The notes under the pieces are model-generated. The model ran no database searches. It had not been told where the DNA came from and saw only the letters and a list, made by a program, of their open reading frames with translations. This document shows positions 1-40,121 of a stretch of 40,121 nucleotides of DNA, piece after piece. Positions within the stretch are counted from its first letter, which is position 1, and the number at the start of each line of letters is the position of its first letter. The stretch spans positions 1-40,121 of the forward strand of contig CAZGNX010000002.1 in assembly GCA_964527065.1 (NCBI GenBank), written 5' to 3'. A program made the translations under genes and the position numbers. The stretch comes from an uncultured Pseudomonadales bacterium. Its GTDB lineage: Bacteria > Patescibacteriota > Microgenomatia > UBA1400 > UBA12108.

Positions 1-1
1 G

Positions 2-307
2 GAAGCAAGAATGACAATAGCCAAGATTAACTCGGTGGAACCCGACTATTTTCTGGTTGCCTACGGCTCGCCACAGCAAGATATGTGGAACGAGGAGAAT
101 CGGCCGTACCTGCGGGTGCGTGTTGCGATAGGGATCGGCGGGGTGCTCGATGAATGGGCAGGGGTGGTTAGACGTTGTCCAGCCTGGATAGACCAGATTG
201 GGCTCAAGTGGGCGTGGCGTGGAGTGACACAACCCTGGCGACTCAAGCGAATTCTACGGGTGTTCCACTTTGGTTTATTGGTTTTGTATCACAAGTTGAT
301 AGATTGA
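2..307 (+). CDS. WecB/TagA/CpsF-family glycosyltransferase, C-terminal fragment (5' end lies outside the window)
   Basis: The frame is open from the window edge. The translation ..GSPQQDMW..IGIGGVLDEWAG..RRCPAWIDQIGLKWAWR..QPWRLKR matches the remembered C-terminal core of the TagA/WecG family. Confidence 0.6.
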   Translation, partial: EARMTIAKINSVEPDYFLVAYGSPQQDMWNEENRPYLRVRVAIGIGGVLDEWAGVVRRCPAWIDQIGLKWAWRGVTQPWRLKRILRVFHFGLLVLYHKLID

Positions 308-308
308 T

Positions 309-1328
309 ATGTTTTGGAAAAATTTGCTCGCTCGGAGGGTACCGATTGTGGGGCTCTCACCCATGGACGGGGTCACGGACGCCGCCATGCGCTACATGAG
401 CGCCAAGTACGGCCGCCCCGACATAGTATTCACCGAGTTTGTGAGCGTGGACGCCCTCCATTATGCTAGCGGCGAGCGACGGGAACGGTTACTCAAGACA
501 TTTGTCAAGGCGCGGGATGTTGGGGAGCTTGACCACAAGCCCTACGAAATCGCCCAGGTGTTTGGCAACAAACCAGATTACTTTGGTGAGGCGGCGGAGC
601 TTATCGAGAGCCTCGGATTTGACGGGATCGATATCAATATGGGGTGTCCGGCACACAAGGTGGAAGAGCAGGGGAGCGGAGCGGGACTGATCCGCACCCC
701 CAAGGTGGCGCAAGCGATTGTCAGAGCCGTCCAAGCCGCGACCAGCCTGCCTGTGTCGGTGAAGACGAGGATTGGAGTAGATCACGAAGCGGTCGAGGAG
801 TGGATGGAACAGCTCATGGAGGTCAGTCCTGCCATGATTAGCTTGCACGGGCGGACGCTCCGACAGCTATATCAAGGTAGCGCCGACTGGGAGGCGATTG
901 GGAGGGCGGCTGTGGTTGTGCACAAGCACGGCGGGCATATCCTGGGTAACGGAGATGTGCTCTCGATCGAAGACGGTTTGGTCAAAGTGAAGCAATACGG
1001 AGTTGACGGATTCTTGATTGGTCGTGCCGCCGAGGGGAATCCGGGGGTGTTTATGGGAAACAACGAGCCCAGCGTGGAGCAACGACTTGCCTGGATACTC
1101 GAGCATGCACGGATTTTTGAAAAAGTATTTAAGATGGATTCCCACCCGTCTTCGCTCGATGAGCTAAGGACGGTCACTCGGCAAGAAAAATGGTTCTTGC
1201 CTGTGCGCAAACACTTGGCTTGGTATTGCAAAGGATTCCCGGGAGCGGCGGAGTTGCGAACTAAGCTCGTAATGAGTCACTCGAGGGAAGAAGTAAATGA
1301 GATTATGAACGGCCAGGATTCTCTTTGA
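309..1328 (+). CDS. dus: tRNA-dihydrouridine synthase
   Basis: 339-aa ORF. It shows Dus/TIM-barrel flavoenzyme hallmarks: LSPMDGVTD, GFDGIDINMGCPAHKV, ISLHGRT and DGFLIGRAA. Confidence 0.9.
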   Translation: MFWKNLLARRVPIVGLSPMDGVTDAAMRYMSAKYGRPDIVFTEFVSVDALHYASGERRERLLKTFVKARDVGELDHKPYEIAQVFGNKPDYFGEAAELIESLGFDGIDINMGCPAHKVEEQGSGAGLIRTPKVAQAIVRAVQAATSLPVSVKTRIGVDHEAVEEWMEQLMEVSPAMISLHGRTLRQLYQGSADWEAIGRAAVVVHKHGGHILGNGDVLSIEDGLVKVKQYGVDGFLIGRAAEGNPGVFMGNNEPSVEQRLAWILEHARIFEKVFKMDSHPSSLDELRTVTRQEKWFLPVRKHLAWYCKGFPGAAELRTKLVMSHSREEVNEIMNGQDSL

Positions 1329-2835
1329 CGCCAAATTTTTTCCACCTTTGCTGGACGTATTTCTCGAATTTATTTATTTGACTGGCCAAATTTAGTTCGG
1401 CTCGAGCTTGCTCTGGTCTGAGTACGTCAATCAGCCACCAAAAACTGTCTTTTGTAGTGTATTTGCTCACAACCCGGTAGCCCTTGTCCCCGTCAAATTG
1501 GTCGAGGCAAGAAATTGCTACCTCACCATTCTCGATTCTTGGTTGTAGAGCATTTAGCTTGTCGCTGTGGCGGAACTGTCTATGTGTGGTGAGTGAAATG
1601 AGCGTACCTCTATGTTGACTGCAGATGATGTCTATAGGTGGATGTCCACGCTTGTTGAGAGTTAGTGACTTGAGGATCTGATGGGTGAGCCTAATAATTT
1701 GGTCACCTAATCGATGGCTTGTCTTGTTGGTGTCCTTGAGGAAAATGGGTGCGCCGGTATACATCACTAATGATTCTTCTGGATTTTGCTCTAGCCAATC
1801 GTGGACGAACTCGTACAAGAAACGGCTTTTGAGTACTTCCATCTCTGGGAAGAGGCGTTCGTAGGTGGCAGCGACAGCGTATGCAAGCGTGCGCTTTTGC
1901 ATACCAGTCTCGCTGGTTTTTTGCCAAACTTCTTGTACTCTGGATCTCAATGAAGGAGGAATTTTGTTTTTCAGTGTGGCTTCGCGATCATCCCAGATTT
2001 CCTCATGTACGACCGATTCTCTGCTGATTGTCTCACATACCAGCTTGGAGAGGGTAGAAGAAGTCGCAGACTCTTCTTGCGGATGCTCGATGCCGTCTAT
2101 GATGTATGAGAGCAGTTCTCTCTCTCGCACGGGATGCCCGTCTTGGTTTATTTCAACGTTGATGGCGTTTAGGTGTTTGAGCTTGATGTCTAGACCTAGA
2201 TTGAGCGATTCTCCGCGCATGGTTGTCTGAGTTGCTGTCGTATTTTCGATAAATTGTGTGAGTGGTCGGGCAGGGCTTCCTTCTTGATAAAAATACTGAT
2301 GATTGGTCGCTTCGAGCGTTTGTTTGAGTACTTCATCTCTCCAGAGTGACTGATCATAGTTTTGGTAGTTTCGTGGGATCATGATGGCCACCAATTCGTC
2401 CCCTGAGTATCGGCCGATGATGATATCTGCCTCAACTTTTTCGGCTGCTTGCATCAGTGACTCTAGGTTTCCTAGAATATACCTGTCAGCTGCTGTACTG
2501 CCTGCGTGTTTATCAACTAGCTGTACGTGTCTGCCGTCAGCATAGACGACGATTGAGTGATCGAGGGCTGCCTCTAAGCTGTATGAGGCATCATTCTCGT
2601 GGCGCGACATAATAAGGGCCGCCTGCTCGTTGAATGATTCGGTGTTGAGGGTGTGGTAAGGTGCTTCACGATTCGTAGGATGGAAATCTGTCTCGATTGC
2701 CTCAGCTGCGAGCTCTCTAATTTCGCTAGGCAGATGGTTGAGTGTGGCGGCATGATGCTTGTCCAGGAGAGGTGTATGTACCAAGGGGTCGAACTCAATC
2801 AAGCGTGAGGATGTTTTTTCTACAATTGCAGACAT
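1303..2835 (-). CDS. Cytoplasmic protein with two GGDEF/nucleotidyl-cyclase-like domains
   Basis: 510-aa ORF. The N-terminal half reads DPLVHTPLL..VVYADGRHVQLVDKHAGSTAADRYIL..IIGRYSGDELVAIMIP, which follows the D-x-LT-x-L / DiDhFK-ND-GH-GD / RYGGDEF layout. The C-terminal half repeats the pattern (IFLKDTNKTSHRLGDQIIRL..SQHRGTLISL) with a degenerate signature. No TM segment or sensor domain is visible. TATACT lies 6 nt before the ATG. Confidence 0.6.
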   Translation of the reverse strand: MSAIVEKTSSRLIEFDPLVHTPLLDKHHAATLNHLPSEIRELAAEAIETDFHPTNREAPYHTLNTESFNEQAALIMSRHENDASYSLEAALDHSIVVYADGRHVQLVDKHAGSTAADRYILGNLESLMQAAEKVEADIIIGRYSGDELVAIMIPRNYQNYDQSLWRDEVLKQTLEATNHQYFYQEGSPARPLTQFIENTTATQTTMRGESLNLGLDIKLKHLNAINVEINQDGHPVRERELLSYIIDGIEHPQEESATSSTLSKLVCETISRESVVHEEIWDDREATLKNKIPPSLRSRVQEVWQKTSETGMQKRTLAYAVAATYERLFPEMEVLKSRFLYEFVHDWLEQNPEESLVMYTGAPIFLKDTNKTSHRLGDQIIRLTHQILKSLTLNKRGHPPIDIICSQHRGTLISLTTHRQFRHSDKLNALQPRIENGEVAISCLDQFDGDKGYRVVSKYTTKDSFWWLIDVLRPEQARAELNLASQINKFEKYVQQRWKKFGVKENPGRS

Positions 2836-2883
2836 TACTTTAGTATAGCGACAAAATCAAGAAAAGCGCGCGCTCTTTGTTGG

Positions 2884-3090
2884 TTAGTTTTGATCTGGGT
2901 TAATGCCAAGTAGCCAGAGGACTTGTTCTTTTTTGTAGCGACGGTCGCCGCGGGAGTTGATGCGGATCGCCGGGAGTTTGCCGCGTTTGCCCCAGCGCTT
3001 GAGAGTGAGAGGGGAGACACGTAAGAGATCGGCGACTTCGCGGACTGTGAGGAGGTCAGGGAGATTTTTCAAATCAACTTTGTCTGCCAT
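2884..3090 (-). CDS. Excisionase/MerR-type helix-turn-helix DNA-binding protein
   Basis: 68-aa ORF. LLTVREVADLLRVSPLTLKRWGKRGKLPAIRI..RRY is the typical excisionase-family HTH pattern. Confidence 0.8.
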   Translation of the reverse strand: MADKVDLKNLPDLLTVREVADLLRVSPLTLKRWGKRGKLPAIRINSRGDRRYKKEQVLWLLGINPDQN

Positions 3091-3620
3091 ACTTCGACTT
3101 CGCTCAGTACTAGTAGTAAGTAGATATTAGTACTTGTTGGGGTGTGTGTCAATAGGATACTATTTGATGATGTATGTGATGTGTATCGATCGTAGGTGAT
3201 GTTCTAATGAACATACATAGCTAGATTGATATAGATATATTGTGCGACAACGTAGAACATGGCAAGCGTATTTAGAGATTCAGGTGCGGCTACGCAAGAG
3301 GTTATTTGGACACTACCTGTAGGGGGTAGGGAGAGTGGGGATAAGGGGAAAAGATTTGAGGGACGTGCTGTCACGCCCCGCTTGGCGAGATATTTTCTGA
3401 AGACACCCCGTCTGCTCGCTCAGGTTCGGCGTACCATCACGCGAAAAAACGGTCATATTTTGCTGGTGCAAAATTGACCTCTTACTCGGCTGCACGCCTG
3501 CGTAATGTTTTTCAGCTGTGAGATACGCCTCCACCGATCACTCGCACAACTTAAGACAGCTTGGAAGTGTTAGATTCCTGGAGACGAGGAATTTGGGGAC
3601 TCAGAGCAAAATGCCTTAAA

Positions 3621-3650
3621 CCAAAAAGCCCCACCAGATGGCGGGGCTTT
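3621..3650 (-). terminator. Rho-independent terminator after rplL
   Basis: The minus strand reads GCCCCGCC-ATCT-GGTGGGGC followed by TTTTT. It starts about 24 nt after the rplL stop. The G-U pair forms only in the minus-strand RNA. Confidence 0.7.
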
Positions 3651-3673
3651 AGGATCGATTCTAGGACAGTATT

Positions 3674-4057
3674 TTACTTAAGTTCGACTGTTGCTCCGGC
3701 TTCTTCAAGTTTCTTTTTCGCGGATTCAGCGTCTTCTTTTTTGGCTCCCTCAAGGAGAGTCTTGGGGGCGGCTTCGACTAGATCCTTGGCTTCTTTAAGG
3801 CCGAGGTTCTGGTTGATTTCGCGTACGGCCTTGATGACGCCGATTTTGTTGGCACCACCTGAGGTCAAGACAACATCGTAGGCATCTTGTTCCTCGGCGG
3901 GTGCGGCAGCAGCACCAGCTGCAGCAGGGGCGGCAGCCATCATGGGTGCAGCGGCACTCACGCCAAATTTTTCCTCAAGAGCTTTGACTAGGTCAGCGAC
4001 CTCGAGAACGGATAATTTTTCTACTTGCTCTACTAGAGCTTTGACGGTATCGGACAT
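3674..4057 (-). CDS. rplL: 50S ribosomal protein L7/L12
   Basis: The sequence [59 protein letters not shown] is L7/L12. GGAGG lies upstream of the ATG at 4057, so the 21-nt N-terminal extension in the ORF track is rejected. Confidence 0.95.
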
Positions 4058-4088
4058 GTGTCCTCCTTTTTTGATCAATTATAACTAA

Positions 4089-4643
4089 TTAAGCTTGTGT
4101 AACCTGCTTTCCTGCCTGCGCAGGTAGGTTACTAACTGCCGAGAGGGCGTAGACGAGGTTGCGCATGGGGGCACTCAAGACGGAGACCAGGTTGCGCGCG
4201 GGATTGGAGAGTGTGCCCAAGAGTTTGGCGATGAGCTCTGCCTTGGTAGGAAGGGTAGCAAGTTGCATAACTAAAGCCCTCGATAATACTTCTTTGCCGA
4301 GTATACCCGCCTTTACCTTGGGTAATTCTTTTTCATTTCCCTTCGCAAACTCGACCATCGCTTTAAGCGGGGCGACGGCATCACCATCCGCAAACAAAGT
4401 GAGGTTGGGGCCTGTGAGCTCTGATTCTAATGAGTCGGCGTCAAACCCTTTGTTGGTCATCGCGATTTTGAGCAAATTGTTTTTAGCGACCGTGACACTA
4501 CCACCGGTCTCGCGGATGAGATCGCGCAGTTTGACCTGGTCTTTGACGGTGAGTCCCTGGTAGTCTGCCAGGAAGATAGCCTGGGCGGTCGCGAGCTTGG
4601 TCTCGAGCTCAGCTACTCCGGTGATGTTTTTTTGATTTGGCAT
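4089..4643 (-). CDS. rplJ: 50S ribosomal protein L10
   Basis: L10-like sequence (ADYQGLTVKDQVKLRDLIRE..VAKNNL) located directly upstream of rplL. AGGAG precedes the ATG at 4643. Confidence 0.93.
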   Translation of the reverse strand: MPNQKNITGVAELETKLATAQAIFLADYQGLTVKDQVKLRDLIRETGGSVTVAKNNLLKIAMTNKGFDADSLESELTGPNLTLFADGDAVAPLKAMVEFAKGNEKELPKVKAGILGKEVLSRALVMQLATLPTKAELIAKLLGTLSNPARNLVSVLSAPMRNLVYALSAVSNLPAQAGKQVTQA

Positions 4644-4764
4644 AGGATGCTCCTGATACAAAAATAGCTGTCCGCGAGACAGCTAAGTGCTACAGCTTGT
4701 AGCAAATTGCCTTCGACAGGGCTTATTGATTGCCTGTTGTCTAGAGGATAATGGTAGTATAGCA
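4644..4764 (-). promoter_or_regulatory. rplJL promoter (TGCTATACT at 4756-4764) plus an L10-leader-like 5' UTR with a terminator-type hairpin
   Basis: The minus strand reads AGCTGTC-TCGCG-GACAGCT (4666-4684) followed by ATTTTT, immediately before the rplJ Shine-Dalgarno. Further small hairpins lie upstream. The position matches known L10 autoregulatory leaders. Confidence 0.45.
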
Positions 4765-4776
4765 GAGATATGGTCT

Positions 4777-5007
4777 TTAGGCAACAACGCTCATGGAAGT
4801 TGGCGATTTGATCTTGAGTTTACCCTCGATCTTTTTGACGCGTTGCTCGAGTTTGGTGACCTTGGTTTTGGTGAGGGTGTGCTCCTGATCTGAACGAGTG
4901 ACAATCTTGAGAACCTTATCTATTTTATTTTCGACACGGTCGATGCGCTTATCTACGATTCTTTCTACAATTTCTTCGAGAATAACTTTGTCATGATCGG
5001 AAAGCAT
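4777..5007 (-). CDS. Small (76 aa) coiled-coil protein, paralog of 6917-7156
   Basis: MLSDHDKVILEEIVERIVDKRIDRVENKIDKVLKIVTRSDQEHTLTKTKVTKLEQRVKKIEGKLKIKSPTSMSVVA. It shares the pattern KIxxVxKILKxxTRxDQEHTxTxxKVxKxxxRxxKxExKLKIKSP with the second copy. Both copies also share the upstream TGCTTAAAT-N6-ATG. Confidence 0.7.
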   Translation of the reverse strand: MLSDHDKVILEEIVERIVDKRIDRVENKIDKVLKIVTRSDQEHTLTKTKVTKLEQRVKKIEGKLKIKSPTSMSVVA

Positions 5008-5058
5008 GATTGTATTTAAGCAACAAATTAAATATGTTGCAAGCGAGATACGTAGTGA

Positions 5059-5119
5059 CCCAGTGGGGTCAATTGTACCCCACCTGGGCAATGCCACCAT
5101 CTGGTGGATGGTGGCATTG
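5059..5119 (-). terminator. Two consecutive strong hairpins downstream of the lipoprotein gene
   Basis: The first is CCCAGTGGGGT/ACCCCACCTGGG (5059-5088, one bulge). The second is a perfect 13-bp stem CAATGCCACCATC-TGGTG-GATGGTGGCATTG (5089-5119). There is no clear U tract. Confidence 0.5.
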
Positions 5120-5137
5120 TGGCCCGTGGTGCGCGTG

Positions 5138-5689
5138 TTACTCGCGGCACTTTTTGAGTTCGCCAAAGTCTGAGGCAGGAGGAAGGCAGAGCTTGCCTTC
5201 ATTCCATAGCGTTACAACTTCGGCGAGGTTGACCACTTCCGTGGGGTTTCCAGGGAGGTAGTTGCCCAAAATTGACAAACCGCAGCCGTCAAATTTTATT
5301 CCCACCGCATCGGGGGGGATTTCGGTGTGCTGTATATCACCGTCGCAGGTGTCGAACCAGAAGATGATCTGGGTATCGACTGGAATAAGATATCCATCCT
5401 CCGACTTTTGGACCTCCATCCCGAAAATAGTTCCATCGGCAGTAACCATCAACAATGACACTTCTGGAGACGCGATGTTGTTGAGGTCGAGGTCGACCGT
5501 GATCTCATACGGTTCAGAAGTTGAGGTAGGGGGGAGGAAGTTGATCTCCGATGTCACGACGATTGGGACTGGGGTGTCAGTTGGTGGGGGTGTGAAAGTG
5601 GGCACAGGTGCCGACGCGGGCGCGCAGGCGGCGAGGAGCAACGCTCCAGCCAAAATCAAAAACGCAATCTTTTTCATCTTTTTCTCCAT
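5138..5689 (-). CDS. Lipoprotein of unknown function, inserted between rplA and rplJ
   Basis: It has a signal peptide with a lipobox (MKKIAFLILAGALLLAAC) followed by a Pro/Thr-rich linker. The alternative start at 5677 (MKKIAF) is preceded by GGAGA. Confidence 0.8.
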   Translation of the reverse strand: MEKKMKKIAFLILAGALLLAACAPASAPVPTFTPPPTDTPVPIVVTSEINFLPPTSTSEPYEITVDLDLNNIASPEVSLLMVTADGTIFGMEVQKSEDGYLIPVDTQIIFWFDTCDGDIQHTEIPPDAVGIKFDGCGLSILGNYLPGNPTEVVNLAEVVTLWNEGKLCLPPASDFGELKKCRE

Positions 5690-5875
5690 TCTGAATTCTG
5701 CCTCACAGCAGTACGGAGTCGTTTCGTAGACTCTACTCCAACCATACAGATGATCAGGGTAGAGCCTACGGCGACTCGTTCAGAAATGGCACGTATCTCG
5801 CTTGTTAAAGGGCTCGATATGCAGGCGAAAGCAATAGTTGCGTGCAACTAGCCACACTTTACATATCAAGTGTGT

Positions 5876-5903
5876 ATTATAGCACAGCAATGCAAGTTAT
5901 AGG
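5876..5903 (-). promoter_or_regulatory. Promoter-like module CCTATAACTTGCAT-N8-TATAAT, copy 1
   Basis: The minus strand reads CCTATAACTTGCATTGCTGTGCTATAAT directly after the rplA stop. The same 14-mer, spacing and TATAAT recur at 23842-23869. Confidence 0.5.
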
Positions 5904-5904
5904 A

Positions 5905-6840
5905 CTAGGAAAGCTGGAGTTTGACCCCGGGGCTCATGGTGCTGGCGAGCGTGGCTTTGGTGATGTTTTTGAGTTTGACCGCATCAAGCAGAGCTTGGAT
6001 ATTGGCGATAATCTCTTCTTCTTTTTGATCCACCTTACCCACGGTGACGTGCATGAGGGGGAACTTGGCTTCCGCTTTCACGACCGTCTTACCCCCCGCA
6101 AATTCCTTGGCTTTTTTCTCGGGATCTGGCGTCACTGTACCGTTCTTGGGTGAGGGCATGAGACCTTTGGGACCCAGGACGGGGGCAAACTTGGCGAGCT
6201 TGGGCATGAAGGCGGGGGTGGTCAAGAGGATATCAAACTCCAGCTTGCCCTTGGCGATATCTTTGAGTAGCTCATCGCTCACAATGGCGATCCGCTTGGC
6301 GGGGCCGGCCAGGTGGGGGAAGGTCAGCTCGACACGGGTTGGGGCATCTTTGGCGACCAAATTGAGGTGGAGGGTGAGGGTTGCCACAAACTTGGTGACG
6401 TTGGTGGCTTTGACGAGCTTGACTGCCTCAGCCACACTGTATTTCTTTTGCGAGTCGACCTTGCTCTTGGCAGCCACTATAGCTTTGCCGTTTTTGAACT
6501 GGTGGCGTTTGTTGGCGGGCTTTGGGCCGACTTTTTCTTCAGCTGGTGCAGCAGCCTCGGTAGGAGTTGATTCTGACATGGGCGCGGACCCTTCGGCTTC
6601 GCTCAGGGTTACGGAGGGAGTGTACTTGCTCCTAATCTCCTCGAGTCCATTGTCGTTGATACCTTCAATAGCAGTAATGTCGCCATCGGTCATGTTGAGC
6701 AATTGCTCTGGTTTGACGCGGGCATCGCGCAGGGCGGTCGCCACTGCAGGAGAGAGGTCTGTATAGAGCTCTTCCCAGATCGTCATGGATTTTTGTTTTT
6801 TGGGAGCGACTTTGCCGGTTGTGTCTTTGCGTTTGCCCAT
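5905..6840 (-). CDS. rplA: 50S ribosomal protein L1 with an N-terminal extension of about 110-130 aa (HhH-like motif plus an acidic/Ala-Pro linker)
   Basis: The C-terminal ~200 aa are L1 (KKYSVAEAVKLVK..FDILLTTPAFMPKLAKFAPVLGPKGLMPSPKNGTVT..VTVGKV). AAGGAG lies 8 nt before the ATG at 6840. The N-terminal part contains LSPAVATALRDARVKPEQLLNMTDGDITAIEGINDNGLEEIRSKY. Confidence 0.9.
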   Translation of the reverse strand: MGKRKDTTGKVAPKKQKSMTIWEELYTDLSPAVATALRDARVKPEQLLNMTDGDITAIEGINDNGLEEIRSKYTPSVTLSEAEGSAPMSESTPTEAAAPAEEKVGPKPANKRHQFKNGKAIVAAKSKVDSQKKYSVAEAVKLVKATNVTKFVATLTLHLNLVAKDAPTRVELTFPHLAGPAKRIAIVSDELLKDIAKGKLEFDILLTTPAFMPKLAKFAPVLGPKGLMPSPKNGTVTPDPEKKAKEFAGGKTVVKAEAKFPLMHVTVGKVDQKEEEIIANIQALLDAVKLKNITKATLASTMSPGVKLQLS

Positions 6841-6916
6841 ATTGTGATTCTCCTTAATCCCACGCCTCAGCGGGGTCAAGTCTTAATGAATGGCGTCATT
6901 GTACCACAGGAGGAGA

Positions 6917-7156
6917 TTAAGTGAAAATAGCTGACTCTGAGGGAGATTTGATTTTTAGTTTTTTCTCGACTTTGCGGAGTCTCTTGTCGTGCTTGTTGAC
7001 CTTGGCTTGAGTGATGGTGTGCTCTTGGTCGAGTCGGGTAAACATTTTGAGTATTTTATCGACATTGACGGCAATCTTTTCAACTGTCCCCACCAGAGGA
7101 GCTATTGCTTCATTAACAATTTTTTTGACTTGCTGTTCTTCCTGAAAATTGAGCAT
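6917..7156 (-). CDS. Small (79 aa) coiled-coil protein, paralog of 4777-5007, inserted between rplK and rplA
   Basis: MLNFQEEQQVKKIVNEAIAPLVGTVEKIAVNVDKILKMFTRLDQEHTITQAKVNKHDKRLRKVEKKLKIKSPSESAIFT. The upstream TGCTTAAATGTAATC-ATG is conserved with the other copy. Confidence 0.7.
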   Translation of the reverse strand: MLNFQEEQQVKKIVNEAIAPLVGTVEKIAVNVDKILKMFTRLDQEHTITQAKVNKHDKRLRKVEKKLKIKSPSESAIFT

Positions 7157-7202
7157 GATTACATTTAAGCAGTAGGAATTAGCGAAGTCAACGGATAATG
7201 AT

Positions 7203-7631
7203 CTATTTCTCGACTTCGACTCCCATGCTCCGTGCAGTGCCTGCGACGGAGCGCATGGCAGCGTCTAGCGAGGTGGTGTTCAAGTCAGGCAGTTTAGCCT
7301 CAGCAATTTTTTTGAGCTGTGCCTTTGTGAGCTTACCCACCTTGGTCTTGTTGGGGACACCGGAGCCGAGCTTGAGGCTGAGCTCTTGCTTGATCATCTC
7401 CGAGACTGGGGGGAGCTTGATGACAAAGGTGAAGGTACGGTCTTCGTAAATCGTGATCTCGGCAGGGGTTTTTTGGCCCTTTTTGTCCTGGGTCGCTTTG
7501 TTGTACTGGTTCACGAACTCCATGATATTGACCCCGTGCTGACCGAGGGCTGGACCGATGGGAGGCGCAGGAGTAGCGGCTCCACCCATGGGAAAAACCT
7601 TTATGATTGTTTTTACCTTCTTTTTTGCCAT
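7203..7631 (-). CDS. rplK: 50S ribosomal protein L11
   Basis: [39 protein letters not shown] is the L11 N-terminus. The 49-codon upstream extension in the ORF track overlaps nusG and is rejected. Confidence 0.95.
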
Positions 7632-7638
7632 AAGGGTA

Positions 7639-8286
7639 TTATATCTTAGATACTTGGGCAAAGTCGAGCTCCACAGGAGTCTCGCGACCAAAAATAGAGA
7701 CGAGCACACTGAGCTTGCCTTTGGTCTCGTCAATATGGTCGACCGTACCGAGGAAGTCAGAGAAAGGACCTTCGACAATTTTGACGGCCTCGCCCGCTGA
7801 GAAAGTGCTCTTGTATTTGGGCGCTTTGACTTCCATGAACTTCATGATAGTATCAACTTCGCGCTGGGGGATGGGAGTAGGGCGTTTGCCGATTGAGCCA
7901 ATAAAGGCGGTAACACCTTGGGTTGTGCGAACGGCGAGCCAAGACTGGTCGTCCACGATCATCTTTATTAGGATATAACCGGGCAAGATTTTTTCTTTAA
8001 TCGTCTTTTTCTGGCCTTTTTTGACCTGAATCTTGTCTTGGGCGGGGATGACGACTTCAAATATTTTGCCTTCCACGTTCATGCTCGCAATACGGATTTT
8101 AAGTTGTTCGGCCACCTTGAGTTCGTGACCAGAGTAGGTGTGAACGACGTACCATTTGGCCTTGGCTTCTAGTCCCTCGTTCTTTTCGTAGATGACGTGA
8201 TAGGGATTGGCTTCTTTGACTTCTGACAAGATATCTCCATCCTTGGCTTCTTCTAATCGCTCTGTGAGTGTGGCGTCGTCAGTCAT
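7639..8286 (-). CDS. nusG: Transcription termination/antitermination factor NusG
   Basis: [26 protein letters not shown]-type KOW region. The gene sits between secE and rplK. AGGAG precedes the ATG. It has an acidic N-terminal extension of about 40 aa. Confidence 0.93.
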
Positions 8287-8346
8287 GGTTGATTCTCCTA
8301 ATGTATCATTACATGTTTAACTTGGGGGAACTTGTCAAGTATAGCA

Positions 8347-8526
8347 CTATTTCAGGAAGATGCCAAGCAAGTTGGTAAAGAGTAGGTCTAGACCACCTAC
8401 ATAAAGGCCGACTACGAGGGAAGCAACGAGAATTACCAGAGTAAGTTTGGTTGTTTCTGCCCTGATAGGCCACGTGACTTTGGCTAGTTCGACTCGAACT
8501 TCTTTCAAATATGCAAGCGGGTTCAT
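8347..8526 (-). CDS. secE: Preprotein translocase subunit SecE
   Basis: The 59-aa product is MNPLAYLKEVRVELAKVTWPIRAETTKLTLVILVASLVVGLYVGGLDLLF... It lies upstream of nusG. Only the last 60 codons of the 197-aa track ORF are used. Confidence 0.85.
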   Translation of the reverse strand: MNPLAYLKEVRVELAKVTWPIRAETTKLTLVILVASLVVGLYVGGLDLLFTNLLGIFLK

Positions 8527-8566
8527 GTCTGCTATTGTAGCAGAACTTTGTGCTAAACTAACTGTT
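8527..8566. promoter_or_regulatory. 40-bp divergent intergenic region with back-to-back extended -10 promoters for secE and frr
   Basis: On the minus strand, TGCTACAAT (8534-8542) is followed by 7 nt and the secE ATG. On the plus strand, TGCTAAACT (8551-8559) is followed by 7 nt and the frr ATG. Neither gene has a Shine-Dalgarno. Confidence 0.55.
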
Positions 8567-9124
8567 ATGAGTGAAGCGATTCTGAAGAATTTGACCGATA
8601 GACTGGGGCATACACTGGAAGTAGTAAAAAAGGATCTCTCGAGTGTGCGTACCGGACGGGCCAAATCATCACTAGTCGAAGATGTCAAAGTCGAGGCGTA
8701 CGGCACCCTCATGACTCTAAAGGAGCTGGCTACTATTACTGCCCCTGATACGACCTTGATTGTAATTGCGCCCTGGGACAAGGGTCTTGTGTCTGCAATC
8801 TCTTCAGGGATACAGAAATCGGGACTCAATATCCAGCCGATTGTGGACGGGGACCTTGTAAAAATCTCGATTCCCGCCCTCACACAGGAACGTCGACTCG
8901 AACTCGTCAAGCAGGTGCACCAAAAGATCGAGTCGGGCAAAGTGATGATCCGAGGAGTGCGAGCAGAGACTAAAGAGTCAATTGAGAGTCAAGAGGGTGG
9001 AGCTGGTATCTCTGAGGATAGTATCAAGACTTGGCTTGAATCTATGCAGAAGATTGTAGATGATTTCATGAGTAAATTAGACGAACTAGGCAAAGAAAAG
9101 GAAAAGGAGCTCATGACGCTATGA
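8567..9124 (+). CDS. frr: Ribosome recycling factor
   Basis: 185 aa. LSSVRTGRAKSSLVEDVKVEAYG..PLKELATI..PWDK..IPALTQERRLELVK is typical RRF. Confidence 0.95.
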   Translation: MSEAILKNLTDRLGHTLEVVKKDLSSVRTGRAKSSLVEDVKVEAYGTLMTLKELATITAPDTTLIVIAPWDKGLVSAISSGIQKSGLNIQPIVDGDLVKISIPALTQERRLELVKQVHQKIESGKVMIRGVRAETKESIESQEGGAGISEDSIKTWLESMQKIVDDFMSKLDELGKEKEKELMTL

Positions 9125-10017
9125 CAGTCCAAAAAGTCCGCAAAGCAGTAATACCGGCCGCTGGTTTTGGAACTCGGTTCCTTCCTCAGACCAAGGCAAT
9201 GCCCAAGGAAATGTTGCCTATTGTGGACAAGCCTGTGATCCAATATGTGGTTGAGGAACTAGTGGATGCTGGGATCAGCGATATTATTATGGTGACGGGC
9301 TATCACAAGCGGACAATCGAAGATCACTTTGACGCACCTTCAACCGATCTAATTGAAAATCTCAAGATGGGTGGGGAGAAGAAAAAAGCCCTACTAGAAT
9401 TGGTGCAGAAGATTTCTAATATGGCTAATTTTGCCTATGTACGCCAAAAGGGGCCGTATGGCAATGGCACCCCGCTCATGAACGTACGTCACCTGATAGG
9501 GGATGAGCCTTTTATCTATACCTGGAGCGACGACTTTATCGCCGCCGACCCCTCACGGTTTAAGCAACTTCTCTCCGCCTACGAAAAGTACGGCTATAGT
9601 TGTCTCGCTAGTTTGCGGGCCAAGAGTGACGCGGATTATGACCGCTACGGCTTTGCTGGTGGGACTGAGCTGGAGCCTGGCATTATAGATGCGACTAGCC
9701 TGATTGAGAAGCCAGGGAAGGCCAATGCGCCATCTGACTTGGCGACAGTTTCTGGATATTTGTTTACCCCTGATATCTTTGATTATTTGGATACCGTGCT
9801 GGCGGGACTACAGCCGGGGCAAGAGTTTTATTACAACGACGCGCTCAAGTTGATGCTTGGCGACGGCAAACATGTGTTGGCTGTCGAAATCAAGGATGGT
9901 AAGTTTTATGATACTGGAAATAAGCTTGAGTATATGAAGACGCAAGTCGAGTTTGCGCTACGTGACCCGAGTGTCAACGGGGAGTTTCGCGAGTATCTCA
10001 AAACGCTAGCGCTATAA
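9121..10017 (+). CDS. galU: UTP--glucose-1-phosphate uridylyltransferase
   Basis: KAVIPAAGFGTRFLPQTKAMPKEMLPIVDKPVIQYVVEE is the GalU signature. Its start overlaps the frr stop (ATGA). Confidence 0.9.
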   Translation: MTVQKVRKAVIPAAGFGTRFLPQTKAMPKEMLPIVDKPVIQYVVEELVDAGISDIIMVTGYHKRTIEDHFDAPSTDLIENLKMGGEKKKALLELVQKISNMANFAYVRQKGPYGNGTPLMNVRHLIGDEPFIYTWSDDFIAADPSRFKQLLSAYEKYGYSCLASLRAKSDADYDRYGFAGGTELEPGIIDATSLIEKPGKANAPSDLATVSGYLFTPDIFDYLDTVLAGLQPGQEFYYNDALKLMLGDGKHVLAVEIKDGKFYDTGNKLEYMKTQVEFALRDPSVNGEFREYLKTLAL

Positions 10018-10021
10018 TTTC

Positions 10022-10037
10022 TGGTGCTGAGGATAGG
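10022..10037 (-). repeat. 16-nt exact duplicate of the 3' end of tRNA-Tyr (CCTATCCTCAGCACCA)
   Basis: The plus-strand TGGTGCTGAGGATAGG at 10022-10037 is identical to 10180-10195, which is the T-stem 3' strand, acceptor 3' strand and CCA of tRNA-Tyr. Confidence 0.8.
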
Positions 10038-10179
10038 TATCCCAGATTGCTTTGCATCTGGATGGTCTCCCAGACATTCTGTCTGGAGCACTTCTCATGT
10101 TTCTGCGTACCTTGATGTGCGCATTCTCAGGTGCTTCGCACTTGAAGTGTGATTCTCACGATAGGTTCTCATCCTATGG

Positions 10180-10265
10180 TGGTGCTGAGGATAGGATTCG
10201 AACCTATGTAGCCGTAAGGCAGCAGATTTACAGTCTGCCCTCGTTGACCGCTTGAGTACCTCAGC
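10180..10265 (-). tRNA. tRNA-Tyr (anticodon GUA), long variable arm, CCA encoded
   Basis: The cloverleaf was folded by hand: GCTGAGG/CCTCAGC acceptor, GCAGA-CTGTAAA-TCTGC anticodon arm, ATAGG-TTCGAAT-CCTAT T arm, 86 nt. Confidence 0.9.
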
Positions 10266-10269
10266 TATA

Positions 10270-10875
10270 TTACTCTGGATTATACCCGAGTTTGGAGAGT
10301 TGTTCCATCATCCATGAGTGAAAATGTGTGTTGTAAACACCCAAAGTCATTACGCCGTATTTTGAAATATGTCTATAGCTGCCTGTACCTTGAGGAGGGA
10401 TGGGTTTGCTTAACGTAATTTGCCTAGGATTGATGTTTAGTTGAGTCGCCCAATACTGTTTTGCTTTTTCTATACTGTTGTCTTTGAAAGTTTGTAGATG
10501 GAAGTGCACTTTTGATGGCTTGATCTGACAGATCCTTATAAGAAAACGATAAAAATTCTTTATGAGTGCTGGGTCAGAATTAACGAGACGTGTGCTATGG
10601 TTGACAGTTTTGCCTCCCTCGCCCCAATACAGCCCAAGGGCTAAATAAAATAATCGAGTATCCTCCTTCGTCAACCTCTTCTTTATTGAGAAAGGCTCTC
10701 CGTCTGGATTATATTTCAGGTAATTTGCCTGTGATCTAGACCGTCTTCTAATTTTATGTATTTCCATCCAATATGCAACTTTATGAAGCGACACTTGTAG
10801 ATTTGAGGCGATATCCTGCATGGATAAGTTGTCGGCAAGATACATCTTTTTCAGAAGGTGGAGCGATAAGCTCAT
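10270..10875 (-). CDS. HTH plus single LAGLIDADG-like motif protein (homing-endonuclease fold), filling the inter-tRNA spacer
   Basis: 201 codons. It has an N-terminal HTH (LSMQDIASNLQVSLHKVAYWM) and a LAGLIDADG-like helix (YLALGLYWGEGGK) followed by a compatible beta-rich region. The ATG lies 5 nt after tRNA-Thr and the stop lies 4 nt before tRNA-Tyr. The first 21 codons of the track ORF are tRNA sequence and are rejected. Confidence 0.65.
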   Translation of the reverse strand: MSLSLHLLKKMYLADNLSMQDIASNLQVSLHKVAYWMEIHKIRRRSRSQANYLKYNPDGEPFSIKKRLTKEDTRLFYLALGLYWGEGGKTVNHSTRLVNSDPALIKNFYRFLIRICQIKPSKVHFHLQTFKDNSIEKAKQYWATQLNINPRQITLSKPIPPQGTGSYRHISKYGVMTLGVYNTHFHSWMMEQLSKLGYNPE

Positions 10876-10880
10876 ATTTG

Positions 10881-10953
10881 AGCCAAGATCGGGGATCGAA
10901 CCCGAGACCTTCCCCTTACCATGGGGATGCTCTACCAACTGAGCTATCTTGGC
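10881..10953 (-). tRNA. tRNA-Thr (anticodon GGU)
   Basis: The cloverleaf was folded by hand: GCCAAGA/TCTTGGC acceptor, GCTC-AGTTGGTA-GAGC D arm, TCCCC-ATGGTAA-GGGGA anticodon arm, TCGGG-TTCGATC-CCCGA T arm, 73 nt. No CCA is encoded. Confidence 0.9.
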
Positions 10954-11188
10954 AATCTAGATTATTATCTCACAACCAGCAAATTTCTGTAAGTAGATAT
11001 ACAATCAAATGCCCCACAGAGCGGGGCTCACGAAGAAGCTTTCCCCGGATTCAACCAGGTGGGTGAGTTGCTCCGCATCTATCAAGAAGCGGGGACGGAC
11101 TCTCCCGTAAAGCTACCATATGGAGGAAAAAATTCCTCGCAGTGTCCCATTTCTGTAGGGCAAATCTACCTTAGCATATAATTGGGCC

Positions 11189-12724
11189 ATGAACAAGAAT
11201 CAGTGGAGTGAGGGGGTGGTACTAAGTAGTCAACGCTTTAGGAGGGGGTACGGCAAGTCGCAGGCGAACGTAAGTTCGTTTGACACCCGTCTGCGGGTGA
11301 GAGTTTTGTGGGGGGTTTATGTTGTTGTAGTAGCCATCATCACCGCCAAGATCCTCTATCTCCAGACTATCGATCACCAGTCCCAACAGTTGAGTGCCTA
11401 TTCTAACCATGTCGAGATGCAGAGGCAGTTAGCGGAGCGAGGCAAGATCCTCGATAGACGAGACATCGAGCTTGCCCCCACAAAGGCTAACGCACCTGTT
11501 GTGGGCTATTTGGCAGAAGTTGTATCAGAGGAGGTAGGTTGTTTTGAGGGTCTGTGTTACTCACCAGGCATGATGATAGGACGCGCTGGTATACACAAGA
11601 GTCAGGAGGCACGATTGAGGGGACAGGATGGTGGCAGGCTGATAGAGGTTGATGCAACAGGTAGAGAGGTCAGAGAACTTGGGAGCAATAGTGCAGAGCG
11701 TGGTAGTGATGTCGAGCTCACGATAGATAGCCGTTTACAAGCGTCCATGTATGAGGCTCTTGCCTCTTCCCGGGGAGCCGCAGTGGCGCTAGACTTGCAA
11801 GGTAAGGTCCTGGGGTTGGTCTCATCCCCTGCATATGATCCCACCAATCTCCCTGTATATCTACAAGATTCAGACGAACTATACTTCCTCAATCGAGCAA
11901 TTTCTGGAACTTATCCACCTGGATCGGTGTTTAAACTAGTAACAGCGCTGGCTGGTCTTGCACAAGGCAAAATAACGAGTGAGACCCAATATGAAGATTC
12001 AGGTGAAATTAGGGTTGGTGAGTATAGGTACGGTAATTGGTACTTTGACCAATATGGCAAAACTGAAGGTAGCCTAGATGTTGTACGTGCCCTCTCCAGA
12101 TCTAATGATATTTACTTTTACCGAGTGGGGGAGGCAATGGGAGTGGATGCTCTCGTTAAATGGGCGCGCAGGTTTGGGCTCGGGGAGAAAACAGGAATTG
12201 AACTTGCCGGAGAGGTAAGCGGGTTTGTCCCTGATCGACTGTGGAAAGAGCGAAAAATGGGAGAAAAGTGGTTTTTAGGTAACACCTATCATTTGGCAAT
12301 AGGTCAGGGCGATCTCTTGGTGACACCAGCTCAGGTGGCGCGCATGACACTGGCAGCAGTATCTGGGAGGTTGTGCCAGCTCTCTGTGCTAAGAGACAAA
12401 GAAATTGCATGTTCTGACCTTGGTCTCTCGAGCGAGGATATCTCACTTGTGCGCGAGGGAATGCGTCAAGCTTGTTCCACAGGCGGAACGGCTTTTCCTT
12501 TTTTTGATTTTGAACCCTGGATTTTGTGTAAAACGGGGACAGCCCAGCACTCGGGGCAAAAAGAAGAAGAGGACAAACCCCATGCGTGGATTACGGTCGC
12601 ATATCCTGGGGAGAATCCCGAGTTGATACTTACTGTCATGCTCGAGGCTGCAGGGGAGGGATCGGCGGAGGCGGGACCCGTTGCAAAGACGATACTTGAG
12701 AGGTGGAACGAGTTGGGCAAGTAG
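11189..12724 (+). CDS. Penicillin-binding protein 2 / FtsI-class transpeptidase
   Basis: It has an N-terminal TM anchor and the three transpeptidase motifs: SxxK (PGSVFKLV), SxN (SRSNDIY) and KTG (KTGTAQ). Confidence 0.9.
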   Translation: MNKNQWSEGVVLSSQRFRRGYGKSQANVSSFDTRLRVRVLWGVYVVVVAIITAKILYLQTIDHQSQQLSAYSNHVEMQRQLAERGKILDRRDIELAPTKANAPVVGYLAEVVSEEVGCFEGLCYSPGMMIGRAGIHKSQEARLRGQDGGRLIEVDATGREVRELGSNSAERGSDVELTIDSRLQASMYEALASSRGAAVALDLQGKVLGLVSSPAYDPTNLPVYLQDSDELYFLNRAISGTYPPGSVFKLVTALAGLAQGKITSETQYEDSGEIRVGEYRYGNWYFDQYGKTEGSLDVVRALSRSNDIYFYRVGEAMGVDALVKWARRFGLGEKTGIELAGEVSGFVPDRLWKERKMGEKWFLGNTYHLAIGQGDLLVTPAQVARMTLAAVSGRLCQLSVLRDKEIACSDLGLSSEDISLVREGMRQACSTGGTAFPFFDFEPWILCKTGTAQHSGQKEEEDKPHAWITVAYPGENPELILTVMLEAAGEGSAEAGPVAKTILERWNELGK

Positions 12725-12726
12725 TG

Positions 12727-12799
12727 AGCCACCTCAGGGGATCGAACCCAGGACCTACGCTTTACAAAAGCGCCGCTCTACCAACTGAGCTAAGGTGGC
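12727..12799 (-). tRNA. tRNA-Thr (anticodon UGU)
   Basis: Folded by hand: GCCACCT/AGGTGGC acceptor, GCTC-AGTTGGTA-GAGC D arm, GCGCT-TTTGTAA-AGCGT anticodon arm, and a T arm with one U-U mismatch. 73 nt. Its 3' end lies 2 nt from the convergent PBP stop. Confidence 0.85.
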
Positions 12800-12822
12800 T
12801 TGTAAGTGATTTTACCAGAGAA

Positions 12823-13452
12823 TTACGATTGAGGCGCGGGTGCAACTGCCGGCGCTGCATCAGTAGAGACTGCAGATTTGAGGGAATCTAGCTCCTTTTG
12901 GATCTCTGCGAGGGCGGCTTCGTCACCTGTTGCCACAGTCAAAGAACCTGCGGTACCCGACATGGCAGGCGTGGTAGTGGAGGTGGGTGCAGGATTTTCA
13001 GGAGTTGTGACAGGAGCTGGAGTTGGCCCGCCTAGACTCGGCGAGGCTGGCAGTGGTGGCAAGTCAAGCGGAGGGACGGCAAGGGGAGGTAGCGATGAGG
13101 GTGGTGGGGTCGAGGGAGTAGTAGGTGCTACTGGAGGAGTAGGCAAAGGAGGTAAGTCCACTGGGGGCAACGCTGGTGCAGGGGCGGTTGAGGTACTGGG
13201 AGAAGCTGGCATGGCGGGTGCGGCAGGTGCAGATCCACCTAACTTGGTGATGGTTTCGTCGGCGAGCTTCATCCGGCGCTCGGTGGCTTTTTGGAAGATC
13301 TCGAGTTCTTTGGTGATCGTGGGGAAGACTTTGGGGAGGTCGGGGTCGGATGTGTTGTTGACGATGTCGATGAGATTGATCTTGATCGGCTCACGCAAAG
13401 GTGAGTCAATCAACAAATTGATGAGTGATTGCTTATTTAATTGGTCGGGCAT
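12823..13452 (-). CDS. Proline-rich hypothetical protein
   Basis: It has a non-repetitive N-terminal ~75 aa, then an Ala/Pro/Thr-rich low-complexity region, then a C-terminal helix. A canonical promoter is present: TTGACA-N18-TACAGT-N7-ATG. Confidence 0.6.
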   Translation of the reverse strand: MPDQLNKQSLINLLIDSPLREPIKINLIDIVNNTSDPDLPKVFPTITKELEIFQKATERRMKLADETITKLGGSAPAAPAMPASPSTSTAPAPALPPVDLPPLPTPPVAPTTPSTPPPSSLPPLAVPPLDLPPLPASPSLGGPTPAPVTTPENPAPTSTTTPAMSGTAGSLTVATGDEAALAEIQKELDSLKSAVSTDAAPAVAPAPQS

Positions 13453-13580
13453 TACTTACACTGTACACGTTAAATTGGATTCATGTCAACTAGACTTTAG
13501 TACCCGTAAGTTCTAACGACTCGATATCTTCATGATTTGGCAGTTGCAGTCTGACCAACCTCTGGGTTACAATACCAATC

Positions 13581-13760
13581 ATGGCAAAAGGGAAAAAAGG
13601 ACCACGACAGCGGTTTGGGCTCAAGTGCAGTGTGTGCAAGAGTTTTAACTATATTACAACCCGGAACAAACTCAATACGGTGGAGAAGTTGTCACTGTCT
13701 AAGTATTGTCCGACCTGCAAGAAACACCAAATCCACAAAGAAGCGAAAAAGTTAAAGTAA
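13581..13760 (+). CDS. rpmG: 50S ribosomal protein L33
   Basis: This 59-aa ORF is absent from the ORF track. MAKGKKGPRQRFGLKCSVCKSFNYITTRNKLNTVEKLSLSKYCPTCKKHQIHKEAKKLK has the L33 CxxC..CxxC pattern. The promoter is TTGCAG-N18-TACAAT-N7-ATG. Confidence 0.9.
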   Translation: MAKGKKGPRQRFGLKCSVCKSFNYITTRNKLNTVEKLSLSKYCPTCKKHQIHKEAKKLK

Positions 13761-15077
13761 TTTCTTGTGTAACTTGAGTATATTAAACACTCCCTGACCT
13801 AGGGGGGTGGCGAGTTTCTGGGAGCGCTCAAGAGCCAACTCCATCCAGGGTTTGTTCTTGGCTATGGGCATATTGGTGAGGGCGGTAAGTTGCGCTACCA
13901 AATCGGTGGTCTTAACTCGCACACTAACCCCCTTTTCCTCAAAGTGAGCACGAATGTTTTCCTCTGGTGAGGCCCATGGTTTAAGGGTGAGGAGTGCGCA
14001 ACCAGCTGCGACTGTCTCGTAGGCCATGTCGCCCGAAGGCTTGGTAATGATGGCGTCGGCCCAGGGGAAGACATAGTGGAGGAGGAGCTCATTGGCATCT
14101 ACCACGTCACTGCCGCGTAGAACGCGCAGGGGTGCAGAGACATCGCTCGTCTCACCTAGTTTGAGGCGGTGGAGGCGGGCAAAGGTGGTGAACATGCTCT
14201 CAAAATCATCGTGGACGCCGGCGTAGGCCACTAGATGGAAAGTGCCCTTTTTGATGGCAGGTGCGAGGCCAGTGAGGAGCGCCTCGATTTCGTCCTTGTT
14301 TGTACCCAAACCACCAGTGGTGATGGCTAGGCGCAGGGGGCGTGACTTGAAGGCAGTGGAGGTGCGATTTTTGTCTTTGGAGAGGATACGAGGATCCACG
14401 GGGCAGCCAGTGACGGTGACTCTTTTTTCATCTACTTTGTGACCGAGGATGTAGGCCAGCTCGATAAGCTCGGCTTTGGTTTTGTCGTCAAAAACTGCCC
14501 AGGAGAGACGAGGGTTATCTGCGTGGGTCAAGTACTGGGGCCAGACATGAGGGTCGGTGACGACTTGGAGGATAGTTTTGCCGTTCTCGAGCAGGATATT
14601 GCCGGCTTCGTAGTGGAGGCAGATGATCGCTCGATTTACCCGCCCAGTCACATAGGTGAGCGGGGCACGAATAGCCGCAGTGAGAGGGAGCTGGTTGCGC
14701 AGGCGCGAGTTCATGAGATCCTTGAGTTCTTTAAGTAGTGGGTTGCGGGCGATCAGTCGACCCATCCTTTCTGTGAACATGATTTTGGGCCAGTCGCGGG
14801 CAGAGACATAATTGGTGGGGTCGATCATCCAAAACGTTTGTCGGTTGTGGACGGCCGCGACAGCGACGGCATTGGCCATAGAGTAGTGGGCACGGGAGAA
14901 GGTGACGTCGGTTGTGTCTCCCAGAGGGGTCTCGCCAAATTCTTTACCAAGCTCGTCCTTGAACGTGGCAGAGACCGTGACGATCGGCACCTCGACAGTC
15001 TCCAGGAGATGGCGCTCTTCGTGGGCAGTACGGCGGAACTCGAGATCCTCAGGGATGGGGCGATGGGTTGTGGGCAT
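13752..15077 (-). CDS. GT-B glycosyltransferase, MGDG synthase/UgtP/MurG-like
   Basis: 441 aa. The C-terminal half (LAITTGGLGTN..ADAIITKPSGDMAYETVAAGCALL) resembles GT28-type lipid glycosyltransferases. The family assignment is from memory only. Confidence 0.65.
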   Translation of the reverse strand: MPTTHRPIPEDLEFRRTAHEERHLLETVEVPIVTVSATFKDELGKEFGETPLGDTTDVTFSRAHYSMANAVAVAAVHNRQTFWMIDPTNYVSARDWPKIMFTERMGRLIARNPLLKELKDLMNSRLRNQLPLTAAIRAPLTYVTGRVNRAIICLHYEAGNILLENGKTILQVVTDPHVWPQYLTHADNPRLSWAVFDDKTKAELIELAYILGHKVDEKRVTVTGCPVDPRILSKDKNRTSTAFKSRPLRLAITTGGLGTNKDEIEALLTGLAPAIKKGTFHLVAYAGVHDDFESMFTTFARLHRLKLGETSDVSAPLRVLRGSDVVDANELLLHYVFPWADAIITKPSGDMAYETVAAGCALLTLKPWASPEENIRAHFEEKGVSVRVKTTDLVAQLTALTNMPIAKNKPWMELALERSQKLATPLGQGVFNILKLHKKLL

Positions 15078-15182
15078 ACGATCATTCTACACAGTAGAAT
15101 GAATAATTTACAATTTACAAATAAGGAGGTGTAAAAAGTGAGTATGTCACTCTCTTGATCCTAGGGGTACAATTATGGGCTT

Positions 15183-15974
15183 ATGCGATTGCTTAAAGAA
15201 AATTGGAAGTTCCATCAAGGGTTTAGCATTATTTCGCCCCCGTCCCCTCAGGGAGCGTTGTTTAACGTTGTTGGGATTCCTACCTGGAACTCTAGATATA
15301 GACGGTGGGGGTATGGTGGTGTTGGTGAGACTGCAGTAACCTACGCACTCGAGAGATATCTTGGACAAGAGACCCATGATGATGCAGGAGGCAATACTCG
15401 ACACATTATTGCCGCAAGACTAGGCGGGACTGGTGCGGTAGATGATGCAGTTCTAAGTGAACAAATGGCAAAACTGGTGAGAGATGGAGATCCATCAGTG
15501 GATTATGAAGTTGACAATAGAGCGCTCAATTTTGCCCTAGAATTGCTCCAGACAAAAGGTGTCGCTTGCGTAGGCACAAAAATACTCAATCTATTGACTC
15601 ACCATTGTGAATCCAGGTTGGAAAGAATAGACGAATTCCTTAGTCAATATGCCCTGGTTACTATTGCAGTTACTGCTGATGATACCGTGGCAACATGGAG
15701 AAAGATTTTTGCTGGATTGCTCAAGGGTAAGGAGCAATCATTTAAAAAAGTTGAGCAAGACAGGATACTCAGGTTACCAAAAGATGTAGCCAAATTTCGT
15801 ATGGCTTATCCATGGTTAAATTATTCTCGAGAATTGATCTTGCGGACAGGTACTACAGTTATTGTTGACAACACGAAGAATAGAACGAATGCAGAAATGG
15901 ATATGTATGTTGAGAGTATGTTGTGTGATATTACATGCCTTTATCCAGAATTAGCTCGTTTTTTGAAGCAATAA
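15183..15974 (+). CDS. Hypothetical protein
   Basis: 263-aa ORF in a visibly AT-richer stretch. It has only weak resemblance to P-loop kinases: a degenerate GIPTWNSRY where a Walker A would sit, and TVIVDNTKNR near the C-terminus. Confidence 0.55.
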   Translation: MRLLKENWKFHQGFSIISPPSPQGALFNVVGIPTWNSRYRRWGYGGVGETAVTYALERYLGQETHDDAGGNTRHIIAARLGGTGAVDDAVLSEQMAKLVRDGDPSVDYEVDNRALNFALELLQTKGVACVGTKILNLLTHHCESRLERIDEFLSQYALVTIAVTADDTVATWRKIFAGLLKGKEQSFKKVEQDRILRLPKDVAKFRMAYPWLNYSRELILRTGTTVIVDNTKNRTNAEMDMYVESMLCDITCLYPELARFLKQ

Positions 15975-16066
15975 ATTTTTGTTGATTGACATCAGAACTG
16001 GATAAGAGCAAACAATTGCAGGGACTGGTGGCGAGAGTGAGAACGTATTTTATGGCGCTGATCTAA

Positions 16067-16627
16067 CTACGGTTTGATAAAAGCTGAGGCAGAAACGACT
16101 AGAAAAATTCCAATTGCGTTGAGGATAAATGAAAGTGAGATAAATTGTGTAGTTTTCATTCTAGAAAGTCCCATTAGACTCACGCCGATTTCATCAGGGA
16201 GTGGAGAGGCGATAATAATTGCTCCTAAGACGGGTAGCGTCCAACTAAAGTATTTGGAATGAAAGAGATGGCGAACTCGATGTTTGTTGTCTATTGTCCC
16301 AAAGAGCTGTTTAACTTCTCCCATCAGGTTATCTTGAATAAAGCGGAAAATGACCAGGTCTCCAAGAACTGCGCCAAGCCCAGCTACGAGACCTATCTCG
16401 ATTGGGGAGAGAAACTCGGCAAGCACCAGGAGCACAACTGCACCGATTGCGACGGTAAAGGTAGAGACAAACAGCATCCCTGCAAAGAAAGCACCGATGT
16501 ATCCTAACTTGCCTAGATGGAGCAGTATCTCATGCAATGGTTCATATCTAGAGATGATGAGAGCCACTAGCAGTGAAACTGCTAAAAATGTGAGGTTGGT
16601 ATATTTCCAGACATGATGAAGCTTCAT
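16067..16627 (-). CDS. Polytopic membrane protein, possibly DedA/VTT-like
   Basis: It has about 5 hydrophobic helices, plus GLGAVLGDLVIF and SPLPDEIG motifs. TGCTATACT-N6-ATG precedes position 16627. Confidence 0.7.
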   Translation of the reverse strand: MKLHHVWKYTNLTFLAVSLLVALIISRYEPLHEILLHLGKLGYIGAFFAGMLFVSTFTVAIGAVVLLVLAEFLSPIEIGLVAGLGAVLGDLVIFRFIQDNLMGEVKQLFGTIDNKHRVRHLFHSKYFSWTLPVLGAIIIASPLPDEIGVSLMGLSRMKTTQFISLSFILNAIGIFLVVSASAFIKP

Positions 16628-16693
16628 TATAAAAGTATAGCAAGAAAGAGTAAGTCTGCTCGAATTCAATTAATATATCAAAATGTATCACTG

Positions 16694-16764
16694 CAGGTCT
16701 GGAAGGAATCGAACCTTCGTTAGAGGTTTTGGAGACCTCTGTCCTACCGCTGAACGACAGACCT
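16694..16764 (-). tRNA. tRNA-Trp (anticodon CCA)
   Basis: Folded by hand: AGGTCTG/CAGACCT acceptor, GAGGT-CTCCAAA-ACCTC anticodon arm, GAAGG-TTCGATT-CCTTC T arm, 71 nt. Confidence 0.9.
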
Positions 16765-16803
16765 ATTGGGGCTATTTTACCAGATATTCGAGGAATCTAA
16801 GTG

Positions 16804-17421
16804 CTATAGCAACAGATTAGTCACAAAGGCAATGACGGGGGAGATGAGGGCCGAGATGGGGGAGGTGCCGCCCGCAATAGGGAGGAGCATGAGGATCAAG
16901 ATAATCGTGCCGTACTGGCGCATAATGAGTGCATATTCGCGGTAGAGCTCTGGAGAGAGGAGGCCACCCAAAATCTTTTCGCCGTCCAAGGGGAAGACAG
17001 GGACCAGATTAAAAATGGCGAGCGAGATATTCATGACTATGAGGATGGGAAATATAGGAATCAGGAAAGAGGAAACAGGAATGAGTCTGACAAAAATAGC
17101 TAAAACAGTGGCTAAAAGTATGTTGGAGACGGGGCCGGCCAGGGCGATGAGGGCGGAGTCGCGCCTGGGATTGCGCAGGTTATAGGGGTCAAACATGACG
17201 GGTCGACCCCAGCCAAAGCCAAGGAATAGGAGGGCGAGGGTGCCCAGGGGGTCTAGATGCGAGCGGGGGTCGAGGGTCAGGCGGCCTTGGGAGCGGGGAG
17301 TGGGGTCCCCCAGGCGGTCGGCGGCTACTGCATGGGCGTATTCGTGGATGGAGATAGCCAGTATCAGGCCGATGGCCCAGATCAGGAAGAGTAGGGGATT
17401 GGAAAAGAGGGTGGCTAGCAT
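16804..17421 (-). CDS. Site-2 protease family (M50) zinc metalloprotease
   Basis: It is a multi-pass membrane protein with HExxH (SIHEYAHAVAA) and a downstream LAIFNLVPVFPLDG motif. TATACT-N7-ATG precedes position 17421. Confidence 0.85.
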   Translation of the reverse strand: MLATLFSNPLLFLIWAIGLILAISIHEYAHAVAADRLGDPTPRSQGRLTLDPRSHLDPLGTLALLFLGFGWGRPVMFDPYNLRNPRRDSALIALAGPVSNILLATVLAIFVRLIPVSSFLIPIFPILIVMNISLAIFNLVPVFPLDGEKILGGLLSPELYREYALIMRQYGTIILILMLLPIAGGTSPISALISPVIAFVTNLLL

Positions 17422-17495
17422 AGTATGGAGTATACAGTAAGTTGTATAGCGTATCACTTGACTATTGTCGAAACATACGGTACACTATGGGATAT

Positions 17496-18086
17496 ATGAA
17501 GATACTTTTGGCACTTGTTGTTTTTGCAGTTATGTTTGCTGGCCCTACCTCTGCTCATGAGGGGAATGTTGACCTCACGAACAACAAAGTATCGTGCAAG
17601 GGTGTTTCGATTTATCAGGACGGAGTATACAAGGTATCTGGGCGATGTGACGGACTCGTGTATCCATATGAAACTCTCTACAACAAATATGTCCTCTGGG
17701 GCAAGACTACGGCGCGCGGGGAGGCGGTGCGGATAGCCGAGATTGATCGTGGCTACTTCTCTGGCAACATTTCCAATGCGTTTGATGGCATGTTTGTGAC
17801 GGCAGAAAAAGACTCCCTGGTGCGCAGACCTAGCGATATCCAGATTGTGGTAGGCAAAGTCAATGTGTTTGATTTTGACAAAAGTCAAGTGACTGCGGCT
17901 CCTACTACCACGACCTCTACAACCACGACACCTGCCAAAGAGACTGTAACGACAACCTCTACCTCGACTGCGGGGGCAGTGGTGGGCAAGATAGTTAGCT
18001 CACTCCTAGTCGTGATCTTGGTAATCGTGGTGCTTGCTATTGGTGCCTCGCTTCTGTTTCGCAGGCGCGGATCCGTGAGTGCGTAA
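17496..18086 (+). CDS. Surface protein with an RskA-like (anti-sigma-K C-terminal) domain, a Thr-rich stalk and a C-terminal TM anchor
   Basis: Signal peptide MKILLALVVFAVMFAGPTSA. YVLWGKT..GEAVRIAEID..FDGMFVTAEKD..RPSDIQIVVGKV fits the remembered RskA C-domain pattern. A TTTTSTTTT linker, a hydrophobic anchor and an RRRGS tail follow. Confidence 0.6.
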   Translation: MKILLALVVFAVMFAGPTSAHEGNVDLTNNKVSCKGVSIYQDGVYKVSGRCDGLVYPYETLYNKYVLWGKTTARGEAVRIAEIDRGYFSGNISNAFDGMFVTAEKDSLVRRPSDIQIVVGKVNVFDFDKSQVTAAPTTTTSTTTTPAKETVTTTSTSTAGAVVGKIVSSLLVVILVIVVLAIGASLLFRRRGSVSA

Positions 18087-18101
18087 AATAATATTACAAC
18101 T

Positions 18102-18278
18102 ATGAGAAATTTTAACTTCCATGAAGCTCAGCAACGTCAGAATGAGTTCATGCGGAATCCGTTTAAGCCGGATATGGTGTCAGTATGGGGTGCTAGAATA
18201 ATCGCCCTCATGTATGCAGTGGGTGCAATTGGCGTCCTCGGGTACGTAGTTTTTCGTGAGTTGATTAAGAGCCGGTAA
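18102..18278 (+). CDS. Possible 58-aa single-pass membrane protein
   Basis: MRNFNFHEAQQRQNEFMRNPFKPDMVSVWGARIIALMYAVGAIGVLGYVVFRELIKSR. It fills the gap before rpmB. This ORF is absent from the ORF track. Confidence 0.4.
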   Translation: MRNFNFHEAQQRQNEFMRNPFKPDMVSVWGARIIALMYAVGAIGVLGYVVFRELIKSR

Positions 18279-18323
18279 GCCCTATTGGGAATTTTGGATT
18301 TATCTGATAGAATATTCAAATCT

Positions 18324-18542
18324 ATGGCATACGCATGCAATATCTGTGGCAAAAAGAGAGACGTGGGGCACAACGTGAGTCACGCCAAGAACCGTACCCA
18401 GCGTATCCGCCTGCCTAACCTGCACACCCACCGTCTCCAGACTGCTGAGGGCAAGCTCAAGCTCCTGTTGTGCACCAAGTGTCTACGGAGTGTAAAAAGG
18501 GGTGCTGCAGGGGTACAAACAACTCAGGTAGCGACTAGTTGA
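18324..18542 (+). CDS. rpmB: 50S ribosomal protein L28
   Basis: MAYACNICGKKRDVGHNVSHAKNRTQRIRLPNLH is the L28 N-terminal signature. Confidence 0.9.
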   Translation: MAYACNICGKKRDVGHNVSHAKNRTQRIRLPNLHTHRLQTAEGKLKLLLCTKCLRSVKRGAAGVQTTQVATS

Positions 18543-18566
18543 CATAGTTTGATACAATCTAAGAAT

Positions 18567-18713
18567 ATGACAGCATCATTTGAAGAGGTAGAGAAAAATA
18601 GTAGAGACGTTATTGGGAGACCTTTAAGAAATTTGTTATGGATGGCTGTATTGGTGGGAATTCCCTTTTGTGGGGTACTCTGTTACGCAACAGGTTTAGT
18701 GCCAGTGCGTTAA
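18567..18713 (+). CDS. Possible 48-aa single-pass membrane protein
   Basis: MTASFEEVEKNSRDVIGRPLRNLLWMAVLVGIPFCGVLCYATGLVPVR. It lies between rpmB and the ATPase gene. TACAAT lies 8 nt upstream of the ATG. Confidence 0.35.
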   Translation: MTASFEEVEKNSRDVIGRPLRNLLWMAVLVGIPFCGVLCYATGLVPVR

Positions 18714-18737
18714 TCATTTTTCCGCTATACTAGTTCC

Positions 18738-20879
18738 ATGCCCAAGCTGACGACACTCCTCTTGACGATCCCACGCGAAACCGAGATAACGCCGGAGTCC
18801 TCAGCTACCTTTCTCTCTACCTTCCCCGCCATTTTGCACAAGTCGCTCTTTGAGGTCTGGATCAAGGGAGAGGAGAGACCTACGGTTGCGCTTGAGGTAG
18901 GGGTGTGGGAACAGAAGATCCGTTTCCTCCTGACCTGCTCAACCCACCTCACTCAGTTCGTTATTTCTCAAGTTCAGTCGACCTATCCGCTCGCTATGAT
19001 TGTGCCGATTGAGGATCAGCTCCCCAAACTTGCATCGTCATTGGTAGTTGGTGAGCTCAAAATGCAACTAGCTAGTTTTTATCCATTTAAAACCTGGGCT
19101 GAGTTTCGCGATACCGATCCCATCAACTCGTATCTCTCCGTCATGTCCAAAGCCGAGCCAGCCGAGGTGATGTATCTCTCATTGGTGATTACAGCCCCTT
19201 CCGATACGTGGCAGAGTGAGGGGCGCAAAGCACTGGATCTTGGCCGTAGTATGGGTAGTACCAAAACCCAGTCGGGATATGTAGAGAAGAGGGGTACACT
19301 CCCCAACGCCAGGGGAATTGAGGAGAAGATAGGACAAGGAGGATTCTCGCTCACTGCCAGGGTCGCGGTTTCCAAACCAGCTAGGTTGAGTGAACTAAGC
19401 GCCGTGTTTGGCGTCTTTGCTCGTCCTGACGGCAATAGTTGGAGTCTGTCGCGGTCGCTCTTCCTAGAGAGTGCGCGGCGCAAGCTCATAGAGCGTGTGA
19501 GTGTGCAAAAGCGAGTGGTTTCGATTTCAGAGCTTGCCACCCTGTGGCACCTGCCCTCGGACAAAGTACGCATCCCGATGATCCTGTGGGGGCAAAATGT
19601 CTTCTCCGAGCCACCCGAGAACCTGCCGATTGCGGAGGGGGCGAGTGAGGAGGAGAAGGCGACAATTAATTTTTTTGGGCGGACGACCCACAAGAATCGC
19701 GATCTGATCTTTGGAATCAAGGATATAGACCGCAGACGCCACCTCTGGGCGATAGGGAAGACCGGGACGGGCAAATCGACGCTGATTGCCAACATGGCGA
19801 TCGACGATATGAAAAAGGGACGGGGAGTGGCGATCATTGACCCCCACGGTGACCTTTGTGATACCATCTTGGATTTTGTCCCTGCGAGCCGCCTCAACGA
19901 TGTGATCTACTTTAATCCCAATGATCGTGACCGGCCAGTGCGGCTCAATGTCCTCGAGGTCAAGAACCCGGCCCAGCGGGAGCTCATAGTCTCTGGGATT
20001 GTGGCCATCTTTAACAAGCTCTACGGTCATTCGTGGGGGCCGCGGCTCGAGTACATTTTGCGTAATAGCTTGCTGGCACTCTCGGAGATCCCCGGGGCGA
20101 CGCTTGTTGATATCCCGCGCTTGCTCACCGACCGGGTGTATCGACAAGGTGCAATAGCCAAGCTCTCCGACCCGGTGATCAAACGATATTTTGAGAATGA
20201 GTTTGACAGGATGCCAGAGAAAATGCTTCAGGAATCGATCGCGCCGATTCTCAACAAAGTGGGGCAGTTTGTCAGTTCGCCGCTTATCCGCGCGATTATC
20301 GAGCGCCCCACAAGTAGCATCGATATGGAGGAGATCATGAACGACGGCAAAATCTTGATTGCCAATCTCTCACAAGGCAAGATCGGGGAGGACAACGCCG
20401 CGCTCATTGGGGCAATGCTCATCACCAAGTTCCAGCTCGCGGCCATGAACAGGGTCGATCGTGCAGAGTCCGCGCGGCGCGACTTTTACCTCTATGTCGA
20501 CGAGTTCCAGAATTTTGCCACCTCGAGTTTTATCAAGATCCTCTCGGAGGCCCGCAAGTACAAACTCAATTTGACCATGGCCAACCAGTACATGGCTCAG
20601 ATCCCGCTCGAGGTACAAAAGGCGATCCTGGGCAATGCCGGCAGCATCATCTCCTTTACCATTGGAGCAGATGATGCCAGGATCATTATGAAAGAGTTTG
20701 GGGAGGTATTCACCGACAGGGATCTGGTCAACCTCGAGAACTACCAGATCGCGGTACGGCTGATGGTGGACTCGATGTCAGGACGCGCCTTTGTGGCCAG
20801 GACTCTGCCCCTGCCTGCCAGCCGCAACCAGAATCGGGACAAAGTGATACGCGTATCGAGAGAGCGGTGGGGGCGCTAG
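18738..20879 (+). CDS. VirD4/TraD/TrwB-like (type IV coupling protein-type, FtsK/HerA superfamily) ATPase without an N-terminal TM anchor
   Basis: 713 aa. Walker A is GKTGTGKST, followed by IIDPHGDL. Walker B is FYLYVDEFQNF. ARKYKLNLTMANQY is typical of TraD/VirD4-type proteins. The ~330-aa N-terminal domain has no recognisable family. Confidence 0.8.
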   Translation: MPKLTTLLLTIPRETEITPESSATFLSTFPAILHKSLFEVWIKGEERPTVALEVGVWEQKIRFLLTCSTHLTQFVISQVQSTYPLAMIVPIEDQLPKLASSLVVGELKMQLASFYPFKTWAEFRDTDPINSYLSVMSKAEPAEVMYLSLVITAPSDTWQSEGRKALDLGRSMGSTKTQSGYVEKRGTLPNARGIEEKIGQGGFSLTARVAVSKPARLSELSAVFGVFARPDGNSWSLSRSLFLESARRKLIERVSVQKRVVSISELATLWHLPSDKVRIPMILWGQNVFSEPPENLPIAEGASEEEKATINFFGRTTHKNRDLIFGIKDIDRRRHLWAIGKTGTGKSTLIANMAIDDMKKGRGVAIIDPHGDLCDTILDFVPASRLNDVIYFNPNDRDRPVRLNVLEVKNPAQRELIVSGIVAIFNKLYGHSWGPRLEYILRNSLLALSEIPGATLVDIPRLLTDRVYRQGAIAKLSDPVIKRYFENEFDRMPEKMLQESIAPILNKVGQFVSSPLIRAIIERPTSSIDMEEIMNDGKILIANLSQGKIGEDNAALIGAMLITKFQLAAMNRVDRAESARRDFYLYVDEFQNFATSSFIKILSEARKYKLNLTMANQYMAQIPLEVQKAILGNAGSIISFTIGADDARIIMKEFGEVFTDRDLVNLENYQIAVRLMVDSMSGRAFVARTLPLPASRNQNRDKVIRVSRERWGR

Positions 20880-21769
20880 AGGTAATACTGGGCAAAGTCG
20901 GAGTAGGAGATAGGTTTGGGTTTGCCAGAGATGAGTACATCGGGGATCAAACTCCTGGAGTTTGATATGAGGGCAAGGCGGAGTTCGCCTTTTTTACTTG
21001 GGGCTAGTGTCCAGACCCGCTCCCAGCTAGTGAGGCCGCGGATGAGGTCGTGGAGGATCTCTCCTCTTGGATTGTGGGTGAGGCGCAGGCGCAGGAGGGG
21101 GTTGGTGGTTTCGCTGGGGTCCACGCGGGTGTTGGAGAGGAGTTTTTGTAGCACGCTCCACTCAATATAGCCAGACTCAGAGTTGAGGCGGCTGGTGAAG
21201 ATGAGGGGACTGGCGGTGAGGTGAGGATTGCAAGGTAGGGAACCTTGTAAAAAATCGAGGAAGAGTTGGGCGCCTTTGGCAAAGAGACGGTGGAGGAGGA
21301 TGGGGGCGGTGTCGGCGCTCTGGATCGGCTCGCTGACTTGACCGACAATCTCGCCGTTGTCAATACCCTCGCTGATACGGTGGAGTGTGATGCCTGTGAC
21401 GCTATCGCCAAGGGCGATGGCGTAGGGGACGGGGGCGACATTGCGATACTGTGGCAAGAGCGACGGGTGGAGGTTGTAGAGATGGCCATCAAAGCGGTCG
21501 ATAATCTCTGTGGGGAGGAGGTGATTCCACGAGGCACAGAGACCAATAGTATTTTTGTTCAATATTACTGGAATAGATGGATAATAGGATACTTTTAGAT
21601 TATGCGTTTTGGCTAGTTTTTCGACCTCGGTGGGCACGAGAGTTTCGCTATTTTTTGCGGGTTTTCCTCGGTCGGTCACGACGGAGATTTGAGCCAATTG
21701 TTGAGAAGCAATCAGGAGATTGAGGACGGTTGCACTGTAGCGATCGGAGCCAAAAAAGATGAGTTGCAT
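20876..21769 (-). CDS. fmt: Methionyl-tRNA formyltransferase
   Basis: MQLIFFGS..NLHPSLLPQYRNVAPVPYAIALGD..TGITLHRISEGIDNGEIV is the formyltransferase core. Confidence 0.9.
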   Translation of the reverse strand: MQLIFFGSDRYSATVLNLLIASQQLAQISVVTDRGKPAKNSETLVPTEVEKLAKTHNLKVSYYPSIPVILNKNTIGLCASWNHLLPTEIIDRFDGHLYNLHPSLLPQYRNVAPVPYAIALGDSVTGITLHRISEGIDNGEIVGQVSEPIQSADTAPILLHRLFAKGAQLFLDFLQGSLPCNPHLTASPLIFTSRLNSESGYIEWSVLQKLLSNTRVDPSETTNPLLRLRLTHNPRGEILHDLIRGLTSWERVWTLAPSKKGELRLALISNSRSLIPDVLISGKPKPISYSDFAQYYL

Positions 21770-21794
21770 TTGACTGTTAGTGTATCATGCTTCC

Positions 21795-22007
21795 ATGGAC
21801 ACAAATGAGAGGGTTGCAACATACTTGCCGTGGAACTGGAGGAGAGATATCTCAGAAGGTGTGAGGGTAGTGCGCATGCTTGAGGCTGGCGTGATTGCAG
21901 GGTTTTGCCTCATGAGTGGGATCGAATGTTTGCAAGAGATAGGCTTATTGCAATTGTTGTTTGCGGTGGTTGTGAATATGGCGGCAGTACCGCCGGCGAA
22001 ACTTTGA
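21795..22007 (+). CDS. Possible 70-aa small membrane protein (weak call)
   Basis: TATCAT-N6-ATG at 21795 fits the local start-site pattern, and there are two hydrophobic stretches. There is no other support. Confidence 0.25.
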   Translation: MDTNERVATYLPWNWRRDISEGVRVVRMLEAGVIAGFCLMSGIECLQEIGLLQLLFAVVVNMAAVPPAKL

Positions 22008-22014
22008 CACCCAG

Positions 22015-23835
22015 TTATGGCTGGGCAGTGAGTGAGGGGGTGGGGACAATTGTCACACTTGCTGGTATTTGTCCAGGCTGGCCCGCGAGGTTGGTAAGTG
22101 GGACTATCACCACTATATCTGAGATGTAGGGGACTCCTAGTGCGCGTTGTGCCTCGCCAATCCAGGGTTCGCGCTCGTCTGGAGGGATAAGTGGGAGGAG
22201 ATCGCTGAGTGGGAGTGTAAGCTCAGCGTCCATCCCTAGGCTACCTGGGGCCAGACGCAGAGGTGAACGACTCGTTGCGCCGATTGGGACCCTGAGCGTG
22301 ACGGGTACGCCCTCGTCGTTGTAGACCGAGACATAGACATACTCCCCTCTTGTCTGAGCGACGGCTCTGAGGAGTTCAGCTTGTTTGGACTCAGAGAGGG
22401 TAGGGAAGATATCGTTGAGGCTCGCTGCAAGATCGCTGGGCACGATCGCGGGGCCGTGGGGGTCTTGCATTTCGTTGATGTTGGTCATGGTCCCCCTATT
22501 GGCCATGAGATTCAGGGCGCTCTCCAGTTGGTTGGTGATGGTGGTATTCTCGCTCCCGTCTGCACCGCGGGCGATCAGATCCAGAGATTCTAGCTGTTTG
22601 GTGCGTGCAATCACGATTACAGGCTTTCGATTAACTTCCTCTGAAACGAGGATCATCGTCTCACTACTATAGGCGATTGAGGTGATGGGCATTGCAAAGG
22701 TTGATTGACTCGGGTCAAGCGCAAGTTCACTCGCTTGAACCACAAAACCTGGAGGACGGAGCAATTTGGCAAAAAAATCACTTGTGTCAGAGATGATATT
22801 GCCCAATAGTGGGTCGAGTATATCCTGAGTAGTGGTGGGGTTATGAACAGCTGAGAGGAAGGCGGTGGTGTTGGGTCCGTCGTGGAGGATGATGGGGGTG
22901 AGGGTGTCTGTGTTGATGACAGCGTTGATGAGGGTGGGTGCGAGAGCAGGGCGCGACTCCACGCCGCTCAGGTTTACTAGACCGGTAGCCTGCTCTAAAT
23001 AATCTGGTATGTGGGGAGTGGGGGTGTGGGTCATCGTAGGGTATGAGGTGGAGGTGGGATATGTGGTGGGGGTATAGGTCACTGTAGATAGTATCGGGGC
23101 GAGGATGTTCTCTGGATCTTGGGGTAGGGTGATGTCGTTCATGTGTTTTGTAAGCGTGACGGTGTCCATCTCTCTTTGTTCCTGGGGGGAAGCATTTACA
23201 AAGATGTTTGTTGATGTTCGGCTTGCCAAATCGGTGACAGGAATGGTAACCCCGTATTCTTCGTTAAGGATTGCATTGCCCGCTCCATCCAGTGGGAGGA
23301 CGACCTGACTAGATTTGTTTTTCACAGACTCTTCTTGCATTTTTTGAAGGGGGGTCAACTCGACTTTGACTATGGTACCAGACTGGGTGTGGGCAGAGAT
23401 GAGCTGGGATTCCCCCACCAAATCATTGCCAAATGATTGTTCGAGCTCTGAGATAGGGGCGGGATAATCTTCAGGGTTAGTCGTATTCATACCTAGGTCA
23501 ACCGGATTCTGAAATGGAATAGGCGAGGCACCTAGATCCCTGGGATAATTTAAGACAGCATATGGATCTCCGTCTGCGTCATTGATGTAGATCAAAGAGA
23601 CGGGACGACAATTGCCGAGAGGGCGATTGTAGATGGGTTCGATGGCGAGTTGAGGGTGGGGGGCGTATTCCCCTGCGTCTTGGGCGAGTTGGGCATGAGC
23701 GGCGAGGGCCACGATCGCGAGGTCGTCGCAGCCGGCGGGTTGAGTATCTGGAGTGCATGCTACAAGAACTAGCGACGCTATGAGCATGAGACGAGTCGTG
23801 AACCAAAAGCCACTTTCGAGACGGTTGCGTGCCAT
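22015..23835 (-). CDS. Large lipoprotein of unknown function inserted between def and fmt
   Basis: 606 aa. It has an N-terminal signal/lipobox (LIASLVLVAC) and a Thr/Pro/Tyr-rich segment. No family is recognised. Confidence 0.8.
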   Translation of the reverse strand: MARNRLESGFWFTTRLMLIASLVLVACTPDTQPAGCDDLAIVALAAHAQLAQDAGEYAPHPQLAIEPIYNRPLGNCRPVSLIYINDADGDPYAVLNYPRDLGASPIPFQNPVDLGMNTTNPEDYPAPISELEQSFGNDLVGESQLISAHTQSGTIVKVELTPLQKMQEESVKNKSSQVVLPLDGAGNAILNEEYGVTIPVTDLASRTSTNIFVNASPQEQREMDTVTLTKHMNDITLPQDPENILAPILSTVTYTPTTYPTSTSYPTMTHTPTPHIPDYLEQATGLVNLSGVESRPALAPTLINAVINTDTLTPIILHDGPNTTAFLSAVHNPTTTQDILDPLLGNIISDTSDFFAKLLRPPGFVVQASELALDPSQSTFAMPITSIAYSSETMILVSEEVNRKPVIVIARTKQLESLDLIARGADGSENTTITNQLESALNLMANRGTMTNINEMQDPHGPAIVPSDLAASLNDIFPTLSESKQAELLRAVAQTRGEYVYVSVYNDEGVPVTLRVPIGATSRSPLRLAPGSLGMDAELTLPLSDLLPLIPPDEREPWIGEAQRALGVPYISDIVVIVPLTNLAGQPGQIPASVTIVPTPSLTAQP

Positions 23836-23841
23836 TCCTTG

Positions 23842-23869
23842 ATTATACCAGATCTATGCAAGTTATAGG
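23842..23869 (-). promoter_or_regulatory. Promoter-like module CCTATAACTTGCAT-N8-TATAAT, copy 2, followed by N6-ATG of the lipoprotein gene
   Basis: The minus strand reads CCTATAACTTGCATAGATCTGGTATAAT-CAAGGA-ATG. The 14-mer is identical to 5890-5903. Confidence 0.5.
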
Positions 23870-23873
23870 GTAC

Positions 23874-24425
23874 TCACCACTTGATCACGGCTGTGGGATC
23901 TGGTACTTCGACAAATTTGTCTGAGCTACGGTCGAGATAGTAGAGGGGGAGTGAGTCGCGAATGGTGTAGTCGGTGAAGAGGACACCCTCCAAGTGGTCG
24001 TATTCGTGCAGAGCTAGGCGGGCGGGGAAGCTGGACAAAATCTTGCTAAACTCGACCCCGTGTTCGTCAATGGCTTTAATTTTGATTCGTTTGGCACGGG
24101 GCACGGGACCGTAGTAATGAGGGATGGAGAGACAACCCTCGAGGGTGGGACGCTCGGGTGTGCCACCCAAGGTCACCTCGTCACTCATATCCAAGATCAC
24201 GGGATTGAGGTAGATCTTGATTTTGTGTTCGAGGTAGGTGACAAAGCCTCGGAGGGAGAGACCGATCTGGGGGAAGGAGAGGCCCACGCCCTCTGGGTCG
24301 CGGGCGGATTTGAGGGTGTCGATCAGGTCAGCGACTTGAGACTGGATCTCGGGGGTAAGACGCTCGATGGGGATGGATTTGGCTCGCAGGAGGGTATGGG
24401 GGACGGTCAAGATCGCTGAACTCAT
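23874..24425 (-). CDS. def: Peptide deformylase
   Basis: All three PDF motifs are present: GVGLSFPQIG, EGCLSIP and HEYDHLEG. Confidence 0.95.
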   Translation of the reverse strand: MSSAILTVPHTLLRAKSIPIERLTPEIQSQVADLIDTLKSARDPEGVGLSFPQIGLSLRGFVTYLEHKIKIYLNPVILDMSDEVTLGGTPERPTLEGCLSIPHYYGPVPRAKRIKIKAIDEHGVEFSKILSSFPARLALHEYDHLEGVLFTDYTIRDSLPLYYLDRSSDKFVEVPDPTAVIKW

Positions 24426-24437
24426 GGGGATATTTTA

Positions 24438-26531
24438 TCACTCGCTGTATTTGTCCATTTTGTCTTTGAGCTGGGCGGAGTAGGTAGCCAAATTTGATTT
24501 GGCACCCTCGAGGATCGGGGGGATTTTCTCTGTCTGTTTGCTTTGTTCGTACAACAAAGTGAGGGCATAGTATGGTTCAGCGTAGCTGGGGCGTAGCCTG
24601 ATGGTCTCGCGCAATTCTATCTCCGCCTTGTCGAGCTGATTGGTCCGGGTATAGACTAGACCGAGGTTGTAGGCGAGCTTGGGGTCGGTGGGGGCTAGTT
24701 GTCGGGCGAGCTCCAGCTCTTTGGCAGCCTGGATGTTCCAGGCGGGATCGAGACTAGCTAGGGTCAAATAGATCTTGGCTCGCGCTTTGTAGTAGTTGAG
24801 GTGATAGGGATTGAGTTGGCGGGTGATCTCAGCTTGTTGCTGAGCTAACTTGGCGTAGTCTGTTGACTTGGTGCTGGCTGAGAGGAGGCTGTAGGCCTCA
24901 CCTAGGTAGCTGTGGTAGAGGTCTAGACTTGGGCGTAAGCGCAGGGCTTTTTGGAGGTTAGAGATAGCTGGCTCTGGGTGATTGGCGTCTAAGTAGGATT
25001 TGCCCTGGGCAAAATAATAGTCGGCGAGATAGAGGCTGGCGGGGTAGATGAGGAGGATGGGAAATAGGCAATAGGCAATAGGGGATAAGCGAGGCGTGGT
25101 GGGCAGGGAGGGATCGCGAGCTAGAGTGCTTGGGAGCGTGCACAGGAGAGTCATCAGGAGATAGACGGGAATCACGGAGAAGCCGAAAAAGTTGGTGATC
25201 GCAAAACCGACGAGGGAGGCGCCCAGAACAGGGTAAAAATGGCGCACCAGATCGTCGTCGTCTTGGCGCACCTTTTTGCTGCGAGGTATGCGGGTGAGGC
25301 TGGCCTTGGCGATAGCTAGGTGCCAAGCAAGATAGGCAAGTAGTCCGATCAAGCCAGTTGTGGCGGCCAGATTGAGATATTCGTTGTGTGCTTTGTTGTA
25401 GATGTAGTCCCACTCAGATGTGAGATTGTGACTAAGGGGGCGCACCCAGTAGTACGTGTAGGCAAAGGTCTCGGGACCAGTACCCAAAATAGGATATTGT
25501 GCAATCAGGCGCATGGCGCCGCCCCAGACAATCCGGCGGATATCGCCGCTCTCGGTGCCACCGGTTTCAAGCGCGGTTCCTGGAGTGGAAGGGCTTGGAG
25601 TGGGTGAGGGGAGAGTATTGAGAGATGTGAGCGAAGGGGTAAAAGCAGAGCCAAAAAGGGCGAGGGGTAACATAAAGAGCAAGGTATATCGAGCGAATGC
25701 TTGTTTGATCTTGGCAACACTAAACTGTCGCACGAGGAGGAGCCAATAGGCGATGTAAGAGATCCCAAAGGCGAGGAGACCTGAGCGGGAGCGGGTAAAT
25801 AAAAGGGCAGTAAAGAGTATGGTGTATACGGTATAAAGTATAAGAGAATTTTTTTTATGGGTTTGGACAAGGTGGATGGTCAAAAAAATGTGGGGGATCA
25901 GGTAGGCTGCAAGCCAGTTGGGTTGCCCTAGTGTAGCAAAGGAGCGCGACAGAGGGCTCGTCATACTCCCCCAACAGGCTGTGCTTGCGATAAAAGGATT
26001 GGCCGCATTTTGGAGGTGAGCTAAAGTGCTCATGAACATACAGGTGAGAGAGATGTCAAAGTGTTCAAGAATGGCAATTATGCCAATCAAAATAGACGTT
26101 TTTATCGATATTATTGTTAGTTTTAGAGTAGATTTTTTGTCTAACCAGTTGAGCGTGGCAAAATAGATGATAGTATAGCAAATGGTGGTGAGTAAGCCGC
26201 CGTGGAAGCGGGAGTAATAACCCCAAAAGGATGTGTAGGGACTGATACTAAAGATAGTGGCGAGTGCTTGGGTAGCAAGGATGGCGAGAACGCCTAATGT
26301 GATGAGTGATGGTTTGTGAATAATGGTTTTCAGAGAAGTTTTGGTTTGGTAAAGGTGGATAGACCAGGCGAGCGTGATGATGAGTGTGGCTGAGAGCAGG
26401 AGAATAAACTTGGGGAATTCAAACAGTTCGTAACTGATTTGAGAAAAAGTGAGAGGGACGAGAATGGTGAGAGTGTATAGAGTGGAGACGATGATCCTTT
26501 GCATGAGAAAAGTATAGCCTATTTTTTTCAT
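24438..26531 (-). CDS. O-antigen ligase (Wzy_C)-like polytopic membrane protein with a C-terminal TPR domain
   Basis: It has about 12 hydrophobic helices in the first ~470 aa. TPR-like repeats follow (AISNLQKALRLRPS..YHSYLGEAY, LAYNLGLVY..AEIELRETIRLRPSYAEPYYAL). Confidence 0.75.
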   Translation of the reverse strand: MKKIGYTFLMQRIIVSTLYTLTILVPLTFSQISYELFEFPKFILLLSATLIITLAWSIHLYQTKTSLKTIIHKPSLITLGVLAILATQALATIFSISPYTSFWGYYSRFHGGLLTTICYTIIYFATLNWLDKKSTLKLTIISIKTSILIGIIAILEHFDISLTCMFMSTLAHLQNAANPFIASTACWGSMTSPLSRSFATLGQPNWLAAYLIPHIFLTIHLVQTHKKNSLILYTVYTILFTALLFTRSRSGLLAFGISYIAYWLLLVRQFSVAKIKQAFARYTLLFMLPLALFGSAFTPSLTSLNTLPSPTPSPSTPGTALETGGTESGDIRRIVWGGAMRLIAQYPILGTGPETFAYTYYWVRPLSHNLTSEWDYIYNKAHNEYLNLAATTGLIGLLAYLAWHLAIAKASLTRIPRSKKVRQDDDDLVRHFYPVLGASLVGFAITNFFGFSVIPVYLLMTLLCTLPSTLARDPSLPTTPRLSPIAYCLFPILLIYPASLYLADYYFAQGKSYLDANHPEPAISNLQKALRLRPSLDLYHSYLGEAYSLLSASTKSTDYAKLAQQQAEITRQLNPYHLNYYKARAKIYLTLASLDPAWNIQAAKELELARQLAPTDPKLAYNLGLVYTRTNQLDKAEIELRETIRLRPSYAEPYYALTLLYEQSKQTEKIPPILEGAKSNLATYSAQLKDKMDKYSE

Positions 26532-26611
26532 GATATCATATGATGTTCTAAGATCTATTTATAAGTACCAGGTCCGTCAAGGCAGAGTAAATGTGATATC
26601 ATGTGAGGGCT

Positions 26612-27691
26612 ATGTTGAACGCACTTTTGGGTATGTTAAGCCAGGATATGGGGATTGATTTGGGGACGGCCAACACGCTAGTCTTTGTCAAAGGTAAAGG
26701 AATCTTGATTCGTGAGCCCAGCTACATTGCGCGACACAAACGCTCGGGCGCGATTATTGCCATCGGGTCAGAAGCCAAGCTAATGGCGGGCAAAACTCCC
26801 CAGTCGATAGAGGCAGTACGCCCACTGCGAGACGGTGTAATTGCGGACTATGACGGCGCGGAGGCAATGTTGCACTACTATATCAAACAAGTACATGAAA
26901 ATTCTTCTTGGATTTCCAAGCTGCCGCGACCCAAAGTAATTATTGGTATACCTTCTGGGGTAACTGAGGTAGAACGACGTGCGGTATCGGAAGCGGCTAT
27001 CCAGGCGGGAGCACGGGAAGCATACCTTGTGGAGGAGCCAATGGCGGCGGCAATAGGCGCAGGACTACCGATTCATGAACCGCGAGGACAAATGATCATA
27101 GATATTGGGGGTGGCACGACAGAAATTGCGATATTATCACTTGGGGGCATTGTGCTCAACAAATCCTTGCGGATTGCAGGGGACGAATTGACAGAGTCGA
27201 TCATTCACTTTGCACGTGTGAAATACGGCTTGCTCCTAGGGGATGCTAGCGCAGAGGAGATCAAGATCCAGATAGGGAGTGCGGTGGCTCCCGCAGATCC
27301 TTCAACAGGCTCAGGACAGGCTAAGAAAGAGTCGCAAATAGTTGTGCGAGGGCGCGATCTAGGCACTGGACTACCCAAATCAATGAAGTTTAGTGCAACA
27401 GAGATAAGGGAAGCACTTGCCCCCACACTACAATCGATAGTGAGGGCCGCCATGGACGTACTGGAGGAGACTCCACCAGAGCTTGTTTCTGACATTATCC
27501 AACACGGGATCACTATGGCAGGTGGCGGGTCGCTGATTCGCGGGCTCGACAAGATGGTGTCGGAGTCGACCAGTATGCCTGTTTGGGTGGCGGATGATCC
27601 AATGGACTGCGTGGTGAGGGGATGTGGCAAACTTTTGACCGACGAAAAGTTGTTGAAGAAAGTGAAGGTGGGTGCAAGGCTAAGGTATTAA
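26612..27691 (+). CDS. mreB: Rod-shape-determining protein MreB
   Basis: DMGIDLGTANTLVF, PLRDGVIADY, EEPMAAAIGAG, IDIGGGTTEIA and GGGSLIRGLD are actin-fold MreB motifs. Confidence 0.95.
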   Translation: MLNALLGMLSQDMGIDLGTANTLVFVKGKGILIREPSYIARHKRSGAIIAIGSEAKLMAGKTPQSIEAVRPLRDGVIADYDGAEAMLHYYIKQVHENSSWISKLPRPKVIIGIPSGVTEVERRAVSEAAIQAGAREAYLVEEPMAAAIGAGLPIHEPRGQMIIDIGGGTTEIAILSLGGIVLNKSLRIAGDELTESIIHFARVKYGLLLGDASAEEIKIQIGSAVAPADPSTGSGQAKKESQIVVRGRDLGTGLPKSMKFSATEIREALAPTLQSIVRAAMDVLEETPPELVSDIIQHGITMAGGGSLIRGLDKMVSESTSMPVWVADDPMDCVVRGCGKLLTDEKLLKKVKVGARLRY

Positions 27692-27711
27692 ACCATTACA
27701 CGATTACACAA

Positions 27712-28800
27712 ATGAAAACATTTCAAAAATTACAGAAAAACCCTCGGTTGTGGCAGCGATACTGGGTGCGGGAGCGTGTGATTGATGCTATCAGGGCATA
27801 CTTTAAGCGTGAGGGGTTCCACGAGGTGGAGGTACCGCTCTTGCTGCCGACACCTTCAACGGAGCCGTTTCTGGAGGTATTTAAGACTGAGCTCAAGGAC
27901 GATCAAGGGAAACGGTGGGATGCATTTTTGCCATCCTCGCCGGAATTTGCTCTCAAGAAACTTTTGTCGGCAGGGAGTGGTAGCGTCTTTACCATCACCA
28001 AGTCATTTCGTAATGGGGAGGGTCGCAGTAGCCGTCATAATCCCGAGTTTAGTATCCTCGAGTGGTACCGAACGCCAGGGGATTATATGGACATCGCGCG
28101 CGACTTTGAACGACTGATGGTCTACATTTCCTACAAGGTGAGACCTTGTAGGTTGCAAGTTGAATCAGAACCTACAAGGTCTCACCTTGTAGGTCAAGAC
28201 CAGACCTTAGTGTATCAAGGTGAAACGTATACACTCAAGGCACCGTGGGAAAAGATCAGCGTGGCGGAGGCGTTCCAAAAATATGCCAAGATTGATACTG
28301 AGACTATGCTGGATGAGCAACAGCTGAAGATCGCGGGCAAGAAAAAGGGATACCAGGTGAGTGATAAGACTACCTGGGAAGAAATCTGGAATCAAATTTT
28401 GGCTAATGAGATTGAGCCCAATCTAGGAACAAAAGGGCCGACTATTCTCTACGACTACCCAATCGCTCAGGCCGCACTGGCGAAGAAGGCAAAGGATCCG
28501 CGCTTTGCACAGCGCTTGGAAGTATTTATGGCAGGGCTTGAGCTGGGTAACTGTTTCTCCGAGCTCACCGACTGGAGGGAGCAGGAGGCGCGATGTCACG
28601 GCGACCTCGCTGAGCGCAAGCGGCTGGGTAAGACGGAATACCCGATGGACACTGACTTCATCGAGGCACTCAAGCTCGGTATGCCAGAGACGGGGGGAAT
28701 CGCGGTGGGGGTCGACCGACTGGTGGCGCTCTTTGCCGACGTCCCCGATATCGCGGATGTGCTGTTTTTCCCGATTAGCGACCTGTTTGACAGGGCGTAG
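27712..28800 (+). CDS. epmA: EF-P lysine ligase EpmA (PoxA/GenX, LysRS catalytic-domain paralog)
   Basis: Class II aaRS motifs are present (FHEVEVPLL, NPEFSILEWY, GIAVGVDRLV) and there is no anticodon-binding domain. The gene lies next to efp. It carries an in-frame palindromic insertion (see the repeat feature at 28130-28193). Confidence 0.8.
   Translation: MKTFQKLQKNPRLWQRYWVRERVIDAIRAYFKREGFHEVEVPLLLPTPSTEPFLEVFKTELKDDQGKRWDAFLPSSPEFALKKLLSAGSGSVFTITKSFRNGEGRSSRHNPEFSILEWYRTPGDYMDIARDFERLMVYISYKVRPCRLQVESEPTRSHLVGQDQTLVYQGETYTLKAPWEKISVAEAFQKYAKIDTETMLDEQQLKIAGKKKGYQVSDKTTWEEIWNQILANEIEPNLGTKGPTILYDYPIAQAALAKKAKDPRFAQRLEVFMAGLELGNCFSELTDWREQEARCHGDLAERKRLGKTEYPMDTDFIEALKLGMPETGGIAVGVDRLVALFADVPDIADVLFFPISDLFDRA
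28130..28193. repeat. Composite palindromic element: two copies of a 23-nt hairpin unit in opposite orientation, inside the epmA CDS
   Basis: CCTACAAGG-TGAGA-CCTTGTAGG (28130-28152) and its exact reverse complement CCTACAAGG-TCTCA-CCTTGTAGG (28171-28193) are separated by 18 nt. A related copy lies at 35634-35664. Confidence 0.85.
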
Positions 28801-28813
28801 TATACTATAAGTT

Positions 28814-29056
28814 ATGAGTTTAGATGGCAAGCAAAGAGGATCAGAATCCGATTTGAACGTGGCTAAGGATGTTTCTGGATTCCTTCAGAGCTCTTCGAGG
28901 CAAGGTGATGGTTGTTTAATGGGTTTAGCAGGCTTATTTGCTGAGGTGGGTGCATATCTATCGCTGGAATCAGGTAACGGAGCGTTGGCAGTGTTGCTAG
29001 GCATAATCGGTGCTGTGTGTGTTGTTGGGGGTGGAAGGAAGTTTGTGAGAGGCTAG
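28814..29056 (+). CDS. Possible small (80 aa) two-helix membrane protein
   Basis: TATACT-N7-ATG is present, with two hydrophobic segments (LMGLAGLFAEVGAYL, LAVLLGIIGAVCVVGGG). It sits between epmA and efp. Confidence 0.45.
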   Translation: MSLDGKQRGSESDLNVAKDVSGFLQSSSRQGDGCLMGLAGLFAEVGAYLSLESGNGALAVLLGIIGAVCVVGGGRKFVRG

Positions 29057-29087
29057 TTTGTTTTTTGATAGGGTATAATCTCTCCTT

Positions 29088-29654
29088 ATGTCGTCTATCA
29101 AAGCAAATCAGCTTAAGAGTGGGATGTTTATCCTCTACAAGGATCAGCCGTGCGCGGTCGTTAAGTGCGAGTTCTATTTCCCCGGCAAGGGGAGCGCGTT
29201 TGCCCGCACCAAGATCAAGAACGTCAAGACTGGAAACGTCTACGAATATACCTTTAAATCGAGCGATATGGTCGAGTCGGTGGACGTGGACACAATCGAG
29301 TTGCAGTATCTCTACCAGGACGGGAACATCTACTACTTTATGGACCCACGCACTTTTGACCAGCACGAGATTGTGCGCGAGTTGTTTGAGGGCAAAGAAG
29401 TGTACCTACTTCCGGAAATGAAGATGTTTGTCAACTTGTATGAAGGAGCGGTGATTGGGGTAAGGTTCCCCCCCAAAGTCACGGTCAAAGTCACGGAGGC
29501 GCAGGAGGCGAGTGCGGGTAATACGGTTAATGCTCCCAAGAAACCTGTCACGATCGAGACTGGAGTGGAGGTAATGGCACCGCTGTTTGTGAAGCCAGGG
29601 GAGATGATTATTGTCGATACTGAGACAGGGGAGTACGTGAGCAGGGCTAATTGA
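29088..29654 (+). CDS. efp: Elongation factor P
   Basis: The sequence LKSGMFILYKDQPCAVVKCEFYFPGKGSAFARTKIKNVKTG carries the modifiable Lys in the PGKG loop. Confidence 0.95.
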   Translation: MSSIKANQLKSGMFILYKDQPCAVVKCEFYFPGKGSAFARTKIKNVKTGNVYEYTFKSSDMVESVDVDTIELQYLYQDGNIYYFMDPRTFDQHEIVRELFEGKEVYLLPEMKMFVNLYEGAVIGVRFPPKVTVKVTEAQEASAGNTVNAPKKPVTIETGVEVMAPLFVKPGEMIIVDTETGEYVSRAN

Positions 29655-29813
29655 TGAGAGTCTGGGTCAGCACAATTTTGTTTCGATATATTCGTTCATG
29701 CAAAAAACACTTGCCTGCTCCGCGTCGCGTATTTTTTGCTTGAGTACTCATTTTTACGTGCACGAAAATTGGCCAACCCGAACTCTCTGAAAATGCTTGA
29801 TCAGGAAATATGT

Positions 29814-30407
29814 TTAGCGCTCGGCGGTTAAGGTGAGCCAAGTGTCGGAGGTGCTAGAGCACGACTTGGATTCTACCCGTACTTTCATGTAGTCAACGCC
29901 CGAGATGGTTTTGATCGTGCCGGAGGTACCACCATAGGTGGTGTTACTCACGAGCTCGTTGCCATCAGCTTTCCACACGGTGATGCCAAAGCTGTAGCCA
30001 TCTTTGAGGGAGTAGCGGAGGGTGAGGGGGCCTTGGATATCTTTTACCTCGGTCATGTATGAGACGGGACAGGCGCTCGTTTTGACGAGGGTGAGACTGA
30101 GATGGGAGGTGGTGGTAGTGGTGGTCACCGTTTTGGTGGAGGTACTGACTCCTTTGACGGTGCCTGCCTGCGTAGGAAGGCCGCCGTTTAATGTTTGACC
30201 ACCTTTGGTAGTGGGCGTGTAGGTAGGGGCGGGGGTAGCTGAGGAAGTAGGCGTGGGTACATTAGAGGGAGTAGGGGTAGGTGACACACTGGCAGATGGC
30301 GAGGGAGAAGCGAGGCGAGACATGAAGCCAGTTGTGGCTTTGAAGGTTAAGAATCCCACGATGGCGAGGGCCATAATCGTTATGAGACCGGTCGTAAATG
30401 ATTTCAT
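29814..30407 (-). CDS. Membrane-anchored or secreted protein with a Ser/Pro/Thr-rich stalk, unknown function
   Basis: It has an N-terminal hydrophobic anchor (LITIMALAIVGFLTF), an SPSPSASVSPTPTPS linker and a beta-rich C-terminal domain. TACAAT-N7-ATG is present. Confidence 0.7.
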   Translation of the reverse strand: MKSFTTGLITIMALAIVGFLTFKATTGFMSRLASPSPSASVSPTPTPSNVPTPTSSATPAPTYTPTTKGGQTLNGGLPTQAGTVKGVSTSTKTVTTTTTTSHLSLTLVKTSACPVSYMTEVKDIQGPLTLRYSLKDGYSFGITVWKADGNELVSNTTYGGTSGTIKTISGVDYMKVRVESKSCSSTSDTWLTLTAER

Positions 30408-30518
30408 GGCCTATATTGTACACCAAGGAGTCAATATCTACATCTTTCTTGAGCAAACTTGTCTTACTCGCGCAGAAAAACGGCTGTATTTTTCTGGTGA
30501 AAAATCAGCCTCTAACTC

Positions 30519-30542
30519 CCCCGCTTCTCGCGAGAGGCGGGG
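30519..30542. promoter_or_regulatory. 24-nt near-perfect palindrome in a divergent intergenic region (candidate operator)
   Basis: CCCCGCTTCTCG|CGAGAGGCGGGG has one T/G deviation. It lies between the divergent starts at 30407 and 30613. Confidence 0.35.
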
Positions 30543-30612
30543 TTCGTAATGTTTTCTTTAGCGAGCAACGACAAATTTGCTTTATGCAAATAAGTTTGCG
30601 ATAGTTAAGGGT

Positions 30613-32019
30613 ATGCAAAAGTTTTGGCAGAAAAACTGGAAGAGTTTGGTGGTGGTTGCTGGTCTTTTGGCGTCTCTGCCACTCACACTGCCCCTGGCGC
30701 AGAACGCCTGGCGTTGGGCGACAGGCGCGAGTTATCGTGCGGCGGCCATAGTCGTAGACGTAAGTCAACCACAAGAGCCAATTGTGCGTCTATGGGATGG
30801 GGTGGCGCAGGGATTTGAAAAATTGCCGGAAGAGGATTTTCGCCTCTCCGCGGTCAGCGGGACACTAAAGAGCGTGGGGGTCAAGTACGTGCGGATAGAC
30901 CATATCTATGATGGTTTTAACGTCGTGTCGCGGGTGGATGGCCGCCTTGTGTATGACTGGACCAAGCTGGATGCGATCGTGGCAGACATTATTGCCGCAG
31001 GCGCGGTCCCCTATTTCTCGCTCTCGTACATGCCACCTGCGATCTCACGCGGGGATATCCTTGACTTCCCCAACGATTGGGGAGAATGGGGTCAGGTGGT
31101 GGCGGCCACGGTGGGTCACTACTCACGCGACTACCGCGGCGGACTGAATAACGTGATCTACGAAGTATGGAATGAACCGGATCTATTTGGTGGGTGGAAA
31201 ATGGGAGGAAACAAAAATTATGTGACGCTCTATGCCACTGCGGCATCTGCCGCGAGTAATGTGCGAAACACCAAACCATTTAAGATTGGCGGTCCAGCGA
31301 CGACTGGATTTTATCCTGCTTGGGTGAGCGGATTTTATGACAAACTCGATGAGACGGTGCGGATCGATTTCTTTTCCTGGCACAGATATAGCGCTGATGT
31401 TAATGATTTTGTACAGGATGCGACGACCGCTAAGGCCATGATGGAGACGAGGATCCACCGCGTACAAGACCTCTATATCTCTGAGTGGGGGGTGAATCCG
31501 GAGCGCTCCAGTGCGTATGACGGGCGCTGGGCGGCGGCACACTACCTCGCAGTGAATGCGGCACTCTCTGATACTAACCTCGATCTGGCCCTTGCCTTTG
31601 AGGTGATTGATGGGGCGCCTGGTGACAAACAGTTCCATGGTGGGTGGGGGATGCTCACTAACCCCAAATATGGCGCAGTCGTCAAGAAGCCACGGTTTAA
31701 GGCATGGGAGCTCATATCTAAACTTAATGGAGCGAGACTGCCACTGATTGGAGAAGGAACTTATATAACAGGTCTTGCGTCTTATGACACATCAGGATTC
31801 ATTCGGGTGATGGCCGTGAACTATGACCAGGCAGGAAAACATAGCGAAGTGTTCCCGCTCACGATTGTGGGGTTGAGCGAAGGTGTCTATAGCGTTCGTG
31901 AGGAATATCTCTCAGGACGTGTGCTCACAACAGATGTCAATGTGGGAGGCGGGAGTCTGAGGCGCGATGTCTCGCTAGGTGCAAGTGATGCTTTTCTGAT
32001 GACGGTGACCAAGAAATAG
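30613..32019 (+). CDS. Secreted clan GH-A glycoside hydrolase (GH5/GH39-like)
   Basis: It has a signal-like N-terminus, an acid/base motif YEVWNEPD and a nucleophile-like motif YISEWG. The exact GH family is not determined. Confidence 0.7.
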   Translation: MQKFWQKNWKSLVVVAGLLASLPLTLPLAQNAWRWATGASYRAAAIVVDVSQPQEPIVRLWDGVAQGFEKLPEEDFRLSAVSGTLKSVGVKYVRIDHIYDGFNVVSRVDGRLVYDWTKLDAIVADIIAAGAVPYFSLSYMPPAISRGDILDFPNDWGEWGQVVAATVGHYSRDYRGGLNNVIYEVWNEPDLFGGWKMGGNKNYVTLYATAASAASNVRNTKPFKIGGPATTGFYPAWVSGFYDKLDETVRIDFFSWHRYSADVNDFVQDATTAKAMMETRIHRVQDLYISEWGVNPERSSAYDGRWAAAHYLAVNAALSDTNLDLALAFEVIDGAPGDKQFHGGWGMLTNPKYGAVVKKPRFKAWELISKLNGARLPLIGEGTYITGLASYDTSGFIRVMAVNYDQAGKHSEVFPLTIVGLSEGVYSVREEYLSGRVLTTDVNVGGGSLRRDVSLGASDAFLMTVTKK

Positions 32020-32037
32020 AGTGGTATACTTTTCTTC

Positions 32038-33120
32038 ATGAATCCAACAGATAAAGATTTTGCATTAGCGCGAGTGATGCTGGACCACAGCGTCAAAGTG
32101 AAGGTCAAGGAAAAAGTTTTAATTGTCACAGGAGGATTAGGTTTGCCACTCGCTAAGGCCGTATATAGTGAGACGATGAAGCGAGGAGCCTACCCAATGC
32201 TTGACATCACGACAAGCGGGATAGACTATGCGTATTACTCGCTCGCCAATGACTGGCAGCTGTCTTATATCCCCGAAGAGGTAGTACGAGTGAAATACAA
32301 CTGGGCGGACGCTTATGTGCGGATTGTGGCGGATGACAATCTACGTGAGCTGGCCAGTATTGATCCTACCAAACTGACAAAGCGAGCCAAGCTAACTCGA
32401 CCGCTCTCTGACATTATGATTGATAAGGGTAGGTGGATACTGACCTACTATCCGACAGATGCGATGGCACAAGAGGCAGGTATGTCGCTCTCAGAGATGC
32501 GTGACTTTTACTTTGACTCGTGCCTCGTGGACTACAAGGCTATGTATAAGCGACTCAAGAAATTGGAGCGAGTGATGGATCAAGGCAAGATGATCCATGT
32601 CGTGGGTAAGGAGACGGATTTGTGGGTGGATATTATCGGGCGCCTTGCGATGCAGTGTAGTGCTGAATGTAATATCCCCGACGGAGAATGTTTCCTCGCT
32701 CCTGTGACAAATGGCGTAAATGGAGAGGTTTATTTTGACTTGCCCACCCTTGCATTTGGCCACGAAGTGAGTGGGATAAGCTTAGAATTCAAGGATGGCC
32801 AAGTGGTCTCAGCCAAAGCAGAGCGGGGGGATGATGCTCTGCAAAAAATGTTAGACACTGATCCTGGGGCTCGCTACCTCGGTGAGTTTGCGATTGGGGC
32901 CAATTTTAATATTAAGCGAGCGATGCTTAATACGTTATTTGACGAGAAGATTGGTGGGACGATCCATATGGCTCTTGGGAGATCTTTTAAAGATAAGCGG
33001 GGGGGAGGAGAAAATCAGTCGGCTATACACTGGGATATTGTCAAGGATATGCGACTGCCAGGATCGGTGCTGACGATTGATGATCAGGTGGTGTTGAAAG
33101 AGGGGAAACTGTTGATATGA
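32038..33120 (+). CDS. Aminopeptidase, M29 (AmpS/PepS) family
   Basis: The 360-aa length and the pattern (NIPDGECF, YLGEFAIG.N, GGTIHMALG, HWDIV) match the remembered M29 thermophilic aminopeptidases. Confidence 0.8.
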   Translation: MNPTDKDFALARVMLDHSVKVKVKEKVLIVTGGLGLPLAKAVYSETMKRGAYPMLDITTSGIDYAYYSLANDWQLSYIPEEVVRVKYNWADAYVRIVADDNLRELASIDPTKLTKRAKLTRPLSDIMIDKGRWILTYYPTDAMAQEAGMSLSEMRDFYFDSCLVDYKAMYKRLKKLERVMDQGKMIHVVGKETDLWVDIIGRLAMQCSAECNIPDGECFLAPVTNGVNGEVYFDLPTLAFGHEVSGISLEFKDGQVVSAKAERGDDALQKMLDTDPGARYLGEFAIGANFNIKRAMLNTLFDEKIGGTIHMALGRSFKDKRGGGENQSAIHWDIVKDMRLPGSVLTIDDQVVLKEGKLLI

Positions 33121-34007
33121 ACCAAAATTTGAAAGACTTTGTGGGGAATTACAAGGGTAAGATTGATCTGGAGGTGGCTAGTGTGTTGAAGGAGCGACTA
33201 GCAGAAGTCACAGAATTTTCGCCCTATTTAGTACCGGTACTCACAGCTATGCAAGAGCTGTCAGTGGGGGGTAAACGACTGAGGGGACTACTCACGGTTT
33301 TGGGATATGAGTTATCAGGCAAGAAAATTGACGGCGACGTGATCAAGGCGGCGGCAGTGATGGAGATTTTTCATCTTGGGCTTTTGATACAGGATGACTG
33401 GATGGATAGAGATGAGTTGCGCCGGGGAGTACGGACTATACATGCGCGCTACGATGACTCTCACACGGGTAGCTTTGTGGCGATGCTCGCTGGGGATTAT
33501 ACATTTGGGTGGGGGATAGAGATGCTGAGTGGTCTAGCGCTACCTGCCGTTCAGGTCAATGCAACTATGGAGGTTTGGGGTAAATACTTCACCCGAGTGG
33601 GATACGGACAGACTCTGGATGGACTAGATATTGCTGATGACGAGACAATTATGAAGATTCTTGCGATCAAGAGCGGTGAGTATAGCTGTGTATTGCCACT
33701 CCTCCTGGGTGCCAAGCTGGGCGGGGCTGACAAGACGCTCTTAGATAGATTAGAACAGTATGGGATGGAGCTAGGGTGGGTGTTCCAGTTACGAGATGAC
33801 TGGTTGGGGATGTATGGGGACTCAGTAAAAACGGGCAAACCCGCAGGGGAGCAGGAGGCAAAAGGCAAAAAAACCTTTGCCACGATGTATGGCAAAGAGA
33901 AGACTGAAGAAGCGATTGCAGAGCACATGAAGGGGGGAATGAAGTTAGCGGGTGACAATAACGTGATGCGCGGACTGGTGGAGTGGATGGCGACAAGAGA
34001 AAATTGA
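33117..34007 (+). CDS. Polyprenyl diphosphate synthase (trans-isoprenyl diphosphate synthase family)
   Basis: The first Asp-rich motif is LLIQDDWMDRDELRRG and the second is FQLRDDWLG. Its start overlaps the upstream stop (ATGA). Confidence 0.9.
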   Translation: MNQNLKDFVGNYKGKIDLEVASVLKERLAEVTEFSPYLVPVLTAMQELSVGGKRLRGLLTVLGYELSGKKIDGDVIKAAAVMEIFHLGLLIQDDWMDRDELRRGVRTIHARYDDSHTGSFVAMLAGDYTFGWGIEMLSGLALPAVQVNATMEVWGKYFTRVGYGQTLDGLDIADDETIMKILAIKSGEYSCVLPLLLGAKLGGADKTLLDRLEQYGMELGWVFQLRDDWLGMYGDSVKTGKPAGEQEAKGKKTFATMYGKEKTEEAIAEHMKGGMKLAGDNNVMRGLVEWMATREN

Positions 34008-34021
34008 TACATTTTGATATG

Positions 34022-34049
34022 TTGAACTGACATATGAGATGTGTAGAAT
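34022..34049 (+). promoter_or_regulatory. Sigma-70-type promoter TTGAAC-N16-TAGAAT
   Basis: The hexamers lie at 34022-34027 and 34044-34049, upstream of the leader ORF/attenuator. Confidence 0.5.
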
Positions 34050-34116
34050 AGTTAGAGTTATGACACAGCAGCACGTCTTTACCATTACTTACCGCAATCT
34101 CCTTATTTGGAGGTAG

Positions 34117-34185
34117 GCGGGTTTGGTGTAAGAAAGCTAATTAAAAGCAAACAACACAAACCCGCACAAAGAGGCGGGTTTTTTA
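34117..34185 (+). promoter_or_regulatory. Candidate attenuator with mutually exclusive antiterminator and terminator structures
   Basis: GCGGGTTTGGTGT (34117-34129) can pair with ACACAAACCCGC (34154-34165). The same AAACCCGC (34158-34165) also pairs with GCGGGTTT (34174-34181), which is followed by a T run. An 18-codon ORF (34060-34116) ends exactly at the 5' arm. Confidence 0.45.
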
Positions 34186-34206
34186 ATGCGAGAGGAGGTG
34201 AGTGAG

Positions 34207-34353
34207 ATGTTCATGATTGAAGAAATGAAACAAAAGATGTCTCCTCGTGATATACGCATGAGGGGCTTGCATCCTGACGATGGTGGTGGTTTGGATGTCG
34301 ATATTCCAAGTCAGCCACCAACCTCAGGCAGTGACGGCTCGGAATGGGATTAA
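34207..34353 (+). CDS. Possible 48-aa acidic peptide
   Basis: GGAGG lies 8 nt before the ATG. The product is MFMIEEMKQKMSPRDIRMRGLHPDDGGGLDVDIPSQPPTSGSDGSEWD. A strong terminator follows 6 nt after the stop. This ORF is absent from the ORF track. Confidence 0.45.
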   Translation: MFMIEEMKQKMSPRDIRMRGLHPDDGGGLDVDIPSQPPTSGSDGSEWD

Positions 34354-34359
34354 CGTCCA

Positions 34360-34402
34360 ACACCCTCCTCGATATGCAGAAACATCGAGGAGGGTGTTTC
34401 TG
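34360..34402 (+). terminator. Rho-independent terminator
   Basis: A perfect 14-bp stem ACACCCTCCTCGAT / ATCGAGGAGGGTGT with a 10-nt loop is followed by TTCTGTATT. Confidence 0.75.
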
Positions 34403-34414
34403 TATTATAGACTC

Positions 34415-35002
34415 ATGGACAAGGATCTCTATTTGTTGGGGAATCAGGCATGTTTGGAGATGAAGCGGATCTGTGTGGTGGGAACACGGACGATGTCAGC
34501 ATATGGACGGGAGATGACTGAGATCTTTGTAAAGCAATTGGTGAGTGAGAGGTGGTGTGTTGTATCTGGGTTGGCGCGCGGCGTAGATATGGTGGCTCAC
34601 GAGACTGCGATGACTCATGGTGGCAAGACTATGGCAGTGCTCGCACACGGAGTGGATCTCTGTTATCCGCCAGAACACGCAAACCTCAAACAACGAATTC
34701 TAGAGACTGGTGGATTATTGGTGAGTCATTACCCAGAGGGAGTGAGGCCCACTCCCGACAAGTTCCGTGCACGAGATGTCCTGATGGTCAACCTCGCACA
34801 AGCGGTACTGGTGATGGAAGCTCCTCAGCGGAGTGGAGTCAAGATCACGGTGAGTGCGGCGGCTGAAATGGGCAAGAACGTCTACGTTGTACCAGGTCCC
34901 GTTAGTCAGGCGAGCTACTACGGCTCTGTTGAGATCATCCGCAACGGCGGGATTCCCGTGTATAGTCCGCAGGATATGCTAGAGCAGTTGGATCATCTAT
35001 AG
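34415..35002 (+). CDS. dprA: DNA-processing protein DprA (Rossmann-fold core only)
   Basis: VVGTRTMSAYG..VSGLARGVDMVAHETAM..GGKTMAVLAHGVDLCYPPEH..RSGVKIT are DprA core motifs. The ATG at 34415 is chosen because the upstream part of the track ORF crosses the terminator. Confidence 0.85.
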   Translation: MDKDLYLLGNQACLEMKRICVVGTRTMSAYGREMTEIFVKQLVSERWCVVSGLARGVDMVAHETAMTHGGKTMAVLAHGVDLCYPPEHANLKQRILETGGLLVSHYPEGVRPTPDKFRARDVLMVNLAQAVLVMEAPQRSGVKITVSAAAEMGKNVYVVPGPVSQASYYGSVEIIRNGGIPVYSPQDMLEQLDHL

Positions 35003-35094
35003 GGTCTGACCTTCCCCGCTATGGCGTCTGCGGGGTTGGGCACTTCCTTGCTTACAACCTATGGGAATTGCAGTCTGACTGATACAATACTTGC

Positions 35095-35655
35095 ATGAAA
35101 TGCATTGTAGGGCTCGGTAACCCCGGAGACAAGTACGCTCATAACCGGCATAACGTCGGGTTTATGGTGATGGATCGGTTACTGGCCAAAATAATCAAGG
35201 ACCAAACATCAAACATAAGACACTTTTCAAATAACAAAAAATTCAATGCTGAAATAATGATTGAGCAAAATTATATTGTGGTCAAACCCAGCACTTTTAT
35301 GAATGAAAGTGGCCAAGCGGTCGCGGCAATAACCCAATTTTACAAAATAAAAAATGATGATCTCTATATAGTCCACGACGATTTGGACATAACCCTTGGT
35401 AATTACAAGATCCAGCTTGCCAAGGGGCCACTGATCCACTACGGCGTCAATTCTGTAGAAGAAAAGCTAGGCAGTAGTGACTTTTGGCGGGTGCGAGTGG
35501 GGGTGGAGAATAGAGAAGTTCGGGGCAACAAAGGAATTCCTGGCGAAGTGTATAGCCTACAGAATTTTGATGAGCAAGAACAAAAAATACTGGATGGTGT
35601 AATAGAGTCGATCTGTCAGGAAATGACTGTAGCCCTACAAGGTGAGACCTCGTAG
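35095..35655 (+). CDS. pth: Peptidyl-tRNA hydrolase
   Basis: The sequence IVGLGNPGDKYAHNRHNVGF..KPSTFMNESGQAV..IVHDDLD contains the Pth motifs. Confidence 0.95.
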   Translation: MKCIVGLGNPGDKYAHNRHNVGFMVMDRLLAKIIKDQTSNIRHFSNNKKFNAEIMIEQNYIVVKPSTFMNESGQAVAAITQFYKIKNDDLYIVHDDLDITLGNYKIQLAKGPLIHYGVNSVEEKLGSSDFWRVRVGVENREVRGNKGIPGEVYSLQNFDEQEQKILDGVIESICQEMTVALQGETS

Positions 35656-35664
35656 GTTACAAGT
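35634..35664 (+). repeat. Third copy of the palindromic hairpin unit, overlapping the pth C-terminus and stop
   Basis: CCTACAAGGTGAGACCTCGTAGGTTACAAGT differs from 28130-28160 at two positions. The pth stop TAG (35653-35655) lies inside the 3' arm. Confidence 0.75.
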
Positions 35665-35684
35665 AGTGTGTTATCCTATTCATT

Positions 35685-37712
35685 ATGGATTTGGTAATTG
35701 TCGAGTCTCCTACCAAGGCAAAAACGCTCGCGAAGTTCCTGGGATCCTCTTACAAAATAGAGGCCTCCATGGGGCATGTGCGGGACCTGCCTGAGTCCGG
35801 TGGAGGACTGGCTATAGACCTAGAACACGACTTTGCACCAGAGTACCATGTGCTAGAGAAGAAGAAAGCGCGGGTGGCAGAACTGAAGAAGCTGGCAAAA
35901 GGAGTAGGAGTGATCTACCTGGCGACAGATCCGGACCGCGAGGGAGAAGCAATCTCCTACCACGTGCAGTATCTGTTACAGGATAACAAGAAACAGGATA
36001 ATAGTGATCAGTCTAGATTTCGGCGCGTCACATTCCACGAGATTACCAAGAGCGCAATAGAAGCGGCGCTGCAGCACCCAGGGTCGGTGAATATGGAACT
36101 CGTGAATGCACAGCAAGCACGGCGGGTGCTCGACCGACTAGTGGGCTATACGCTCTCGCCCGTGTTGTGGAAGAAAGTGCGCAGAGGACTCTCGGCAGGG
36201 CGCGTGCAGTCGGTGGCCGTGCGTCTGATAGTTGACAAAGAACGGGAGATCAAAGCGTTTGTACCCATTGAATACTGGGAGATATATGTGGATTTAGAGA
36301 CGAATGTACAAATGCATGAACGCACGAGTGAAGCATTGCGGGTGCAACTGGTCAGAATTGACGGCAAGCCTGCAGACATAAGTAGCGGAGAGACAGCGGG
36401 AGGAGTCATTACGGACTTGGAAAAGGCTACCTACACTGTGTCGGACGTCACGCAAGTTGAGCAGCACAGTTCGCCGTATCCGCCCTTTACCACCTCGCTC
36501 CTCCAGAGAGCTGGGAGCAACGTATTTTCGTGGAGTGCCAAGATGACCATGCAGATCGCTCAGTCACTCTATGAACAAGGCCTCATTACCTATCACCGCA
36601 CAGACTCTTTTAACCTCGCGACAGAAGCGGTTGCCATGGCACGGGGATACATAGAAAAAACATACGGCAAGGAGTATCTCCCAGAACAAGTGAGGGTATA
36701 TAAAACCAAATCTGCAAGCGCTCAGGAGGCTCACGAGGCTATCCGTCCAACTGAGGTGTCGAGAGTGGGAGCCGATCTCATTGCGGCTGGGATGACGAGC
36801 CGACATCAGAAGTTGTACGATCTGATCCGGACGCGATTCTTGCAGTGTCAAATGATGGATGCGCGGTTTGATAAGACAACAATATTTGTGGAAGCACGCA
36901 CGAATGCAGGAATGCTCGAATATACTCTGAAGGCTGATGGCAAGCGGATGATTTTTGATGGGTACCTCAAGCTGGGTAAAAGCGCTGAGGACGTATTCTT
37001 GCCCAATATCCAGTCGGGAGAGACGCTTTCTTTAATCAAAGTGGATCCAGTGCAAAAGTTTACGAGCCCTCCAGGCAGATATAGCGAAGCAGGGCTTATT
37101 AAAGAGCTCGAGAAGCGGGGGATCGGGCGCCCCAGTACTTATGCGGCAATCATCACCACGATCCAGGATCGCGGGTATGTGATCAAGGAAGAGAAGAGTT
37201 TCCGTCCTACCGCCATTGGTGAGGCGGTCGTCGACTTTTTGGTCACTAACTTTGGTAATGTGTTTGCATACGAATTTACGGCTCAAATGGAAGGGGATCT
37301 AGACCTGATTGCCGAAGGCAAAAAAGAATGGGTGCCAACTGTGCGGGCTTTTTGGGAGCCACTATCTAAGCAAGTGAAGGTGGTAGAGGAGACGGGGGAG
37401 CGCGTCAAGGTGGCGGTGGAGAGCACGGGGAAGATGTGTCCAACCTGCAATGAAGGGGAGGTGGTCGTGCGCACTGGCAAGTTTGGCAAATTCCTCTCAT
37501 GCTCGCGCTATCCTGATTGTACGTATACCCAGCCATATGTGGAGTATGTGGCGGGCGTGGTGTGTCCGACCGATGGGGGGAGAGTAAAGATAATGAAGAG
37601 TAGGAAGGGGCACAAGTTCTATGGGTGTGAGAACTATCCCAATTGTAAGTGGGCCGCATGGAAACTACCTAAGCCGGAAGTGGTCGTCGCCGACTTGCAA
37701 CAGAGAAGTTGA
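35685..37712 (+). CDS. topA: DNA topoisomerase I
   Basis: It has a TOPRIM N-terminus (LVIVESPTKAKTL), the active-site region ITYHRTDS, and C-terminal CxxC zinc ribbons. Confidence 0.95.
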   Translation: MDLVIVESPTKAKTLAKFLGSSYKIEASMGHVRDLPESGGGLAIDLEHDFAPEYHVLEKKKARVAELKKLAKGVGVIYLATDPDREGEAISYHVQYLLQDNKKQDNSDQSRFRRVTFHEITKSAIEAALQHPGSVNMELVNAQQARRVLDRLVGYTLSPVLWKKVRRGLSAGRVQSVAVRLIVDKEREIKAFVPIEYWEIYVDLETNVQMHERTSEALRVQLVRIDGKPADISSGETAGGVITDLEKATYTVSDVTQVEQHSSPYPPFTTSLLQRAGSNVFSWSAKMTMQIAQSLYEQGLITYHRTDSFNLATEAVAMARGYIEKTYGKEYLPEQVRVYKTKSASAQEAHEAIRPTEVSRVGADLIAAGMTSRHQKLYDLIRTRFLQCQMMDARFDKTTIFVEARTNAGMLEYTLKADGKRMIFDGYLKLGKSAEDVFLPNIQSGETLSLIKVDPVQKFTSPPGRYSEAGLIKELEKRGIGRPSTYAAIITTIQDRGYVIKEEKSFRPTAIGEAVVDFLVTNFGNVFAYEFTAQMEGDLDLIAEGKKEWVPTVRAFWEPLSKQVKVVEETGERVKVAVESTGKMCPTCNEGEVVVRTGKFGKFLSCSRYPDCTYTQPYVEYVAGVVCPTDGGRVKIMKSRKGHKFYGCENYPNCKWAAWKLPKPEVVVADLQQRS

Positions 37713-37903
37713 GCAGACGCATTTTTCCTTTGTGAGGCTCGCGTCATGAAAAAATTACTTGTCTGTTACGCGCCTTTGTAATTTTTTTTGATCAGCTCGA
37801 CCCTACATGCGTCAAAATGGTCTTACTCAATTGTTCTTTGTTGAGTTCTGTATCACTTTGTTGTATTGGCATGTGGGGTAAAAATCGGGTAGGATGGCTA
37901 GGC

Positions 37904-40081
37904 ATGAAAGTACTCAAACGCAACGAGCGCGAGCAGGAGCTAGACGCAAATAAGATTGCGGACTCGATATTCCTCGCGGCACAAGACGTCGGGGGGACTG
38001 ACCGCAAACTGGCAGAAAAGATCGCCCAAGAGGTTGTGTTGCGAATCAAAAAGCAGTACGGCAGGATGAAGAGCGTCTCGACAGCCGAAATCGGTGATAT
38101 GGTAGAGCGGATCCTCTTGGAGAGAACTCACTACAAAACGGCCAAAGCCTATATCCTCAATCGCGAGAAAAAGCGACAAGTGGAGTCCGCTAAGCGAGCA
38201 CTAGGAGTGCATGATGATGTGGGACTCTCATACAATGCACTCGTTGTAGCCAAGGAGAAATATTTGCGTAGAGATCAGGACGGCGAGGTTGCTGAGACAG
38301 TCTCTCAAATGTTTGGACGCACTGCCAAATTCCTTGCCTCGGCAGAGCGCAAGAGAGAGCAGAAAAAGTGGGAGGCAGCATTTAAATCTGTTATGAGTGA
38401 ACAGCGATTTATCCCCGGAGGGCGCACCCTCGCCAATTCAGGGACCGCTAATAATCAACTTGCCAACTGTTTTGTGATGCCGATGCCTGACAATATTGAA
38501 GGGATTTTTGAAAGTCTCAAAGAAAGCTCGATCCTCAAGAAATACGGGGGAGGGGTAGGCTTTACCTTTGGCCACATTAGACCAAAAGGTGACAAGGTCT
38601 CAACTACTTCGGGGGCGGCGGCAGGACCAGTGGCTCTGATGCAGCTCGTGAACGATGCCTCAGATATCTACTTGCAGGCTGGTAAGCGTAGAAGCGGCAA
38701 TATGGTAACGCTCCCGATCACGCACCCCGATATTATCGAGTTTATCCACTGCAAAGAGTCTGGCTTAAACTATCCTCACATCAATTTTTCTATTGCCATA
38801 ACTAACAAGTTCGTCGAAGCTGTCAAACAGAACAAGGAGTGGGAGCTCATTAATCCGCGCACAGGTCAAGTAGTTAGCAAGATATCTGCCCGTGGACTCA
38901 TGGAAGAGGCGGCGCGCATGGCCTGGAAAAACGGGGATCCAGGCCTGATCTTCATCGACGAGATCGAGAAATATAATCCCACCCCTCACGTAGGGCCTCT
39001 TGAAACGGTCAATCTGTGCGGAGAGCAGCCGCTATTGTCGTACGAGGCTTGTAATCTGGGATCTGTGAACCTCGCAGTTCATGTGAGCGGGGTTAATGGT
39101 AGTGCCAAAGTGGACTGGGTCAAACTGGAGGAGACGGTGCGACTCGGTGTACGTATGCTTGATGATGTTGTCACTGTTTGTGAATACCCACTCAAGCGGG
39201 TAGCCGACACCGTCCACGGCAACCGCAAGATAGGGCTCGGGGTGATGGGCTGGGCAGATATGCTAGTCAAACTGCATATTGCCTACAACTCCCCCAAGGC
39301 TCTCAAACTGGCCGAAGAAGTGATGGCATTTGTCCAAAAGATTGGACACGATGAGTCGGCAAAGCTGGGCAAACTGAAAGGTAGTTTCCCCAACTTCAAA
39401 GGATCGCTGTGGCAAAAGAGAGGGTACAAACAATTCCGCAATGCGACGGTCACGACCATTGCCCCCACCGGCACTATCTCGATGATGGCGGGCTCTAGCT
39501 CTGGGATTGAGCCACACTTTGCGCTGGCATATTTTCGCAAATCGATGGGGCAATACGATCTGCCAGAAGTTAATGTCGATTTGGTAAGGGCTATCAAGCA
39601 CGTCAACGGACTATACTCAAGTGAGCTCATGGATGAAATAGCTAGGACGGGGAGTATCCAGAAGCTCGAGAAAATCCCAAGCTCTATCCGTGAGATTTTT
39701 GTGACAGCCATGGATATCAAACCCGAGACGCACGTCCAGATGCTGGCCGCTTTTCAGAAATATACGGACAATGCGGTGTCTAAGACGATCAATCTGCCTG
39801 CCGAGGCTACGGTGGAGGACGTAATGAGTGTGTATATGATGGCGGCGGAACTCAAGTGTAAGGGAATTACAGTATATAGAGATAAGAGTAGGGGAGAGCA
39901 GGTGCTGAACGTGGGATCTTCGGCTCTTCAGAAAGTCAGACAATCAGAAAACTCAGTTAAACAGAGAATCAGTAAACCTGAGAATCAGAGTCTAGATCTC
40001 TGTCCTGAATGTGGGAGCAAGTTGGCCTTAGAAGAGGGGTGTAAGAAGTGTTATAGCTGTGGGTATAGTGTGTGTGAGTGA
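37904..40081 (+). CDS. nrdJ: Ribonucleotide reductase, class II (adenosylcobalamin-dependent) type, with an N-terminal ATP-cone and a C-terminal zinc ribbon
   Basis: The ATP-cone is VLKRNEREQELDANKI. The thiyl-radical loop is VNLCGEQPL, with CNLGSVNL nearby. The C-terminus is CPECGS..CKKCYSCG. No beta-subunit gene is adjacent. The class assignment is from memory. Confidence 0.8.
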   Translation: MKVLKRNEREQELDANKIADSIFLAAQDVGGTDRKLAEKIAQEVVLRIKKQYGRMKSVSTAEIGDMVERILLERTHYKTAKAYILNREKKRQVESAKRALGVHDDVGLSYNALVVAKEKYLRRDQDGEVAETVSQMFGRTAKFLASAERKREQKKWEAAFKSVMSEQRFIPGGRTLANSGTANNQLANCFVMPMPDNIEGIFESLKESSILKKYGGGVGFTFGHIRPKGDKVSTTSGAAAGPVALMQLVNDASDIYLQAGKRRSGNMVTLPITHPDIIEFIHCKESGLNYPHINFSIAITNKFVEAVKQNKEWELINPRTGQVVSKISARGLMEEAARMAWKNGDPGLIFIDEIEKYNPTPHVGPLETVNLCGEQPLLSYEACNLGSVNLAVHVSGVNGSAKVDWVKLEETVRLGVRMLDDVVTVCEYPLKRVADTVHGNRKIGLGVMGWADMLVKLHIAYNSPKALKLAEEVMAFVQKIGHDESAKLGKLKGSFPNFKGSLWQKRGYKQFRNATVTTIAPTGTISMMAGSSSGIEPHFALAYFRKSMGQYDLPEVNVDLVRAIKHVNGLYSSELMDEIARTGSIQKLEKIPSSIREIFVTAMDIKPETHVQMLAAFQKYTDNAVSKTINLPAEATVEDVMSVYMMAAELKCKGITVYRDKSRGEQVLNVGSSALQKVRQSENSVKQRISKPENQSLDLCPECGSKLALEEGCKKCYSCGYSVCE

Positions 40082-40121
40082 TCGCTGTTGACGCCAAGTG
40101 TAATTTTGAGTGATGAGTTTT

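Follow-up and report, generated by a model that had tools for sequence, protein, structure and literature searches.

A REPIN-like hairpin doublet, probably of a dispersed Patescibacteria repeat family, read in frame in a loop of EpmA

The window, i.e., the whole analysed stretch of 40,121 nucleotides, carries epmA (genX) with mreB upstream and efp, the gene of the EpmA substrate, downstream; a 64-nt palindrome composed of two inverted hairpin units lies within epmA, and a third unit is found at the end of pth (Table 1). The open reading frame (27622-28800) is uninterrupted across the element and reads ..YISYKVRPCRLQVESEPTRSHLVGQDQTLVYQGETY.. in this region. Its product matches the EpmA/GenX equivalog model TIGR00462 with 319.9 bits, compared to a cutoff of 286.9, as well as the Pfam family tRNA-synt_2. 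The score above the cutoff, together with the adjoining efp gene and its target lysine, places the gene in the EpmA/GenX family. An earlier sequence-only reading of this DNA had proposed that the palindrome is in frame within epmA, and the frame that is open throughout and the above-cutoff model match bear this out. The closest solved structures are those of E. coli GenX (3A5Z, 3A5Y and 3G1Z), and the class II motifs are invariant across the EpmA alignment. Judging from the names of close homologues (Microgenomates group, Collierbacteria, Woesebacteria), the organism belongs to the Patescibacteria/CPR.

Table 1. Coordinates of the genes and repeat units in the window
Feature	Position	Strand	Remarks
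epmA (genX), EF-P lysine aminoacylase	27712..28800	+	362 aa, likely start MKTFQKL; hosts the doublet; class II synthetase motifs intact
Composite palindrome, REPIN-like doublet	28130..28193	.	64 nt; 25-bp perfect long hairpin/cruciform; EpmA codons S140-G161
Left REP-like unit	28130..28152	+	CCTACAAGGT-GAG-ACCTTGTAGG; frame b = (S)YKVRPCR
Spacer TTGCAAGTTGAATCAGAA	28153..28170	+	18 nt (14 nt unpaired in the long hairpin); codes for LQVESE; conserved in L125-L130
Right REP-like unit	28171..28193	+	exact reverse complement of the left unit, loop CTC; frame a = PTRSHLVG
efp, EpmA substrate	29088..29654	+	PGKG loop lysine K34 (PGK34G); pathway present
pth, peptidyl-tRNA hydrolase	35095..35655	+	final ~7 codons (ALQGETS) and stop codon from the hairpin unit
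Third unit CCTACAAGGTGAGACCTCGTAGG	35634..35656	+	1 mismatch; frame c; TAG at 35653-35655 is the pth stop; topA 29 nt downstream

A repeat finder placed the perfectly complementary arms of the palindrome at 28130-28154 and 28169-28193 (25 nt each, 100%, 14 nt intervening), and each arm also folds alone into a 10-bp stem with a 3-nt loop, which in the left arm is CCTACAAGGT-GAG-ACCTTGTAGG. The sequence-only reading had described the same object as 23-nt units with an 18-nt spacer; the complementarity extends 2 nt further inwards, and its 9-bp hairpin with a 5-nt loop is equivalent to the stem given here. Matches to the 23-mer with up to three mismatches occur at 28130, 28171 and 35634 (the last with one mismatch), whereas 0 are expected from 100 dinucleotide-preserving shuffles. 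For the segment 28115-28210 (96 nt), the folding energy is -53.8 kcal/mol for RNA (z = -9.8) and -31.5 kcal/mol for DNA (z = -9.7). At gathering thresholds, Rfam detected only four tRNAs in the window, and at permissive thresholds the palindrome matched just eukaryotic miRNA-precursor models far under their cutoffs, i.e., generic hairpin noise. Readings of the element as an intron, an intein, a CRISPR-like array or a terminator were dropped, on the grounds that the frame stays uninterrupted, the length of 64 nt is not divisible by 3, no more than two units are present and the element is not followed by a T-run.

Foldback chimeras can yield palindromes and the window is a metagenomic contig, but the probability that a hairpin-induced mis-join created a false palindrome is close to negligible. 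The palindrome is no assembly artefact because the contigs of four independent public runs from four studies match the window there with zero differences (activated sludge, wastewater and bioreactor sludge; those of runs X1 and X2 span the whole of 27900-28450, and those of X3 and X5 extend over its palindromic portion). The same architecture is present in independent orthologues from other assemblies, and the reading frame is preserved. Thus, neither assembly error nor chance, given the shuffles, accounts for the symmetry, in agreement with the sequence-only reading. No excision joints were seen at the palindrome among the contigs of the public runs, and no target-site duplication is visible around the element.

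The insert is located in a loop of variable length, beyond the helix that comes after motif 2, where EpmA residues 136-179 correspond to only 10 residues in the alignment with E. coli GenX. An AlphaFold2 model of medium quality, built from 36 orthologues (mean pLDDT 67), leaves residues 145-162 unstructured (pLDDT < 50) between a helix (125-143) and a small beta-hairpin (165-174). Both the proposed gain of about 21 residues and the proposed location in a loop are supported by these data, in that the loop is 30 residues long in the window, compared to 9-16 in the short orthologues. The palindrome-derived residues are therefore predicted to be disordered and to lie in a permissive EpmA loop, and the insert is probably translated as part of EpmA, judging from the open frame and its conservation.

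The hairpin unit can be read in the following three frames: (i) frame a, which encodes PTRxxLVG and is closed by any loop that makes TGA, TAA or TAG, the GAG loop being one of these; (ii) frame b, which encodes xYKVxPCR; (iii) frame c, which always ends in TAG. The unit is tolerated in genes because frames a and b yield peptides, while frame c yields the TAG. The left epmA unit, with its GAG loop, is readable in frame b only, and the 41-nt offset puts the right unit in frame a; because this offset shifts the reading from b to a, the doublet has exactly one open frame, the one that is used. The unit at 35634 and the epmA doublet have a common 3' tail, GGTTRCAAGT. The sequence-only reading was correct about the presence of this third copy; it is not within a protein body, however: pth takes its final codons and its TAG from it.

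To count further copies, we used the exact 23-mer and a relaxed family pattern, CCTACRAGGT-NNN-ACCTYGTAGG. Among species-representative genomes, the exact 23-mer has a single occurrence, which is in a P-type ATPase gene of a Microgenomates MAG (L001) and reads EPTRSHLVG. The relaxed pattern has 30 loci in these genomes, nearly all of them in Patescibacteria and spread over several classes, and 76 loci in metagenome contigs; one related MAG has pattern matches on 7 contigs, and the window has 3 units in 40 kb. De-duplication left 80 unique contexts, nearly all on contigs of Patescibacteria. Of these, 19 are within long ORFs (at least 40 residues on either side of the unit), 8 are located close to the end of an ORF, and a long ORF is absent from the other 53; the expectation of further copies, some of them in coding sequences, is thus supported. 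The host genes confirmed by Pfam are UppS, TruB, a WecG-family transferase, a P-type ATPase, Wzy_C (O-antigen ligase-like), LTD (lamin-tail-domain) and Y1_Tnp. One pattern match (L114) was discarded as a chance similarity to the native GalE motif PYEVAPRRSGD. In the samples of X1-X3, a separate contig carries a 32-nt copy of 28130-28161, i.e., a second locus. The sub-families differ in the loop (CCA/TGG being the commonest) and in a compensatory A-T/G-C stem pair, and the units are often clustered or arranged as inverted doublets, the latter also in L063 and L065.

The hairpins recur next to genes for Y1 (HUH, IS200-like and RAYT-like) transposases in related contigs. A tblastn search of the 40-kb window with the L019 Y1 transposase detected no Y1/RAYT-like gene. 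Contig L019 itself has a 240-aa gene between mreB and epmA (3987-4709, minus strand), the product of which matches Pfam Y1_Tnp above the cutoff (E 6e-11) and contains the motifs YHIxNRG and MPNHFH (HUH); this gene is flanked by hairpins TTTACAGGGATGATCCCTGTAAA, with one copy in frame within it. The products of the L055 gene (4806-5462, minus strand) and of the L040 gene also match Y1_Tnp above the threshold, and all three transposases match the NCBIfam model REP_Tyr_transpos with E 1e-9 to 1e-10, at 38-42 bits, which is under the cutoff of 80. In L055, CCTACAAGGTCCAACCTTGTAGG, i.e., the window unit with another loop, is located at both ends of the transposase gene, with two in-frame copies inside. 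L062, L094 and L107 have the same gene-plus-unit arrangement, and so does L040 with hairpins of a sister family. The L055 transposase had no meaningful match when its sequence was searched against the PDB.

Relatives of the Y1 transposase gene number at least 576 in species genomes, mostly of Patescibacteria. At the best 48 of these at least 576 loci, perfect hairpins have a density of 1.15/kb within 300 nt of the Y1 gene versus 0.23/kb elsewhere, a five-fold difference. Matching hairpin pairs are located ~35-80 nt upstream and 1-60 nt downstream of the genes at these 48 loci, internal copies are often present at ~+180 and ~+470 nt, and the hairpin sequence differs by lineage; the upstream hairpin of L133, CCTACAAGGAGACTCCTTGTAGG, closely resembles the window unit. 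A Y1 gene with lineage-specific hairpins is a recurrent arrangement across Patescibacteria.

The 120 closest EpmA proteins (73-82% identical) were compared at the same loop. The stretch from DFExLM to YQGKEY varies in length by 27 residues among them, and about a third (36/120) have no insert, with a loop of at most 16 residues. The palindromic element is shared with 15-19 of the 120, so that the suggestion of a lineage-specific insertion has to be abandoned; 12 of the 15 orthologues that retain both arms keep the spacer peptide LQ[VA][EG]. Six of the orthologous sequences (L125-L130) have the doublet of the window with its spacer (TTGCAAGTTGAATCAGAA or close variants), and their outer half-stems are decayed (left CCCAAAAGG, right CCTTGAAGG); L002 has the arms of the window with another spacer, L131 is an in-frame internal deletion derivative of the doublet, and in L132 the site is empty. 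Other orthologues have different contents at this site. For example, L010 has CCTGCAGGGCCAGGCCCTGCAGG and a partial inverted copy, in the 23-nt layout of the window unit with compensatory stem changes, L017 has AGTTCCGAAC..GTTCGGAACT, and L214 has a doublet from the family CCTTCCGGGAGACTCCCGGAAGG, whereas tandem arrays with a period of ~8 nt are present instead in L003, L004, L006, L007, L008, L011 and L016. The EpmA loop is thus a hotspot, occupied by other hairpin families, by 8-nt tandem arrays or by nothing in other orthologues.

With the loop masked, the 120 EpmA sequences gave a neighbour-joining tree that was too star-like for mapping gains and losses, and the turnover of insert types was judged from pairwise identities in its place. 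The insert type is independent of the similarity of the remaining protein: identity within types equals that between types, ~0.82. Different inserts are found even in pairs with 94-96% identity in the remaining protein (e.g., P0013 versus P0063 and P0086 versus P0095). The genes of L215 and L216 are 100% identical over most of their length and only 33-58% identical at about nt 380-560, with the flanking codons included. A divergent block of this kind is the mark of recombination between alleles rather than of a clean insertion. Between L213 and L214, the divergence is sharp at the ends of the element. We infer that loop cassettes arise by repeat insertion and move between alleles through homologous recombination.

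These observations also bear on a local origin, in which the palindrome arose through templated repair or an inverted duplication in a hypervariable loop prone to slippage or recombination, with a convergent likeness to the dispersed units and no transposition. The many unrelated repeat types at this hotspot, 8-nt tandem arrays among them, the near-identical alleles that differ by whole cassettes with diverged flanks, which indicates recombination, and the absence of a visible target-site duplication would all fit such a history. We nevertheless consider it very improbable, as it does not account for the identical 23-mer in the P-type ATPase gene of another MAG, for the one-mismatch copy with the same 3' tail at pth, or for the 32-nt copy at another locus in the same samples. 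Moreover, the family flanks Y1 transposase genes, and Y1 transposition of the IS200/IS605 type leaves no target duplication.

Another possibility is that the long hairpin is a functional cis-element of epmA (e.g., a site for RNase III or mRNA stability, a cue for translational pausing, or a cruciform that binds protein), selected as such and not selfish. Its very stable RNA fold, its retention in 15-19 of 120 orthologues and the perfect window copy, present although the flanking codons diverge, are in line with this proposal, and so is the co-variation of the arms over seven orthologous copies, in which either GAG/CTC or CCG/CGG forms the loop triplets and T-A alternates with C-G at one stem pair. 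Changes on both sides affect four pairs, and the observed score is reached by 5 of 500 shuffles; it should be noted that the sample consists of seven related sequences, and that such shuffle counts occur without structure in 5-25% of cases, so that the co-variation is suggestive only. Conversely, the hairpin unit is also present in unrelated genes and in intergenic DNA, the outer half-stems are decayed in most orthologues, and there is no Rfam family match above generic hairpin noise. No single structure is required for EpmA, because orthologues have no insert, other hairpins or 8-nt arrays at this site. A cis-acting function of the hairpin is therefore improbable.

The unit and its doublet were compared to known repeat systems. 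Di Nocera et al. (2013, PMC3733652) connect the GTAG-tagged REPs with RAYTs, and a RAYT gene with flanking REPs constitutes a REPtron (PMC3733652). A REPIN is a pair of REPs in inverted orientation around a spacer that is short and variable (PMC8049555). REPs inside genes are known from several species, with tRNA synthetases and TruB among the targets; dimers or groups coding for 20-30 residues make up over half of the intragenic inserts, and REP termini frequently donate a TAG stop codon (PMC3733652). The window unit, with 23 nt, a 10-bp stem and a 3-nt loop, resembles these palindromic units of 20-40 nt with GTAG, and the doublet resembles a REPIN in its inverted units that form one long hairpin (25-nt arms, 14-nt loop) and in a short variable spacer, which differs in L002. 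Further common traits are (i) sub-families set apart by the loop and by compensatory stem changes; (ii) a location that seems mostly intergenic, often right after ORFs and with TAG donation (here, 53/80 contexts outside long ORFs); (iii) a minority of copies in frame within genes, often as dimers of 20-30 aa, with tRNA synthetases and TruB included; (iv) a REPtron-like placement around Y1 HUH transposase genes, in the related contigs L055, L062, L094 and L107 and for the sister families of L019, L040 and the 48 loci.

There are also distinctions. The hosts are Patescibacteria, and our literature search found no paper tying REP or RAYT to Patescibacteria/CPR. Classical REP families have hundreds of copies, compared to a low number of copies observed here (3 units in 40 kb of the window, 7 contigs in the best MAG), and the intragenic share is high, at about a quarter of the copies. 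The terminal GTAG of classical GTAG REPs is outside the stem and unpaired (PMC3733652), whereas the 3' GTAG of the window unit (..TTGTAGG) pairs with the 5' CTAC within the stem; relatives show GCAG, GTAA or GAAG at this position. The transposases associated with the hairpins are distant from the curated RAYT model, under its cutoff, and differ from RAYTs in that their genes hold cognate hairpins in their own coding sequence, at two recurrent positions.

The sequence-only reading had likened the element to Rickettsia palindromic elements (RPEs), and this comparison holds for the behaviour only, i.e., for a palindromic selfish repeat in frame in unrelated housekeeping genes (epmA, uppS, truB, P-type ATPase), where a peptide is gained at a tolerated surface site and the protein is not destroyed. 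RPEs, described by Ogata et al. and reviewed in PMC10969869, are ~100-150 bp long, Rickettsia-specific and often present as in-frame fusions, and the short RPE-4 and RPE-6 have been assigned to the CGTC REP super-family, not to GTAG (PMC3733652). RPEs encode a longer, conserved peptide and have no known transposase, whereas the epmA element is 64 nt of 23-nt units without sequence likeness to them. Identity with an RPE was rejected on account of this size, the Microgenomates-type host and the absence of any resemblance to the long conserved RPE peptide; the element is a 23-nt REP-like doublet whose relatives flank Y1/RAYT-like genes. With MITEs such as Correia, ERIC and BOX (PMC10969869), the element has in common that it is short and non-autonomous, with terminal inverted repeats and occasional in-frame ORF fusion. 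It differs from them in having no target-site duplication and no DDE-type parent IS, in arms that are themselves hairpins, and in its Y1 link.

The reading that we prefer, with a probability of roughly 0.8, is that the epmA palindrome is a REPIN-like doublet of a dispersed Patescibacteria REP-type hairpin, read in frame in a permissive loop. The hairpin family would be mobilised, now or formerly, in trans as single-stranded hairpin DNA by a Y1 transposase, by analogy with IS200/IS605 and with E. coli TnpA-REP; in such a system the transposase would bind and cleave the single-stranded hairpin. The epmA copy may be a near-neutral translated passenger, which would persist if selection spares only in-frame copies in the permissive loop. 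Probably, the doublet is old, many orthologues have inherited it and homologous recombination has carried it from allele to allele; the likeness of its arms may be maintained through conversion inside the element or because the hairpin is weakly selected. In this respect, passive decay is insufficient: the perfect 25/25 pairing in the window, compared to the decayed half-stems of orthologues, needs recent conversion or selection.

In reduced Patescibacteria genomes, selfish hairpins of the REP/REPIN type and RAYT-like transposases are probably active now or were so recently. No new mechanism is revealed, since in-frame REP dimers and RPEs are already known and the novelty lies in the bacterial group. 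The importance would be wider if the loop hotspot and the self-tagged transposases reflected a lineage-wide mechanism. A broader proposal, which we consider rather unlikely, is that the Patescibacteria REP/Y1 system routinely writes short peptides into protein loops, with the epmA loop as a landing pad and a lineage-wide diversification of loops in ultra-small genomes. Insertion, conversion and exchange of hairpin cassettes from different families, and of 8-nt arrays, among near-identical alleles would then outpace the evolution of the remaining gene, and the hairpins at two fixed positions within the transposase genes would point to self-regulation or self-targeting.

A sizeable fraction of the copies ends inside genes of housekeeping proteins, which calls for caution in annotation, alignment and structure prediction for CPR genomes: odd loop peptides in CPR proteins, such as RPCR, TRSHLVG, PAGPGPAG and RESPG..LPEG, are repeat-derived. 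At the epmA loop, alleles with and without an insert form a natural series in which the cost or contribution of such passengers can be gauged.

In-frame hairpins are present not only in epmA but also in fmt, the methionyl-tRNA formyltransferase gene. The fmt gene of the related contig L017 (1023-1985) carries three hairpins, among them CCTTCCGGGAGACTCCCGGAAGG, and an identical CCTTCCGGGAGACTCCCGGAAGG was found in L007 (15964). Insertion at orthologous places is therefore not confined to epmA among the housekeeping genes. Moreover, patescibacterial genes of RAYT-like Y1 transposases contain, in frame within their coding sequences, the same hairpin that flanks them. These internal hairpins recur at two positions, about +180 and about +470 nt, the second of which falls within the region NP..LV..Y.SSY. 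The genes may thereby regulate or target themselves.

Within one of the sub-families, conserved sequence extends to both sides of the hairpin with the CCA loop (..cttaattcttacagcctacaa [hairpin] ttaaaaatcaaaatc(c/t)aacat..), so that the hairpin is central in a longer element, suggesting a larger MITE-like composite around the 23-nt REP unit. Another perfect hairpin of the window, at 5089-5119, has a 13-bp stem (CAATGCCACCATC-TGGTG-GATGGTGGCATTG) and is unrelated to the REP unit; it lies in or beside two ORFs (4777-5202 and 5138-5689, - strand), for which no Pfam matches were found.

Besides the palindrome, there is a second class of dispersed repeats, namely, tandem arrays of 3-8 copies with a period of about 8 nt (units TCAGAAAA, TCAGCAAT, TCCAGTAA and AATTCTCA). 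In the orthologues from L003, L004, L006, L007, L008, L011 and L016, the length-variable epmA loop is filled by such arrays rather than by the palindrome. One array is contained in ORF 37817-40081 of the window; it is odd for a repeat within a coding sequence to have a period not divisible by 3.

Comparison of the epmA alleles of L215 and L216 showed 100% identity over most of the gene length, interrupted by blocks of 33-73% identity (gene nt ~380-560 and ~781-840), one of which covers the loop cassette plus its flanks. Both genes are mosaics, and this implies homologous recombination between diverged Microgenomates lineages.

Many MAGs with these Microgenomates/Patescibacteria-type genes are recorded as 'uncultured Pseudomonadales' or 'Gammaproteobacteria' (L003-L009, L019-L021, L135-L137 and others), and these labels look wrong.

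Coordinates of genes, hairpins and repeats in the window and in related contigs (L-numbers)
Feature	Location	Coordinates	Remark
fmt hairpin ATCAAACTCCTGGAGTTTGAT	window	20946-20966	in fmt 20876-21769, - strand
fmt	L004	3391-4175	
Y1 transposase genes with internal hairpins	L055; L019; L040	4806-5462; 3987-4709; 6212-6901	also L166, L165, L157, L139, L147, L144
Longer element around CCA-loop hairpin	L026; L034; L047; L067; L089; L094	1319; 1805; 979; 268; 1526; 1503	
~8-nt tandem arrays	window	39928-39989; 36898-36921; 27687-27709	
~8-nt arrays at epmA loop	L004; L006; L011	10421-10458; 1410-1433; 448-472	examples
TrwB/VirD4-like coupling ATPase	window	18738-20879	weak Pfam matches
DprA	window	34280-35002	
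Four tRNA genes	window	10183-10265; 10881-10953; 12727-12799; 16694-16764
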